Below, in pieces: positions 1-64,000 of a stretch of 64,000 nucleotides of DNA. This stretch comes from Candidatus Pacearchaeota archaeon (lineage in GTDB: Archaea > Nanobdellota > Nanobdellia > Pacearchaeales > GW2011-AR1), in contig JBAZCR010000003.1 of NCBI GenBank assembly GCA_041654895.1, forward strand, positions 5,990 to 69,989. Reading direction: 5' to 3'. Under the pieces are notes generated by a model. It saw nothing but the letters and a program-made list of their open reading frames with translations. It was not told the DNA's origin and made no database searches. Position 1 is the stretch's first letter, and the number at the start of each line of letters is the position of its first letter. A program made the translations under genes and the position numbers.

Positions 1-1
1 T

Positions 2-154
2 GGCCAAGTGTTTTTAATTGATAGTTTAGAATACCATGATAATAAAGATTCAGCTGAAATAGATATTTATTTAGAAGTTCCTCCAAATGAAGGTCCTGGT
101 TTGAAAAATTCAACAATAGTTTTTGAAAGTAAATTAGCGGAGTTAGAGGCCTAA
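2..154 (+). CDS. 3' end of a CDS entering from upstream of the window (hypothetical protein)
   Basis: Open frame from the window edge to TAA at 152-154. The stop abuts the ATG of the next ORF (TAAATG), suggesting one operon. No recognisable motif. Confidence 0.3.
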   Translation, partial: GQVFLIDSLEYHDNKDSAEIDIYLEVPPNEGPGLKNSTIVFESKLAELEA

Positions 155-640
155 ATGAAAAATAAATTTATTTTAACAATGGATTTTGTTGTAATCATTG
201 GTACATTATTTGGTTTAATGTGGATAATTGGTTATTCTACTCCAAGAGTTATTTCTCCTATTGATAATTATGAAACAACAAGTTCAAATGTTCTTTTTTC
301 AATTGAAAATGCCGATTATTTATTTATAGATAAAGATATTAATTTTACAAATCCGATTGAAGTAAATTTAAAAAATAATTCTCAAATTCAATTAGAACCT
401 GGTATTTATTATTGGAAGGCAATTGGTGTTAGACAAACTGAAATTAGAACATTGACAATAAATACTTTAGTTTCTTTAAGACTTGATAAAACAGAAAGTG
501 GTTTTAATGTTGTTAATTCTGGAAATGTTAATTTGAATGTTGAGGTATATAATAATAGTGAACTTATTGATGAAATTTATCTTGAAAGTGGAGGAAAAAT
601 AAATGAATTAGGAGATAAATTTATTGGGGGTATGAAATGA
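155..640 (+). CDS. hypothetical membrane-anchored protein (N-terminal TM helix, beta-rich extracytoplasmic part)
   Basis: 161-aa ORF with hydrophobic segment FVVIIGTLFGLMWIIGY near the N-terminus. Its stop overlaps the next start (ATGA at 637-640). Confidence 0.5.
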   Translation: MKNKFILTMDFVVIIGTLFGLMWIIGYSTPRVISPIDNYETTSSNVLFSIENADYLFIDKDINFTNPIEVNLKNNSQIQLEPGIYYWKAIGVRQTEIRTLTINTLVSLRLDKTESGFNVVNSGNVNLNVEVYNNSELIDEIYLESGGKINELGDKFIGGMK

Positions 641-1848
641 AATTTAATTTGAGATTATTTTTGTGTTTAATATTTTTTGTATTCTTTATTATGGAAATTT
701 CTGCTTTAGGTGTTACTCCGGCTAGAAGAACTATTGATTTTAGTCCTAGTTTAAGCCAAAGGAATTCTTTTACAATTGTTAACCCTGAAAACAAAGATAT
801 GGAATTAAATATTTATGTTAGAGGAGAATTGGCTCAATATATTCAATTAGAAAAAACAAAAGTTAGTTTGATTTCACAAGACTCAAGTATTTCTATTTCA
901 TATAATTTAAATTTGCCAAATGAATTGTCTCCAGGAACAAATATCGGCGAAATTGTTATTAGTGAATCTTCAAAACAATCTAGTGGAGAAAATTTCATTG
1001 GTGCAACATTGTCTGTCGTAACTCAGGTTTATGTTTATGTTCCTTATCCAGGTAGATATGCAGAAGCTATTATGAATATTTTAAATGCAGATTCAAATGG
1101 GGATGTTACTTTTATATTTTCTATTTCTAACTTAGGTGAATTTGATTTAAATAATGTTTATGCTAATGTGGATGTTTATAGTTCACTAAATGAAAAGATT
1201 TCTAGTTTTAATACTCATACTATCAATATTAAAAGTCAGAAAAAAGAAGATTTAATTTATAAATGGAATGCAAGAGAACTTTCTAATGGTAATTATTATG
1301 CGAAAGCAGCGATTATTTATGAAGACAAAGTAATTAATTTAGAGGGTACTTTTAGAGTTGGTTCTACTACACTTGAATTACAAGATTTATATGTAAATAA
1401 TTTTAATTTAGGGGAGATTGTGAAAGTTGATATGTTAGTTGAAAATAAATGGAGTGAACCAATTAGTGGAGCTAAGAGCATTATGGAAATTTATGGTAAA
1501 CAAGGAAATATTTTAGATAGGATTGTTTCCCCTGATTATACTATTAGTGGTTTGTCTAAGGAGATAATGAGCGCTTATTGGGATACTAATGGTGTTTATG
1601 AGGGAGATTATGATACAAAGGTTATTTTAGAATATGCTAATAATAGGATTGATAATAATTTAGTTTTACAAGTCAGCCAAAATAAATTGACTGTTATAGG
1701 ATTAGGTTATGTTATTAGTGAAGACGGAAGATCAAGTCGTGGAGAAAATTCAACTATGACTATTTTGTTTATTGTTATAGGTATTTTGATTTTAGTTAAC
1801 TTATTATGGTTTATATTATTAAGAAAGTATATTTCAAAAAAGAAATAA
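637..1848 (+). CDS. secreted/cell-surface protein with signal peptide and C-terminal TM anchor
   Basis: 403-aa ORF. N-terminus LFLCLIFFVFFIMEISA/LGVTP looks like a signal peptide. C-terminus MTILFIVIGILILVNLLWFILL followed by a basic tail. Beta-rich and Asn-rich, like archaeal surface proteins; the family could not be verified. Confidence 0.55.
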   Translation: MKFNLRLFLCLIFFVFFIMEISALGVTPARRTIDFSPSLSQRNSFTIVNPENKDMELNIYVRGELAQYIQLEKTKVSLISQDSSISISYNLNLPNELSPGTNIGEIVISESSKQSSGENFIGATLSVVTQVYVYVPYPGRYAEAIMNILNADSNGDVTFIFSISNLGEFDLNNVYANVDVYSSLNEKISSFNTHTINIKSQKKEDLIYKWNARELSNGNYYAKAAIIYEDKVINLEGTFRVGSTTLELQDLYVNNFNLGEIVKVDMLVENKWSEPISGAKSIMEIYGKQGNILDRIVSPDYTISGLSKEIMSAYWDTNGVYEGDYDTKVILEYANNRIDNNLVLQVSQNKLTVIGLGYVISEDGRSSRGENSTMTILFIVIGILILVNLLWFILLRKYISKKK

Positions 1849-1893
1849 AATGTTTGATAAAATTTAAAAGCAGAGTTGTTTTTAGAATCCCAT

Positions 1894-4725
1894 ATGGAAA
1901 TAAAAGATTATGAAGAACAAATTTTAAAGTTTTGGAAAGAGAATAAGACTTTTGAAAAGAGTTTAGAATTAACAAAGAAAGGTAAGCCTTATATTTTTTA
2001 TGATGGACCTCCTTTTGCTACTGGTATGCCTCACTATGGTCATATTTTAAGTTCTGTTGTTAAGGATTTATTTGCTAGATATTGGACAATGCATGGTCGT
2101 TATGTTAGAAGAATTTGGGGATGGGATTGTCATGGTTTACCCATTGAAAATATTGCTGAAAAAGGGTTAAATATTAATTCAAAAGATGAAATTGAAAAAA
2201 TGGGTGTTAAAAAATTTAATGATTTTTGTAGAAGTAAAGTCATGAGTTATGCTGATGCTTGGGTTAATGAGATAGATAGAATTGGGAGATGGGTTGATAT
2301 GAAAAATTGTTATAAAACCATGGATAATTCTTATATTGAATCTGTTTGGTGGGCATTTAAACAATTATGGGAGAAGGATTATATTTATCAAGGAGAGAAA
2401 ATTTTAATGTATTGTCCTCGTTGTTCTACTCCATTATCAAAATCAGAGATTGCAATGGATAACTCTTATAAAAATATAAAAGATTCTAGCGTTGTTATAA
2501 AATTTAAATTAGAAGAAAAATTAGATAAAAAAAATGTTTTTGTTCTTGCTTGGACTACTACTCCTTGGACTTTAATTAGTAATTTAGCTTTGACTGTAAA
2601 CCCTGATTTAGAATATTTATATTTGTTAGATAAAAAAGATGAGGTTATTTATATTTTGGCTAAAGACTTAGTTGAAAATTTTTATAAAAGTAAAGAAGAA
2701 TATAAGATAATTAAAAGTGTTTTAGGTAAAGAACTTGAAAACAAAAAATTCATTCCTTTATTTAATTATTTTAAAGATACACCTAATGCTTTTAAAATTC
2801 TTTTAGCTGATTTTGTAACTGCAGAAGATGGAACAGGGATAGTTCATACAGCTCCTAATTTTGGTGAAGAAGATTATGAAGTTTGTAAAAAATATGGGAT
2901 TGGTGTAATTGATTCTGTTGATGAAAAAGGTTTGTTCAAAGAGATTGTTTTAGATTTTAAGGGAGAATATGTTCATGATTCTAATGAAAAGATAATTGAT
3001 TTTTTAAGGAAAAGAAATGATTTAGTTTTAGTTAAAAAAATAGAGCATGAATATCCTTTTTGTTATAGGTGTGATACAAAGTTAATGTATAGAGCAATTC
3101 CAGCTTGGTTTGTAAATATTCAGAAAATTAAACCAAGACTTTTAGAATTAAACAAAAAATTAAATTGGTATCCAGAATTTTTAAAAGAAGGGAGAGTTAA
3201 ATATACTTTAGATACAGCTCCTGATTGGAATATTTCAAGAAATAGATATTGGGCAACAGCAATCCCTATTTGGGAAAATGAAGATGGCGAGAGATTAGTT
3301 ATTGGGAGTATTGAAGAATTAAAAAAATATGCTAAAAGTTTACCTAAAAGAGAGATTGATTTACATAAAGATTATTTAGATGAAATTATTTTGGTGAAAG
3401 ATAATAAAGAATTTAAAAGAGTTCCTGAAGTTCTTGATTGTTGGTTTGAATCTGGCTCAATGACTTTTGCCCAATTTCATTATCCTTTTGAAAATAAAGA
3501 CTTTTTTGAAAAGAATTTTCCTGCTCAGTTTGTTGCAGAGTATATTGGTCAGGTTAGAGCTTGGTTTTATTATATGAATATTTTATCTGCTATTTTATTT
3601 GACGATATTCCTTTTGAAAATGTTGTTACTACAGGAACAATTTTATCTGAAGATGGACAGAAGATGAGTAAAAGCAAAAATAATTATCCTGATCCTCGAG
3701 GTTTAATTGATAAATATGGTGTTGATGCTATGAGATTTTATTTAATGAATAGTCCTGTTATGAATGCAGATAATCTTAATTTTTCTGTTAAAGGTGTTGA
3801 AGAGGCATATAAAAAAGTTTTACTTTTAATGTATAATGTAAATAAGTTTTATTCTTTGTATAAATTAGATGGTACTTTAGAAGAACCTAAACCAAAAAAA
3901 TTAATAGATAAGTGGGTGATTATTCGTTTAAATGACTTCGTGGAGAAAGTAACTAATTATTTAGAAGAATATAACACTGTTAAAGCAACTAATGAAATAA
4001 AAAATTTTGTTGACGAATTATCTACTTGGTATGTTAGATTAAATAGAGAGAGATTTAATGAAGAAGAAAAAGAAGTAAGTATTATTTTAAGATTTGTTTT
4101 AGATAGATTAGCAAAAGTTTGTGCTCCTATTATTCCATTTACTAGTGAAGTTATTTATCATACAATTTATAATTCAGAGGAGTCTGTTCATTTATCTTTG
4201 TGGCCTAGACATTCTAATATTAAAGATATAAAACTACTTGAAAATATGGATAAAATAAAACAAATTGTTTCAGATGGATTAAAAGAAAGAGATAAAAATC
4301 AAATAGGGTTAAAGTGGCCTCTTAGTAAAGCAGTTATTAGTGGAGTTAAATCACTGAATGAAGAAGAAAGAGAAATAATTAAATCAGAATTAAATATTAA
4401 AGAAATAAAATTAGGTTTGGAAGATATATTTAAGGTTGAATTAGATTTAAACTTAACAAAAGATTTAGAAAGAGAGGGGTATGCTAGAGAAATTACTAGA
4501 AAAATACAAGCTGGTAGAAAAAAAGCATACTTGACTAGAGAAGATAAAATTAAATTATTTTTTGATAAAGATTTTTATGATTATTTAGGTGAAAAAATAA
4601 ATTTGATTTTAGAAAAAGTTAATGCAGTTGATTTAATTCTTGAAAAAAGTAATGAAAAAATGTTGTTTGAAGAGAAAGGAAAGATAAAAGAAAAAAATTA
4701 CTTTTTTAGTTTTTTAAGGGTATGA
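1894..4725 (+). CDS. ileS: isoleucyl-tRNA synthetase
   Basis: Class I motifs PPFATGMPHYGH (HIGH) and KMSKSKNN (KMSKS), WDCHGLP, and editing-domain WTTTPWTL. First ATG is at 1894; the ORF track starts at an in-frame TTG at 1876. Confidence 0.95.
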   Translation: MEIKDYEEQILKFWKENKTFEKSLELTKKGKPYIFYDGPPFATGMPHYGHILSSVVKDLFARYWTMHGRYVRRIWGWDCHGLPIENIAEKGLNINSKDEIEKMGVKKFNDFCRSKVMSYADAWVNEIDRIGRWVDMKNCYKTMDNSYIESVWWAFKQLWEKDYIYQGEKILMYCPRCSTPLSKSEIAMDNSYKNIKDSSVVIKFKLEEKLDKKNVFVLAWTTTPWTLISNLALTVNPDLEYLYLLDKKDEVIYILAKDLVENFYKSKEEYKIIKSVLGKELENKKFIPLFNYFKDTPNAFKILLADFVTAEDGTGIVHTAPNFGEEDYEVCKKYGIGVIDSVDEKGLFKEIVLDFKGEYVHDSNEKIIDFLRKRNDLVLVKKIEHEYPFCYRCDTKLMYRAIPAWFVNIQKIKPRLLELNKKLNWYPEFLKEGRVKYTLDTAPDWNISRNRYWATAIPIWENEDGERLVIGSIEELKKYAKSLPKREIDLHKDYLDEIILVKDNKEFKRVPEVLDCWFESGSMTFAQFHYPFENKDFFEKNFPAQFVAEYIGQVRAWFYYMNILSAILFDDIPFENVVTTGTILSEDGQKMSKSKNNYPDPRGLIDKYGVDAMRFYLMNSPVMNADNLNFSVKGVEEAYKKVLLLMYNVNKFYSLYKLDGTLEEPKPKKLIDKWVIIRLNDFVEKVTNYLEEYNTVKATNEIKNFVDELSTWYVRLNRERFNEEEKEVSIILRFVLDRLAKVCAPIIPFTSEVIYHTIYNSEESVHLSLWPRHSNIKDIKLLENMDKIKQIVSDGLKERDKNQIGLKWPLSKAVISGVKSLNEEEREIIKSELNIKEIKLGLEDIFKVELDLNLTKDLEREGYAREITRKIQAGRKKAYLTREDKIKLFFDKDFYDYLGEKINLILEKVNAVDLILEKSNEKMLFEEKGKIKEKNYFFSFLRV

Positions 4726-4804
4726 AAAAATCGGATAATTTTCACTTCTCGTTGGTAAAACAAATAAAAGAAACATTTAAATAGTAGAATCAGTTTTATA
4801 GGAT

Positions 4805-5611
4805 ATGATTGTAAAAGAGGAATTTTTAAGTAGATTAAGAAAGATTTTTGATTTGAACCTTTATGAAGTTAAGGTTTGGACTGCTCTTTTATCTCGTGGT
4901 ACTTCTACTGCTGGTGAATTATCTAGTATAAGTGATGTTCCAAGAAGTAGGACTTATGATATTTTAGAAAGTCTTGAAAAGAAGGGTTTTATTGTTATGA
5001 AATTAGGTAAACCAATTAAATTTGTTGCATTAAAACCAGAAGAAGTTGTTGAGAGAGTTAAGAAAAATTTAATTATTAGTGCAAAAGAAAGATCTGCTAG
5101 ATTAGAAAGATTAAAAGGTGATGATGTATTAGATGAATTAAATATCTTATTTAAAGATGGAATAAAATATGTTGAACATACCGACTTATCCGGAGCACTT
5201 AAAGGACGACAAAATATTGATAATCATTTAGATATGTTGATTAGAGATGCACAAGAAGAAATTGTATTTGTTACAACAGCAGAAGGATTAAATAGAAAAT
5301 TAGAAATTTTAATGCCAAGTTTAGATAAGGCAAAAAAAAGAGGAGTTAAAATTAGAATTGCTGCTCCTATAAATAATGAGAATAGGAAAATTGCAAAAGA
5401 AATATCAAAAGTTGCTGATATAAGAGATGTAGATGGTTTAAAGGCTAGATTTATAATTATCGATGGTTCTCAATTAATGTTCATGTTGTTAGATGATGGT
5501 AATACTCACCCTTCATATGATTTTGGTGTTTGGATTAATACAGAATTTTTTGCTCATGCATTGGAACAATTATTTGATATTGCTTGGAAAGATATGAAAA
5601 AAATTCAATAG
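4805..5611 (+). CDS. TrmB-family transcriptional regulator
   Basis: N-terminal winged HTH LYEVKVWTALLSRGTSTAGELSSISDVPRSRTYDILESLEKKGFI is typical of the archaeal TrmB family; 268 aa with a C-terminal effector-like domain. Confidence 0.8.
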   Translation: MIVKEEFLSRLRKIFDLNLYEVKVWTALLSRGTSTAGELSSISDVPRSRTYDILESLEKKGFIVMKLGKPIKFVALKPEEVVERVKKNLIISAKERSARLERLKGDDVLDELNILFKDGIKYVEHTDLSGALKGRQNIDNHLDMLIRDAQEEIVFVTTAEGLNRKLEILMPSLDKAKKRGVKIRIAAPINNENRKIAKEISKVADIRDVDGLKARFIIIDGSQLMFMLLDDGNTHPSYDFGVWINTEFFAHALEQLFDIAWKDMKKIQ

Positions 5612-5642
5612 AATTTAAAAATACCTGTTTCTTAGAAATTTT

Positions 5643-6983
5643 ATGAAATTTAAAACAATTGTTGATAAGGTTGATGCAATCAAAAAAGGTAATTTTAGTT
5701 GTGTTGAAAATGTTTTGAATTATAATAAGAAAATTTTAACTGAGGAGATTAAAGATTTAAACATTTTTCTTAGTTTGAATAAAGAAGCTATTAATCAAGC
5801 AAAAGAAATTGATAAGAAAATAAAGGAAGGAAAAAAAGTTGGTAAATTAGCGGGAGTTTGTTTTGCTGTTAAATCTTGTATTTCTGTTAAAGGTTTTGAG
5901 ACTAATTGTGGTAGTAAGGTTTTAGAAGGTTATATTTCTCCATATAATGCAACTGTAATTAATAAATTATTAAATGAAGACGCTATTTTTTTAGGAATGG
6001 TTAATATGGATGAATTTGCTTGTGGCGCGTCAGGTGAAACAAGTGCATATGGACCAACAAAAAATCCACTAAATCCTGAATTAATTCCTGGAGGGTCATC
6101 TTCTGGTTCAGCTGCTAGTGTTTGTGCTGATTTATGTGATTTTGCGTTAGGAAGCGATACTGGTGGCTCTATTAGAAATCCTGCAAGTCATTGTGGTATT
6201 GTTGGCTTAAAACCAACTTATGGAGCTGTTAGTCGTTATGGTTTAATTGATATGTGTATGAGTCTTGATTGTATTGGACCTCTAACTAAAAATCTTTCGG
6301 ATGCAAAATTAATTTTTGATATTATTAAAGGTCATGATTATTTAGATAATACTACTGGAGAAGAAAAATATAAAAAGAAATTAAAAAAAATAATTGGAAT
6401 TGTTGAAGTAGAAGAATTCTGTGATGATAAAATTTATTCACTCTTTAAAGAGAAAATTAAAGAAATATCAAAAAAAACAAATTATCAAGTTAAAGTTGTT
6501 AAATTGCCTTTAGATATTTTTATTGAAACTTATTATATTTTAGTATATACTGAATTTTTCTCAGGAACAAGGAAATTTGACGGTAGAAGATTTGGAAAAG
6601 CAATCGATACCTTTGGTGGACCTGAAGTTCAAAGAAGAATTATTGGGGGTTCTCAAATTACAAGAGCAGAGTTTGATGGTAAATATTATAGAAATGCACT
6701 AAAGTCTAGATCTTTTATTACCGATAGTATTGATTTAATCTTTAAAGATGTAGATTTTATTTTAATGCCTACTGTTCCAAGGACAGCTCATAAAATTGGA
6801 GAAGAAATTTCCATTGAGGAAATGTATAATTATGATATTTTTACTGCTTTAGCAAACATAGCAAAAATCCCTGCAATTAGTATACCAATGGGGGAAATAG
6901 ACTCAAAAAAAGTAGGATTGCAGATTTTAGGACCTTGTTTTTCAGAAGAAGAAATTTTTAATTTTTGTAATTTACTTAAATAA
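5643..6983 (+). CDS. gatA: aminoacyl-tRNA amidotransferase subunit A (amidase family)
   Basis: Amidase signature PGGSSSGSAASV...GSDTGGSIRNPASHCGIVGLKPTYG; 446 aa. Confidence 0.85.
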   Translation: MKFKTIVDKVDAIKKGNFSCVENVLNYNKKILTEEIKDLNIFLSLNKEAINQAKEIDKKIKEGKKVGKLAGVCFAVKSCISVKGFETNCGSKVLEGYISPYNATVINKLLNEDAIFLGMVNMDEFACGASGETSAYGPTKNPLNPELIPGGSSSGSAASVCADLCDFALGSDTGGSIRNPASHCGIVGLKPTYGAVSRYGLIDMCMSLDCIGPLTKNLSDAKLIFDIIKGHDYLDNTTGEEKYKKKLKKIIGIVEVEEFCDDKIYSLFKEKIKEISKKTNYQVKVVKLPLDIFIETYYILVYTEFFSGTRKFDGRRFGKAIDTFGGPEVQRRIIGGSQITRAEFDGKYYRNALKSRSFITDSIDLIFKDVDFILMPTVPRTAHKIGEEISIEEMYNYDIFTALANIAKIPAISIPMGEIDSKKVGLQILGPCFSEEEIFNFCNLLK

Positions 6984-7220
6984 TTATTTGTCTAACTCAA
7001 ATAATGCTCCAATTCCTCCGAATATAAAAAAAGATTTTGGTAAATTCTCATAAAATAAAGGAGCATAATTTGCTAAATAATCTTGATTAAAATTCCCAAA
7101 ATTTCCTACTTTACAAAATAAATATTCTATTAACATATAAGAGCAAAGACCTAAGGTTCCATAAACTAATCCTGATTTTAGTATTTCCCTTGCTTTAAGT
7201 TTATCTTCTAATTTTTTCAT
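6984..7220 (-). CDS. small hypothetical membrane protein
   Basis: 78-aa ORF with two hydrophobic segments. Its ATG overlaps the TGA of the upstream small zinc-ribbon ORF (ATGA). Confidence 0.35.
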   Translation of the reverse strand: MKKLEDKLKAREILKSGLVYGTLGLCSYMLIEYLFCKVGNFGNFNQDYLANYAPLFYENLPKSFFIFGGIGALFELDK

Positions 7221-7378
7221 TTTTCTAATTCTTTTTTTAGATTTTCTTTATGTTTTTTTTGACAATCTGAACAAATAAAGAAATTCTGCTTTTTTAATTT
7301 TATTGTAGTTCCAACTATCTTATCCATAAAGCCTGTTTTTAATTCTTCTTTACATAAAAAGCACTTTTCTTTTGCCAT
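7217..7378 (-). CDS. small zinc-ribbon protein (53 aa, below the ORF-track cutoff)
   Basis: Hand translation gives MAKEKCFLCKEELKTGFMDKIVGTTIKLKKQNFFICSDCQKKHKENLKKELEK, with CxxC...CxxC. The stop overlaps the start of the 6984-7220 ORF. Confidence 0.4.
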   Translation of the reverse strand: MAKEKCFLCKEELKTGFMDKIVGTTIKLKKQNFFICSDCQKKHKENLKKELEK

Positions 7379-7430
7379 TACTTATTCAAGCATAATTAAA
7401 TTTAAAAATTATCCCTTTTTATAAGGTTGA

Positions 7431-7637
7431 ATGGATGGTTTTGATTTAAGGAAATTTCAGGAAGAAGGTGAAGATAATGATAAAATTAAAAAGATAGTTG
7501 GAAAAATTTTATCAGGGCGAGATGGTTATGAAACAATAATAGAAAAGGGAAAAATGGAAAAAAGATGTAAAAGTTGTAATTGGTTATTAGAAGGTGGAGA
7601 AAAGTTTTGTCCAGAATGTGGAATTAATACAATTTGA
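7431..7637 (+). CDS. small zinc-ribbon protein
   Basis: 68 aa; CKSCNWLLEGGEKFCPECG (CxxC-x10-CxxC) at the C-terminus. Confidence 0.45.
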   Translation: MDGFDLRKFQEEGEDNDKIKKIVGKILSGRDGYETIIEKGKMEKRCKSCNWLLEGGEKFCPECGINTI

Positions 7638-7639
7638 TT

Positions 7640-7843
7640 TTATTCTATAACTAATTCTTCTTCAACTAAGCTTATAAGATCTTTTATTATCTTTTTTTTA
7701 GGAAGTGATTTTAAAAAAATTATATATGCATCTATTACTGGTTTTTTGATTGTCATTGAATAACTTGAATCATCATAAAAATTTTTAATAGAAGAATACA
7801 ATTGATTATGTTTATACTCCTCTATTAAAAAAATATTATTCAT
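7640..7843 (-). CDS. hypothetical protein
   Basis: 67-aa ORF in a gap between genes; no motif recognised. Confidence 0.3.
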   Translation of the reverse strand: MNNIFLIEEYKHNQLYSSIKNFYDDSSYSMTIKKPVIDAYIIFLKSLPKKKIIKDLISLVEEELVIE

Positions 7844-7877
7844 AACAATTTATTAAATAAGAACTATATAAATTTTT

Positions 7878-8180
7878 TTAAGAAATTTTATATTTTTGAG
7901 TAGTATATTCTATACTATCTAATATATATTCTGGAGTTCTTTGAATAATAGACTCTATAGATTCATCAATTCTTTGAAAAAAGCTTTCTAATCCTTTATA
8001 AGAATAGCCTTTTTGGTTTATAACCATCATAGACATTTTTTTGATGTTATCCATGTGTATTAAATAACCTTCAACTAATTCTTTTTTAACAAAATCTTCT
8101 TTTTGTTTGTCTAGTTGATTTAAGATATATCTTTCTGTATTTCCTAAATTGTTTTCTAATAGTTTAATTCGCTTTACCAT
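7878..8180 (-). CDS. hypothetical protein
   Basis: 100-aa helical-looking ORF; no motif recognised. Confidence 0.35.
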   Translation of the reverse strand: MVKRIKLLENNLGNTERYILNQLDKQKEDFVKKELVEGYLIHMDNIKKMSMMVINQKGYSYKGLESFFQRIDESIESIIQRTPEYILDSIEYTTQKYKIS

Positions 8181-8232
8181 CAGGCTTTGTCGGATTATGT
8201 ATTTATAAACCTATAGCCTCAGAAATAAAATA

Positions 8233-9921
8233 TTACATTTCCTCAATGGTTTGTATTGATAATAATTCTAACGATTTTTTCATTGTTTTCTTAAATGCTT
8301 TTACTAAATCCAATCTAAACTCCTTTTCTTTAGATTTTATAATTGAACAACTATGATAAAATTCATTAAAAATTTGAGATAATTCATAAACATAATTTGC
8401 TAGAGTATTTGGGGTAAGGTTATTATATGTTTCTTCTAAAATATTTTCAAAATCATTTATCTTTTTTATTAATTTTATTTCTTGATTTGTTAAGTCAATA
8501 ATTTCATATTTGCTTTTAGTTGATTTAATTTTCTTTAGGATTGAATTTGCTCGGGCATAAGAATAGAGTAGATAAGGTCCTGTATCTCCTTCGAATGAAA
8601 GAGCTTTTTCTGGATTGAAAACTAAATCTTTTTTAATATCTACTTTGATTAAAGAATATTTTATTGCGGCAAGGGAGATTATTAAACTCTTTTTTTCTAA
8701 TTCATCTTTATTAATTTTTGGATTTCTATCTATTAACCCTTTTTTTGCTAAGTCTTGTGTTTCTTTAATAAATTCGTCGGCAGAAACAATATTTCCTTCT
8801 CTAGATTTCATTTTGCCACTTGGTAAAGTTACCATTCCATATGAAAAGTGTTTCCAATTCTTTTTTAATCCTAATTTTTCTAAAATTGTAAATAAAACTT
8901 TAAAATGATATTCTTGGTCATTTCCTACTACGTAATATGAACTGTCAAGATTAAAATCTTTTATTTTTTGTTCTGCTAAATATAAGTCCTGTGTAATATA
9001 AACAGATGTTTTATCGCTCCTAAGTAAAACTTTTTCTCCTAAATTCTCTTTATTCAAATCAATAATTATGGCTTTATCTTTTTCTTTAAATAATCCTTTT
9101 TTTAGACCTTTGTCTATTATTTCTTTTCCTTTAGTATAAATTTCGCTTTCATAATAATTCTTATCTATTTTTGATAATCCAAATAAATCAAAAGTTTGTT
9201 GTAGTCCTTGATATGCCCATGAATTTATTTTTTTCCAGAGTTCTATTGTTTCTTTATCTTTATTTTCCCAAAGTCTTAACTTTTCTCTTGCTTTTTCTTC
9301 TAATTCTTTATTATCTTTTGCTTCTCTGTTAAATCTTATATAAAGATCTGCAATGAATTTATCTGGTTTTATTTTTTCCTTTATTGGATTAATATCATTT
9401 CCATATAATTCATATGCAAGCATTGTTTTTGAAATCAAAATTCCTCGGTCATTATATAAATTTAAATGATAAACTTTATTTTTTGCATTTTTCATTATTT
9501 GAGAAATAGACTCTCCTATAATTATATTTCTTAAATGGCCTATGTGTAAAGATTTATTTGTATTCGGAGAAGGATATTCAATCCCGATATTTTGAGGTTG
9601 ATTATTCTTAATTTCTCCCCATGACTTTTTTTTTGTTTTTTCAATAGTTTTTTTTGTTAAATATATTTTATTGATAAAAAAATTTACATATGCTGATTTA
9701 ACTTCTATAGAAGATATTTCTTTAGACATTCTTCTTCTTAATTTTTCAGATAATTCTTGAGAAATTAGAAGAGGAGATTGTTTTTTTATTTTTGCTAATT
9801 GATAACAAGGAAAAGAATAGTCTCCAAATTTATCGCTTGGTGGAATTTCAATTAACTTTTCAATTTCTTCTATATTTATTTTTGTTTCTTTAGAAATTAA
9901 TTTTGCTATTCCTTCTTTCAT
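8233..9921 (-). CDS. argS: arginyl-tRNA synthetase
   Basis: Class I HIGH region SPNTNKSLHIGHLRN; typical ArgRS length (562 aa); C-terminal anticodon-binding domain ending in Met. Confidence 0.92.
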   Translation of the reverse strand: MKEGIAKLISKETKINIEEIEKLIEIPPSDKFGDYSFPCYQLAKIKKQSPLLISQELSEKLRRRMSKEISSIEVKSAYVNFFINKIYLTKKTIEKTKKKSWGEIKNNQPQNIGIEYPSPNTNKSLHIGHLRNIIIGESISQIMKNAKNKVYHLNLYNDRGILISKTMLAYELYGNDINPIKEKIKPDKFIADLYIRFNREAKDNKELEEKAREKLRLWENKDKETIELWKKINSWAYQGLQQTFDLFGLSKIDKNYYESEIYTKGKEIIDKGLKKGLFKEKDKAIIIDLNKENLGEKVLLRSDKTSVYITQDLYLAEQKIKDFNLDSSYYVVGNDQEYHFKVLFTILEKLGLKKNWKHFSYGMVTLPSGKMKSREGNIVSADEFIKETQDLAKKGLIDRNPKINKDELEKKSLIISLAAIKYSLIKVDIKKDLVFNPEKALSFEGDTGPYLLYSYARANSILKKIKSTKSKYEIIDLTNQEIKLIKKINDFENILEETYNNLTPNTLANYVYELSQIFNEFYHSCSIIKSKEKEFRLDLVKAFKKTMKKSLELLSIQTIEEM

Positions 9922-9980
9922 AAAAAAATAAGAGACGAGGGGATTTATTAATTTATCTTAAAAACCCTCTCTTATTTTAT

Positions 9981-10190
9981 CTAGAATAATCTAAATAAAT
10001 AATAAATTATTATAAGAACCAATGCTGCAATTAATATCCACATTGTCCAGTCAATTTTTTTCTTTGTTTTTTGGACTTTTTGGATTTTAGCAACATTTGT
10101 TACTGGCTTTGTAACTTTTTTTGTTTCTTTTTTCACTGTCGGCTTTTTTTTAGCTACAGTTTTAGTTGTTTTTTTTGCTGCCATGTTCAC
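9981..10190 (-). CDS. Lys-rich tail-anchored small protein
   Basis: 69 aa; a highly basic N-terminal half (KKTTKTVAKKKPTVKK...) followed by one C-terminal TM helix WTMWILIAALVLIIIYYLF. Confidence 0.4.
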   Translation of the reverse strand: MNMAAKKTTKTVAKKKPTVKKETKKVTKPVTNVAKIQKVQKTKKKIDWTMWILIAALVLIIIYYLFRLF

Positions 10191-10271
10191 CTCCTTTTTA
10201 GTTATTTTTCACCTTATAACTCTTATTATAAAAATAAACCAATATATAAATTTTTCTTCTTTAAAACTTTC

Positions 10272-12005
10272 TTAAAATATAGCCCATTCTTTTTTTTGTT
10301 TTTGTTCTCTATCTAAAAAACTATCTTTTTTATTTATTCTTGGTCTATTTGTTTCTAAATCTTTTCTTAATGTAATCTCTAGAGATTTTAATAAGTCGGT
10401 TATTCCGTCTTTAAAATTTTTTAATTGAGAACTCTCTCCATAAACACCTGACTCTCCATCAAAATTAATTATATGGTCAGCGAGATAAGAAATTAGTAAT
10501 AAATCATGATCAATTATAAAAGCTGTTTTTTCTTTTTCAATCATTAAATCTTTTATTGATTTTGCTACATTTATTCTTTCTTCTACATCTAAATAAGCTG
10601 AAGGCTCGTCTATTAAATAAATATCAGCATCTTTTGATAAACATTGAGCTAAAAATAATCTTTGTAATTCTCCTCCGGATAATTGGTTTAATTTTTTTTG
10701 TTGTAGTGATGCTAAATTAAATGTTTGGATTATTCTTTTGTCTATTTTATCCTTGAATATTATTTCTTTAACTGTTTCTTGTGATTCTGTAAATAAGTAT
10801 TGAGGCTTGTAAGATAAATTTAAATTTAAATCTAGTTTTTGTTCTTTGTTATTGATTTTCACTTTTTCTAATCCTGCAAGACATTTTACAAACGTTGTTT
10901 TTCCTGTTCCATTTTTTCCTAATATGCCTATGCAATGATTTTTCTTTATTTGACCTTCATTAATTTTTAATTTGAATCCACTATCAAATTCTTTTTCAAA
11001 ATTAGGCCAAGAAGATATTACATTACTCGCTGTTTGAGGGTTTTTTGTAAAATCAAATTTTAATTCTTTATTTCTAATTCTTATATTCTCATCTTTCAAG
11101 AATCCTTCTAAGTAAGAATTTACTCCATTCTTTGAAAATCTAATATTTGAAACAGCACCAAAGCATCCTTGAGTTCCGTAAAAAATGTTTAGGTAATCAG
11201 TTAAATAATCTAAAATAAGTAAATCATGTTCTACAATAATTACTGTTTTATCCTTACATTGTTCTTGAATAAAATCTGAGACAATTAGTCTTTGTTGAAT
11301 GTCTAAATAAGCAAGTGGTTCGTCTATTAAATAAATATCAGCTTGTTTTAAAAAAGCCGCTATAATTGCAACTCTTTGTAATTCCCCCCCTGACAATTTA
11401 TTTAATTTGTTGTTTAATATTTGAGAAATATTTAATCTTTCAGAAAAATTTTTTATTGTTTTTTCTTCTCCTAATTTTTTTAACAAGTCTAATACTTTTA
11501 CATCTTGGGAGAGCATTGAGAGATTTTGAGGTTTATATGCTATTTTTAATTTTTGTTTTGGTTGAATGTAATTTAATAATTCTGTTCCTTGAAAGAAAGC
11601 TTTTATTTCTTCATCATTTGCATTTTTACCAAGATTTGGTTTTTCTAAGCCTGCTAAAATTTTAACTGCTGTAGTTTTACCAATGCCATTTCTTCCTAAT
11701 AATCCTAATACTTTTCCTTTCTTTGGGATTGGTAATCCATATAGTGCAAAACTATTTTCACCAAATCTATGCACTAAATCTTCTTCTCTTACACTTGGTA
11801 AGTTTATTATTTCAATTGCTTCAAAAGGGCATCTTTTTTGACAAATACTACACCCAATACAAGTATCCTCATTAATCGTAGCTTTATTCTCAATTAAAAT
11901 ACAAGTATCAGATTCTTTTTTTTCAATGGGACAACTTTTTTTACATTCTTTTGAACAAAATTCAGGCCTACATTTTTCTTTATGAACTATTGCTATTCTT
12001 GCCAT
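10272..12005 (-). CDS. ABCE1 / RNase L inhibitor-type ribosome recycling ATPase
   Basis: N-terminal Fe-S motifs (CRPEFCSKECKKSCP, CIGCSICQKRCP). Two ABC cassettes: GLLGRNGIGKTT/LSGGELQR/IYLIDEP and GILGKNGTGKTT/LSGGELQR/IYLIDEPSAYLD. Confidence 0.93.
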   Translation of the reverse strand: MARIAIVHKEKCRPEFCSKECKKSCPIEKKESDTCILIENKATINEDTCIGCSICQKRCPFEAIEIINLPSVREEDLVHRFGENSFALYGLPIPKKGKVLGLLGRNGIGKTTAVKILAGLEKPNLGKNANDEEIKAFFQGTELLNYIQPKQKLKIAYKPQNLSMLSQDVKVLDLLKKLGEEKTIKNFSERLNISQILNNKLNKLSGGELQRVAIIAAFLKQADIYLIDEPLAYLDIQQRLIVSDFIQEQCKDKTVIIVEHDLLILDYLTDYLNIFYGTQGCFGAVSNIRFSKNGVNSYLEGFLKDENIRIRNKELKFDFTKNPQTASNVISSWPNFEKEFDSGFKLKINEGQIKKNHCIGILGKNGTGKTTFVKCLAGLEKVKINNKEQKLDLNLNLSYKPQYLFTESQETVKEIIFKDKIDKRIIQTFNLASLQQKKLNQLSGGELQRLFLAQCLSKDADIYLIDEPSAYLDVEERINVAKSIKDLMIEKEKTAFIIDHDLLLISYLADHIINFDGESGVYGESSQLKNFKDGITDLLKSLEITLRKDLETNRPRINKKDSFLDREQKQKKEWAIF

Positions 12006-12070
12006 GTTAAGTTAGAATAAATCTTGGTTTTTAAGATTAGTTATTTTCTCATATTTTTGAATTAAACATA

Positions 12071-12085
12071 AAACTTTATAAAAAG
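12071..12085 (+). promoter_or_regulatory. putative BRE/TATA promoter element of tRNA-Leu
   Basis: AAACTTTATAAAAAG begins 38 nt upstream of the mature tRNA 5' end. A similar AAACTTTAWAWA motif precedes tRNA-Phe, tRNA-Asn and tRNA-Tyr. Confidence 0.4.
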
Positions 12086-12108
12086 ATTCCCCTTGATTTT
12101 TAAATAAT

Positions 12109-12192
12109 GTGGGGGTGCCGGAGTGGCCAAACGGGCTGGACTTAAGATCCAGTGGCTTTATGCCTACGGGGGTTCGAATCCTCCCCCCCACA
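12109..12192 (+). tRNA. tRNA-Leu (anticodon TAA)
   Basis: Hand-folded cloverleaf. Acceptor GTGGGGG/CCCCCAC, anticodon stem CTGGA/TCCAG, loop CTTAAGA, long variable arm, T-arm GGGGG-TTCGAAT-CCTCC. No encoded CCA. Confidence 0.9.
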
Positions 12193-12243
12193 TAAGTTCT
12201 TTATTTTAATTAGGTTTAAAAAGTATTTTCATTTTATTCTTTT

Positions 12244-13617
12244 ATGAATCGTGTTTATGTAAAAGATGTTGTGAAAAGTGTAGGTAAGGATGTTTGTATT
12301 AAAGGCTGGGTCTATAATATTAGAGAGCATGGCAAAGTTGCTTTTTTAGATATTAAAGATATTAGTGGTGTTGTTCAGTGTGTTATTACAAAAAAGATTG
12401 ATGATTTTTCTAAAATGGGTGAATTATCTAAAGGGGCTTGTGTTGAAATTTTAGGAGAAGTAAATAATAGACCTAAGGGTACTGAAAATGAAAAAAGTAA
12501 TGTTGGCAATTTTGAAATTTCAATTAATAAACTTAATATATTAAATAAATGTCCTGTCTTGCCTTTTGATTTAGAGAATATTGATACTAATGAGGACATT
12601 AGATTAAAATATCGTTATTTAGATTTGAGAAGAGAAAATATGCAAACTAATCTTTTGCTTAGAAGTAGAATTATTAAATTAATTAGGGATTTTTTATTTG
12701 AGCAGGGTTTTAATGAGTTTGAAACTCCAATATTAGCAAAGTCTACTCCTGAAGGTGCAAGGGATTATGTTGTTCCATCTAGAACTCAGGCAGGAAAGTT
12801 TTATGCTTTGCCTCAATCTCCTCAATTGTTTAAACAACTTATGATGGTGGCAGGTTTTGAAAAATATTTTCAGATTGCAAGATGTTTTAGAGATGAAGAT
12901 TTAAGGGCTAATAGGCAACCAGAATTTACTCAGTTAGACATTGAAATGTCTTTTATTACTCAAGAAGATATAATTGACTTAACAGAGAAATTATTAAAAA
13001 AAATTTGGAAAGAAATTTTAAATGTTGATATTAAAACTCCATTCCCGAGAATTAGTTATGATGAAGCAATGAGTAAGTATGGGAGTGATTCACCTGATTT
13101 AAGAAAAAATAAAGAAGATCCTAAAGAATTTGCTTTTTGTTGGGTAATTGATTTTCCAGCATTTGAATATTCTGAGGAAAAAAAGAAATATATTGCAGTT
13201 CATCATCCTTTTACATCTCCTGAAATGAGCTCTTTTAATAAAGACCCTAAAAGTGCAAAGGCTATAGCATATGATGTTGTTTTAAATGGAAGTGAGCTTG
13301 GCGGTGGTAGTATTAGAATTCATAATCCTGAAACTCAAAGTAAGGTTTTTGAATTTTTAGGAATTAAAAAGGAAGAACAGGAAGAAAAATTTGGATTTTT
13401 ATTAGATGCTTTAAGATTTGGAGCTCCTCCTCATGGTGGTATTGCTTGGGGACTTGATAGGGTAATTCAATTAATTGTTGGAGCCAGTTCTATTAGAGAA
13501 GTTATTGCCTTTCCAAAGAATAAAGATGGTAAAGATATTATGTTGGATGCTCCTTCAAATATTAGTGATGCTCAATTAAGAGACGCTCATATAAAGTTAG
13601 ATTTACCTAAGAAATAA
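12244..13617 (+). CDS. aspS: aspartyl-tRNA synthetase, bacterial-type sequence but lacking the GAD insertion domain
   Basis: PEGARDYVVPSR, FYALPQSPQLFKQLMMV, motif 2 FRDEDLRANRQPEFTQLDIEMSF, HHPFTSP, motif 3 GGIAWGLDR. Only 457 aa. Confidence 0.9.
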   Translation: MNRVYVKDVVKSVGKDVCIKGWVYNIREHGKVAFLDIKDISGVVQCVITKKIDDFSKMGELSKGACVEILGEVNNRPKGTENEKSNVGNFEISINKLNILNKCPVLPFDLENIDTNEDIRLKYRYLDLRRENMQTNLLLRSRIIKLIRDFLFEQGFNEFETPILAKSTPEGARDYVVPSRTQAGKFYALPQSPQLFKQLMMVAGFEKYFQIARCFRDEDLRANRQPEFTQLDIEMSFITQEDIIDLTEKLLKKIWKEILNVDIKTPFPRISYDEAMSKYGSDSPDLRKNKEDPKEFAFCWVIDFPAFEYSEEKKKYIAVHHPFTSPEMSSFNKDPKSAKAIAYDVVLNGSELGGGSIRIHNPETQSKVFEFLGIKKEEQEEKFGFLLDALRFGAPPHGGIAWGLDRVIQLIVGASSIREVIAFPKNKDGKDIMLDAPSNISDAQLRDAHIKLDLPKK

Positions 13618-13662
13618 TTCTCTTTACAAAAACCTTTTATATTCTCTTAGAGTTTTACTTTT

Positions 13663-14949
13663 ATGAAAGTCAAGAATTATAATTTTGGAGACTTTGTTGA
13701 GATAAATACAAGTGATAAAGTCTGGAGAGGAACTTTATTAGAGTCGTATGATTCTGAGATAATCCTCTTAAAATTAGAATCTGGGTATAATATTGGAGTT
13801 AGAGAAGAAAAAATTCTTTCAGTTAAAATCCTAAAGAAAAAAATCCTAGAGGATAAAAAAAGATTCCAAATTAAAAAGAATAAAGAGTTAAAAAATATTG
13901 TTTTAATTATTACAGGTGGAACTATTTCTTCGAGATTAGATTCTAAAACCGGAGGAGTAATTTCTACAGATGAAGAGGAAATTTTAAATTTATCTCCTCA
14001 AATTAAGGATATTTGTAATATTGTAAAAATAGAAAAACCATTTATGAAATTTTCTGAGGACATGTCTTTTTTAGATTGGAAAAAGCTAACACAGGCTTGT
14101 GAAAAATATTTAAATGATTCAAAAATTGATGGGATTGTGATTACTCATGGTACAGATTTTTTACATTACACTTCTGCTTATCTATCTTTTTCAATTAAAA
14201 ATTTGAATAAGCCTATTGCTTTAACTTACTCTCAGAGGTCTATTGATAGAGCAAGTAGTGATTCTTCGCTAAACTTGGTTTGTGCTTGTAAATATGCTAC
14301 AAGTGAAATTGCTGAGATTGCTTTAGTAGGTCATGAGAATTTAAATGATGAATTTTGTTTAGCTTTACCTGCAAATAAAGTTAGAAAAATGCATACTTCT
14401 AGGAGAGATGCTTTTAAACCCATAAATGCAAATCCTATAGCCAGAATTTCTTTAGATCATTTAGAAATATTAAGAGAATTTAGTCCTAAAAATGAAAAAA
14501 AAAGAGTTAGAATTGATCCAGTATTCTCAGATAAAGTTGCATTGATAAAGATTATTCCAGGACAAAACCCTGATATTTTAAATTACTATTTGAAAGAAGG
14601 TTATAAAGGCTTAATTTTAGAAGTCGCAGGAATAGGACAAATTCCTGGAAAAAATGCAAAATATAATTGGATTCCAAAACTAAAAAAAATAATAGATAAA
14701 GGAATATATGTCTTTGCAGTGCCTCAGGCAATTTATGGGAGATTAAATCCAAACATATATTCAAGTGCAAGGCAAATTAAGAAGACCGGAGTTATTTATT
14801 TAGAAGATATGTTATCTGAAACTGCTTTTATTAAATTGTCTTGGATATTAGGTCATAAATCTTGGTATTATGATTTTGAAAAAGTAAAAGAAAAAATGTT
14901 AGAAAATATATCTAATGAATTTAATTTTTCAACAGGAACTGATTATTAA
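13663..14949 (+). CDS. gatD: Glu-tRNA(Gln) amidotransferase subunit D (asparaginase-like)
   Basis: Asparaginase motifs LIITGGTISSRLD and VITHGTDFLHYTSAYLSF; N-terminal extra domain; 428 aa, typical of archaeal GatD. Confidence 0.85.
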   Translation: MKVKNYNFGDFVEINTSDKVWRGTLLESYDSEIILLKLESGYNIGVREEKILSVKILKKKILEDKKRFQIKKNKELKNIVLIITGGTISSRLDSKTGGVISTDEEEILNLSPQIKDICNIVKIEKPFMKFSEDMSFLDWKKLTQACEKYLNDSKIDGIVITHGTDFLHYTSAYLSFSIKNLNKPIALTYSQRSIDRASSDSSLNLVCACKYATSEIAEIALVGHENLNDEFCLALPANKVRKMHTSRRDAFKPINANPIARISLDHLEILREFSPKNEKKRVRIDPVFSDKVALIKIIPGQNPDILNYYLKEGYKGLILEVAGIGQIPGKNAKYNWIPKLKKIIDKGIYVFAVPQAIYGRLNPNIYSSARQIKKTGVIYLEDMLSETAFIKLSWILGHKSWYYDFEKVKEKMLENISNEFNFSTGTDY

Positions 14950-14987
14950 AAAAATAAAAAACCTCTAAAAAATAAAGAGGCTAAAAA

Positions 14988-15401
14988 TTAATTATAATGC
15001 TTTGCAGTTTTTGGATTAATTAAATACCAAAATATTAAACCACCTATTATTATTCCAAAAGAACTACTGTAATACATTTGGTTAAATAAATTTATAATAT
15101 TTAAAATGATTGAAAAACCACTAAATACTAACATAACCAACCAAGACCATCTTTTTTTATTCATTAGACCTTTTGCAATAAAATAATTTAATACTGCTGA
15201 GGCTAAAAATAATATTCCTACAAAGAATAGGATAGTTGAACTAAGATTAAATGATTGTAATAATTCTGTTGAACTATCTGCTAAACTAAAAAATAATGAA
15301 CCTACTATAAAAGATAGAAAAGCACTTGCAAAAATTACAAATGATAGAACTAAAACTCCTTCAGGAATATTTTTTTTATCTACTACTTTTTTTTGTTTCA
15401 T
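14988..15401 (-). CDS. integral membrane protein (about 4 TM helices)
   Basis: 137-aa ORF made almost entirely of hydrophobic segments. Confidence 0.5.
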   Translation of the reverse strand: MKQKKVVDKKNIPEGVLVLSFVIFASAFLSFIVGSLFFSLADSSTELLQSFNLSSTILFFVGILFLASAVLNYFIAKGLMNKKRWSWLVMLVFSGFSIILNIINLFNQMYYSSSFGIIIGGLIFWYLINPKTAKHYN

Positions 15402-15515
15402 TTTAAACCTCCTTTTTATTAATATATTGGTTAAGGAGTACTTATTTTTAAATATTGTCTTTATTTTCCTTTTCCGATAATTTTAAAAGTCAATACTAAT
15501 ATTATATGTATATAT

Positions 15516-15590
15516 AGCGGGGTGGAGCAGTCTGGTTAGCTCGCGAGGCCCATAACCTCGAGGTCGTTGGTTCAAATCCATCCCCCGCTA
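15516..15590 (+). tRNA. tRNA-Met (anticodon CAT), probably the initiator
   Basis: Cloverleaf AGCGGGG...CCCCGCT-A with A1:U72, as in archaeal initiators. Anticodon stem CGAGG/CCTCG, loop CCCATAA, T-loop TTCAAAT. One U:U mismatch in the T-stem. Confidence 0.85.
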
Positions 15591-15630
15591 CTTTCTAAAG
15601 TTTTTTATATTCAATTGTCTTTGTTTTTTC

Positions 15631-16407
15631 ATGAAATTAATTAATATCTTGAAAAAAAATGGACAGAGTGAAATTTATGATGAGAATAAGGTTATTCTTT
15701 CTATGAGAAATTCAGGAGCAGATGAGGGTTCTATAAAAAAAATTTTAGAAAAATTAAACTCAATTTTATATGAAGGAATTTCAACTAATGAAATTTTTAA
15801 ATTTGTATATAAAGAATTAAGGAAAATTAGTGACCATTCTGGGGCAAGATATAACTTAAAACAAGCTATTTTTGAGTTGAGCTTAAATAGGGATGGTTAT
15901 GTTTTTGAAAAATATATTGCAAGATTATTTGAAGAAGATGGTTATAAGATAGAATTAAATCAGTTTGTTAGTGGTAATTTTATCGAACATGAAATCGATG
16001 TTAGTGCATTTAAGAAAAATGAGAGGTTGATGATAGAATGTAAACATTTTAGTCGTTTTGAATTAGGTATTTCTATTCAGACTGCGCTTTATGTTTATGC
16101 TAGGTTTTTAGATTTAAATAAAAAGTTTAATAAAGCCTTATTAGCTACGAATACTCGATTTTCTCCTCAAGTTATAAAATATTCTCAAGGAGTTGGTTTA
16201 GGTTTACTAGGATGGAAATATCCTTTTGATAAAAGTTTGGAAAAATTAATTGAATCAAAAAAAATATATCCTATAACAATTTTACCTTTATCAAAGTCTA
16301 AAATTAAAGAATATTTAAAGAAAGATATAATTACTTTTCAGGATTTATTAAAACTTAAAGATATTCCTGAAAATATAATCTCTCTAGTAAATTCTTTAAT
16401 GTCCTAA
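15631..16407 (+). CDS. ATP-cone domain fused to a restriction-endonuclease-like (Mrr-type) domain
   Basis: The N-terminus MKLINILKKNGQSEIYDENKVILSM... resembles an ATP-cone. The central region FEKYIARLFEEDGY...EIDV...MIECKH fits a PD-(D/E)xK core. Confidence 0.55.
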   Translation: MKLINILKKNGQSEIYDENKVILSMRNSGADEGSIKKILEKLNSILYEGISTNEIFKFVYKELRKISDHSGARYNLKQAIFELSLNRDGYVFEKYIARLFEEDGYKIELNQFVSGNFIEHEIDVSAFKKNERLMIECKHFSRFELGISIQTALYVYARFLDLNKKFNKALLATNTRFSPQVIKYSQGVGLGLLGWKYPFDKSLEKLIESKKIYPITILPLSKSKIKEYLKKDIITFQDLLKLKDIPENIISLVNSLMS

Positions 16408-16454
16408 TTTTTCAAATCTAAAAGCTTTTAAAGACGATTAATTAATCTTTTTTT

Positions 16455-16814
16455 ATGGAAAAGGAGAAATCTTCTCTTTTAAATAAACCTTCTAAAATTA
16501 TTTCAACAATTGGTTGTATTGAAGAAGTTACTATTGGTAGTGATAGATATTTAGCAAGAGTAGATACAGGTGCTTCTAAGAATTCTATTTGTAAGAGTAT
16601 TGTTAAAAAATATAATTTACTTCCTCTAAAACTTGCAACTATAAAACAATCAAATGGCATTGATAGAAGAATTGTAGTTAAGCTAAAAATTAAAATAGCA
16701 AATAGAACATTTAAAACCTATTTTAATGTTTCAAATAGAGAAAAAATGAATTATCCTATTTTAATTGGGAGAAATCTCTTAAATAAAAATTTTATAATTG
16801 ATTGTAAACAATGA
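16455..16814 (+). CDS. retropepsin-like aspartic protease (RimB-like, RimK-associated)
   Basis: ARVDTGASKNSI (D-T-G-A active-site motif) and ILIGRNLL; 119 aa. The stop overlaps the start of the RimK-like gene (ATGA). Confidence 0.6.
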   Translation: MEKEKSSLLNKPSKIISTIGCIEEVTIGSDRYLARVDTGASKNSICKSIVKKYNLLPLKLATIKQSNGIDRRIVVKLKIKIANRTFKTYFNVSNREKMNYPILIGRNLLNKNFIIDCKQ

Positions 16815-17746
16815 ACATTGGAATAATAAGTTTAGGCGGAAAAAGTAGTAAAAAGGTAGCTTTGGCTTGTAAAAATTATTTTGATATTGTAGACGAATTA
16901 GATTTAAAAAAATTTGATATTCGTTTGATTGACTCAGAAAAAATAATCACCTATCAAGGAAAACCTCTTGAAACTTATGATTGTTTGTATATTAGAGGTA
17001 GTTTTAAATATGCTTTTCTTCAAAGAGTAATTGCCCAATATTATTCAAAAAAAAGTTATATGCCTATTTATTCTAAGGCTTTTTTAGTTGGTCATGATAA
17101 ATTTTTGACACTTTTACAATTACAAGAAGAAGGTGTGAATATCCCTAAAACATATTATACTCCTAATACAAAAATTGCAAAAGAAATTTTAAAAAAAGTA
17201 AGTTATCCTATTATTATGAAACTTCAATCAGGAACTCATGGAAAGGGAGTTATGATTGCTGAAAGTGAAAAATCTGCAAAAGGTATTTTAGATATTATTG
17301 AGACTTTTGAGCGACCTTATATTATACAAGAATTTGTTAAAACTGATAAAACTTCAGATATTAGAGTTATTGTTGCAGGTAAAAAAATAATTGCTTCTTA
17401 CAAAAGGATTGCAACTGAAGGAGAATTTAGAGCAAACATCCACGCTGGTGGAAAAAGAGAGTTACATAAATTAACAAAGCAACAAGAAAAACTAGCAATT
17501 AAATCTGCAAAATGTATTGGGGCAAATCTTTGTGGAGTTGATATTTTAAATTCAAAAGAGCCATCTGTTATTGAAATTAATTTAAGTCCTGCTTTAGAGA
17601 GTATAGAAGAATTTACAAGAATTAAAGTTAGTGATGAAGTTGCTAAATTTTTGTATGAAGAGACTTTAAAATTTAAACAAAAAAAAGAAGATAAAATTAA
17701 GAAAAAATTGGTCAAGAAAAGTAATAAGAACATTAAACAAAATTAA
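16811..17746 (+). CDS. RimK-family ATP-grasp ligase (alpha-L-glutamate ligase type)
   Basis: ATP-grasp landmarks PIIMKLQSGTHGKGVMIAES, YIIQEFV, DIRVIVAGKKIIASYKRIA..GEFRANIHAGG, and GVDIL...PSVIEINLSP; Lys-rich C-terminal tail. Confidence 0.8.
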   Translation: MNIGIISLGGKSSKKVALACKNYFDIVDELDLKKFDIRLIDSEKIITYQGKPLETYDCLYIRGSFKYAFLQRVIAQYYSKKSYMPIYSKAFLVGHDKFLTLLQLQEEGVNIPKTYYTPNTKIAKEILKKVSYPIIMKLQSGTHGKGVMIAESEKSAKGILDIIETFERPYIIQEFVKTDKTSDIRVIVAGKKIIASYKRIATEGEFRANIHAGGKRELHKLTKQQEKLAIKSAKCIGANLCGVDILNSKEPSVIEINLSPALESIEEFTRIKVSDEVAKFLYEETLKFKQKKEDKIKKKLVKKSNKNIKQN

Positions 17747-17749
17747 AAA

Positions 17750-17822
17750 CGCCCCTGGGAGGACTCGAACCTCCGACAACACGGTTAACAGCCGTGTGCT
17801 CTACCTGCTGAGCTACAAGGGC
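17750..17822 (-). tRNA. tRNA-Asn (anticodon GTT)
   Basis: The reverse complement folds as GCCCTTG-TA-GCTC-AGCAGGTA-GAGC-A-CACGG-CTGTTAA-CCGTG-TTGTC-GGAGG-TTCGAGT-CCTCC-CAGGGGC-G. Confidence 0.9.
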
Positions 17823-17851
17823 AAAACTGAATACTGATTAAAATTTCTAAA

Positions 17852-17866
17852 CATATTTAAAGTTTT
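17852..17866 (-). promoter_or_regulatory. putative BRE/TATA promoter element of tRNA-Asn
   Basis: The minus strand reads AAAACTTTAAATATG, about 43 nt upstream of the tRNA 5' end. Confidence 0.35.
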
Positions 17867-17870
17867 TGGA

Positions 17871-18410
17871 TTATAATCCTTCTGGTGAATATCTCTCAAA
17901 ATTTTTTCTTATTCCTAAATCTTCATTTTCAAAGATATTTTTATTTTGTTTTTCTAAGTATGAAAAAATATTACCGTGTTTTGCACCTTGTATTAGTGAA
18001 TTAATTGCTTGAGTTGTTGCATCTAAGTGAATATCATCTACGATTAAAGCAATAGTGTTATCTTTTATTACAATAATACTACCAGTTAAATATTCAATTG
18101 TTTTTTTTGCTTTACCATTTTTTCCAATAACTCTTGCTCTTACATCTTTTAGATTATGTCTTTTAGTATGTTCTTTTATATCTATAAATTTTAATAAATA
18201 ATTTTGTTTTAAGAGAAGAAGTGCATCATCTAAATCAAAGCCAAAGTCAATTGCTGAAATTATTTGTTCTGTTAAAAATTCATTTAATTCAGTTCCTTTT
18301 ATTTTTATAGAATTTTTATTTAATATAAATTTAATTTTTATTTTATTTTCTAGTATTGGAATTACTTTTTTTATTTTACTTCTTTTATCAACATTTAATG
18401 TTCTTACCAT
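17871..18410 (-). CDS. KH-domain RNA-binding protein (Dim2/Pno1-like)
   Basis: KH GxxG loop ARVIGKNGKAKKTIEYLTG. Lies directly downstream of aIF1A, as in many archaea. Confidence 0.7.
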   Translation of the reverse strand: MVRTLNVDKRSKIKKVIPILENKIKIKFILNKNSIKIKGTELNEFLTEQIISAIDFGFDLDDALLLLKQNYLLKFIDIKEHTKRHNLKDVRARVIGKNGKAKKTIEYLTGSIIVIKDNTIALIVDDIHLDATTQAINSLIQGAKHGNIFSYLEKQNKNIFENEDLGIRKNFERYSPEGL

Positions 18411-18411
18411 T

Positions 18412-18744
18412 TTAGAATTCTTCTGTACTTGTTTGTAATTGGCCTATTCTTCTTAATCTTTCAGCTTCAATTGGAGTGTATTTATATTCTAAATCTCCTT
18501 TTTCATCATCAAATTCCCATGGCTTTATTAAAACAACGTCATTTTCTTTTAACCAGAGTCCTCTTCTTTTACTACCTGGTACTCTACAATTTCTTGTTTT
18601 TCCGTCCATACATGAAACATACATTCTAGAACTTCCTAATCTTTGAGTTATTACTCCAATTACTTCATTTTTTTTGGGTAGTTTAACTCTAATTTTCGCT
18701 TCATCTTTCTGTTCATTAGAATTGTTACTAAATTTTTTTTCCAT
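18412..18744 (-). CDS. translation initiation factor aIF-1A
   Basis: S1-like OB core GVITQRLGSSRMYVSCMDGKTRNCRVPGSKRRGLWLKENDVVLIKPWEF; 110 aa. Confidence 0.9.
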   Translation of the reverse strand: MEKKFSNNSNEQKDEAKIRVKLPKKNEVIGVITQRLGSSRMYVSCMDGKTRNCRVPGSKRRGLWLKENDVVLIKPWEFDDEKGDLEYKYTPIEAERLRRIGQLQTSTEEF

Positions 18745-18785
18745 ATTTAGAGAATTCTTTTTTTCTTTATAAATTCTTCTAAAAA

Positions 18786-19091
18786 TTATAGAAGTATGAA
18801 GGCATAAGGAATATTATTAATTTTTTTAATACCTTCTTTTGAAATTAAATTTATTTGAAGAGCTAAGCTGGTTGACCTTTCTCCGACAATATTAAATGTA
18901 GCATCTTCTTGACTATAAATATTGATTAGATCAATTAATTCATTTTCATTAACCTCTTCCCCATTAAAAAAATTATTTGTTAGGTCTAATTGAATATTTT
19001 CATCTTCAAATTTTTTTCCATAAATTTCTTTATCACAGATAGCTATTACAAAACGATATGATTTATGTATTTTTATTAAATAGTTCTTCAT
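18786..19091 (-). CDS. conserved archaeal hypothetical protein (DUF424-like)
   Basis: 101 aa. IKIHKSYRFVIAICDKEIYGKKFEDENIQLDL resembles my memory of the DUF424 family; unverified. Confidence 0.35.
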   Translation of the reverse strand: MKNYLIKIHKSYRFVIAICDKEIYGKKFEDENIQLDLTNNFFNGEEVNENELIDLINIYSQEDATFNIVGERSTSLALQINLISKEGIKKINNIPYAFILL

Positions 19092-19129
19092 ATTTCTAAA
19101 ACCAACTTTGAGATTTATAAAACTAATCT

Positions 19130-19399
19130 TTATTTTTTATAATCATAAATAGCTTGTTCTAAAGGTGTTAATTTTCTTAAAACATCAAGTCTAATTTTAT
19201 CTTGTCCAGAATATGTAAAATTATGATATAATTTATTGTGGGTATCTGGAGAGTGTTCTGCCCAATATTTTTGCATGTCATAAGCACCTTGAATATATCC
19301 TTGTTTAAAAGAGTCTTTTGCAACAAAATATCCTCCGCTTAGAATTCCAACACTTGCTAGTGAAACAAGAAGGATATTCTTTAAATTTTTCTTAACCAT
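19130..19399 (-). CDS. small membrane-anchored protein
   Basis: 89 aa with N-terminal TM/signal segment ILLVSLASVGILSGGYFV. Confidence 0.4.
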   Translation of the reverse strand: MVKKNLKNILLVSLASVGILSGGYFVAKDSFKQGYIQGAYDMQKYWAEHSPDTHNKLYHNFTYSGQDKIRLDVLRKLTPLEQAIYDYKK

Positions 19400-19499
19400 A
19401 TTAAAAATATCCTTTTTTCATATTTAAAATTATATGTAACTTAAAATATATGATTTATTAATTAAAAAAAGAGTATAAAAAATTAAAAAAGGTTTTATT

Positions 19500-19688
19500 T
19501 TAAAATGCTTTTTTTGCAACTTTATCACTAATTGCTTTTAATGCATTTTCTTTAGACATAATTCTACACATTGTAGTTGAGCATACAGGGCATTTTCCTT
19601 TTGCCATATAACCTCCCCTAGGTGTTTGTGTGATACTTACATCTTTCATTTCTTTTTTTGCTTTACATTTGACACAATATGCTTCCAT
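19500..19688 (-). CDS. small zinc-ribbon protein (DUF5679-like)
   Basis: MEAYCVKCKAKKEMKD...KGKCPVCSTTMCRI (CxxC...CxxC). GGAGGT lies 5 nt upstream of the ATG at 19688. The longer ORF-track start (19739) would overlap aIF2-beta. Confidence 0.55.
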   Translation of the reverse strand: MEAYCVKCKAKKEMKDVSITQTPRGGYMAKGKCPVCSTTMCRIMSKENALKAISDKVAKKAF

Positions 19689-19707
19689 TTTTACCTCCCT
19701 TTTATTT

Positions 19708-20118
19708 TTATAATTTATGAATTTGATATTTTGAACCACAAGCTAGGCAGTGTATAAAATTTTTACCATTTTCTTCTTTTATTTCTGTATCTGGTTTTTT
19801 ACACTTTTGGCAAATTACAAATTGGTTAACATATCTTTCAATTTTATTATTTATTTCTTTACTTGAAAGTTTTCTAGATAAAATTATCCTTTCATTTTGA
19901 AAATCTATTGAACAGGCTAATTCCTTAGTTAAAAATTTGATTAAGTGTTCTGGTTCTCTTCTAAGATGGGTTACTAAATGGAGATAATTTGTTATAACTG
20001 TTCTATTCCCTAAATGATGCCCTTTTATTTTTGGAATTTCAAATCTCTGTTGATTTATCTCTTCAAGGTTTAATTTTACAGCATCATATGCTTTATTTAG
20101 TAATTGCTCATAATCCAT
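19708..20118 (-). CDS. translation initiation factor aIF-2 beta subunit
   Basis: eIF2-beta/eIF5-type core (RTVITNYLHLVTHLRREPEHLIKFLTKELA) and C-terminal zinc ribbon CQKCKKPDT...CLACG; 136 aa. Confidence 0.88.
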   Translation of the reverse strand: MDYEQLLNKAYDAVKLNLEEINQQRFEIPKIKGHHLGNRTVITNYLHLVTHLRREPEHLIKFLTKELACSIDFQNERIILSRKLSSKEINNKIERYVNQFVICQKCKKPDTEIKEENGKNFIHCLACGSKYQIHKL

Positions 20119-20263
20119 TTTTTGTTTTTGATTTAGTTTAATTAAAGAGATGTATTAAAATAGGTTTTTAAGTTTTAGCACATAATAAGAGTCTAATAAG
20201 AACCAAAACACTTAAAAAATAACTTTTCTTAAATAAATTATAAATCTTGGAGTTTTCTCTAAA

Positions 20264-20929
20264 ATGAATGAAAAAATTGATAAAACTATTTTAAAAACAG
20301 GAACTAGCTTAGTGGGACTTGTTTGCAAGGATGGAATTGTTATGGCGGGGGATAGAAAAGCAACGGCCGGTGGACAAATTGTTATGAATAAAAATGCTAA
20401 AAAGGTTGTTCAAATAAATGATTACTTGGTTATTTCTGGAACTGGTGTTTCTTCTGATATTGACTATGTCATTAAATTAATTAGAGCTGAATTAAAATTA
20501 AAAGAAATGAGAGATAAAAAAAGACCTAGTGTAAAAGAAGCTTCTAATTTGATTGCATTAATCTTGTATAAAAATATAAGACAACCTTCTATGATTCAAT
20601 TTATTGCAGGTTTAATGGTGGGAGGTATCAATAAAGATGGAAGTTGTGAGCTTTATTCTGTTGAACCAGCTGGAAGTACTATGAGGGTAGAAGATTTTGA
20701 TGCTAATTTTAGTAGTGGTATGCCTTATATTTTGGGTTTATTAGAAAACCGTTATAGAAAAGATATATCAATTAAAGAAGCTATTGAATTAGCAGCAGAT
20801 TCAATTAAGTCTGCAACTGAGCGAGATACAGCCTCTGGTTATGGTATAGATGTTTATGCAATAACTAAAGATGGTATTAAACAAGTTTTCAAACAAAAAG
20901 GTGAATGGAAATATATTGATGAGAAATAA
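20264..20929 (+). CDS. psmB: proteasome beta subunit
   Basis: Short propeptide followed by LKTG/TSLVGLVCKDGIVMAGDRKATAG (Thr nucleophile context); 221 aa. Confidence 0.9.
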   Translation: MNEKIDKTILKTGTSLVGLVCKDGIVMAGDRKATAGGQIVMNKNAKKVVQINDYLVISGTGVSSDIDYVIKLIRAELKLKEMRDKKRPSVKEASNLIALILYKNIRQPSMIQFIAGLMVGGINKDGSCELYSVEPAGSTMRVEDFDANFSSGMPYILGLLENRYRKDISIKEAIELAADSIKSATERDTASGYGIDVYAITKDGIKQVFKQKGEWKYIDEK

Positions 20930-20953
20930 GAAATATTTCTTTAATTATTAAAT

Positions 20954-22843
20954 ATGGCAGATATCTTAAAAACAATTGAAGAGGAATTACCTAAAGGTGT
21001 AGTTAAAACTACAATCTATGAAGGGGCAAATATAGTTGTATATACAAATGATATTGATTTTTTTAAAAATGGTGATGATGATGTTAAAGCTGTAGTTAAT
21101 AAAATAAAAAAGAGAATTGAATTAAGAGCAGATAAAAGTGTTTTAATGGATATTGATTCAACAGAAAATAAAATTAGGGAAATTATTCCAGAAGAAGCTG
21201 AATTAACTCAAATTTTGTTTGATCATCAGAGGAGTATTGTAGTTATTGAGGCAAAAAAACCTGGTTTAGTTATAGGTAAGGCCGGTAGTTTACTTAAAGA
21301 AATAAAAATAAATACTTTTTGGACACCAATTGTTCAAAGAAGTTCAGCTATAAAATCAAAAATTACAGACAAGATAAGAGAAGTTCTTTATTTAGATAAC
21401 AATTATCGTAAGAAATTTTTAAATTCAATCGGAGAAAAAATTTACAAGGAGTGGAATCCTGATAAAATTGAAGGGTGGGTTAGATTAACTTCTTTAGGTG
21501 GTGCAAGACAAGTTGGTAGAAGTAGCTTTTTATTACAAACTCCTATTTCAAAAGTTTTGATAGATTGTGGTATTGATGTTTCTTCAACAGGTAGAAATCA
21601 ATTCCCTTATTTAGATGCTCCTGAATTAGATTTATCTTCTGTTGATGCTATTATTTTAAGTCATTCTCATTTAGATCATTCTGGTTTAATACCTTATTTA
21701 TATAAGATGGGTTATAAAGGTCCTGTTTATATGACTCCGCCTACAAGAGATGTTGCAGCTTTGTTAGCTTTAGATTTTATTGGTGTTGCATATAAGCAAG
21801 CGGCTGTTCCATTGTTTCGTTCAACAGATGTTAGAGAAATGGTAAAGCATTCTATTATTCTAGATTATGGAGAAGTGACTGACATTACATCTGATATTAG
21901 AATTACTTTTTATAATGCAGGTCATACTTTAGGAAGTAGCATGATTCACTTTAATATTGGAAATGGTCTTCATAATTATGTTTATTCCGGAGATATTAAA
22001 TTTGGAAAGACAAGACTTCTTGAACCTGCAACTTCTTACTTTCCTCGTCTAGAAACTTTACAGATTGAGGCTACATATGGAGGTAAGAATGATAATTATC
22101 CCTCTGCTAAAGAATCTGAAAAAAAATTGATTGATTTTGTAAACGAAGTTTTAGCTGAGAAGGGGAAAGTTTTACTGCCTGAATTAGGTACTGGACATGC
22201 TCAGGAAAAAATGCTTTTATTAGATAGTGCGATTAAGGAAGGTAAAATTCCTAAAGTCCCTATTTATATAGATGGAATGATTTGGGACATTAATGCAGTT
22301 CATACAGCTTATCCAGATTATTTAAGTAATAGTGTTAGGTCTAATATTTTTGCTGATAAAAATCCTTTTTTAAGTGATTCTTTTGTTCAGGTTGGTTCTT
22401 CTCAAGAAAGAAAAAATGTTATTGAAGGTGGGCCTTGTATTATCTTAGCAACAAGTGGTATGTTAGTTGGAGGTGCTTCTGTAGAATATCTAAGAGAGTT
22501 TGCAGACAATCCTCATAATGGTTTATGTTTATCTTGTTACCAGCCTCCTGGAGGTCTTGGAAGACAAATTAAAGAAGGATTAAAAGAAGCAGTATTTAAT
22601 GTTAATGGTAAGGAAGAAATAGTTCCAATTAAATTAAAGTTCTTAAGTGTAGACGGGTTTTCAGGTCATGCTTCTAGAAATGAATTAATGGCCTTTGTTG
22701 GAACAGTTCAACCAAAACCAAGAAGAATAATCATTAATCATGGTGAGCAATCAAAATGTTTAGATTTGGCTTCGAGTTTACATCGTTCTCAGAGAATTGA
22801 AACTATAGTTCCTAAGAATTTAGAAAGCATAAGACTTCGCTAA
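20954..22843 (+). CDS. aCPSF1 (KH + metallo-beta-lactamase + beta-CASP ribonuclease)
   Basis: N-terminal KH modules (VIGKAGSLLKEIK), MBL motif ILSHSHLDHSGLIPYL, C-terminal beta-CASP region; 629 aa. Confidence 0.9.
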   Translation: MADILKTIEEELPKGVVKTTIYEGANIVVYTNDIDFFKNGDDDVKAVVNKIKKRIELRADKSVLMDIDSTENKIREIIPEEAELTQILFDHQRSIVVIEAKKPGLVIGKAGSLLKEIKINTFWTPIVQRSSAIKSKITDKIREVLYLDNNYRKKFLNSIGEKIYKEWNPDKIEGWVRLTSLGGARQVGRSSFLLQTPISKVLIDCGIDVSSTGRNQFPYLDAPELDLSSVDAIILSHSHLDHSGLIPYLYKMGYKGPVYMTPPTRDVAALLALDFIGVAYKQAAVPLFRSTDVREMVKHSIILDYGEVTDITSDIRITFYNAGHTLGSSMIHFNIGNGLHNYVYSGDIKFGKTRLLEPATSYFPRLETLQIEATYGGKNDNYPSAKESEKKLIDFVNEVLAEKGKVLLPELGTGHAQEKMLLLDSAIKEGKIPKVPIYIDGMIWDINAVHTAYPDYLSNSVRSNIFADKNPFLSDSFVQVGSSQERKNVIEGGPCIILATSGMLVGGASVEYLREFADNPHNGLCLSCYQPPGGLGRQIKEGLKEAVFNVNGKEEIVPIKLKFLSVDGFSGHASRNELMAFVGTVQPKPRRIIINHGEQSKCLDLASSLHRSQRIETIVPKNLESIRLR

Positions 22844-22900
22844 GATTTAATTGGTAATATTTATATATTAGTTTTGTCATTTATTTCTAGAGGTGCGTCA

Positions 22901-24772
22901 ATGGTAAAATATAATAGTGAATCATATTACCGTGGAGAATATTCTCCTTTCAATTCTAAAAGTCTTACGGGTTATTATTTAAAGAGTGCTTCTGGCTTAG
23001 GTTATCCGGGTTCACCTCAAACATCTAATCAAGTCGAAGAAACAGTTAAGGCATTAAAACAAGGAGTTAAGGCTTTTGAAGTTACAATGTTGACTCCTGA
23101 AAGTGCTGAAACTATTCCAAAACAACATTTTAAAGAAATGAGACAATTAATGAAGATGGCTGGAGTTAAGCCAAGTGTTCATGGTCCATTAATTGATGCT
23201 GCAGGTTTTACAGAAAAGGGATGGGGTGGACAAGTAGAAATTGAAAGTAATAAAAGGAGAATGTTTGAAAGTATTGAAAAAGCATATGAACTAGATAAAA
23301 AAGGAAATGTACCGATTGTTTTTCATTCAAGTCACGGTATACCTGGTACTACTTGGTCAAAAGATGAAAAAGGGGAAGTAAATAAAAGAACTCTTGGGAT
23401 AATCAATCAAGAAACAGGACAAATTCAAGAGTTAAAAGAAAGAGAATATTTTACTCCTTTAAAGGTCGCTAAACAAAATACTTCTGATTTAAACAAGGCT
23501 AGTTATATTTCAAAAGTTGATGATCAAATTAGAATTTTAAATGATACTGAATGGCATAATACTCTAACTGACTTATCTACTCAAAGCAAAAATGCCGAAG
23601 ATGTTTTTTATAGAACTTTACCTTACCTAAATGATGATTTAAAAAATGGAATAATAAAAAATAATAAAATAATAAATAAGGAAACTGGAAGAGAAATTGA
23701 GTTAGATAGTGGACAAAGAGAAGCAATTGTAAAAATTCAACAAGCTCAAATCTTTAACGATAATATTCAGTTGACATTTCAGAATGCTTTTGAAAAGGCA
23801 TTTAAATATGGTAGTGATAAACAAAGAGAAGAATTAAAGAATTTAGCAAGAGATTATTCTAATAGGCTAAATTATTTTTCTGGAGATGAAATTTTATCTC
23901 CAATTCAGTATAATAATATTCTTCAAGACTCTATTCAAAAGTTAAATAAAATTACTACTCCAAGAATAGATTCTAAAACTGGTAAAATAGATTCTAACTT
24001 TGGTTCTCCGAAAGTTTATGAAGATGTTGAAGTTTTTGCTTTAGATAAAACAGCAAATACATTTGGAGATTTAGCTATTAAATCTTATGATAAGTTCAAA
24101 AAAGGTTCTCCGATGATTGCAATTGAAAATATGTATGAAGGAATGGCTTTTTCTAGAGGAGATCAAATGAGGGAAATTGTTGATAAATCAAGAGAGAGAT
24201 TTACAAATTGGTTAATTAATGAAAAAAGAATGGACAAGAAAAAAGCTGAAGAGATTGCTCATGAGAAAATTGGTATGACTTGGGATGTGGGTCATTTAAA
24301 TATTATGAAAAAGTCTGGTTTTACCGATGAGGATTTAGTTAAAGAGACTCAAAAAGTAAAAGATTATGTAAAACATATTCACTTAACAGATAACTTTGGT
24401 TATGCTGATACTCATTTACCCCCTGGGATGGGCAATGTTCCATTTAAACAATTATTAGAAGAATTAGAAAAAAATGGAGAATATAAAAATATGAGAAAGA
24501 TTATTGAGGCAGGTAATTTTGTAAAAGAATTTAAAAGTTCTCCTTATGCTTTAAGCTTGGGTGCATTAGGTTCTTCAATTTATGGACTTAAATCAACTTC
24601 ATATTGGGATCAGAACCAATGGCCTCAGGGAGGATATTTTGGAGGTCAAGGTGCAATAAACCCACAAATGCATCATTCAATTTATGGTGCTGGCTTTACA
24701 ACGTTGCCAATGGAATTAGGAGGAGCAATTCCTGGAGAACAATCAAGATTTAGTGGAGATAAAATAAGTTAA
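22901..24772 (+). CDS. xylose-isomerase-like TIM-barrel (AP endonuclease 2 family) protein with a large internal insertion
   Basis: N-terminal barrel half (KAFEVTML...SVHGPL...PIVFHSSHG). C-terminal half (IAIENMYE...WDVGHLN...HIHLTDNFGYADTHLPPGMGNVPF). GAGGTG lies 6 nt upstream of the ATG at 22901; the ORF track starts at TTG 22874. Confidence 0.6.
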   Translation: MVKYNSESYYRGEYSPFNSKSLTGYYLKSASGLGYPGSPQTSNQVEETVKALKQGVKAFEVTMLTPESAETIPKQHFKEMRQLMKMAGVKPSVHGPLIDAAGFTEKGWGGQVEIESNKRRMFESIEKAYELDKKGNVPIVFHSSHGIPGTTWSKDEKGEVNKRTLGIINQETGQIQELKEREYFTPLKVAKQNTSDLNKASYISKVDDQIRILNDTEWHNTLTDLSTQSKNAEDVFYRTLPYLNDDLKNGIIKNNKIINKETGREIELDSGQREAIVKIQQAQIFNDNIQLTFQNAFEKAFKYGSDKQREELKNLARDYSNRLNYFSGDEILSPIQYNNILQDSIQKLNKITTPRIDSKTGKIDSNFGSPKVYEDVEVFALDKTANTFGDLAIKSYDKFKKGSPMIAIENMYEGMAFSRGDQMREIVDKSRERFTNWLINEKRMDKKKAEEIAHEKIGMTWDVGHLNIMKKSGFTDEDLVKETQKVKDYVKHIHLTDNFGYADTHLPPGMGNVPFKQLLEELEKNGEYKNMRKIIEAGNFVKEFKSSPYALSLGALGSSIYGLKSTSYWDQNQWPQGGYFGGQGAINPQMHHSIYGAGFTTLPMELGGAIPGEQSRFSGDKIS

Positions 24773-24790
24773 ATAAAAGGTAAAAATAAA

Positions 24791-25618
24791 ATGTTTTTTA
24801 AAAAAAAGAAATTAGGATTAGTTTTAAGCGGTGGAGGAGCAAGAGGCTATGCTCATATAGGTATTTTGAAAATATTAGATGAATTAAAAATTAAACCTGA
24901 TTATATTGCTGGAACAAGTATGGGTGCGATAATTGGAGCTGCATATGCTTTGGGAATGAGTGCGTTTGAAATAGAGAAAAAAGCTGATGAGTTAAAGCTT
25001 TACAAATATTTAGATCCTACAATTCCTAAAAAAGGTTTAATTAAAGGAGACAAAATATTAAAATTATTTGAGGAAATTTATGAAAATAAAAACTTTGATG
25101 AAACAAAAATACCTTTGTTTGTTAATGCTGTAGATATAGAAACAGGAAGAGAATTAATTTTTTCAGAAGGAAGTATTGCTATTGCTGTTAGGGCAAGTAT
25201 GTCCATACCTGGAATTTTTAATCCTATTAATGTTAATAATTATACTCTTGTTGATGGAGGTTTAACAAATAACATTCCTTTAAATTTAATAAAAGATAAG
25301 TGTGATGTTATTATTACATCAAATGTTTCAAATATTAATTTGCCTAATACAGATTTTTTAAAGGATCCTAAAATAATTAAAGAAAAAGATTTACCATCTC
25401 TTACAAGAGTATTATTAAAATCAATGCTTATCTTACAGAGTCATCCTAATAATATACAAAATGCTAAAGAAAATTCAGACATTTATTTATCTCCTAATTT
25501 AAAAAATATGACTACTGCAGATTTTGCAAAAAAGGATCAAATAATCATGGCTGGTGAAAAAGAAGCAAGAATCTACAAATATAAAATTGAGCAATTATGT
25601 AAAAGAAGTTTGTTTTAA
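24791..25618 (+). CDS. patatin-like phospholipase
   Basis: VLSGGGARGYAHIG (oxyanion hole), AGTSMGAIIG (GxSxG), LVDGGLTNN (catalytic Asp); 275 aa. Confidence 0.88.
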   Translation: MFFKKKKLGLVLSGGGARGYAHIGILKILDELKIKPDYIAGTSMGAIIGAAYALGMSAFEIEKKADELKLYKYLDPTIPKKGLIKGDKILKLFEEIYENKNFDETKIPLFVNAVDIETGRELIFSEGSIAIAVRASMSIPGIFNPINVNNYTLVDGGLTNNIPLNLIKDKCDVIITSNVSNINLPNTDFLKDPKIIKEKDLPSLTRVLLKSMLILQSHPNNIQNAKENSDIYLSPNLKNMTTADFAKKDQIIMAGEKEARIYKYKIEQLCKRSLF

Positions 25619-25619
25619 A

Positions 25620-25773
25620 TCCCCCTGCCCAGAATCGAACTGGGAACACCGCGGGCTCTGCATTTACAAAGCCTTTTTGTTACGGGCTAATTTATGTTTC
25701 ATTCTTATGCACAAAATAGTGCCATGTCCACATTATTCTACAGCCGCGTGCTCTACCGTTGAGCTACAGGAGG
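25620..25773 (-). tRNA. tRNA-Tyr (anticodon GTA) with an 82-nt intron at 37/38 (intron = 25656-25737)
   Basis: Exons fold as CCTCCTG-TA-GCTC-AACGGTA-GAGC-A-CGCGG-CTGTAG/C-CCGCG-GTGTT-CCCAG-TTCGATT-CTGGG-CAGGGGG-A. C1:G72 is the archaeal Tyr identity pair. A BHB-like fold has the 4-bp helix CUGU/GCAG flanked by 3-nt bulges. Confidence 0.8.
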
Positions 25774-25792
25774 ATAATTAAAAAGAGTTTAA

Positions 25793-25807
25793 TTTATTTA
25801 TAAGTTT
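25793..25807 (-). promoter_or_regulatory. putative BRE/TATA promoter element of tRNA-Tyr
   Basis: The minus strand reads AAACTTATAAATAAA, starting 34 nt upstream of the tRNA 5' end and abutting the truD stop codon. Confidence 0.35.
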
Positions 25808-27003
25808 TATGATTGTTTGTTTTCTTCTATTAAGTTAAAGAATATATTTAGAAATGTTGTTGCATAAACTCCACTAGGCAAAGAGAATTCTAATATTACT
25901 TTTTTTGATTCAGGAAATAATTCATCTTCTTCTGAATTTGCAAGTATATCATTAACGGAAATCAAGGCATTTCTTAAATCTCCTTTTACTCTTAAATAAG
26001 GTATTTCTTGTATGTTAAAATCTTGTAAATTAATATTATTTTGATTTAGAATTTCTTCTTCTATTTCACCTAATTTTCCAGAATCGATTTTTGATTTATA
26101 ACCAAATAAGGGTATTCTTTGTTGCCCTTTCATACTAAAATCTACTTTTTTTAGGAGGGCTTTTTCTAAGACTTGATTAAATAATAAACTTTGCAAGGAA
26201 TGTATATACATTAAAAACTGTTTTCTCTCAATTCTATTTATAACTCCAATGTAATCATCTGGATTTCGGATTAAATAATTTAATATTTGTCTTTCAAATT
26301 TTAAGTACTCTGGAAAATAAGTTAGTGCTTTTTCGTAATCTTTCTCAATAGATAATCTTTTTCTTGCTTTGCTAACTTCTTGTCTTTCATTTTTACTTTG
26401 TTGTGTCAGTATCATGTTTATTGCTTCTTTGAAATTTCTTTTTATAATTAATTTTCCAATTTGATGATTATTTTGCCTTACGCTTCCAAATCTTTGTGGG
26501 CCAAAATAGTTTGGAAAACTTTTCATTTTATTTATTGTGCTAATAATTTTTATAGAATCTTTTTTTTCTATTGCTCTTAGTGTTATTATAAAATGGTTTC
26601 CTTTAAGGTATCCTAATTTTATTTTTCTTTTTTCCCAATGAAAATTTTTTAATTGAATATTATTATGTTTAAAATTTTTTATTAATTGAACATCAGGATT
26701 AAAAATAGATATTTGTTGGCAAGTAATTGCATTTTTGTCCTTTGTTCCTGCAAAACCAATTGCTTGAATACCTTTATTAATTTGTGAAGAAAACTCTTTT
26801 AATGCTCTAAATTGATCTATATTTTGTTTTTGAAATTCACACCATAAAAATTCTCTTTTTGAATCTAAAGGCCTTTCAGGTATTTTTATTTCTTTTAATT
26901 GGTCTAGATTAACTTTACAGATTCTTTCATCTTTTGTTATTTCTTCAACTATGAAATCTTGATTTTTTACTTTGAATTTAGCTGGAATTTTCTCTTTGTT
27001 CAT
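25807..27003 (-). CDS. truD: tRNA pseudouridine synthase TruD/Pus7 family
   Basis: FIVEEI near the N-terminus and the TruD catalytic motif GFAGTKDKNAITCQQISI; 398 aa. Confidence 0.85.
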   Translation of the reverse strand: MNKEKIPAKFKVKNQDFIVEEITKDERICKVNLDQLKEIKIPERPLDSKREFLWCEFQKQNIDQFRALKEFSSQINKGIQAIGFAGTKDKNAITCQQISIFNPDVQLIKNFKHNNIQLKNFHWEKRKIKLGYLKGNHFIITLRAIEKKDSIKIISTINKMKSFPNYFGPQRFGSVRQNNHQIGKLIIKRNFKEAINMILTQQSKNERQEVSKARKRLSIEKDYEKALTYFPEYLKFERQILNYLIRNPDDYIGVINRIERKQFLMYIHSLQSLLFNQVLEKALLKKVDFSMKGQQRIPLFGYKSKIDSGKLGEIEEEILNQNNINLQDFNIQEIPYLRVKGDLRNALISVNDILANSEEDELFPESKKVILEFSLPSGVYATTFLNIFFNLIEENKQS

Positions 27004-27147
27004 GTTATTTATTCAAATAATAGTGTTCATTGCTTTTAAATAGTTGTATGTGTCTTTTTTTCCCTTTAGCGACGAGAAAACTTTATTTTACAATGCAAAT
27101 ATTTATAAACCTTCTTTGTTTTTTGTGTATATTAAGAGGTCTATTAA

Positions 27148-29052
<1,905 letters not shown>

Positions 29053-29053
29053 G

Positions 29054-29341
29054 ATGGTTAAGAAGAAAAAAAATATAAAATTTAATTGTTGTGGAGAAGA
29101 GAAAGATTTTGTTAGTAAACATGATTGTGATTGTAAATATAAAGAACCATTAAAAGTTAAATTTTGTCCAAATTGTAAAAGTACTGATGTACAATTTGTT
29201 TTTAGGTTAAAGAATCTTTTTGGTTTAGTTCCTAGAATTGAATGTAATGAATGTAAAAATAGTGGAGTTGATTTTCCCTTATTAATTGTTAAAGATAAAA
29301 AAAACTTAAGTAAAAAAAAGAAAAGAGGAAAAAATGAGTGA
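29054..29341 (+). CDS. Cys-rich zinc-ribbon protein encoded between gyrB and gyrA
   Basis: The ATG at 29054 lies 1 nt after the gyrB stop, and the 3' end overlaps the gyrA start by 8 nt. 95 aa with CCGEE..CDC and CPNC...CNEC; Lys-rich tail. Confidence 0.5.
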   Translation: MVKKKKNIKFNCCGEEKDFVSKHDCDCKYKEPLKVKFCPNCKSTDVQFVFRLKNLFGLVPRIECNECKNSGVDFPLLIVKDKKNLSKKKKRGKNE

Positions 29342-31961
29342 AGAAGAAATCAATATTGATGAATTTTGCGATCCTAATATAAATAAAAGTCCTAACATTA
29401 TTGAAGATAAGGGGGTTAGAAATATTAAAAATTTAGATAGGGCAGAATGTGAATCTTCTTTATATTTACAGGATAAAGAAAAAATAAAAAAAGAGATTAA
29501 TGCAAAAGAATTGATTGAAAGTGAAATTAGTCCTGAGATGAGGGAAGCTTATCTTAATTATGCAATGAGTGTTATAGTTGCTAGAGCTCTTCCGAGTGCT
29601 GAAGATGGTTTGAAACCAGTTCATAGAAGAATATTATGGTCTATGCATCAAATGGGCTTATTTCATAATAAACAAACAAAGAAGTCTGGTAGAATTGTTG
29701 GTGATACTATGGGTAAATATCATCCTCATGGTGATGCTGCGATTTATGATGCAATGGTTAGGATGGCTCAATCATTTTCTATGAGGTATCCTTTGGTTTT
29801 AGGTCAGGGTAATTTTGGTTCTATGGATGGAGATAGTGCTGCTGCTTCAAGGTATACTGAGGCTAAAATGGAAAAAATAAGTGATGAATTATTATTAGAT
29901 ATAGATAAAGAGGGTATTGTACCAATGATGAAAAATTATGATAATACAATGGATGAACCTATAGTTCTTCCAGGTAAATTACCTAATCTTCTGTTAAATG
30001 GTGGAAGTGGTATTGCTGTTGGTATGGCTACAAATTTACCTCCACATAATTTGAATAATGTTTGTGATTCTATTTTAACATATATTGAAAATCCAAATTG
30101 TGAAAACAGTGAATTAATAAAGCAAATAAAAGCGCCAGACTTTCCAACAGGTGGAATTGTTAGCGGAGAATTAAAACAAGTTTATGAAACAGGAAAAGGT
30201 AAGTTAATTGTAGAAGGAAAATTAGATATTGAAGAAGAAAAAAAGACAAAAAAACTGAAAATAATTATTAATGAAATTCCTTATCAGGTGAATAAATCAC
30301 TATTAGTTGAACAAATCGCGAATTTAGTAAAAGATAAAAAATTGCCAGACATAAGTGATATAAGAGATGAGTCTAGTAAGGGAAAAGTTAGAGTTGTAAT
30401 TGAATTAAGGAAAAATTCAAATCCTAAATTTACAATAAATAGGCTTTACAAATATACTAATTTAAGAACGAGTTTTAATGTTAATATGTTAGCATTAGTT
30501 GATAGAAAACCTGAATTATTAAGTTTAAGAAGGATTATTCAAGTTTATGTCTCTCACAGACAAAAAGTTATTAGGAAAGCCAAGGAATTTGATTTAGAAA
30601 AAGCAGAAAATAGACTACATATTGTTGAAGGGCTTTTAATAGCACAATCAAATATAGACGAAGTTATAAAATTAATTAGGGCTTCTAAATCTAAAAGTGA
30701 AGCTCAAGATGGGTTAAAAAAGACATATAATCTAAGTGTTAAACAGGTTGATGCAATTCTTGAAATGAGATTAAGTCAGTTAACTTCTTTAGAATATGAT
30801 AAGATTAAAGATGAAGAGAGCAATTTAATTAAATTAATTGAAAAATTAAAAAAAATATTAAATGATGAAAGAGAAATACTGAACTTGATTAAGGAAGATT
30901 TAATTGAATTAAAAGAAAAATATGGAGATAAAAGAAAGACAAAAATTGTTAGTGAGATAAGTGATTTTGATGAAGAAGATTTGATTGATAAAAAAGATGT
31001 TATTGTAACAGTTACTGAAAAAGGTTATATTAAAAGGATAGATGTTAGTGAATATAAAGAACAGCGAAGAGGTGGGAAAGGAGTTATCGGGAGTGGTCTT
31101 ACTGAAGGTGATTTTGTTAGAGAATTATTAACTTGTTCAACACATGATTATTTATTATGTTTTACTAACAAAGGAAAAGTCCATTGGATAAAAGCATATG
31201 AAATTCCAGAAAATTCAAAGAATGCTAAAGGAAAAGCAATTATTAATTTATTGGATTTAAAAGATGAGAGAGTAACTAGAATAATTTCTGTCAAAAATTT
31301 TAAAGATTATTTAATTATGGCTACAAAAAAAGGGATTGTTAAAAGAATTGAGTTGTCTGCATTTAGTTCTCCAAGGAAAGGAGGAATTAAGGCTATTAAA
31401 GTTTTAGAATCAAATGATGTACTAATTGATGTAAGATATATTAAAGAAAATCAAGAAGTTTTACTTGTAACTAGTAATGGTCAAGCAATAAGATTCAGTA
31501 GTAATGAAGTTCGTTCAATGGGTAGAGCAAGTTATGGCGTAACTGGTATTAAATTAAATAAAGGAGATTTTGTAGTAAGCTTAGATGTCTTACCTATAGA
31601 GCAAAAAGAAGATTATTCTATCTTAACAATTACTAAAAAAGGTTATGGAAAGAGGAGTATTATTGATGATTATAGATTGACTGGAAGAGCTTGTAAAGGA
31701 GTCATAAATATGAAATTAAGTGAGAAAACAGGTAATGTAATTAGTTCTACTTGTGTTACAGAAAATGATACAATTATTGTTACAACACATAAGGGAATTG
31801 TTATTAGAATGTCATTAAAAGATATTAGAATTATTGGCAGAGCAACTCAAGGCGTGAAAATAATTAATTTAAGCCAAGGAGATTATGTTAGTGATTTAGT
31901 AAGAGTTCCTGTTGAGGAAGATGAAATAGATTTAAAAGAAGAACAAAGAAAATTATTATAA
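29334..31961 (+). CDS. gyrA: DNA gyrase subunit A
   Basis: YAMSVIVARALP, DGLKPVHRRIL, HPHGDAAIYDAMVRMAQ, active-site AAASRYTEAKM. C-terminal repeats include GRASYGVTGI, GRACKGVINM and GRATQGVKII. About 50-aa N-terminal extension. Confidence 0.97.
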   Translation: MSEEEINIDEFCDPNINKSPNIIEDKGVRNIKNLDRAECESSLYLQDKEKIKKEINAKELIESEISPEMREAYLNYAMSVIVARALPSAEDGLKPVHRRILWSMHQMGLFHNKQTKKSGRIVGDTMGKYHPHGDAAIYDAMVRMAQSFSMRYPLVLGQGNFGSMDGDSAAASRYTEAKMEKISDELLLDIDKEGIVPMMKNYDNTMDEPIVLPGKLPNLLLNGGSGIAVGMATNLPPHNLNNVCDSILTYIENPNCENSELIKQIKAPDFPTGGIVSGELKQVYETGKGKLIVEGKLDIEEEKKTKKLKIIINEIPYQVNKSLLVEQIANLVKDKKLPDISDIRDESSKGKVRVVIELRKNSNPKFTINRLYKYTNLRTSFNVNMLALVDRKPELLSLRRIIQVYVSHRQKVIRKAKEFDLEKAENRLHIVEGLLIAQSNIDEVIKLIRASKSKSEAQDGLKKTYNLSVKQVDAILEMRLSQLTSLEYDKIKDEESNLIKLIEKLKKILNDEREILNLIKEDLIELKEKYGDKRKTKIVSEISDFDEEDLIDKKDVIVTVTEKGYIKRIDVSEYKEQRRGGKGVIGSGLTEGDFVRELLTCSTHDYLLCFTNKGKVHWIKAYEIPENSKNAKGKAIINLLDLKDERVTRIISVKNFKDYLIMATKKGIVKRIELSAFSSPRKGGIKAIKVLESNDVLIDVRYIKENQEVLLVTSNGQAIRFSSNEVRSMGRASYGVTGIKLNKGDFVVSLDVLPIEQKEDYSILTITKKGYGKRSIIDDYRLTGRACKGVINMKLSEKTGNVISSTCVTENDTIIVTTHKGIVIRMSLKDIRIIGRATQGVKIINLSQGDYVSDLVRVPVEEDEIDLKEEQRKLL

Positions 31962-31963
31962 AT

Positions 31964-33169
31964 TTATTTTAAATTTCCGTAACCAATTAATCTCCAATGA
32001 CCATTTATATTTCTTGCAATTCCTATTGGTTTATTTTTTAGAGGCACTATTGGTATTTTTAATTCTAATTCTATTTCATTATCTATTTTTTTTGTTACTC
32101 TTCCTACGGTAATAGAAGTATTTGCACTTAGCATTAATATCTCACTTGTTTTTATATCTTGAATTTCGTGTATTTTTAGATCTTGTTGCATTTTTTTAAA
32201 TAACTGATAATCCATTTTTATTTTATCTACTATTTCAGGTAAACTATTTTTTGTTGAAATTACTGCTCCAGATAGAGAATCTGCTTTAGTTAGTGTTGGA
32301 TCTAATTCTGTTTCAATTGCTATACTTCCACCAGGAAATACTTGATTTAGGTTATAATTTCCTTTATGTAATGAAATTATTTTAGAGTAAATTGTTTTAT
32401 ATTTTAATTCATTATGTTTTTTATAAGAATGACCTGGCTTAATTTCAATTGTATCTCCTACTTTTAGTGAGCCTTGTTTTAATACTCCTCCAAGTATACC
32501 TCCGTGTAATTGTTCAACAGGTGTTCCTGGTTTATTGATATCAAAACTTCTTGCAATATAAAAAATAGGTTTATCTTCTTTGTTGTATTTTGGTATTTGT
32601 AATTTACATAATTCTTCAAATAGATTTTCTAAATTTATTCCTTGTTGAGCGCAGATTGGAATTATGGGTGCATTTTCAGCAATAGTGCCTCTTAAAAACT
32701 CCTTTATTTCTTTATAATTTTCTTTTGCTTGTTCTTTTGTGACTAAATCAATTTTATTTTGAACTATAATTATATTTTCGATATTTTTTGCTTCTAATGC
32801 TGTTAAATGTTCTTGTGTTTGCGGTTTAATTCCCTCATTTGCGGCAATAACTAAAATTGCAGCGTCTATAATTGAAGCGCCTAAAAGCATTGTTGCCATT
32901 AACATTTCATGACCTGGTGCATCAATAAAAGTAATATACCTTTTTGGTTTTCCTTTACTATTTTCATCAATTGTTAGCTTATTGTTTTCTTCTCGAATTA
33001 GTGCATCTGCATAACCTAGTTTAATTGTAATACCTCTTTTTAATTCTTGAGAATGTGTATCTGCCCATTTTCCTGATAATTGTCTTAGGAGAGTTGTTTT
33101 TCCATGATCAATATGACCCACTATTCCGATATTTATTGTTTCTATTTTAGATATATCTATTTGTTCCAT
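31964..33169 (-). CDS. translation initiation factor aIF-2 gamma subunit
   Basis: GTPase motifs GHIDHGKTTL, DAPGHE, NKID; 401 aa; domain II/III-like C-terminus. Confidence 0.92.
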   Translation of the reverse strand: MEQIDISKIETINIGIVGHIDHGKTTLLRQLSGKWADTHSQELKRGITIKLGYADALIREENNKLTIDENSKGKPKRYITFIDAPGHEMLMATMLLGASIIDAAILVIAANEGIKPQTQEHLTALEAKNIENIIIVQNKIDLVTKEQAKENYKEIKEFLRGTIAENAPIIPICAQQGINLENLFEELCKLQIPKYNKEDKPIFYIARSFDINKPGTPVEQLHGGILGGVLKQGSLKVGDTIEIKPGHSYKKHNELKYKTIYSKIISLHKGNYNLNQVFPGGSIAIETELDPTLTKADSLSGAVISTKNSLPEIVDKIKMDYQLFKKMQQDLKIHEIQDIKTSEILMLSANTSITVGRVTKKIDNEIELELKIPIVPLKNKPIGIARNINGHWRLIGYGNLK

Positions 33170-33210
33170 TATTAAAGAATATAAAAAAGAGTTTAAAAGT
33201 TTATTTGAGT

Positions 33211-33627
33211 TTATTCTTGTTTAGGTGCTATTAGTTCTTCAAATTTTTTAAAACCTTCTTTTAAGACTTTTGTATTAATTTGAACTGTGCTTAAAGAAAT
33301 TTCTTTTCCTCTTACTGTCTTTCTAAGTCTAAGTCCTTTTGGATTTTTATTTGTTCTTTGTTTTTTGCCTTCTTTTTTAGGTCTTTTATGCATTCCTCTT
33401 TCATAGCTTAATAAAACTTTATGTAATCTAGGTCCTATAATAGTTGGCAATCCACATAATCCTGCTTTATCAGATGTTCCAGTTATTTTTAGGGTATAAT
33501 CTTTTAATTCTTGTGAAATTAATTCACCTTTTATTTCTTCTTCTATACTTAAGCCTACTAAATCTTCATTTTCACTTTCAACTTTGTATGTTTTTCCCTT
33601 GTGAGATACATTAATTTTAAATGTCAT
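33211..33627 (-). CDS. rps6e: ribosomal protein S6e
   Basis: MTFKINVSHKGKTYKVE...LKITGTSDKAGLCGLP...RLHKVLL matches the S6e pattern; 138 aa. Sits next to aIF2-gamma, as in many archaea. Confidence 0.88.
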   Translation of the reverse strand: MTFKINVSHKGKTYKVESENEDLVGLSIEEEIKGELISQELKDYTLKITGTSDKAGLCGLPTIIGPRLHKVLLSYERGMHKRPKKEGKKQRTNKNPKGLRLRKTVRGKEISLSTVQINTKVLKEGFKKFEELIAPKQE

Positions 33628-33670
33628 AGTTAATTGTTATTTTTTTAATTTAAAAGGTTTTGCTTTTATA

Positions 33671-33955
33671 TTACTCGCACATCCTTTTTATTGTTTCTGA
33701 GACTTTTTCAACTTTAATTCCTTCAAGTGTTAATGCTGTTTTTACATTTATTAATTCTTTTCTAAGACAAGAGCCAATTATTTTATTTTTAACTTTATTA
33801 TTTTTAACTTGTAGATATGATGCCTTTGCAAATCCTAAAATTCCTAAATATTTTAATAAAACTTCTTCAATTTTATCATTTGATTTTTCATTTATTAATA
33901 AATATCTTCTTTTGTCTCTTGCTGAAGGCTTTAGTTTTAGTTGTTTATTCTTCAT
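33671..33955 (-). CDS. RNase P protein component Pop5 (Rnp2)-like
   Basis: LKPSARDKRRYLL near the N-terminus resembles the Pop5 signature (LPPxLRxxxRYI). 94 aa, short for the family. Confidence 0.6.
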   Translation of the reverse strand: MKNKQLKLKPSARDKRRYLLINEKSNDKIEEVLLKYLGILGFAKASYLQVKNNKVKNKIIGSCLRKELINVKTALTLEGIKVEKVSETIKRMCE

Positions 33956-36900
33956 TTTTAGAAATTAAGCTTTTAATTAGGAATATGATTATTATTAAAA
34001 AAATTATTGTAATTATTGAAAAGATAATTATTTTTGGCATATCTTGTTCTTCTTCAATTTTAACTAGATCATCTAAGTAAACAGAATTATTTGTATTTGG
34101 AGTTTCAACATAATTTGTAGGATAGTAAATTTCCTTTAAGTTTATTTTTACTGTTGGGTAAAGTTCTAATAATCTTATTTGTAAATCATAAAAATATGGA
34201 GAATTTAGACTGATTAATTTTGTTTCATTTATTTTTATTTCTACAAGTACTGGCTCACTTTGAATTGTGAAAATAGCACTTGAATTATTCTTTTGATTTA
34301 AATTGATTACATGTTTTTGATTTAAACTATTTTGAAAGTAAATAGAAATATTTTCTTTGATTTCAGTAGTATACCCATTGATTAATTGAGTTGAGTTGAT
34401 TGGTTTTTCAAAGGTTCCATAATAAATAATAGACTTGTTTAATGTTGGCAGATTATTACTTGAACTTTCTTTAGGATTTTTTCCTCCTGATGAAGGTGGA
34501 TTTTCTGGTTCAATTAATTCTTCTAGCGTTTTAAAATTATTACCTTCAATTGTATTACAGTTATTTAAATTATCACAATATATAACGTCAAAAGAATAAG
34601 TAGTATTTGGAATTAAATTTGAAATTTTTATACTATGTATTTTACTAAATGTTGAGTTTTCGATTGAATTTTCTGATCCTACTAAAGTGTAATTTATTTC
34701 TCTTGGAGAGATTAATTTTATTGTTACACTATTTTTTGTTAGTGACTCAAAAGTTATTCTTAAATTCGGAGCTATAGTATAATGGCTTATAGAATAATTT
34801 TTCGAATTAAAAAATCCATTATCATTATATACCATACATCCCCATATAAATTCTCCATCAGATAATAATTCTCTTTCAAAACTTTGTTGAGTTTCAATTA
34901 AATCTAATCCATCTAAATTTCTTAGAGCATCATCAATTAATTCATTTGTTGTTTTATTCCATATATTTAAAGAAATATTTTTTAAATTTGCTCCACTTGA
35001 TGTAGCATTACAAACAAAAGTAATATCTTTTGATCTTGTGGAGTTATTATCTTCTGGGCTTATTAGTATTAAATCTACTTCTGAAAGAATAAATGTGGAA
35101 TTCGTTGTTGCAAAGTTGCAGTTGTCTAAGAAATCACAAACATAAAAATTCCAAGAATAAGTGTCATGACCTGTACTAGTTAAATTTACTAAAATATTCG
35201 CTTGATAGTTTTTCCCCGAAATATCATTTATTGTTTGATTAACTAAATCATCTGTTGAATTCCAAACATATAATGTTAAATTTTTTAAATTTAAATCACT
35301 AAAATTTCCTATAAAATCTACTTCAAAATTACTTATTATTTCATTATCTTTTGGAGAAACTAAAATTATCCTTGGGGGAGTGTTATCAATTGTTATTTTT
35401 TTTGTTTGTGTGTAATTTAGATTGTTTGCATTATCATAAGTAGTTACATTGTAATAATATATCTCTTCTTTCAAATTTGTCCAGTTTATTGATAAAACTT
35501 TTTTGTTGTAATTTGTTGAATTAACTAATTTAGTTTGATTATAAAGATTAAAAGTTATATTTTTAAAATTATTCTCTATTAAACTTATATTTACAAAAAT
35601 CCAGTTTCTTTGAAAAGAAGTATCATTTTCTTCTGTTCCAATTGTAAAATCTATTTGTGGAAAAACTTCGTCTGTTGCCGAATACAAATCAATTCTTTTA
35701 TAATATCTTTCTGAGAAAGAATCATAAATTGATTTTCCTGTATTTATTAGAAGATTGTTTATTTCTATTGGTGTTTTTGTAATTCCCTGACCTGCGAAAT
35801 ACTGATTGATTATTGCAACTGCTCCTGCTACATGTGGTGTGGCCATTGATGTTCCAGAATTTATAGCATAACCTCCATTAATACTAGTAGAAGTTATGCT
35901 TGAACCTGGTGCAACAACCATGTCTAATGTCCAACGATTTGAAAAATCAGAGATAGATTCAGGATTTTTTTTTGTACTTCCAACTTTAATTGTTCTTTGA
36001 ATACAAGCTGGATAAGTGATTTCTGCTAAACCTCCTTCATTTCCTGTTGCAATAACAACACTGATATTTTTATTTATTGCAGTATTTATTGCATTAGTCA
36101 TTGCTGGGTAAGTCCCTAAATTATCACAATATTGGTTAAATAAACTACCACTACCTAAACTCATACTTATTACAGATATATTGAACTTTGTTGCATTTGC
36201 AATACACCATTCAATAGATTTTATTATTGAATTTGAACCTGGGGGAAAACCTCCTGTAGAATTGGATGCTTTCATCATTACTACTTTTGCATCAGGTGCT
36301 ACCCCCTTTATTCCTCCACTTGAAATAGCTATTCCTGCTACATGTGTTCCATGTCCATGTTCGTCTATTGGATCAGAGTCTTCTGTATTACAAACAGTAT
36401 CATCTGCACAAAAATCCCATCCCCCAATTACCTTACATTCAGAATTTGGATCATTCTCTCCATAACATCCACCTAAGTCTGGATGATTATAATTGATTCC
36501 AGAATCTATTATACAAATTGTTTGACCTTTTCCTGTTAAATTCTCCCCATTTATTTTTATTGGCCAAACTGAAGAAGCATTTATTATATTCACAGAATTT
36601 TCTAAGAATAATTTGAATGTTGGCTCAATATAAATTTTCTGTATTTCATCTTTTTTTATTAGAAGGTTTATTTCTTCTTGTGTTAATTCTGCTGAGAATG
36701 AATTACTATAAAGAAAATTATACTTTATATTATCTTGTATTTTTGTTTCCTCAATTAAATTTTCTTTATTAACTTGCTTTTCTGAAGATAATAATCCAAA
36801 AAGTTTTTTTTCAATAATCTTATCATTTAGATTTACAATCACTTTTACTTTTTCTTCACCTTGATTAAACTTTTCTAAAACATCTTCTGAAACTTTTTCT

Positions 36901-36998
36901 TCTTTAGAATTAATTGCTTGAGAAAAACTTAACATTGCTAGAATTAGTATTAATGAAACTAAACTTAATATTAAGATAAATTTATTTTTTTTATTCAT
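33945..36998 (-). CDS. secreted subtilisin-like (S8) serine protease with long C-terminal extension and TM anchor
   Basis: Signal-like N-terminus. Catalytic triad motifs IIDSGINYNHPDLGG, HGHGTHVAGIA and SGTSMATPHVAGAVA. Many NxS/T sequons. C-terminal TM IIIFSIITIIFLIIIIFLI. Confidence 0.88.
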   Translation of the reverse strand: MNKKNKFILILSLVSLILILAMLSFSQAINSKEEKVSEDVLEKFNQGEEKVKVIVNLNDKIIEKKLFGLLSSEKQVNKENLIEETKIQDNIKYNFLYSNSFSAELTQEEINLLIKKDEIQKIYIEPTFKLFLENSVNIINASSVWPIKINGENLTGKGQTICIIDSGINYNHPDLGGCYGENDPNSECKVIGGWDFCADDTVCNTEDSDPIDEHGHGTHVAGIAISSGGIKGVAPDAKVVMMKASNSTGGFPPGSNSIIKSIEWCIANATKFNISVISMSLGSGSLFNQYCDNLGTYPAMTNAINTAINKNISVVIATGNEGGLAEITYPACIQRTIKVGSTKKNPESISDFSNRWTLDMVVAPGSSITSTSINGGYAINSGTSMATPHVAGAVAIINQYFAGQGITKTPIEINNLLINTGKSIYDSFSERYYKRIDLYSATDEVFPQIDFTIGTEENDTSFQRNWIFVNISLIENNFKNITFNLYNQTKLVNSTNYNKKVLSINWTNLKEEIYYYNVTTYDNANNLNYTQTKKITIDNTPPRIILVSPKDNEIISNFEVDFIGNFSDLNLKNLTLYVWNSTDDLVNQTINDISGKNYQANILVNLTSTGHDTYSWNFYVCDFLDNCNFATTNSTFILSEVDLILISPEDNNSTRSKDITFVCNATSSGANLKNISLNIWNKTTNELIDDALRNLDGLDLIETQQSFERELLSDGEFIWGCMVYNDNGFFNSKNYSISHYTIAPNLRITFESLTKNSVTIKLISPREINYTLVGSENSIENSTFSKIHSIKISNLIPNTTYSFDVIYCDNLNNCNTIEGNNFKTLEELIEPENPPSSGGKNPKESSSNNLPTLNKSIIYYGTFEKPINSTQLINGYTTEIKENISIYFQNSLNQKHVINLNQKNNSSAIFTIQSEPVLVEIKINETKLISLNSPYFYDLQIRLLELYPTVKINLKEIYYPTNYVETPNTNNSVYLDDLVKIEEEQDMPKIIIFSIITIIFLIIIIFLIKSLISKNEE

Positions 36999-37093
36999 AC
37001 TTTCTTTTAGTAATATTAAATTATAAGGTTTATGTTTTTTATTTTTTACGATTAATTTAAATACTTCTCGCTTTTATTTTAATTAAGTTAAAG

Positions 37094-38425
37094 ATGGTGA
37101 AAATACATACTGTGGGTGGCTTTTCTGAAGTTGGAAGAAATATGGTTGTTGTAGAATTAGAAGACGATGCTTTTATTTTTGATGAAGGTCTTTTCTTGCC
37201 AGCAATTGTTTCTATGCAAGAGAAAGAAAAAATTATGACTGAAAAAGTTTTAGTAAAAAATGGTGCTATTCCTGATGATTCTGTTATTTCAAATATTCGT
37301 AGTAAAGTAAGAGCGCAATTTATTGGTCATGCTCATTTAGATCATGTTGGAGCAATTCCTTTTATGTCTGATAAATATAATGCTTCGATTTATGGAACAC
37401 CTTTTACAGTTAATGTTTTAAAGAGTCTATTAGATGATAATAAATTAACATTGAAAAATAAAATTTATTCTATAAATCCTAATACATCTTTTTATGTTCG
37501 AGGTAAAAACAAAAAATATAAAATTGATTTTATTAATATTACTCATTCTACTCCTCAAACTGTTATGATTGCAATTCACACTGAAAAAGGTGTAATTTTA
37601 TATGCTAATGACTTTAAAATTGATGATACTCCTGTTTTAGGGTTAAAACCAAATTATAAAGTTTTAAAAGAGATTGCAGAAGAGGGTGTTTTATGTTTTA
37701 TTGTTGATTCTTTATATTCGGGTACTGAAAGAAAAACTCCAAGTGAAAGAATAGCAAGATCATTACTTGAAGAAGTTTTATTGACTATTCAAAATCAAAA
37801 GGATGGAATAATTTTTACAACATTTTCTTCTCATATAGCTAGACTTAAAAGTATTATAGAATTCAGTAAAAAAATTGATAGAGAGATTATTCTTTTAGGT
37901 AGGAGTATGGATAAGTATTCTAAAGCTGCTATTAATTCAAAGATTGCTCCTTTTTTACAAGATGTTAAAATTTCTAAATATAGTAAGCAGGTTGAAAAAA
38001 CTCTTGTTAAGGTAAATAAAAATAAAGAAAGATATATGGTTGTTTGTACAGGCCACCAAGGAGAACCAGGTTCTATTTTAGAAAGATTTAGTAGAAATGA
38101 TTTACCTTTTAGAATAAATCAGGGTGATAATATTATTTTTTCTTCTAGTGTTATTCCAACTCCAATTAATAAAGAGCAATTTAGTAAAATGGAGGTAAGG
38201 TTAAAAAAGAATAAGCCAAGAATTTTTAGAGATGTTCATGTATCTGGTCATGCTGGAAGAGAAGATTTAAGAGATATTTTAAATATTGTTAGACCAAAAC
38301 ATGTTATTCCCTCTCATGGTGGATTTGATAAGACAACTCCTATGATTAGTTTGTTAAAAGAGATGGGATATAAAGAAGGAAAGAATGCTCATTTAATGGA
38401 AAATGGAGGTATTTTAAGATTATGA
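37094..38425 (+). CDS. archaeal RNase J (metallo-beta-lactamase/beta-CASP)
   Basis: FIGHAHLDHVGAIPF MBL motif; beta-CASP-type C-terminal half with HVSGHAGREDL; 443 aa. Confidence 0.85.
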   Translation: MVKIHTVGGFSEVGRNMVVVELEDDAFIFDEGLFLPAIVSMQEKEKIMTEKVLVKNGAIPDDSVISNIRSKVRAQFIGHAHLDHVGAIPFMSDKYNASIYGTPFTVNVLKSLLDDNKLTLKNKIYSINPNTSFYVRGKNKKYKIDFINITHSTPQTVMIAIHTEKGVILYANDFKIDDTPVLGLKPNYKVLKEIAEEGVLCFIVDSLYSGTERKTPSERIARSLLEEVLLTIQNQKDGIIFTTFSSHIARLKSIIEFSKKIDREIILLGRSMDKYSKAAINSKIAPFLQDVKISKYSKQVEKTLVKVNKNKERYMVVCTGHQGEPGSILERFSRNDLPFRINQGDNIIFSSSVIPTPINKEQFSKMEVRLKKNKPRIFRDVHVSGHAGREDLRDILNIVRPKHVIPSHGGFDKTTPMISLLKEMGYKEGKNAHLMENGGILRL

Positions 38426-38808
38426 GTAATGATGAAAGTATTTCTAATTTGAGAAGTAGCGAGGCTGAGGAGATTATTGGTGGTTTGATTAATGCTGTTG
38501 AAAGAGGAGAGAGCTTACAAAATGCAATGCAAACATTTGTTAATGCAGGTTATGATGCTCAATTTTTATTAAAGGTTGCTCAAAGAGCTTATTATGATGG
38601 ACAGATACCAAATTTTGATTCCCCTCAAGATGATAAAAATCATGATAAATCTTCTAATAAAAAAGAAAAGAAAAATAAATTAAAAATATTTGATTTTAAA
38701 GATGACAAACAAAAGAAATTTTATATTATTTTAATGATATTTATTGGAGCAGTTGTTTTGTTTGGGGCACTATTTTTGGGTCTTTTTTGGGATAAATTGT
38801 TTAGATAA
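38422..38808 (+). CDS. tail-anchored hypothetical protein
   Basis: 128 aa. The start overlaps the RNase J stop (ATGA). C-terminal TM FYIILMIFIGAVVLFGALFLGLFW. Confidence 0.4.
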   Translation: MSNDESISNLRSSEAEEIIGGLINAVERGESLQNAMQTFVNAGYDAQFLLKVAQRAYYDGQIPNFDSPQDDKNHDKSSNKKEKKNKLKIFDFKDDKQKKFYIILMIFIGAVVLFGALFLGLFWDKLFR

Positions 38809-38857
38809 GTTACTATTCTGTAGTAACATTTAAAAAGTAGAAAACTCTATTTTATTT

Positions 38858-39175
38858 ATGAAAAAAATATATTCGTTTGTTTTGGTTTTACTTTTATTAG
38901 TTACAAGTGTATTTGCATATTATAATATGTATTCTGGTGATGACTTTGAAAGTGTAGTTGTAAATAATAATATTGATTCTGCAGAAGAAGTTGTTTATCC
39001 AAATGAGAAAGTTGTTTATGTTAATTTAGAAGAATCAAATGATTTAAGGGTTTTTAAAAAAAATGATTCTGATTATTACATTTATGAAGGAAAAATCTTC
39101 GAAGAAGAAAAAATAGTTCGTTGCCATACTAGTGCTCCTGAAAGTAGGCTGTTTTATATTAAATGTCCTAATTAG
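38858..39175 (+). CDS. small secreted hypothetical protein
   Basis: 105 aa; signal-like N-terminus MKKIYSFVLVLLLLVTSVFA. Confidence 0.4.
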   Translation: MKKIYSFVLVLLLLVTSVFAYYNMYSGDDFESVVVNNNIDSAEEVVYPNEKVVYVNLEESNDLRVFKKNDSDYYIYEGKIFEEEKIVRCHTSAPESRLFYIKCPN

Positions 39176-39791
39176 TTTTCTTGATAAATAAATTTGGATA
39201 GACTATGTCGCTCAAACAGCAGGGTATTAAGACTGAAAAAAAGACAATTATTATTGAAATCAAGTAATCTATTAAGGTGTTGATATTGCTAAAACTAATT
39301 AGATAAAATAAGCTTGCAAAAATTGATATAAATACATGGAAAGTGTGTGGTAATTTTGTTTTTTTAACTAGTATACCTAAATTTGCTCCTATTAATGAAG
39401 ATAATAAAACTAAAATCGGTTTTTCAATTAATGGAAAATGTAAGTGAGTTTTTATTCCAAAAATTAAAGTTCCTAAAGTTGGGAGAAATACGTCACTTAG
39501 TGATCCTATGATTATAGAGCCTGTAATTCCAATTAGTATTGCAGATTTAATTGATTTTTTATTATGGTAAAATACAGTTGTTGTTGCAAATGCTGAAAAC
39601 AAAATATGGGCTAGATGTAATGAATCAAAAATATTTTCTGATGAATTATAACTGATGAATTGGCTTAGTATAAATGTAGCAATTAAAGCTAAAATTGTTG
39701 CGACTGCTGTAAATGGTGCATGTTCTTTTAGTTCATTTATAATTTTGTTCATTAATCTTTCTTTTGGATTGTTTTTTTTAAATCTATTCAT
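39168..39791 (-). CDS. polytopic membrane protein (His-containing TM helices; function unknown)
   Basis: 207 aa with about 6 hydrophobic segments and conserved-looking His residues (HAPFTA, SLHLAHILFSAF, THLHFP, PHTFHVF). Confidence 0.5.
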   Translation of the reverse strand: MNRFKKNNPKERLMNKIINELKEHAPFTAVATILALIATFILSQFISYNSSENIFDSLHLAHILFSAFATTTVFYHNKKSIKSAILIGITGSIIIGSLSDVFLPTLGTLIFGIKTHLHFPLIEKPILVLLSSLIGANLGILVKKTKLPHTFHVFISIFASLFYLISFSNINTLIDYLISIIIVFFSVLIPCCLSDIVYPNLFIKKTN

Positions 39792-39830
39792 TATGCTAAA
39801 TTATTTAAATTAGGTTTTTTGTAATCTTAT

Positions 39831-42737
39831 ATGGCTGATTTAGATTTTAGAACAATTGAAAAAAAATGGCAAGAGAGATGGGCAAAGGAAAAAATTTTTG
39901 AGGTTAGTGAAGATAATAAAAAGAAAAAATTTTATTTATTAGAGATGTTTCCATACCCTTCTGCTAGTGGTTTACATATGGGTCATGTTTGGAATTATAC
40001 TATTGGTGATGTTTTTGCTCGGTTTAAATTAATGCAAGGTTTTAATGTTTTACATCCAATGGGTTATGATGCTTTAGGTTTACCTGCTGAGAATGCAGCA
40101 ATTCAAGTAGGGGAACATCCTAAAGATTATACTGATAAATCTGTTAAAAATTATATTAAACAACAAAAACAATTAGGAATTAGTTATGATTGGAATAGGG
40201 TTTTATCAAGTGCTAATCCTGATTATTATAAATGGGATCAATGGATTTTCTTAAAAATGCTTGAAAAAGGACTTGCATATCAAAAAGAATCTAGTGTAAA
40301 TTGGTGTCCTAAGTGTAATACTGTCTTGGCAAATGAACAGGTTGAAAATGGTTATTGTTGGAGACATGAAGAAACTAAAGTTGAAATAAAGCATCTAAAA
40401 CAATGGTTTTTGAAAATCACAGATTATGCTGATGAATTGTACGAAAAGATAGATGAATTAGATTGGCCTGAAAAAACAAAAGTTATGCAAAAAAATTGGA
40501 TTGGAAAGAGCTATGGAACAGAAATTGATTTTGAAATAAATGGGAAAAAGTGGCCTATTTTTACAACTCGTCCTGATACTATTTTTGGAGTAACATTTAT
40601 GGTTGTTTCTGCTCAACATGAGAGATTATTTGAGTTAGTTACAAAGTCTGAAAAGAAAAAAGTTGAAGAATTCTTGAAAAAAATAAAAACTGTTTCACAA
40701 AAATCAATGAAAGATGTTGATGAATTAAATAAAGAAGGAATTTTTACAGGGAGCTATGCTATTAATCCTGCAACAGGAGAAAAAGTTCCAGTTTATGCAG
40801 GTAACTTTGTTGTAGCTGATTATGGTTCAGGTATGATAATGGCTGTTCCGGCTCACGACATGAGAGATTTTGAATTTGCAAAAAAATATGGAATTGAAAT
40901 TAAGCAAGTTGTTGTTCCAGTTTTCAAAAGCGAAGATAAAAATAAACCAAGAAATGATAAAAAAACAGTTTATCGTGATAGTGTTATGCTTGTTGTTAAA
41001 CATCCATCTGAAGAAAAATATTTGTATTTGAAATGGAATAAATTTAGTTGGCAATGTTTAGTTCAGGGTGGAATTAAAGAAGGTGAAGATTTTTTTGATG
41101 CAGCAAGACGTGAACTTATTGAAGAAACTGGTTATTTTGATATTAAAAAAATTGAAAGGTTGCCTTTAGATATGGATAATGTTTATTTTGCAGCACATAA
41201 AGATGAAAATCGTTATACACATGTTATTCCATTTTACATAGAACTTGCTAGTGAAAAGAAACAAAAAATTGATGAAGAAGAATTAGAGCAATTTGCGACT
41301 TGTTGGGCAAAAACTAAAGATTTAGAAAAGGTTTTTGGCGAAGCATTTAAGCATCACTTTTGGCTTGTTGGACAAGTAACAGGGAAGACAATGATTTATG
41401 CTTCTGATGGAGTATTAATTAATTCAGGAAATTTTAATGGGATTGAAAGTAAAGATGCAAAGGAAAAGATTAGTAAATGGTTAGAGGAAAAAAATGAAGC
41501 AAGAAAAGTTGTTAATTTTAGGTTACGTGATTGGTTGATTTCTCGTCAGAGATATTGGGGAACTCCTATTCCTGTTGTTTATTGTGATAGATGTGGTGTT
41601 GTTCCTATTCCTGAGAATGAATTGCCTATTGAACTACCACATGAAGTTAAATTTGGAAAAGGAAATCCTCTTGAAACAAATGGTAAATGGATAAATACAA
41701 AATGTCCAAAGTGTAATGGCTTGGCAAAAAGGGAAACAGATACAATGGATACTTTTGTAAATTCTAGTTGGTATTTTTTAAGATATTGTGACCCGGAAAA
41801 TAATAAAAATATTTTTGATAAAAATAAAGTAGATTATTGGTGCCCTATTGATTTATACATTGGTGGAGCAGAACATGCTTGTATGCATTTAATTTATTTC
41901 AGATTTTATACTAAATTTTTAAGAGATTTAGGATTACTAAATTTTGATGAACCAGCAATAAGATTGTTTCATCAAGGCATGCTTCATGGGGAAGATGGTC
42001 AAAAAATGAGTAAAAGCAAGGGTAATGGAGTTTTACCAGAAGTTGTTTCAAATATTTATGGGATTGATACTGCAAGATTTTTTTTATGTGGTTTAGCTTC
42101 TCCTGATAAAAATATTGACTGGAGTGAAAAAGGGATACTTGGTAGCATGAGGTTCATAAATAAATTATTTAATTTTTATAATTCTATAGAAATAGATAAT
42201 CAAAACTTAACTTTTAATTCTAAATTTAATAGGTTAATTAAAGATTGTACTAACTATTTGAATGATTTAGAATATAGAAAAGTAATCATTGAATTAAGAG
42301 GTTTTTTTAATGAAATAAGTGAAGTTTCTAAATTACCAAAAAAGATTTTAGAAGATTATTTAAAATTATTAAATCCTTTTTGTCCTCATTTAACTGAAGA
42401 ACTTTGGGAAAAATTAGGCAATAAAAAATTTATTTCAAATTCTGATTGGCCGAAATTTAATATCGAGGAATTAAACAAAAATAAAAAGATTGATTTAAAT
42501 GAAAAAGTTTTTAATAATATATTTAGGATTATTTCCAAATTAAAAGAATCCCAAAAAATTAGTTGTGTTTATTTATATGTTTTACCTTCAGAAGTAGAAA
42601 AATTAAATATAGAATACTTTAAAGAAAAATTAGGTTTTGATGTTAAAATCTATTCTGTAAAAGACGTTGATAAATATGATCCAAAGAATATGGCAAAGAA
42701 AGCAAAGCCAATGATGCCTGGATTGTATATTGAATAA
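39831..42737 (+). CDS. leuS: leucyl-tRNA synthetase (bacterial type) with a nested Nudix hydrolase domain
   Basis: SGLHMGHVWNY (HIGH), VNWCPKCNTVLANEQV, editing-domain TTRPDTIFG and MAVPAHDMRDFEFAKKYG, RLRDWLISRQRYWGTPIP, KMSKSKGN. An extra ~164 aa at nt 40914-41405 carries the Nudix box GGIKEGEDFFDAARRELIEETGY. Confidence 0.95.
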   Translation: MADLDFRTIEKKWQERWAKEKIFEVSEDNKKKKFYLLEMFPYPSASGLHMGHVWNYTIGDVFARFKLMQGFNVLHPMGYDALGLPAENAAIQVGEHPKDYTDKSVKNYIKQQKQLGISYDWNRVLSSANPDYYKWDQWIFLKMLEKGLAYQKESSVNWCPKCNTVLANEQVENGYCWRHEETKVEIKHLKQWFLKITDYADELYEKIDELDWPEKTKVMQKNWIGKSYGTEIDFEINGKKWPIFTTRPDTIFGVTFMVVSAQHERLFELVTKSEKKKVEEFLKKIKTVSQKSMKDVDELNKEGIFTGSYAINPATGEKVPVYAGNFVVADYGSGMIMAVPAHDMRDFEFAKKYGIEIKQVVVPVFKSEDKNKPRNDKKTVYRDSVMLVVKHPSEEKYLYLKWNKFSWQCLVQGGIKEGEDFFDAARRELIEETGYFDIKKIERLPLDMDNVYFAAHKDENRYTHVIPFYIELASEKKQKIDEEELEQFATCWAKTKDLEKVFGEAFKHHFWLVGQVTGKTMIYASDGVLINSGNFNGIESKDAKEKISKWLEEKNEARKVVNFRLRDWLISRQRYWGTPIPVVYCDRCGVVPIPENELPIELPHEVKFGKGNPLETNGKWINTKCPKCNGLAKRETDTMDTFVNSSWYFLRYCDPENNKNIFDKNKVDYWCPIDLYIGGAEHACMHLIYFRFYTKFLRDLGLLNFDEPAIRLFHQGMLHGEDGQKMSKSKGNGVLPEVVSNIYGIDTARFFLCGLASPDKNIDWSEKGILGSMRFINKLFNFYNSIEIDNQNLTFNSKFNRLIKDCTNYLNDLEYRKVIIELRGFFNEISEVSKLPKKILEDYLKLLNPFCPHLTEELWEKLGNKKFISNSDWPKFNIEELNKNKKIDLNEKVFNNIFRIISKLKESQKISCVYLYVLPSEVEKLNIEYFKEKLGFDVKIYSVKDVDKYDPKNMAKKAKPMMPGLYIE

Positions 42738-42767
42738 ATTTAAATATCCTAATTTACTGATATTTTT

Positions 42768-42998
42768 ATGAATCACGATAGATATTTGGATTTAAGTATG
42801 ATTTTTTTAGTTGTATTATTAATAAGTTCTTTAGTTTTTTTTGATTTTAATTTCCAGGGCTTAGTTTTCTCAAATTTAGAAGAGCAGGGTTCATTTAATT
42901 TATATTCATTAATTTTATTTGTTTTCATTTTAATTATATTACTAATTGTATTTTTCTTGATTAGGAAAAAAGTTAACTCATTGAATAGAAAAAAATAA
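42768..42998 (+). CDS. small two-TM membrane protein
   Basis: 76 aa with two hydrophobic segments and a basic C-terminus. Confidence 0.35.
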   Translation: MNHDRYLDLSMIFLVVLLISSLVFFDFNFQGLVFSNLEEQGSFNLYSLILFVFILIILLIVFFLIRKKVNSLNRKK

Positions 42999-43037
42999 AA
43001 GAATAATATTTATATACTATTTTCAATATCTATTTTA

Positions 43038-45113
43038 ATGAGAAAAAATGATGTGATGTTATTATCATTTGTTGCTTTGTTTTTAATTTTTTTGATTATA
43101 GGAATTAATTACACTGGCTTTTCTATTAATTTTTTTGAAGAAGGAGATTCTTATTTTGAAATAGTTGTATCTGACTCTAGTTTTAATGATGGAGATTTAA
43201 TTTTAGATTTAGATTCTGATGTTATTTTAAGGTATACTACAAGTAATCTTTCTAGTTGTTATTTAAGGGACTTGGATTTTGAAGAATTAATTAAATCATT
43301 ATACTTTGATTTATTTAATGAAACAATTAACTCTGACTTAGTTTATTCTTTTAATCAAGATACTTTGAATAATTCACTAAATATCTATGACTTTTTTGAA
43401 AGTAGCAGTTCACTTAATTCTGATTTAATACAGGACTTAATTTATAACATCTCCAATAAAATTGAATCAGAAGACTTCTTTTTAATTAGTGGTTTTAATG
43501 GTAATATTAAAGACATTGGAGAGGTCCATGATTTTTTTGAAAAAGTTTTATTTAATATTCCTCATGAGTTTGAATTATCTTGTACGGATAGTGATAATCC
43601 ATTAAATAATGAAAAATATTACTTTACTTTAATTTTTGACGTTGATGGTTTAGAAGTAAATAGATTTAAGCTAGAGCCTGAATTTTCTTTAGTTGATGAT
43701 TTTAATTATTCTTTTAATTCTTCAATTTTAATAGATGATATTCTGACTTTTGGAATTGTAGACAGATTAGTTGTTTCAGAACCTGAAATTTTTGATTGTG
43801 AAGTTTCTCCTAAGAATTATATTATTTGTCTGAATAAAAGTGAACTAAAACCTCAATTATACAATTTTGATTTAGATTTAGTAACAAAAGGTAATAGAAC
43901 TACATCTATTAAATTTTTTGTATTCTTTTATAAAAATGAGAATGTTCTATTAAATAACTCTTCAATGAATTTGATTGAGCTTAGTGATATAAATTTGACA
44001 TTAAATTTGTCTCTTATTTCTAATTTTTCTACAAATTTTTCCCTTACTTCTAAAAGTAAAACTGAAATGAATGATTTGGATGATAAATTAGCGGTGAAGT
44101 CTATTGTTATTGAAACAGACGAAAATTTTAATGAAAATTTGGAATGGGCAATTATAACTTTAAATTATTCTAAAGATGACTTACCAGATAATATTAATAA
44201 GAGTACTCTAAAGCTTTATTATTATAATGAGAGTTTAAAAATCTGGGAGTTAATTCAAAATAGTTATGTTAATGAAACTTATAATTATATTTGGGCTAAT
44301 ATAACTCATCTTAGTGAATATGGTATCTTTGGTAATGCCCTTGCTGAAGAAGTTCCTAAGAAATATTATAGGTTTGAAAATAATAGTTGCTCCTCAGTTT
44401 ATCTTTATTATGACGAACTAACTGACAATGATTATGATTCTTTAAGCAAATGTAAAGAACAAATTATAGAAGAATTAAATGATACCATTTTAGGTGAAGA
44501 TGATAGTTTAATGAATATAACTACTCAATCACTTGAGAGAAGTTTAGAAGGAGCATCATTTGATTTAATTAATATTGGAGATAATTTAATTTCTTTTGAT
44601 GAAGTTTATCATTTAAGTTTTAACTTTCAACAATATTCTTTCTTTTTAGTTAATATTGATAGTGAAAAGAAGATTGCTTCTTTATTTTTTGAAGATTTAC
44701 TTTTAAATATTGATTTAGAAGAAGGAAAAATTTTTAATTTAGATTTAAATGGTGATGATGAATATGATTTTATATTTATTTTAAGTGAGATTAAAAATAC
44801 TGACCAAATTAATCTTATTGTTGAAAATTATATTAATGATAATTTAAATAATCAGAAAGATTCTGGTGAAATAGAATTTACTCTTTTTAAAAATGTTAAT
44901 AAAACTTTGGCTCTTATTTTTGATATTTTGATTGGTATTATTTTCTTATTGTCTTTATTAATTTTGATTAAAAAATTGAGAAAAAAAGGTCTTTTGATTA
45001 ATTTAAAGCCTAATTTTAAAAATTTAAGTTTTAAAAGGGATAGTATACCTCCTGAAGATAAAGAAGAATATAAGAGCATTAAAAAATTTCAAAAGAAAAT
45101 TAAAAATTTATAG
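43038..45113 (+). CDS. large acidic cell-surface protein (N-terminal signal/TM, C-terminal TM anchor)
   Basis: 691 aa. N-terminus MLLSFVALFLIFLIIGI; C-terminus LALIFDILIGIIFLLSLLILI plus a basic tail. D/E/N/S-rich with many NxS/T sequons. Confidence 0.55.
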   Translation: MRKNDVMLLSFVALFLIFLIIGINYTGFSINFFEEGDSYFEIVVSDSSFNDGDLILDLDSDVILRYTTSNLSSCYLRDLDFEELIKSLYFDLFNETINSDLVYSFNQDTLNNSLNIYDFFESSSSLNSDLIQDLIYNISNKIESEDFFLISGFNGNIKDIGEVHDFFEKVLFNIPHEFELSCTDSDNPLNNEKYYFTLIFDVDGLEVNRFKLEPEFSLVDDFNYSFNSSILIDDILTFGIVDRLVVSEPEIFDCEVSPKNYIICLNKSELKPQLYNFDLDLVTKGNRTTSIKFFVFFYKNENVLLNNSSMNLIELSDINLTLNLSLISNFSTNFSLTSKSKTEMNDLDDKLAVKSIVIETDENFNENLEWAIITLNYSKDDLPDNINKSTLKLYYYNESLKIWELIQNSYVNETYNYIWANITHLSEYGIFGNALAEEVPKKYYRFENNSCSSVYLYYDELTDNDYDSLSKCKEQIIEELNDTILGEDDSLMNITTQSLERSLEGASFDLINIGDNLISFDEVYHLSFNFQQYSFFLVNIDSEKKIASLFFEDLLLNIDLEEGKIFNLDLNGDDEYDFIFILSEIKNTDQINLIVENYINDNLNNQKDSGEIEFTLFKNVNKTLALIFDILIGIIFLLSLLILIKKLRKKGLLINLKPNFKNLSFKRDSIPPEDKEEYKSIKKFQKKIKNL

Positions 45114-46175
45114 TTAACTATTTTTTAAGATACATTTGTCTAGAACTTTTGGATTTACTTTCTTAATATTTCCTTGAAATAGTTTTAGTTCTTTTATTAT
45201 TTCTTGTGATAACAATCTTTTTATGTCTCTGCTTAGTAATTCTCCTTTCTTATACTTTTCAAATAATTCTTTTGTCTGCTCTTTATTATAATAATAATTT
45301 TTTAAATATTGACAAGCCATATCAATGTCTGGATTTCCTCCTAATTTTTTATGTAATTCAATTGTGTCTTGTCCTCCTGAAAATGCACTATTACACTTTT
45401 TGATTATTTGTTTTTCAGTGTCTTTTAGGAATATAGTATTATTTTTTGATTTTGATGCTTTTTTTCTGTCGAGACCTTCAATAAATCTTAGGTGTAACAC
45501 TGAAGGTTTTGGGATATTTAACCTTTGGGCAATATCTCTAGCTATTCTTAAGTGTGCATCTTCATCTGGACCAATTGGGACTAAAACATTTTTTATTTTT
45601 AATATTTCTTGAGGATATAAAACATGGGCTGCTTGTACTGCAGGATAAAAATGTAATCCAATATTGGTTTGTGGGCTATAACCATATGTTGCTTTAATTT
45701 CAGAGTAATTTATTTTTTTGCTCATTTTGAATGCTAAATTGTAAATGTTAGTATAGATATTATCTATTATGAAAAATGTTTTTTCTGGGTCAAAGCCATA
45801 TGCTAACATTTCCTTTGCCAATTCTAATGCATATTCTTTTGCTTGTTCTTGTGTTTGCACTTTTCCTGCTACAAAGCTTTCATCATCTGATATTGGTATA
45901 AATACGGGAATATTATATTCTCTTTGAAAAAAAAGATTAGTGTCAAATACAACTTTGTGCCCAAGATGTAATGTTCCTGAAGCATTAACCCCTGACACAA
46001 TTGCACTTTTTTCTCCTTTTTTTAATCTATCTAAGAATTTATCAAAATCTCTATGTGAATAAATTAATCCTTTATCAAAGGTATAAAATTTAGGTAGGTT
46101 TTTTATTTGTGAGATTCTTTTTGCTCCAAATTCTTTTACTAATTTTTCATTATCAATGTTAATTGAATTTTCCAT
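45114..46175 (-). CDS. trpS: tryptophanyl-tRNA synthetase (archaeal/eukaryotic type)
   Basis: HRDF, HIGH-like GTLHLGH, ISDDES, GFDPEKTFFI, FYPAVQAAH, KMSKS-like KASKSK; 353 aa. Confidence 0.85.
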   Translation of the reverse strand: MENSINIDNEKLVKEFGAKRISQIKNLPKFYTFDKGLIYSHRDFDKFLDRLKKGEKSAIVSGVNASGTLHLGHKVVFDTNLFFQREYNIPVFIPISDDESFVAGKVQTQEQAKEYALELAKEMLAYGFDPEKTFFIIDNIYTNIYNLAFKMSKKINYSEIKATYGYSPQTNIGLHFYPAVQAAHVLYPQEILKIKNVLVPIGPDEDAHLRIARDIAQRLNIPKPSVLHLRFIEGLDRKKASKSKNNTIFLKDTEKQIIKKCNSAFSGGQDTIELHKKLGGNPDIDMACQYLKNYYYNKEQTKELFEKYKKGELLSRDIKRLLSQEIIKELKLFQGNIKKVNPKVLDKCILKNS

Positions 46176-46266
46176 AAATTAAATTACGAATAAATGTTTT
46201 TAATGGTTTTGGTAAGAAGTTTGAAATAAAGAAATAATTTTTATACTATTCTTTTGTTTTATTTTT

Positions 46267-46521
46267 ATGTTCAATGAAAAAATGTGGTGTGTTTATATCT
46301 TGGAATGTTGTGATGGTTCTTATTACACTGGTGTTAGTAATGATGTTGATTCTCGTATGAATGCTCATGCATCTGGAAAGGGGAGTAAATATGTTAGACA
46401 AAAAGGATTTAAAAAATTGCTTTATATAAAACCTTGTGAAAATAAATCTGATGCTTTTAAGGTAGAATGTATGATAAAAAAATTATCTCGAGATGATAAA
46501 ATAAAATATTTTTTAGATTAA
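46267..46521 (+). CDS. GIY-YIG nuclease superfamily protein (small UPF0213-like)
   Basis: WCVYILECCDGSYYTGVSNDVDSRMNAHASGKGSKYV; 84 aa. Confidence 0.8.
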   Translation: MFNEKMWCVYILECCDGSYYTGVSNDVDSRMNAHASGKGSKYVRQKGFKKLLYIKPCENKSDAFKVECMIKKLSRDDKIKYFLD

Positions 46522-46529
46522 TTAGGAAA

Positions 46530-46713
46530 TGCTCCCGCCGGGATTTGAACCCGGGTCACCGCCGTTCTCCGCAAAAATTCTTCGGAAAGATTTTTTCTCA
46601 CCTTGTGGGAGAGAGTTGTGTTTCAAAGGTGAAACAAGGGAAGAGCTTTCTCATCGAAAGTGTCTTGCAACAACTTGAGAGGGCGATATCCTTGGCCTCT
46701 AGACTACGAGAGC
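46530..46713 (-). tRNA. tRNA-Glu (anticodon CTC) with a 111-nt intron at 37/38 (intron = 46565-46675)
   Basis: Exons fold as GCTCTCG-TA-GTCT-AGAGGCCAA-GGAT-A-TCGCC-CTCTCA/C-GGCGG-TGAC-CCGGG-TTCAAAT-CCCGG-CGGGAGC-A. A BHB-like fold has the 4-bp helix CUCU/GGAG flanked by 3-nt bulges CAA and AAC. Confidence 0.8.
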
Positions 46714-46807
46714 ATAAATAAATTATATTCTTTTAATTTAAAAATTTAACTAGTGACTCTTATCTTATCAAAAAGTTTATATACTTCAAGTAACTTTTTG
46801 TTTACTA

Positions 46808-46981
46808 ATGGTTACTAATGATGAGGCTACAGTAAAAGTTAGTAAGTGGTTGTTAAATGAAATAGATTTGTTTGTTAGTAAGAATAAAAAAAATCGTTCA
46901 GAATTTCCATCTAAAAAAAATTTTGTTGATAGAGCTTTAATATCTTATCTAGAAAATATGGGAGTAAAGGTAAAAAAATGA
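46808..46981 (+). CDS. small ribbon-helix-helix (CopG-like) DNA-binding protein (57 aa, below the ORF-track cutoff)
   Basis: Hand translation gives MVTNDEATVKVSKWLLNEIDLFVSKNKKNRSEFPSKKNFVDRALISYLENMGVKVKK. The beta-strand/helix/helix pattern resembles RHH proteins. Confidence 0.4.
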   Translation: MVTNDEATVKVSKWLLNEIDLFVSKNKKNRSEFPSKKNFVDRALISYLENMGVKVKK

Positions 46982-47123
46982 TTTTATCAAAATTAAATTT
47001 TTGGAGTAATAATGAATAAAATAGAGAGAGCTAGAGAGATTTTCTTAGAGCTTGAAACTAAAAAAGGTAATACTTATGAAAAAAATTGCAGAAACATTGA
47101 AATTGCTTATAGGATTTTGAGTT

Positions 47124-47447
47124 CTAAAATTCATTAACATGTAATTTTCTTTCTATTAATTCAATTCTTTGTTCTAATTTGTAGATTAAATTATCTAATT
47201 TTTGGATTTTTGAATCTATTTCTCTTTTAGAATAATATTCTGAATTTGTTTTATTATTGGTATCTTCTTCATCCATAAATCCAAAAAAATTTACTTCACT
47301 TTTCTTCTCTTTTGTTTGAGTATTTATCTCAATAAAGCCATCTTTGTTTGTTGGGATTTCTGTTTGTGTTTCTTGCGGTGGTCTAATTTTTCCTTGTTTT
47401 TGTAGCTCACCAATATCAATCATTTTTTTTCTTCTGTTGAATATCAT
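47124..47447 (-). CDS. small coiled-coil protein
   Basis: 107 aa; basic N-terminus MIFNRRKKMIDIGELQKQGK; C-terminal heptad-like SKIQKLDNLIYKLEQRIELIERKL. Confidence 0.4.
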   Translation of the reverse strand: MIFNRRKKMIDIGELQKQGKIRPPQETQTEIPTNKDGFIEINTQTKEKKSEVNFFGFMDEEDTNNKTNSEYYSKREIDSKIQKLDNLIYKLEQRIELIERKLHVNEF

Positions 47448-47520
47448 TAATTATTAAGGTATTATTATTATTTAAGGATTTTGGGTTAAGCTTTAAATAA
47501 TTGGAATTCTTTATTTTTTA

Positions 47521-49026
47521 ATGGCTGATATAAAAAAGGTGATAGAAGAAATTATGACAAAATCTCATTTAATGAATGATTTAAAATCTATGAATATGTC
47601 TGACGGTAATAATTTTAAATCGACTGCATCTTATAAGATAGTTTATGATTCACCTCAGAATCAATTAGAACCAATTTATTATTGGATTTTGGATTTTTTA
47701 AATGGGGCTTTTCAAGTAAAAAAAATTACAGATAATTTTATGAGTAGTCCTGGAAGTGGCCATTTTAGTGATATGGGACAAAGAGTTACTAAGATGCAAG
47801 AGGAGGGAATGAAAATTTTAGGTGGTTTAAATCAAGTTATTAAATCTTCACTAAATTTAATTTACGACTTAAAAGATTTTAGACAGAGACTTCAACATTA
47901 TGAAGATGCGAATTCAAAGGATTCTAAAATAAAAGAATCAGGGGATTTGGCATTGAAACAAATTTGGCTTGATAGTGTAGATTTGCAAAAAAGGGGAAGA
48001 GGTTCAATTCACCAAATGACAGCTGAATTAGGGTATACTACTTTAAGAGAAGCATTTATGATTGCTAATTCTTTAGAGGATCTTGAAAAAATGTCTGATC
48101 CTGAAGATGGTATTATTAACGATACTGTTGCGAGAGTATTAAAACCAAGGCTTCAAGAATTTTTACATTGGAAAGATGTCTCTTATCAGGAATTAACTAA
48201 AAGATACAATATTGAGAAGAGTTATTTAAAGAGTCAAGTAGAAACAATTAAATTATATTCTTCTTGGATGAAACCATATCTTAAAGCTGCTGAAGAATTA
48301 AGGCAAAAGGGTTTTGAAAGCGACGCAGCTTTAGTAAATGCTTTTTCTACAAGTTTATTTGAGTTAACTTTATTTTGTAAAAAAAAGGTTTCTCTTCCTG
48401 GAAAGGTTAGCGATTATAAATTGAATAGAGATTATTATGCTTGTTTAGTTATTGATTTTAGATTTAGAGGACATGTTATGCAAAGGGTAAATCAAAAAGG
48501 TGATTATGTTCCTGCATACGGGGGTAGAGTTGATTTAGTATTAAATTCATATGCACTAAATAGTGAAGAATTAGGGTTTATAGAAAAAGAATTAGAGAAA
48601 AAAGAATTTGACGAAATTTTAGATTTTAATAGTGATATGGCTAAAGAAGCTTTAGATGAATTAAAAGGAGATTTAGAAGAATTCTTAAAAAATGATAAGA
48701 AAAGTGAAAAAAAAGAAGAGTCAAAAAAAGAGGATAAATCTAATGATATAAATCCTTTTAGTGCTTTATTTGGGTTATTTAATTCTAAGAAAAGAATAGT
48801 TAAAAGCAAAAAACAAGTAAATGACTTAAAGGATATTAAAACTGATAATTGGGTTGAAAAGCAAGCGAGGGTTGAAGCAATTAATACTGCTGGAAGTTGG
48901 CTATATAGGGTTTATGATATTTATAAAAAATCTCATGGAATGGCTTCTAGTCCAAATGAATTTGATTTTGGGGAAGCAAAAGAACCTGATACTGATTTGG
49001 GTGAAGTTTTCAAAAAATTAAATTAA
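47521..49026 (+). CDS. large helical hypothetical protein (no family recognised)
   Basis: 501-aa uninterrupted ORF with coding-like composition; long predicted helices; K/E-rich segment near the C-terminus. No nucleotide-binding or catalytic motif found. Confidence 0.55.
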   Translation: MADIKKVIEEIMTKSHLMNDLKSMNMSDGNNFKSTASYKIVYDSPQNQLEPIYYWILDFLNGAFQVKKITDNFMSSPGSGHFSDMGQRVTKMQEEGMKILGGLNQVIKSSLNLIYDLKDFRQRLQHYEDANSKDSKIKESGDLALKQIWLDSVDLQKRGRGSIHQMTAELGYTTLREAFMIANSLEDLEKMSDPEDGIINDTVARVLKPRLQEFLHWKDVSYQELTKRYNIEKSYLKSQVETIKLYSSWMKPYLKAAEELRQKGFESDAALVNAFSTSLFELTLFCKKKVSLPGKVSDYKLNRDYYACLVIDFRFRGHVMQRVNQKGDYVPAYGGRVDLVLNSYALNSEELGFIEKELEKKEFDEILDFNSDMAKEALDELKGDLEEFLKNDKKSEKKEESKKEDKSNDINPFSALFGLFNSKKRIVKSKKQVNDLKDIKTDNWVEKQARVEAINTAGSWLYRVYDIYKKSHGMASSPNEFDFGEAKEPDTDLGEVFKKLN

Positions 49027-49055
49027 TTTTCGCGTTAATGATTAATCTTTAAGTT

Positions 49056-50105
49056 TTATTCATCAATATACGAGAATTCTAAATAATCTGAATTATATGT
49101 TGGTGGCTCTTCTACTCTAGCAATTTTTAGTTTTGTTTTATCATAAACCTGTTTAACATCTTGCATCTTAATTATCATTCTATTTTTTTCTTTATCTAAA
49201 TAATAATTTTGAGTTATTTTTCTTATTTTATTTTCTAATTCATTTAATTCTTTATCATATACACAAAAATAAATTACAGTGCCTTCATCTGTTTTATGTC
49301 CATATGGTAATATATTATGTTTTTTTAATCTATTTTTATATTGGTGAGCATCTTTTGTTTTAGCAGTGCATAGATGAACATTTAACTTTGATTTTTTTAG
49401 TTTTTTTATAATCCAGATACCTGATTTTTTTGATTTTGAAATTGTATAAGTATCTTTATTTAATTTATATTTTTTTGTTATAATATCAAAATTAGTTTCA
49501 GAGATTTCAAATTCATTTAAATTTACAAATGAGATATATTCTTCTAAATCTTTAATGTAATTTAAAATCTTTCTTTTTTCTTGAGGGATTAATGGTAATT
49601 CTAATCCTACTTTCTTTTTTGTTAAAATTCCTGAAATTTCTTTAATTTTTTGTTTTTCTTGTTCTTTGTTTTCTGAGCTAATTAAAAAAGAAGGATGGAA
49701 TCTAAATTCATCTATATATTTTGATAATTCTTTAATTTTTTTAGTTGTTACTAAATTTAATGGTAAATAAATATGTATATGAAAATTTTTTCCAAATTCT
49801 TTTTTTAATGTTTTAGCATAGTTTAATGTTTTATTATAGCTTACTAATGGATCTCCTCCAGTTATTCCTGCGCCTTTAGCATTATTTTCTTTAACTTCTA
49901 AAATAACATCTTTTATATTTTTACAAGGTCTTTCATTTGCATATGTTTTTTCTTCTTTTTTTCTGTTTTCACTTAGAGAGCAATACCAACATGAACGAGA
50001 GCATTTTCCTGTAATAAATAAAACTAATTTTTCTCCACTTAAACAATATTTACATCCTAAGGGCAAGTTGTTCTTGAGATATGAATCATATTTTGTTTTT
50101 TTCAT
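49056..50105 (-). CDS. radical SAM protein (COG2108-like, PFL-activase related)
   Basis: LGCKYCLSGEKLVLFITGKCSRSCWYCSL contains the CxxxCxxC radical-SAM cluster motif; 349 aa. Confidence 0.8.
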   Translation of the reverse strand: MKKTKYDSYLKNNLPLGCKYCLSGEKLVLFITGKCSRSCWYCSLSENRKKEEKTYANERPCKNIKDVILEVKENNAKGAGITGGDPLVSYNKTLNYAKTLKKEFGKNFHIHIYLPLNLVTTKKIKELSKYIDEFRFHPSFLISSENKEQEKQKIKEISGILTKKKVGLELPLIPQEKRKILNYIKDLEEYISFVNLNEFEISETNFDIITKKYKLNKDTYTISKSKKSGIWIIKKLKKSKLNVHLCTAKTKDAHQYKNRLKKHNILPYGHKTDEGTVIYFCVYDKELNELENKIRKITQNYYLDKEKNRMIIKMQDVKQVYDKTKLKIARVEEPPTYNSDYLEFSYIDE

Positions 50106-50129
50106 TAGAATAATAAATTTATTTTAATT

Positions 50130-51902
50130 TTAAATTCCCCAAGTTTCTTGTTTTTTCCTTTTTATTTGGGCGATTTTTTGTAGCACTTGTTTTTCATCGT
50201 TGGTTAATAATTCTCTATTTTGTTTAAACTCTCTAAACTGAGTTTCGCCTAAATTAGTATATAGTTTTTCTCCAATGTTTAATTGTCTTTCAAAATTGAC
50301 TCCTGGCATTGAAATTGCAACTTCTTGATTAATTGTTGCTTCTTGAACTGATTTTTTTTCATGTTGTATCTCTTTAACATGTCCTATTCTTTCATTTTCT
50401 GAATTAATAAAATTCAATTCTTTTTTTAGTATACCGCCTTCTACTTTTACACCAAAAACTGCTGGATTAGAATTTCTAAATACAAAATCTAAAATTGTAA
50501 ACTCGCATATTGTAGGTAATTTTGATAATTTTCTTCTTTCAATTTCTTTTTGTTTTTCAATTTTCCATTCTTGAAAGTCATCTATTAATTTATAGACAAC
50601 TTCATTTGTTAAAATTTTTATTTTTTTGATTTCATCTAAATCTTCAATATCTTCACTAAGTCCAATGTTAAATCCTATTATTGCTTTATCTTCTTCAGGT
50701 AATGAGTTAGCAAAATAAATATCTTTTTTAGTGATTGATCCAATGTCTGCTTTTATTATTTTAATATTTTTTTCTTTTAATAGAACTATTAATGCTTCTA
50801 AACTACCAAGTGAATCTGCTTTAATTAAAATGCCTTTAGGATTATTTTCAATTTTATAAGATACTTCTTTTTTGAATTGTTCTTCAATTTCTTCTAAATT
50901 ATTATCTATTACTTGAAAAGGCATTCCTGGTAGTATATCTTCTTTAGATGCTAGTTGTAGTTTAATTCCTGATGCTGCTTTTATTTGATCTACTGTTTGA
51001 TAACCTCTATTTAATGGAAGTGCTTCCTGGATATTTCTTATTTTAGACGTAACTGTTTTATCAAATGAGGCAATTGCAATTTCATCTTTATTTGTTAGTA
51101 TTCCATCGTATAATATACATTCTAAATAATTGATTGATTTGTCTTTTTTTACTTCTAATATCACGCCTTTTCCTATATTTGACACACTTATTTGTTTTGT
51201 TAAGTATTTTTGAGATAAGGCTATTATCATTGCGAGAATTTCGTTTATTCCTTCGCCTGTTTTTGCTGAACAAGGGATTATAGCTATATTTTTAGTAAAA
51301 TCTTTTATTTTAAAGTATAATTCAGGATTTAATTCATATGAATTTAGAGAACCAATTAGTGTATAATACTTTTCTTCAAATTCTTCTTTGACCCTTGTTG
51401 CTTGGTTTTGGATTGATTCATGTGAATTAAGTGATTTTGATGTTTGCCATCCTGAGATATTATCAATTTTATTTAGTGCGATAATAAATGGAGTTTTATT
51501 TGCCTTTAAAAGTTGTAATACCTCTGCTGTTTGTGGTTTTATTCCGTCGTTAATATCAATAACTAATATAGCAATATCAGCTAAAGAGCCTCCTCTTTTT
51601 CTTAAATTTGTAAATGCTGCATGGCCTGGTGTATCAATAAACAGTAAACCTGGTATTTCTAAGGGGATGTTAAATTTTGTTAAAATATCTTTTGTTCTTT
51701 TCTGGATTATTTCTTTAGGTAATGTTGTAAACGAAATTTTTTGGGTTATTCCTCCTGCTTCTTTTTCTTGAATAGAGGTACTCCTAATTCTATCTAGTAA
51801 ACTTGTTTTTCCATGATCAACATGGCCTGCAACTGTCACAATCGGTTGACGGATACGCTGAGGGATTATATTTGCCATAAATAAAATGGGTGAAAAAGAC
51901 AT
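50130..51902 (-). CDS. infB: translation initiation factor aIF-5B (IF-2 family GTPase)
   Basis: VAGHVDHGKTSLLDRIR, FIDTPGHAAF, ALNKID; 590 aa. An alternative ATG lies 8 codons downstream (51878). Confidence 0.93.
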   Translation of the reverse strand: MSFSPILFMANIIPQRIRQPIVTVAGHVDHGKTSLLDRIRSTSIQEKEAGGITQKISFTTLPKEIIQKRTKDILTKFNIPLEIPGLLFIDTPGHAAFTNLRKRGGSLADIAILVIDINDGIKPQTAEVLQLLKANKTPFIIALNKIDNISGWQTSKSLNSHESIQNQATRVKEEFEEKYYTLIGSLNSYELNPELYFKIKDFTKNIAIIPCSAKTGEGINEILAMIIALSQKYLTKQISVSNIGKGVILEVKKDKSINYLECILYDGILTNKDEIAIASFDKTVTSKIRNIQEALPLNRGYQTVDQIKAASGIKLQLASKEDILPGMPFQVIDNNLEEIEEQFKKEVSYKIENNPKGILIKADSLGSLEALIVLLKEKNIKIIKADIGSITKKDIYFANSLPEEDKAIIGFNIGLSEDIEDLDEIKKIKILTNEVVYKLIDDFQEWKIEKQKEIERRKLSKLPTICEFTILDFVFRNSNPAVFGVKVEGGILKKELNFINSENERIGHVKEIQHEKKSVQEATINQEVAISMPGVNFERQLNIGEKLYTNLGETQFREFKQNRELLTNDEKQVLQKIAQIKRKKQETWGI

Positions 51903-52121
51903 TAAAAACGTTTTGAATGAAAAAATATCTAAGAGTAGAATTTTATTTAAACATATTAAAGGAAATTGTAAAACTATCTTTGAAATAAAAAGATACCACG
52001 AGGATTTTATTCTTATAATAAATGAAAAGAAGAAAGATAAAAATATTTTTGAAATTCTAAATTTTCATCTTTTAAAAACATTTAGAGATAAATTTTTAAA
52101 ATTACCAATTTTATATTTATT

Positions 52122-52412
52122 ATGGTTTTGTTAGAAGATTTAAGAGAGAAATATGAATTTGATTTAAATGGGATAGCTAGCAAAATTTTGTCCAAAAATT
52201 ATAAGTCTGTTTTATTACAGTTTCCAGATGGTTTGAAACAATATTCTACTTTTATTTATGATTATTTGAGGGAGAAATGTAATAATGTTGATTTTGCAAT
52301 TTGGTTAGGCAGTTGTTTTGGGGCTTGTGATATCCCAGATGTAGATTATGATTTGATAGTTCAATTCGGTCATTCTCCTTATGGGACTAAGGTTTTTAAT
52401 GAATTGGATTAA
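52122..52412 (+). pseudogene. truncated Dph2 (diphthamide synthesis, 2-(3-amino-3-carboxypropyl)histidine synthase) N-terminal remnant
   Basis: YEFDLNGIASKILSKNYKSVLLQFPDGLKQY...LGSCFGACDI...DLIVQFGHS matches the N-terminal third of Dph2. The ORF stops after 96 aa and overlaps the scpB 3' end. Confidence 0.55.
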
Positions 52413-52978
52413 TTATTCTTTTTGTTGTGTAAACTAAAATATTCATAAAATTCATTTGATAATTCTAAAATTAATGTACGCCCATAAGGTTTTGCATTTA
52501 CTAATCCTAATTCTCTAAATTTCTTTATATGGTCGTATGATTTATTTCCTCTAATGTTAATTACAACTGATTGTTTTACAGGTTGTTTATATGCTATTAT
52601 CGCAAGAGTTTCTTGTTCTGCTTTTGTAAATTCTACATTTCCTGTAGCTAATTTGTTAATCAGATAATTATATTCTTTTGATACATCCATTTTCCAACTA
52701 TTATTTATAGAAATAACCCTTATTGCTCCATTAGAATATTTTCTTTTAAGGTTATTTAGAATCTTACTTAATAATAAATGATTCAATCCTGTTAGCATTG
52801 TTAGTTCATTTAAGTCCATAAATTTCCCTGCAACAAATAAAGATGCTTCAACTAATTCCTCTGATTTTTTTTCGTGTTCTTCAAATTCATTTTCAATTTC
52901 TTGAGCTGTAGAATTTGTTATTATTGAGGTTTTTTCTTTAAAATCTAATTCAATTGTAGGTTTATCCTCTTCTTTCAT
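52409..52978 (-). CDS. scpB: segregation and condensation protein B
   Basis: VEASLFVAGKFMDLNELTMLTG and TKAEQETLAIIAYKQPVKQSVVINIRG (two wHTH ScpB modules); 189 aa. Confidence 0.8.
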   Translation of the reverse strand: MKEEDKPTIELDFKEKTSIITNSTAQEIENEFEEHEKKSEELVEASLFVAGKFMDLNELTMLTGLNHLLLSKILNNLKRKYSNGAIRVISINNSWKMDVSKEYNYLINKLATGNVEFTKAEQETLAIIAYKQPVKQSVVINIRGNKSYDHIKKFRELGLVNAKPYGRTLILELSNEFYEYFSLHNKKNN

Positions 52979-53027
52979 GAGGTATAATATATGTTTTGAT
53001 TTTTAAGGGTTGTTATTAGTTTTAGAA

Positions 53028-53777
53028 TTATTTAAAAATACCTCTCCAAAACCCTTGTTTTTCTTCTGAAGATTCTCCTAATATCTTTCTTGCAATTTCA
53101 ATATATTTTTTTGAGACTTTGCTTCTTGGGTGTGTATGAATAACTGCATCTTTTTTTGTTAATGCTTCTTTTACTGATTTATCTTCTGGAATTACTCCAA
53201 TAACTGGCGTTTCTAACATTGATTTTATTGACGATAAGGGCATTTCATATTTAGCATTTTTATGTCTTGTAATAATTATTCCTGTTACATTTTTATTTTT
53301 CTCTCTTGCAACTTTAACTGCCTTTAATGCATCAGTAACAGCAGGCATTTCTGGATTTGTTACGACAATAATTTCTTCACTAGCTTCTATTACAGCCATT
53401 ACTTCTTCCCCAAAACCAGCTGCAGAATCAAAAATCACAAAGTCAAATTTTTCTTTTAATTTTTGAGCTATTTCTGGGATTTTTTTTGTATTAAATTTTG
53501 TTAATTCTTTTACAGATAATGAAGATGGAATTATTTTAGTTCCAGAATAATGCTCATATATTGCATCTTCTATTTGTGCCTTGCCTTTTAGTACATGATT
53601 TAATGTTATTGGAACAATTGGTGCTCCTAAATGAATTCCAATGTTAGGGGTATTTAAATTTGCATCGACAATTACTGTTTGTTTATTTAATTTATTTAGT
53701 GAAGCTCCTAAATTTATTGCAGTAGTTGTTTTGCCTACACCTCCTTTTCCAGAGTTTATAACAATAATTCTTGCCAT
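53028..53777 (-). CDS. minD: MinD/ParA-family P-loop ATPase
   Basis: Deviant Walker A INSGKGGVGKTTTAINL; Walker B FVIFDSAAG; 249 aa. Confidence 0.88.
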   Translation of the reverse strand: MARIIVINSGKGGVGKTTTAINLGASLNKLNKQTVIVDANLNTPNIGIHLGAPIVPITLNHVLKGKAQIEDAIYEHYSGTKIIPSSLSVKELTKFNTKKIPEIAQKLKEKFDFVIFDSAAGFGEEVMAVIEASEEIIVVTNPEMPAVTDALKAVKVAREKNKNVTGIIITRHKNAKYEMPLSSIKSMLETPVIGVIPEDKSVKEALTKKDAVIHTHPRSKVSKKYIEIARKILGESSEEKQGFWRGIFK

Positions 53778-53850
53778 TGGGTTAATTTAGTAAAATTTTC
53801 TAATTTATAAGTTTATCTTATAAAGTTTTAATTTAATAATTAATAATAGT

Positions 53851-53865
53851 AAGGTTTATAAACAT
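53851..53865 (+). promoter_or_regulatory. putative rRNA operon promoter (BRE/TATA-like)
   Basis: AAGGTTTATAAACAT lies about 115 nt upstream of the 16S processing-stem arm and 265 nt upstream of mature 16S. It is the only strong TATA-like element after minD. Confidence 0.35.
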
Positions 53866-53967
53866 TATTTTGTCAATAAATTTACATATGAAAACTTTGG
53901 AGATAATATCCAAAGCTTCAAGTTATATTTTTGAAGCTAGAATGAGTGCCAAATCTTTTTTGGTGTG

Positions 53968-53979
53968 AGGATGGCCAGT
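53968..53979 (+). repeat. 5' arm of the 16S rRNA processing stem
   Basis: AGGATGGCCAGT pairs with ACTGGCCATTCT at 55606-55617 (12 bp, one G:U), bracketing the 16S. Confidence 0.7.
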
Positions 53980-54117
53980 TTTAGTTATGTCTTAATAGTC
54001 AAGGATAGACCTTTTTAATTCTTGTTTGGATTAAACATCTCAATAAATGATATGGCAAATTTTGAATGGTTTTAACCTTTTAACCGTTTGAAAACGAGTG
54101 AGGATTTAACTCGGATA

Positions 54118-55573
54118 ATTCCAGTTGATCCTGCTGGAGGATGCTGCTATTTGGCTTGGACTTAGGCATGCAAGTTATTTCTTTTGGAATCTCTAAAAGG
54201 AAAGCGAACTGCTCAGTAACACGTAGTTAATCTGTCCTTGGGTAAAGGATAACCACGGGAAACTGTGGCTAATACTTTATAGGAGTTTGGTGCTGGAATG
54301 CTCTTACTTTTAAACGTATAGGCCCAAGGGTGAGACTGCGGCTGATTAGCTTGTTGGTGGGGTAACTGCCTACCAAGGCGATGATCAGTAGGGGCTCTTA
54401 GCGGAGTCGCCCCGAGAAGGAATCTGAGACACTATTCCTAGCTCTACGGAGTGCAGCAGCTGCGAATCTTTTACAATGCACGAAAGTGTGATAAAGTGAG
54501 CCAAAGTGCTTATCAATGATAAGCTTTTTTTCTGTGTAAAAATCAGAAAGAATAAGGACTGGGAAAGACCGGTGCCAGCCGCCGCGGTAATACCGGCAGT
54601 TCAAGTTGCATCCAACTTTATTGGGTCTAAAACATCCGTAGCTTGTTTATTAAGTCTCTTGTGAAATCCTACGTCTCAAGCGTGGGGCTTGCAGGGGATA
54701 CTGATAAGCTAGAGACCGGTAGACGTAAGGAGTACAATCAAGGTAATGGTTAAATATGTTAATCTTGGTTGGACTAACAATTAGCGAAGGCACCTTACGA
54801 GGACGGATCTGACAGTGAGGGATGAAGGCCAGGGGCGCAAAACGGATTAGATACCCGTGTAGTCCTGGCAGTAAACACTGTTCACTAAACATCGGGCCCT
54901 CTTCGAGAGGATTCGGTGCTGAAGGGAAGCTGTAGAGTGAACTACCTGGGAAGTATAGTCGCAAGGTCGAAACTTAAAGGAATTGGCGGGGAGACATACA
55001 ACGAGTGACGCGTGCGGTTTAATTAGATTCTACACCGTGAACCTCACCAGGAGCGACAGCAGGATGAAGGTCAGTCTAAAGGGCTTACCTGACACGCTGA
55101 GCGGAGATGCATGGCCAACGTCAGCCTGTGTTGTGAAATGACCTGTTAAATCAGGTAACAGGCGAGACCCGTGTTAATAATTACTACAGAAATGGGTACA
55201 TTATTGAGACTGCCTTGGTAACAAGGAGGAAGGTGCGGGCTACGTTAGGTGAGTACGTCCCTAATCCCCTGGGCTACACGCGCGCGGCAATGGTATGTTC
55301 AATGAGATGCAACTCTGAGAAGAGAAGCTAATCCCCTAAAACTTATCTCAGTTCAGATCGAGGGTTGCAACCCACCCTCGTGACGCTGGAATTCGTAGTA
55401 ATCGGATTTTAGCATAGTCCGGTGAATATGTCCCTGTCTCTTGCACACACCGCCCGTCATCGCAACCGAGTTATGGTTGGAAGAAGCCTATTTGAGGAAG
55501 ATTCTTATTATGACAAGGTAGCGCAAGTCGTCACAAGGTATCTGTAGGGGAACCTGCAGATGGATCACCTCCT
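54118..55573 (+). rRNA. 16S rRNA (archaeal), about 1456 nt
   Basis: 5' ATTCCAGTTGATCCTGCTGGAGG; GTGCCAGCCGCCGCGGTAATAC; GGATTAGATACCCGTGTAGTCC; AAACTTAAAGGAATTGGCGG; GCACACACCGCCCGTC; 3' GGATCACCTCCT. GC-rich island in AT-rich DNA. Confidence 0.93.
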
Positions 55574-55605
55574 ATAAATTTTAATTAAGCTTATCTATTA
55601 TAATT

Positions 55606-55617
55606 ACTGGCCATTCT
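55606..55617 (+). repeat. 3' arm of the 16S rRNA processing stem
   Basis: Complement of 53968-53979. Confidence 0.7.
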
Positions 55618-55662
55618 AGCTTTAATTTATAAATAAAGGAAGTTTAATTTTCATATTGTTTT

Positions 55663-55733
55663 GGGCCTGTAGTCTAATGGTAGAATACCTCGCTTGCACC
55701 GAGGAGACCCGTGTTCAACTCACGGCAGGTCCA
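55663..55733 (+). tRNA. tRNA-Ala (anticodon TGC) in the 16S-23S spacer
   Basis: Acceptor GGGCCTG/CAGGTCC with the G3:U70 Ala identity pair. Anticodon stem CCTCG/CGAGG, loop CTTGCAC, T-arm CCGTG-TTCAACT-CACGG. 71 nt with an irregular D-arm. Confidence 0.85.
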
Positions 55734-55857
55734 TTTAGGTTTACAAAACCTAAACAAAATGATGAACCGAGCAAAATTTTTTGTTTGGGGAGTTTGAGAC
55801 TAAAATTTTTTGTCAAAGATGAAAAATTAAGAAATCAAAAGTTATAGTCAATGAGAA

Positions 55858-55876
55858 CAGTATAAAAAATCGATAC
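55858..55876 (+). repeat. 5' arm of the 23S rRNA processing stem
   Basis: CAGTATAAAAAATCGATAC pairs with GTATTGATTTTTTATACTG at 58734-58752 (19 bp, one G:U). Confidence 0.8.
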
Positions 55877-55903
55877 TGGCAAGTAAAGAAGATTTAAATC
55901 CTA

Positions 55904-58711
55904 CTTAAGCTGTTAGAGGGATAGCTTGGCTTAGATTTTGATGAAGGACGTGGCAAGCTGCGATATGCTTTGGCGAGGTGCATGCGACCATTGAACCAAA
56001 GATTTCCGAATGTGAAACATATTCATCTGAATATACCGAAAGGTAGAGAAACGCCGGGAATTGAAACATCTTAGTACCGGTAGGAAAAGAAAATAATTAA
56101 TGATTTCCTTATTAGCAGAGAGCGAAAAGGAATTAGGGCAAACTGAATCTTGTTTGGAAACGAATTAAGAGATGTGGTGAAGTATAAAGACTAAGTTAAT
56201 GAGTTAAAGTTTTCTGGAAAGAAACACCTTAGAGGGTGATAGTCCCGTAGATTAAGTTAATATGTCTGACTTTGAAAGAGTAGGGTACCTTGGATTAGGT
56301 GCTTGAATATGGCAGAATTAACTGCTAACCCTAAATAGTAATCTAAGTCCGATAGCGTACTAGTACCGCGAGGGAAAGCTGAAAAGTACTCTCACAAGAG
56401 GGTTAAAAGACTTGAAATCTAACAGTTACAAGAGTGATACTGCCTCATTTTGGGGTTGTATCGTACGTTTTGAAGAACAGGCCAGGGAGTTAATTTTTGT
56501 GGCGAGATTAAGAAATGGAGTCGTAGCGAAAGCAAGTGTGAAAGCGCGTTAGTCACAAGGATTAGACCTGAAGCCAGATGATCTACTCCTGAGCAGGTTG
56601 AAGTTTCTTGAAAGGGAAATGGAGGACCGAACCGTTGTTGTGTGCATGCACTCGGATGACTTGGGAGTAGGGGTGAAAAGCCTCTCTAATCTGGCGATAG
56701 CTGGTTCCTGCTGAAATATGCCTTGGTATAGTCCGGTATAGTTTGTTTATGGGGTAAAGTTACAGATAGAATTTGCAGGGGCAAAAGCTTACGGAATTCT
56801 TTCTAACTCAGAACCTGTAAACTGCATAGTGCCGGAAACAGCGATTGCATGTAAGATGCAATTACGAAACCCGAACAAGGGAGCCTAAAGTTAAGGTCCC
56901 AAAGTGTTTGCTAAGTGTAACGAAGGTAGTTTTTATTCTGAGACAGTAGGGAGGTAGGTCTAGAAGCCGCCACCCTTTAAAGAAAGCGTAACAGCTCACC
57001 TATTGAGAATAAAAGCGCCGAAAATGGACGGGGCTATAAGCAAATCACCGATACTTTAGATACATCTAGATAGATGTTATGGTAAGCAGGCGTATTAATT
57101 GCGTAGAAGATTTAATGTAAATTGGGTTGGAGCGATTAATAATGCTTATCCTGGTGTGAGTAGGAACAAATCTTCCTTAGAACCGGAAGATGTCGAAAGG
57201 GTACGGTTTCCTTGGCACTATCAAATAACCAAGGGTTAGTCGGCACCTAAGTCATATCTTAACTGAATATGACGACGGATAACAGGTTAATATTCCTGTA
57301 CTAGAAAATTTTTGCTAAGTCTTTAGAATTGCTTTCGGATAGATAGAATACTGAGAGGTATTGAGAATAAGAAATTTGTGGATGGTAATCATGAGAAGCA
57401 AATGAATTATCTCTTCGTCTGTTGATTCCAGGAGCCTGTGAAAAGTCTAAAGAATAGAAAGTTTTTTAGCCGTACCAAGAACTTACACTGGTACCCAAGC
57501 TTAAAAGGCTAAGACATGAAAGTTTAAACGAGTTAAGGGAATTCGGCATAAATAGTCCCGTATCTTCGGTAGAAGGGATGTCTATTCTTTTCTATGATTC
57601 ATTATAGGGGGGAGTAGATCGCAGTAACAAGGATGGCACGACTGTTTACCAAAAACATAGCTAAGCGCAGTTCCGAAAGGACACGTATGCTTGGTGAAGT
57701 CTGCCCAGTGGTGGTGTCTAAATGCCTATTCCAATAGGTGGAAAGCCCATCAAACGGCGGGCCTAACTATGAGGCTCTTAAGGTAGCGTAATGCCTTGTC
57801 GTCTGAATGGCGACGTGCATGAATGGCTTAACGATGTTGTCACTGTCCCTAACTCGGTGCTTCTGAAATCTCTCACCGGTGAACAGGCCGGTATCGCCAA
57901 GTGGGAAGCGAAGACCTTGTAAACCTTTACTACAACCTGCCGTTGTGAATTTATTATAGATGCTTAGAGTAAGTGGGAGCGTCGATGTTTAAGTTTCGGC
58001 TTAAATGGAGCAAAAGTGTAACACCACTCATTTTTAGTAAATCCACTAACCTTTTTTGGAACAGCGGTTGGCGGGTAGTTTGGCTGGGGCGGCACCCCGC
58101 AGAAAATGTATCTGTGGGGCCCAAAGACAAACTCATCTAGGTCGGAAATCTAGAGTAGAGTGTAAAGGCAAAAGTTTGTCTGACTGCTTTTTGACAAGCA
58201 AAGAAAGCAGGAGTGAAAGCTGGGCTTAACGAACTTACTATGATTTTTAATGGGTCAAGTAAATGTCAGAAAAGGTACTTCAAGGATAACAGGCTTGTCG
58301 CCCCTGATAGTTCACATTGACGGGGCGGTTTGGTACATCGCTGTCGGCTTTTCCTATCCTGGATGTGCATAAGCATCCAAGGGTGTCGGAGTTCACGCAT
58401 TAAAAGGGATCGTTAGCTGGGTTAAGAACGTCGTGAGACAGTTTGTATGATATCTACTTGGCGTGTTGTTGTTTGAGTGGAAGGATCTTCTAGTACGAGA
58501 GGAACGGAGATTCGGTGCCTCTGGTCTACCAGTTGTTATGAGCAGGCTGGGCAGCTACGCACTAATCGATAAGCGCTGAAAGCATCTAAGCACGAAGCGA
58601 GCCGCAAAACGAAACAACTAAGGCCGCAGTAAAAGACTGCGTTGATAGAGTTGATGTGTAAGTATTGAGCTTTTTGCGATTTATTCAGCATGCAACTACT
58701 AATAGCCTTAA
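55904..58711 (+). rRNA. 23S rRNA, about 2.8 kb (ends approximate, +/- 20 nt)
   Basis: 5' CTTAAGC...GATGAAGGACGTGGCAAGCTGCGATA. Internal conserved blocks include GACCGAACCG, GGATAACAGGCT, AGCTGGGTTAAGAACGTCGTGAGACAGTT, CTAGTACGAGAGGAAC and GCTGAAAGCATCTAAG. 3' AGCCTTAA pairs with the 5' end. Confidence 0.9.
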
Positions 58712-58733
58712 TTTTAAATTTTTTTTAATTGGC

Positions 58734-58752
58734 GTATTGATTTTTTATACTG
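58734..58752 (+). repeat. 3' arm of the 23S rRNA processing stem
   Basis: Complement of 55858-55876. Confidence 0.8.
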
Positions 58753-58790
58753 TTCTATTTTGATTTAATAATATTATTATATTCTTAAAA

Positions 58791-60383
58791 ATGGTAAAAA
58801 AAAGTGTAAATAACAAACATAACAATTCTTTTTCAAAAGAAATTTTAATTCAAGAAATAGATTCTAGCTATTTTAAGAAAACTGTTTGTTTAAATGGTAT
58901 TGTAGAGAAAGTTATTCAAACTAGTGGACCAACCATATTTGAGATAACAGATGGAACAGGAAATTTTTCTTTGAAGGGATTTGTTTCTCCAGGTGTTAGA
59001 GCCTTTTCTCAAATAAATGAAGGTGATTGTGTTAAAGCAATAGCACAAATAGAAGAATTTAATGGTTCTATTGAAGGAGAAATAATAAAAATTTTTGTTA
59101 AAACACAAAAAGATTCAGAAGAATTTAAAAAAAAATTAAATGAGAGATTGAAGAAAAGAGCATCTGTTGAAGAAGTTGATTTTTTAATAGATTCTAGAAT
59201 CCTAGATAAATTAAAACCCTTTTTTTTAAAAGCTGCATTAGAAATAAGATTTGCAATATTGAGTAATAGACCAATAATTGTAAGACATCATAATGATACA
59301 GATGGATATTGTGCAGGTTTTTCATTAGAAAGGGCAATTTTACCTCTTATTGAAAGACAGCATTTAAATCCTAAAGCTGCTTGGGAATATTTTACTCGAG
59401 CTCCTTGTGCTGCTCCATTTTATGAGATAGACGATTCTATTAGAGATACTGCTCTTTCTTTAAGAAATGTTGCAAAGTTTTCTGATAAAATGCCACTAAT
59501 AATTATAGTAGATAATGGCTCTGGAGAAGAAGATCTAATGGGTATAAAACAAGGAAAAATTCATGGATGTGATTTTATTGTAATTGATCATCATGCTTTT
59601 AACAAAGATGTAATAAGTGATGAGGTCTTGGTTCACATTAATCCTTATCTAGTTAATGAGTCAGGTTCAAGTTTTAGTGCTGGAATGCTTTGTGCAGAAA
59701 TTGCAAGATTTATTAATAAAAAAGTAACAAATATTAGTCAAATCCCTGCAATGGCTGGTTTGGCAGACAAAATATTTATTGAAAATCCTCAGGCAATAGA
59801 TAAATATCTTAAAATCGCTGAAAAGGAAGGATATACAAAGGAACTACTTAGTGAAATAGGTCTTGTTATTGAATATGTGTCGTCTAAAATTAGATTTATG
59901 GAAGCAAGAGAATATATTGAAGTTTTATTTGGTGAACCTAGAGATAAACAAAAAGAACTAATAAAATTGCTATCTCCTTATATTAAAGAATTAGATAGAA
60001 AAGGATTATTGATTGGTAAAAGTAGCGCGATTCTTGAAGAGAGAGATGGATTAACACTTCAATTAATTCATATAGAAGAATCTTTTCCTGGATTTGGTTT
60101 TTTTCCTAAACCTGGTAGAGCTGTAGGGTTATTACATGATGATTTACAGTATAATAAAAATCTAAATAAATTAATTTCTATAGGTGTAATGAATACTGCA
60201 ATGACATTTAGGGCAACTACTGATGCTAATTTTTCTATTCATGAATTAATTGTTTATTTAAATAATCAACTTCCTGATGCTTTTGTTAGTGGTGGTGGGC
60301 ATAAAAATGCTGGTTCTATTTCTTTTTTACCTAAATCTAAAAATCAGGTGTTAGAATTAGTAAAAAAATTTATTTTTGATTAA
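58791..60383 (+). CDS. RecJ/Cdc45-like DHH-family phosphoesterase with N-terminal OB fold
   Basis: OB-like N-terminus (CLNGIVEKVIQTSGPTIFEITDGTG...). DHH motifs VRHHNDTDGYCAG, IIVDNGSG and FIVIDHH; DHHA1-type GGGHKNAGS; 530 aa. Confidence 0.8.
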   Translation: MVKKSVNNKHNNSFSKEILIQEIDSSYFKKTVCLNGIVEKVIQTSGPTIFEITDGTGNFSLKGFVSPGVRAFSQINEGDCVKAIAQIEEFNGSIEGEIIKIFVKTQKDSEEFKKKLNERLKKRASVEEVDFLIDSRILDKLKPFFLKAALEIRFAILSNRPIIVRHHNDTDGYCAGFSLERAILPLIERQHLNPKAAWEYFTRAPCAAPFYEIDDSIRDTALSLRNVAKFSDKMPLIIIVDNGSGEEDLMGIKQGKIHGCDFIVIDHHAFNKDVISDEVLVHINPYLVNESGSSFSAGMLCAEIARFINKKVTNISQIPAMAGLADKIFIENPQAIDKYLKIAEKEGYTKELLSEIGLVIEYVSSKIRFMEAREYIEVLFGEPRDKQKELIKLLSPYIKELDRKGLLIGKSSAILEERDGLTLQLIHIEESFPGFGFFPKPGRAVGLLHDDLQYNKNLNKLISIGVMNTAMTFRATTDANFSIHELIVYLNNQLPDAFVSGGGHKNAGSISFLPKSKNQVLELVKKFIFD

Positions 60384-60413
60384 ATCTTTAAACTATTATT
60401 CTTATTTAAATTT

Positions 60414-61070
60414 ATGAATCAGAATGAATTTATTATTGAAGCAAAAAATGAGGTTAGGAAAAGTATACTTAAGGATAACCTTATTATTTTTTTTACAAGA
60501 GTCTTGGAAGATTTAAGAAAAGACGAAAATAGTTGTTTATTTGGTAGAATTAAAGATTTGTATTATTTAATTAATCCTTATGAAGACTCAACTAAAAAAG
60601 AGATATACTTTTTTTTAAAAAATGATTTTTCTTTCAGTGAAGGTTTAATTTTAGATGATGAAGAAAAGTCTTTTTGTAATATTCTTTTTTCTGATTTAAA
60701 TTCTGATTTTATTTTAGTAAATGGTAAAGTTATGAAAGGGAGGGTTTTAGGAATTATTAAAAAATTAATTTTAAAATATTTTCCTAATTCTTATGAGGTA
60801 ATAGAGCCATTTATTTTTGCTAAATTAATTTGTTCTGTTGGAGGAATTGAAAGGATGATAAAACTACCCTCTTCTACTATTCAACTAATTGGAGCTGAAA
60901 AAGCTTTGTTTAGACATAAGACTAAGAAAACAAATTCACCAAAGTATGGATTATTGTATCTTTCTAAAAAAGTTCAAGAGAGTTCTAATAAAGGTAAGGC
61001 TGCTAGGCAAATTTCTAATAAAATTTTTATTTCAATTAAATTAGATTATTATCAAATAATTGTCCGATGA
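60414..61070 (+). CDS. Nop5 (Nop56/58) C/D-box RNP protein, N-terminally truncated form
   Basis: NOSIC-like DNLIIFFTRVLEDLRKDENSCLFGRIKDLYY and Nop domain LPSSTIQLIGAEKALFRH...SPKYGLLY...KGKAARQISNKIFISIKLDYY. Only 218 aa. Confidence 0.8.
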   Translation: MNQNEFIIEAKNEVRKSILKDNLIIFFTRVLEDLRKDENSCLFGRIKDLYYLINPYEDSTKKEIYFFLKNDFSFSEGLILDDEEKSFCNILFSDLNSDFILVNGKVMKGRVLGIIKKLILKYFPNSYEVIEPFIFAKLICSVGGIERMIKLPSSTIQLIGAEKALFRHKTKKTNSPKYGLLYLSKKVQESSNKGKAARQISNKIFISIKLDYYQIIVR

Positions 61071-61656
61071 TGAAACACCTTTATTGCGATGTGCTGAGGG
61101 CAATTTTATTTTAAAGATGTATACTAAATGGATTCCTGAAAAAAGTAAGTGGAAAGCAGCTTATGAAAAAGGTTTAGATGTTAGTTTGAATGAGAATGAA
61201 AATATTTTATATCTAGGAGCTTCAAGTGGTTCAACGATAAGTTTTATTTCTAAGTATACCAAAGGTATAATCTTTTCTGTTGAAAAATCTCCTAAAATGA
61301 TGATTCCCTTAATTAAAAAATCCCTTAAAATAAAAAATGTTTTTCCTTTATTTTGTGACGCTAGAAATATTGATTATATTAATTCTAAAATTAAAGATAC
61401 TAAAATAAACATCCTATTTCAAGATATTCCTAGTTTTGACCAAGTTGAAATTTTAATTAATGCTTCTAAACTTGTAGATAAAGATTGTAAAATATTTTTT
61501 AGTCTAAAAACTAAAAGTATTTCTCAAGGGGACTCTTTTGTTACATATAAAAAAGTAAAAGAAAAATTAAAAAAGTTTTTTGAAATTATTGATGAAACAA
61601 ATTTAGAACCTTATCATAAATTTCACTGGTTTTTTATATTAAAAAAAAGTAGCTAG
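61060..61656 (+). CDS. flpA: fibrillarin (C/D-box 2'-O-methyltransferase), short N-terminus
   Basis: W.PEKSKWKAAYEKGL, SAM-binding ILYLGASSGSTISFISKY, FSVEKSPKMM, FCDARN. A TTG start at 61060 overlaps nop5 by 11 nt; the first ATG is at 61117. Confidence 0.85.
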   Translation: MSDDETPLLRCAEGNFILKMYTKWIPEKSKWKAAYEKGLDVSLNENENILYLGASSGSTISFISKYTKGIIFSVEKSPKMMIPLIKKSLKIKNVFPLFCDARNIDYINSKIKDTKINILFQDIPSFDQVEILINASKLVDKDCKIFFSLKTKSISQGDSFVTYKKVKEKLKKFFEIIDETNLEPYHKFHWFFILKKSS

Positions 61657-61905
61657 TTTAACTTATACTGTTCATTTATGAATATTCTTTTAAACGAAAG
61701 TTGAATTTGTAAAGCATGATAGATAAATTTAAATTAAGATATTCTCAACCTGGTTCAATAAGGAATAATTATTATAGAAATAATGATATAACATGTGATT
61801 TTAATGAAGCTTACTTTGAACGTATTGTTTTTCAAAGCCACAGAAGGGAAAAATATAAGGCCAAAGATTTGCTAAAAGAAAAATTTCATAGTAGATATAA
61901 TTAGA

Positions 61906-61914
61906 TTTAAAAAG
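61906..61914 (+). promoter_or_regulatory. putative TATA box of the RNase P RNA gene
   Basis: TTTAAAAAG is centred about 27 nt upstream of the RNA 5' end (61937). Confidence 0.4.
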
Positions 61915-61936
61915 ATAAATTCTGTTTAATTAATAA

Positions 61937-62337
61937 GATCAGTAGAGTAGCTAACGGGGAATCTTAGTTTAAGTGAAAACTTAAAACCAATGTAAAATGA
62001 TTGGTTAAGATTTTTCAGGAAGGTCTGCACATCCTTTATTAACTTATTAATAAAGCTTGGTAAATCAAGAATCATCCTTGAAAAAGGACAGCAGTGATGT
62101 TGGGCTCTGAGATAGAAACGACACAGTCATTGATTAGAATGAAGTTTGGGGTAAAATAATTTTATTTGGTAACAGATAACAATTGTTTTATTTTAAGCAA
62201 ACAGACATTGTCAATGGAATTGATGGAACGAGCAACCTGATTGATGCAACTAGTGTAATCCTAGGCTTAGTTAGATGTTAGCACAAAGTGTTTGTTAGAG
62301 CAAGCTTTGACAGAATGTGGCCTATTCTCTACTGATC
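61937..62337 (+). ncRNA. rnpB: RNase P RNA
   Basis: Perfect 11-bp terminal helix GATCAGTAGAG/CTCTACTGATC (P1). CR-I-like AGGAAGGTCTGC (compare GAGGAAAGUCC). CR-V-like GACAGAATGTGGCCTA (compare ACAGAAxxxGGCUUA). About 401 nt, less AT-rich than its surroundings, no long ORF. Confidence 0.8.
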
Positions 62338-62856
62338 TTATATATATCTTCTAATTTTAGATTTATAATTTAAATATTCTTTTTTATATTTTTTTTCTAA
62401 GAATTTCTCTTCATTTAAAATAATTTTATGTGTTATCAATATTAGAAATACTAATAGTGGAACTTGGTAAAATGATTGTGTCATTGTTATTATTCCGATA
62501 AGACTAATAAATCCGAAGAAGTATGTAGGATTTCTTGAGTAACGATATATCCCTGTTGTAATTAGCTCTTTACTTTTATAAAACTTGAAATATCCTAAAT
62601 AAGTTAAGATTAGGCCTACAAAATAGATTATTAAACCAGTTATCAAATGTAAAACACTCTGAGAAGGTACTATTATAAAATTAATTAAGATAATCAGAAA
62701 ATATAAAATTCCAGCTATTGCTTCTAAAATTAGATCAACTTTTTTTATTGAGTTTATCTTTGAGAATCTTAGTCTAAAATCCTTTTTAATTGATAATAAG
62801 AGAATAGGTAGGTATATTAAAAGTGCTAAAAATCCTATCGGTGAAACTTCCATCAT
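62338..62856 (-). CDS. isoprenylcysteine carboxyl methyltransferase / PEMT-family membrane methyltransferase
   Basis: Polytopic; GIYRYSRNPTYFFGFISLIG matches the ICMT/PEMT motif; 172 aa. Confidence 0.75.
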   Translation of the reverse strand: MMEVSPIGFLALLIYLPILLLSIKKDFRLRFSKINSIKKVDLILEAIAGILYFLIILINFIIVPSQSVLHLITGLIIYFVGLILTYLGYFKFYKSKELITTGIYRYSRNPTYFFGFISLIGIITMTQSFYQVPLLVFLILITHKIILNEEKFLEKKYKKEYLNYKSKIRRYI

Positions 62857-62873
62857 TTTATTTTAAATTTAAG

Positions 62874-62887
62874 AAACTTTAAAAAGG
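62874..62887 (+). promoter_or_regulatory. putative BRE/TATA promoter element of tRNA-Phe
   Basis: AAACTTTAAAAAGG begins 42 nt upstream of the tRNA 5' end. Confidence 0.35.
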
Positions 62888-62915
62888 TTAATTCTATTTT
62901 TATATTAGATATATT

Positions 62916-62987
62916 GGGGCTGTAGCTCAGTGGGAGAGCACATGGCTGAAGACCATGGTGTCGAGAGTTCGATTCTCTCCAGTCCCA
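62916..62987 (+). tRNA. tRNA-Phe (anticodon GAA)
   Basis: GGGGCTG-TA-GCTC-AGTGGGA-GAGC-A-CATGG-CTGAAGA-CCATG-GTGTC-GAGAG-TTCGATT-CTCTC-CAGTCCC-A. Confidence 0.92.
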
Positions 62988-63001
62988 AATTATTTTTAAA
63001 A

Positions 63002-63484
63002 ATGGAAGATAATAAAAAAAAACTTGAAGAGTTAAAAATTGAATATAATTTATTAGGATATAAGTTACCTAATTTTCAAGAGTTATTAGATGATTTTGAT
63101 TTATTAAAAATTTGCGAAAAGGATTCTGGTTATTTATTACGAGACATACGTAAAACAATTATTGAAAAATTGAGTGCATATTTGCAATTGTTTGAGTTAA
63201 TCATAAATCCAATTTCACCCCAACTGTTTATAATTAATTTAGCTAAACAATTTAATGAAGAGGATAAAAAATTAATTAAACAAATATATTATGAAATTTC
63301 TAAGTTAAATCTTTTTTCTATAAAATTAGACACTATTTATATTGAAGAAAAAGAAGCAGAATTTGTTAAAACTTCTTTTGAAAAATGGTCTAATTTGAAA
63401 AAACAAATTTATGATTTATTAGATAAAGTTGATTTCCAAAATGAAAAGACAAATTTAGGAAACAATTCTAATTATTTTGGTTAA
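63002..63484 (+). CDS. hypothetical helical protein
   Basis: 160 aa from the ATG at 63002 (MEDNKKKLEEL...). The ORF-track start at 62930 lies inside tRNA-Phe and is rejected. Confidence 0.45.
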   Translation: MEDNKKKLEELKIEYNLLGYKLPNFQELLDDFDLLKICEKDSGYLLRDIRKTIIEKLSAYLQLFELIINPISPQLFIINLAKQFNEEDKKLIKQIYYEISKLNLFSIKLDTIYIEEKEAEFVKTSFEKWSNLKKQIYDLLDKVDFQNEKTNLGNNSNYFG

Positions 63485-64000
63485 ATAAATAATCTATTTC
63501 TATTTCTAAACTTACTACTGGCATTTTAAGTTTCCAATTCTTTAACACTCTAGGATTTATTTCTCCTATAGTTCCTATTTCTATATTTTGTAATTTGATA
63601 ACTCCGCTTCTTCCTTTAATATAGGCAGGATGAAGGTCATTATTTTCAATTTTGTAATTTTGAATATTTAACATTTTAAATAAATAATCTAATATTTGTT
63701 TTAGTTCTGTATAATTTACATTTTCATTTGTTAATGCAATTACTAATTTTTCTCTTTCAATTACTTTTGTTTGTGTTTTATTCCCATTATCTTTTTCAAA
63801 TATTCTTCCTATTTCAAATATTTTCTGAGGATATGTAGCATCAGAATTCTCAGAAAAAATTTCCAAAGCATTAGTAATTAAATCATATCTTAATGTATCT
63901 CTTTGTGTTTTTGAATTTTCTACTTGAATTAAATCGTTAAAATCAAAATAAATCTTTTTGATATTTTTTTTAGTTGTTAAGTGATAAGTTGATACTTCTA
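63468..64000 (-). CDS. pheT: phenylalanyl-tRNA synthetase beta subunit, C-terminal part (CDS continues beyond the window)
   Basis: YPQKIFEIGRIF...HPAYIKGRSGVI...IGTIGEINPRVLKNWKLKMPVVSLEIEI is typical of the archaeal PheT C-terminus. The frame stays open from 63866 to the window edge; the M in the ORF track is an internal TTG. Confidence 0.85.
   Translation of the reverse strand, partial: EVSTYHLTTKKNIKKIYFDFNDLIQVENSKTQRDTLRYDLITNALEIFSENSDATYPQKIFEIGRIFEKDNGNKTQTKVIEREKLVIALTNENVNYTELKQILDYLFKMLNIQNYKIENNDLHPAYIKGRSGVIKLQNIEIGTIGEINPRVLKNWKLKMPVVSLEIEIDYLFNQNN

Follow-up and report, generated by a model that had tools for sequence, protein, structure and literature searches.

A Nudix hydrolase domain nested in frame within the editing domain of a bacterial-type leucyl-tRNA synthetase, an architecture common in CPR bacteria and DPANN archaea

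The leuS gene of the analyzed window (the whole 64,000-nt stretch of DNA) encodes a 968-aa leucyl-tRNA synthetase (LeuRS), in which aa 362-525 are a bona fide, complete Nudix domain, nested in frame. This architecture (LeuRS::Nudix) is common in CPR bacteria and DPANN archaea, where it occurs in at least several hundred genomes, and we found no published characterization of it. The data establish the identity and fold of the domain, its intact catalytic box, purifying selection, recurrence and a gene linkage with leuS; that the insert is a catalytically competent Nudix pyrophosphohydrolase is inferred, as are its substrate and any benefit of its proximity to the synthetase. Our first choice, to which we assign a probability of roughly 0.35, is that the nested domain hydrolyses dinucleoside polyphosphates (e.g. 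Ap4A) made by the synthetase. The features of the gene are listed below.

39831..42737, + strand: leuS, ATG start, 968-aa bacterial-type LeuRS plus the nested domain (ORF; TIGR00396; Pfam tRNA-synt_1, tRNA-synt_1_2 and Anticodon_1; AF2)
39975..39986, + strand: HMGH (HIGH) signature of the synthetic site, aa 49-52 (H49, G51 and H52 invariant in a 52-sequence alignment)
aa 156-171, + strand: LeuRS landmark VNWCPKCNTVLANEQV, read from the ORF translation
40491..40913, + strand: CP1 editing domain upstream of the insert, aa 221-361, including AVPAHDMRD with H342 and D346 (PF13603 at aa 221-371, profile positions 1-150 of 185)
40563..40580, + strand: TTRPDT editing motif, aa 245-250, inside the CP1 portion before the insert
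aa 337-349, + strand: LeuRS landmark MAVPAHDMRDFEF of the editing domain
aa 351-361, + strand: anchor motif KKYGIEIKQVV, directly preceding the insert
40914..41405, + strand: 164-aa in-frame insert, aa 362-525, an N-terminal leader (VPVF...R) plus the Nudix fold (PF00293, AF2, Foldseek, loop length in relatives)
41067..41135, + strand: Nudix box GGIKEGEDFFDAARRELIEETGY, aa 413-435, G413-x5-E419-x7-R427-E428-x2-E431-E432-x-G434-Y435 (canonical pattern, metal-binding glutamates present)
41184..41213, + strand: clade-specific motif YFAAHKDENR, aa 452-461 (invariant columns in insert alignment A1)
aa 526-537, + strand: anchor motif DGVLINSGNFNG, directly after the insert
41406..41510, + strand: CP1 editing domain downstream of the insert, approx. 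aa 526-560, up to the strand re-entering the catalytic core (second PF13603 stretch)
aa 564-581, + strand: LeuRS landmark RLRDWLISRQRYWGTPIP, read from the ORF translation
42003..42017, + strand: KMSKS loop, aa 725-729 (M726, S727 and K728 invariant in the 52-sequence alignment)

The protein scored 898.4 bits against the leuS_bact equivalog TIGR00396 (cut-off 548.4), and 238 bits, i.e. below the cut-off of 648, against the archaeal-type LeuRS model. The window also carries archaeal SSU and LSU rRNA (54118-58722); the host genome is archaeal (DPANN), and its LeuRS is nonetheless of the bacterial type. The landmarks of LeuS named in the original prediction were all found in their predicted places. 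HIGH, KMSKS, the T-rich motif and the catalytic Asp (D346) are intact, and residues T245, T246, R247, T250, H342 and D346, like HIGH and KMSKS, are invariant across the 52 relatives, irrespective of the presence of the insert. The AF2 model of the full-length protein has a mean pLDDT of 87.4 and a pTM of 0.77.

The two anchor motifs are separated by a loop of 164 aa in the window LeuRS versus 9-23 aa in insert-free relatives and 13 aa in the LeuRS of Thermus thermophilus (residues 362 to 376), which bears out the predicted excess of about 164 residues. Without the insert the protein would have a normal LeuS size of approx. 820 aa (the prediction was about 800 aa), and its closest relative, P0004, is composed of 821 aa. 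The placement originally proposed, at the C-terminal edge of CP1, was right in substance; more exactly, the insert lies inside CP1, at approx. position 150 of the 185 that make up the Pfam editing-domain profile and approx. 35 residues ahead of the strand leading back to the catalytic core. The part of CP1 that follows contains a helix (540-553) and a strand (557-563) in the AF2 model, and aligns with T. thermophilus LeuRS from residue 376. The best explanation is that the Nudix domain is retained in the mature LeuRS as part of a CP1 surface loop and leaves the synthetic and editing sites undisturbed.

A search with the insert alone gave a match to Pfam NUDIX (PF00293) with an E value of 7.2e-14 and 52.4 bits, above the gathering score of 21.1, and in the whole LeuRS the same profile matched aa 386-498 (E 1.2e-12). 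The HMM check proposed for the insert thus gave a positive answer, and the textbook Nudix box predicted at nt 41067-41135 is present. Although the aligned LeuRS inserts share only 27-40% identity with the window insert, the box residues are invariant in all of them (35/35), and the group to which this insert belongs shows no variation in the metal-binding glutamates. The YFAAHKDENR motif includes invariant K96 and R100 (insert numbering). Structure prediction also supported a Nudix fold: the AF2 model of the insert alone (pLDDT 91.8, pTM 0.86) has an alpha/beta/alpha topology in which helix 60-72 (insert numbering) covers the Nudix box, forming the loop-helix-loop of the sandwich. Inside the full-length model, the same region has a pLDDT of 86-95. 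Foldseek returned 522 PDB matches at E <= 0.001, of which the best 50 were all Nudix enzymes, with E values down to 4e-9 and TM scores up to 0.69/0.83.

The possibility that this architecture stems from chimeric assembly, from a frameshift at a junction or from an intein is effectively refuted. The junctions recur in 76/76 independent genome loci and in dozens of metagenome proteins. The insert is in frame and, as originally noted, its composition is that of the host gene (GC 0.303 versus 0.283 in the flanks; GC3 0.146 versus 0.162), and AF2 folds host and insert together at high confidence; misassembly was rejected. An intein, which the original prediction had discounted, was rejected as well: there was no Hint/intein Pfam match, no splicing residues are found at the junctions (the terminal residues of the insert are VPVF and IYAS), and a Nudix fold takes up the entire insert. 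The opposite strand of the leuS ORF contains no ORF of at least 80 aa.

We then consider the relatives of the insert that have been characterized. In a PDB profile search with the insert clade, the best match was the decapping Nudix enzyme AvrM14 (1e-7), whose alignment spans the box and the K/R motif behind it, where the K and R of YFAAHKDENR align with "SKDTQR" of AvrM14. Further relatives were the Ap4A hydrolases of Lupinus (1F3Y; E 4e-7, mainly over the box) and Caenorhabditis elegans (1KT9; E 1.4e-4, positions 45-154), NudB, RppH and Dcp2; a search with the single sequence gave a best E value of 5e-4. The top Foldseek matches were the NTP pyrophosphohydrolases NudI/YfaO and NudB, and the matches also included RppH and the Ap4A hydrolases CT771, aq_158 and 1KT9 (TM 0.55-0.65). 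These structural similarities are generic (TM 0.6-0.7, identity 15-24%). Among the NCBIfam models, those of RppH were matched most consistently (27/27 inserts, E approx. 1e-5 to 1e-10), and the window insert reached 33.4 bits at best against the RppH/NudH equivalog cut-off of 116. Models of NudB (27/27) and YtkD (24/27) were likewise matched below threshold, and those of MutT weakly, by 13/27 inserts (best 1.9e-4); the window insert itself had no match to the MutT equivalog at E <= 1. Residues Y452 and F453 are located 17 and 18 positions past Y435, where the clade consensus is [FY][FY]. This spacing fits the signature that Dunn et al. 1999 reportedly defined for the Nudix Ap4A hydrolase subfamily, an aromatic residue located 16-18 positions past the box. 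Taken together, the comparisons favour a Nudix enzyme of the polyphosphate-nucleotide or RNA-end type, without fixing its substrate. The roles suggested in the original prediction, namely hydrolysis of Ap4A/Ap3A, hydrolysis of the adenylate and a housekeeping fusion, are hypotheses.

The genome scan, performed with alignment A3 (12 closer inserts out of a diverse 27-sequence set), revealed at least 567 stretches matching the LeuRS::Nudix architecture in species-representative CPR and DPANN genomes. In all 76 inspected ORFs (GTDB loci) the module is placed in the same CP1 loop. The same Nudix clade was found at two further LeuRS sites, so that the three sites fall in CP1, its hinge or the neighboring zinc knuckle, and up to three modules may be present per protein; the three modules of one LeuRS are 23-50% identical to one another. 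No N- or C-terminal Nudix fusion to LeuRS was found among 150 representatives. More rarely, the clade is nested in ProRS, between the anticodon-binding and C-terminal domains. Of the free-standing members, P0142 precedes a leuS with a Nudix insert by 2 nt and P0156 precedes a leuS without one by 3 nt; another is located 4 nt downstream of a gene for an Fpg/MutM glycosylase, a context resembling the GO system. Given the separate gene upstream of leuS, the one to three copies nested in LeuRS and the few nested in ProRS, the best explanation is that this Nudix clade of CPR bacteria and DPANN archaea is functionally tied to LeuRS. A canonical box is present in 84/103 site-A modules (representative proteins of the wider library search). 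In a sub-clade that accounts for approx. 15% of the modules, G-x5-E is replaced by G-x5-Q and RE by [M/A/T/Q]E; judging from these substitutions, its catalysis could be weak or altered. In relatives, the same CP1 loops are occupied by (i) a Ser hydrolase, (ii) a nucleotidyltransferase resembling aminoglycoside-2''-adenylyltransferase (PF10706, Aminoglyc_resit), (iii) an HAD-like domain, or (iv) at least five further domains with no Pfam match, which shows that these loops are a hot spot of domain insertion and exchange.

Strong purifying selection acts on the insert: its dN/dS is 0.05-0.13 in six independent genome pairs and does not exceed that of the LeuRS flanks. Its presence is patchy; the nearest relative, with flanks 80% identical to those of the window LeuRS and the same gene order, lacks it, and the surrounding CP1 segment is mosaic between close relatives. 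Nudix identity and host flank identity are uncorrelated (r = 0.06), with the Nudix modules of some pairs 81% identical and the flanks 61%, which suggests an exchange of the module as a cassette. A neighbor-joining tree of the LeuRS flanks was star-like. No terminal repeats or target-site duplication were found at 40914 and 41405, only short AT-rich matches, such as a 16-nt pair (88% identical) at 40888 and 41437 encoding YGIEIK and NGIESK, which we judged to be due to chance.

Under the preferred reading, the hydrolysis of dinucleoside polyphosphates, the likeliest chemistry would be cleavage of a nucleotide with a polyphosphate bridge. Synthetases form Ap4A, Ap3A and Ap4N when ATP or another NTP reacts with the aminoacyl-AMP bound to them, and the Nudix domain would clear these compounds at the site of their production. 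Synthetases are the main source of Ap4A and Ap4N, and Nudix enzymes cut Ap4A asymmetrically (PMC13627108). Several observations speak against this reading. All matches to named families are far below the cut-offs and there is no close characterized homolog. Ap4A is diffusible, so its clearance does not require nesting in CP1, and LeuRS is not known as the chief producer of Ap4A. The divergence of the three copies within one LeuRS is hard to square with a single substrate, and the altered boxes of the sub-clade and the patchy presence of the insert also count against it. A rather unlikely alternative is that the domain acts on the ends of the tRNA-Leu bound to the synthetase. In the manner of RppH it might strip a triphosphate or an NAD/Np4A cap from the 5' end, or it might free the 3'-CCA end of a pyrophosphate or another adduct; the 3' end visits CP1, and proofreading would thereby be extended to end repair. 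The presence of RNA-directed enzymes (AvrM14, RppH, Dcp2) among the nearest characterized relatives, the matches to the RppH and YtkD models and the occupation of the same loops by other enzymes are in line with this, and the restriction of the LeuRS insertions to CP1 and its vicinity suggests that geometry matters. However, every family match is sub-threshold, there is no sign of unusual tRNA-Leu ends in CPR/DPANN hosts, and the insertion in ProRS is not obviously near the acceptor end; since RppH and NudH also hydrolyse Ap4A and Ap5A, likeness to them does not separate RNA ends from Ap4A. The domain might instead be a housekeeping passenger, a pyrophosphatase of the MutT/NudI/NudB type acting on NTPs, dNTPs or oxidized nucleotides and merely co-expressed with or carried by LeuRS, as CP1 loops tolerate insertions (in this clade they house many unrelated domains) and fusions are favoured in small genomes. 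This is consistent with the top Foldseek matches, the sub-threshold similarity to NudB and MutT, and the member adjacent to the Fpg/MutM gene. We regard it as fairly improbable: a linkage to leuS that is both repeated and varied (adjacency, three sites, multiple copies) is unexpected for a random passenger, and the end-to-end fusions that would be the easiest outcome for operon neighbors were not seen.

A broader and unlikely proposal is that the CP1 loops of CPR/DPANN LeuRSs constitute an exchangeable docking platform for accessory enzymes acting on the tRNA-Leu ends or adenylate-like ligands that pass the editing station, where the Nudix domain would remove a polyphosphate adduct or cap from tRNA-Leu, or destroy poisons mimicking the adenylate, and the cassettes would spread from lineage to lineage by CP1 recombination; if true, LeuRS would be a combined machine for charging, proofreading, and repair or detoxification. 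It is quite unlikely that the domain is directed at adenylates as such, either destroying non-cognate aminoacyl-AMP (an extra pre-transfer editing step) or conferring target-embedded immunity to adenylate-mimic poisons of the synthetic site. The linkage to two error-prone synthetases (LeuRS and ProRS), the patchy presence and CP1 mosaicism, and the resemblance of alternative cassettes (the PF10706 nucleotidyltransferase, the Ser hydrolase) to drug-modifying enzymes agree with it; yet no Nudix enzyme is known to hydrolyse an acyl-adenylate or acyl-phosphoramidate, the dN/dS values are unlike those of an arms-race gene, and the CP1 editing site is intact, so that no compensation is needed. Very unlikely is a non-catalytic or neutral insert, whether it serves for structure or binding or is a selfish insertion that the host tolerates without benefit. 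The substitutions at two canonical box positions in the sub-clade, the relative that lacks the insert with gene order visibly unaffected, and the uncoupled identities of Nudix modules and flanks point in this direction. The lack of terminal repeats or target-site duplication does not, and the reading of the insert as neutral junk was rejected because of the low dN/dS and the invariant metal-binding glutamates.

Few enzymes of translation have been studied as thoroughly as LeuRS, whose editing domain is targeted by drugs. With a second conserved hydrolase nested there in hundreds of uncultivated lineages, a synthetase would acquire a new accessory activity, and the Rosetta-stone link (operon neighbor, nested copy, multiple copies) offers a first functional clue to an uncharacterized CPR/DPANN Nudix clade. 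The original prediction knew of no described aminoacyl-tRNA synthetase with a nested Nudix domain. The architecture is no rarity, as the counts given above show. A characterization of it was not found in searches of the full-text literature on Nudix enzymes with LeuRS, ProRS or aminoacyl-tRNA synthetases and in DPANN/CPR/Patescibacteria, where the nearest papers dealt with unrelated fusions or duplications. In the NCBI names of the matched proteins, insert-bearing ones are called "class I tRNA ligase family protein" and insert-free relatives "leucine--tRNA ligase"; because of the former name, surveys of annotation or completeness may miss insert-bearing LeuRSs.

The insert shares with RppH/NudH and the plant/bacterial Ap4A hydrolases (1F3Y), likewise small single-domain Nudix proteins, the motif "SWQ...GG" before the box (HMMER alignment). 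It differs from them in having its own leader (P-x-F ... R-x-D-K ... R), the motifs [FY][FY]AxHKxxNR and W131, and in being nested in a synthetase. AvrM14 (a flax-rust effector, 8DP8) and the Dcp2-type decapping enzymes are of eukaryotic origin, and no RNA-binding extension is evident in the insert. With the CP1-containing LeuRSs of T. thermophilus (1H3N/2BYT) and Escherichia coli (4AQ7), the window LeuRS has in common HIGH, KMSKS, the zinc knuckles, the T-rich motif and the catalytic Asp, and its match to the T. thermophilus enzyme is full-length (E 4e-219). Unlike the latter, it belongs to an archaeon and carries a 164-aa enzyme domain in the loop equivalent to residues 363-375, and it has no counterpart of T. 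thermophilus residues ~577-622 (in the alignment, chain residue 577 is followed directly by 622), presumably the leucine-specific domain. The NCBIfam model NF040702 (isoleucine--tRNA ligase, N-acetyltransferase domain-containing), which was among the models matched by the window LeuRS, also describes a class I synthetase with an extra enzyme domain; however, both the synthetase and the domain are different, and the enzyme of the window LeuRS is nested in CP1 and belongs to a clade that recurs at several sites and in multiple copies. Finally, inteins resemble the insert as in-frame, domain-sized insertions in a conserved essential gene that are patchy among close relatives, but the insert has neither a Hint fold nor splicing residues, and it is kept in the protein, under purifying selection as a Nudix domain.

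The leuS gene of the window encodes a bacterial-type LeuRS, which scored 898 bits against TIGR00396 (the bacterial LeuRS equivalog; cut-off 548) and 238 bits against the archaeal model. The landmarks of this protein and of the Nudix domain nested within it are listed below.

Features of the window leuS gene and its product (aa, residues of the LeuRS)
39831-42737, + strand: leuS ORF, bacterial-type LeuRS (968 aa)
aa 49-52: HMGH
aa 245-250: TTRPDT
aa 338-346: AVPAHDMRD
aa 351-361: upstream anchor KKYGIEIKQVV
40914-41405, + strand: insert, 164 aa between the two anchors (Pfam NUDIX, E 7e-14)
41067-41135, + strand: textbook Nudix box (aa 413-435)
aa 526-537: downstream anchor DGVLINSGNFNG
aa 725-729: KMSKS

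All of the LeuRS motifs, including both anchors, are where the original prediction had placed them, and the nested Nudix domain that it proposed was borne out by the Pfam search (52 bits; gathering score 21) and by the box. The insert also resembles its host gene in composition (GC 0.303 vs 0.283; GC3 0.146 vs 0.162), as had been claimed, and a search of the opposite strand across the leuS ORF revealed no competing ORF. The alignment of T. thermophilus LeuRS with the window protein breaks between residues 362 and 376, and the Pfam editing-domain profile breaks at position ~150 of 185, which places the insert within CP1; in the AF2 secondary structure it is located ~35 residues ahead of the strand predicted to return to the catalytic core, in agreement with the proposed position at the C-terminal edge of CP1. 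Among 120 close homologues, this loop (site A, after aa 361) comprises 9-23 aa when no insert is present. The AF2 model of the whole LeuRS (52-sequence alignment) has a mean pLDDT of 87.4, with 86-95 across the insert, and the insert modelled by itself (pLDDT 91.8) shows the usual alpha/beta/alpha order of elements. The 50 best of its 522 Foldseek matches in the PDB were all Nudix enzymes (TM-scores 0.6-0.7, identity 15-24%): NudI/YfaO, NudB, the Ap4A hydrolases CT771, aq_158 and that of C. elegans, RppH and NudC.

The insert is flanked by the two copies of a direct repeat of 16 nt (identity 88%, spacing 549 nt), at 40888-40903 (ATGGAATTGAAATTAA) and 41437-41452 (ATGGGATTGAAAGTAA). The two copies code for YGIEIK and NGIESK, are absent from the consensus of the relatives, and are probably due to chance in AT-rich DNA. 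The DNA-level search around the insert detected no terminal repeats and no target duplication.

A Nudix domain occupies the site A loop in 36 of the 120 best LeuRS homologues. Two clade-specific peptide patterns, scanned against species-representative genomes, matched at least 599 stretches, at least 567 of them confirmed by tblastn; the 80 loci kept belong to DPANN archaea and many CPR (Patescibacteria) phyla, including Moran-, Parcu-, Magasanik-, Saccharibacteria, Gracili-, Berkel- and Liptonbacteria. At each of the loci with a callable ORF (76/76) the Nudix domain is embedded in LeuRS after the equivalent of residue 361. This recurrence rules out misassembly of the window leuS, and an artefact can be virtually discounted. 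The LeuRS::Nudix architecture is common in nature. The original prediction knew of no described synthetase with a nested Nudix domain, and PMC and bioRxiv full text provided no description of such a domain in LeuRS or ProRS. What appears to be new is the widespread nested arrangement; the synthetase and the Nudix superfamily are already known, and the sequences are public. In NCBI, the Nudix-bearing proteins are named "class I tRNA ligase family protein" and the insert-free relatives "leucine--tRNA ligase", and the insert thus seems to break automatic naming. Three related proteins (P0270, P0214 and P0136) are tryptophan-rich versions, with WW for GG and ETWY for ETGY, and the Gracilibacteria locus L019 has no ORF under table 11; both look as if genomes with UGA=Gly (code 25) had been read with the wrong translation table.

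The window DNA is archaeal, with an archaeal SSU-tRNAAla-LSU operon at 54118-58722; this operon and the bacterial-type LeuRS gene thus lie in one genome. A tRNA-Leu is encoded at 12108-12193 of the window. The LeuRS sequences closest to the window protein are those of Nano-, Woese- and Pacearchaeota. Since the LeuRS::Nudix clade is common to CPR bacteria and DPANN archaea, its distribution implies inter-domain transfer of leuS, with the cassette possibly carried along.

The presence of the Nudix domain is patchy. P0004, the closest relative of the window LeuRS, has a 20-aa loop in place of the insert; its flanks are 80% identical and the neighbouring genes are the same. The order of genes around leuS is conserved between the window and L088, the insert-free locus of P0004.

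Neighbours of leuS and mosaic segments in the window
39168-39791, - strand: ~200-aa hydrophobic protein upstream of leuS (207 aa; 194 aa in L088)
40611-40913 and 41406-41555: mosaic segments, aa 261-361 and 526-575 (vs L088 6001-8466)
43038-45113, + strand: ~690-aa Asn/Ser-rich protein downstream of leuS (Pfam: no match)
45114-46175, - strand: 353-aa gene after the Asn/Ser-rich gene (tRNA-synt_1b (Tyr/TrpRS) in L088)

The two LeuRSs share 88-93% identity over residues 1-260 and 651-750, but inside CP1 the identity falls to 49-75% (residues 261-361) and 52% (526-575), and the CP1 segments of the window protein are closer to other LeuRSs (up to 88-92%). This local drop, together with the closeness to other LeuRSs, indicates recombination confined to CP1, by which the segment was exchanged in one of the two lineages. 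Inside CP1, the window LeuRS and P0004 are each closer to other lineages. Nudix identity does not follow host identity (r = 0.06), and in some pairs it reaches 81% vs 61% for the flanks. The active-site and editing residues of LeuRS are invariant whether the insert is present or absent.

Among 1.84 billion representative proteins, a profile of 27 inserts had 161 matches below 1e-30, and the best 150 (classified by local phmmer) were nearly all LeuRSs or LeuRS fragments. These revealed two further locations of the module: (i) site B, at the hinge or start of CP1 after residue ~209-245, often with two modules in tandem, and (ii) site C, near the second zinc knuckle (~residue 622). P0121 carries three modules; those of one protein share only 23-50% identity and are therefore old paralogues. 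No N- or C-terminal Nudix fusion to LeuRS was found among the best 150 of the 161 matches. The clade also includes ~25 free-standing representatives (160-190 aa) that have a start codon of their own and share the N-terminal leader of the inserts, e.g. P0142, which precedes a Nudix-bearing leuS by 2 nt, P0156, which precedes a leuS without insert by 3 nt, and P0185, two genes upstream of a ProRS with the same module. ProRS::Nudix is rare (five clusters among the 120 nearest ProRSs). In the archaeal-type ProRS at L087 2762-4693 (P0232 family), the module lies between the anticodon-binding and C-terminal domains; directly upstream are a stand-alone Nudix gene and a gene for 225 aa that include a P-loop motif (Walker A-like, GAPATGKST). 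P0177 (L084 4016-5513) lies 4 nt downstream of a Fpg/MutM glycosylase gene and overlaps an opposite-strand SpoU methylase gene, a context that is GO-system-like, unlike that of the leuS-linked members.

Other cassettes also occur in CP1. CP1 has a second hot spot at its start, in the EI^NGKK hairpin (equivalent to aa 236-240 of the window LeuRS; nt 40536-40550), where 21 of the 120 homologues have an insert, with or without Nudix elsewhere. It is a Ser_hydrolase/alpha-beta hydrolase of ~190 aa (PF06821, E 1e-10), a HAD-like piece (sub-threshold; P0046 and P0112) or a further domain of 158 aa (P0016). Site A itself carries a nucleotidyltransferase in P0047 and P0053 (PF14907, 4e-10; PF10706, Aminoglyc_resit, 3e-8), and the 167-aa insert of P0078 and four more kinds of 114-141-aa domain (P0022/P0114, P0084, P0091 and P0106) have no Pfam match. 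The cassettes of P0106, P0047 and P0053 are preceded by YT[DE]xxG[VI]LINS, a motif of the host, and at their end a related stretch recurs, with YTD or D as its last residues; it looks as if a host segment had been duplicated.

A non-catalytic or neutral insert is very unlikely. The Nudix box residues are invariant in 35/35 aligned inserts, 84 of the 103 site A modules have a canonical box, and the dN/dS of the insert (0.05-0.13 in six independent genome pairs) does not exceed that of the LeuRS flanks. In one sub-clade (P0172, P0187, P0173, P0201, P0161, P0188 and others; example box GGIEEGQTAEEAARMEILEETGY) the first Glu is replaced by Q (G-x5-Q) and the Arg by M, A, T or Q, with the EE pair kept, and here the activity may be altered or lost. 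A housekeeping passenger is a possible but not a probable explanation. Only internal CP1-region sites are used and varied other enzymes occupy the same loops, which argues that the position of the Nudix domain in LeuRS matters; the variety of cassettes and the internal sites also keep alive the view of the CP1 loops as an exchangeable accessory platform.

The inserts fell short of the threshold of every named Nudix family; weak similarity was most consistent to RppH (27/27), NudB (27/27), YtkD (24/27), NudI and MutT. Activity on the RNA end of bound tRNA-Leu is likewise possible but not probable, and hydrolysis of adenylates or adenylate mimics is unlikely. The K, R and H of the clade motif HKxxNR are invariant and an aromatic pair follows the box by 17-18 residues, a position which we take to be that of the Ap4A "signature" (a lead and not a test). 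These residues are compatible with polyphosphate-joined nucleotide substrates. We rank first, with a probability of about 0.35, the local clearance of dinucleoside polyphosphates by the LeuRS-embedded Nudix domain, since Ap4A/Ap4N are formed by synthetases from aminoacyl-AMP and NTP, and Ap4A is cleaved by Nudix enzymes (PMC13627108). The best matches in the PDB profile search were the AvrM14 decapping effector (1e-7) and the Lupinus Ap4A hydrolase (4e-7), with NudB, the C. elegans Ap4A hydrolase, RppH and Dcp2 among the others, and these enzymes act on nucleotides linked via at least three phosphates (Ap4A, 5'-ppp RNA, caps or NTP-like compounds).
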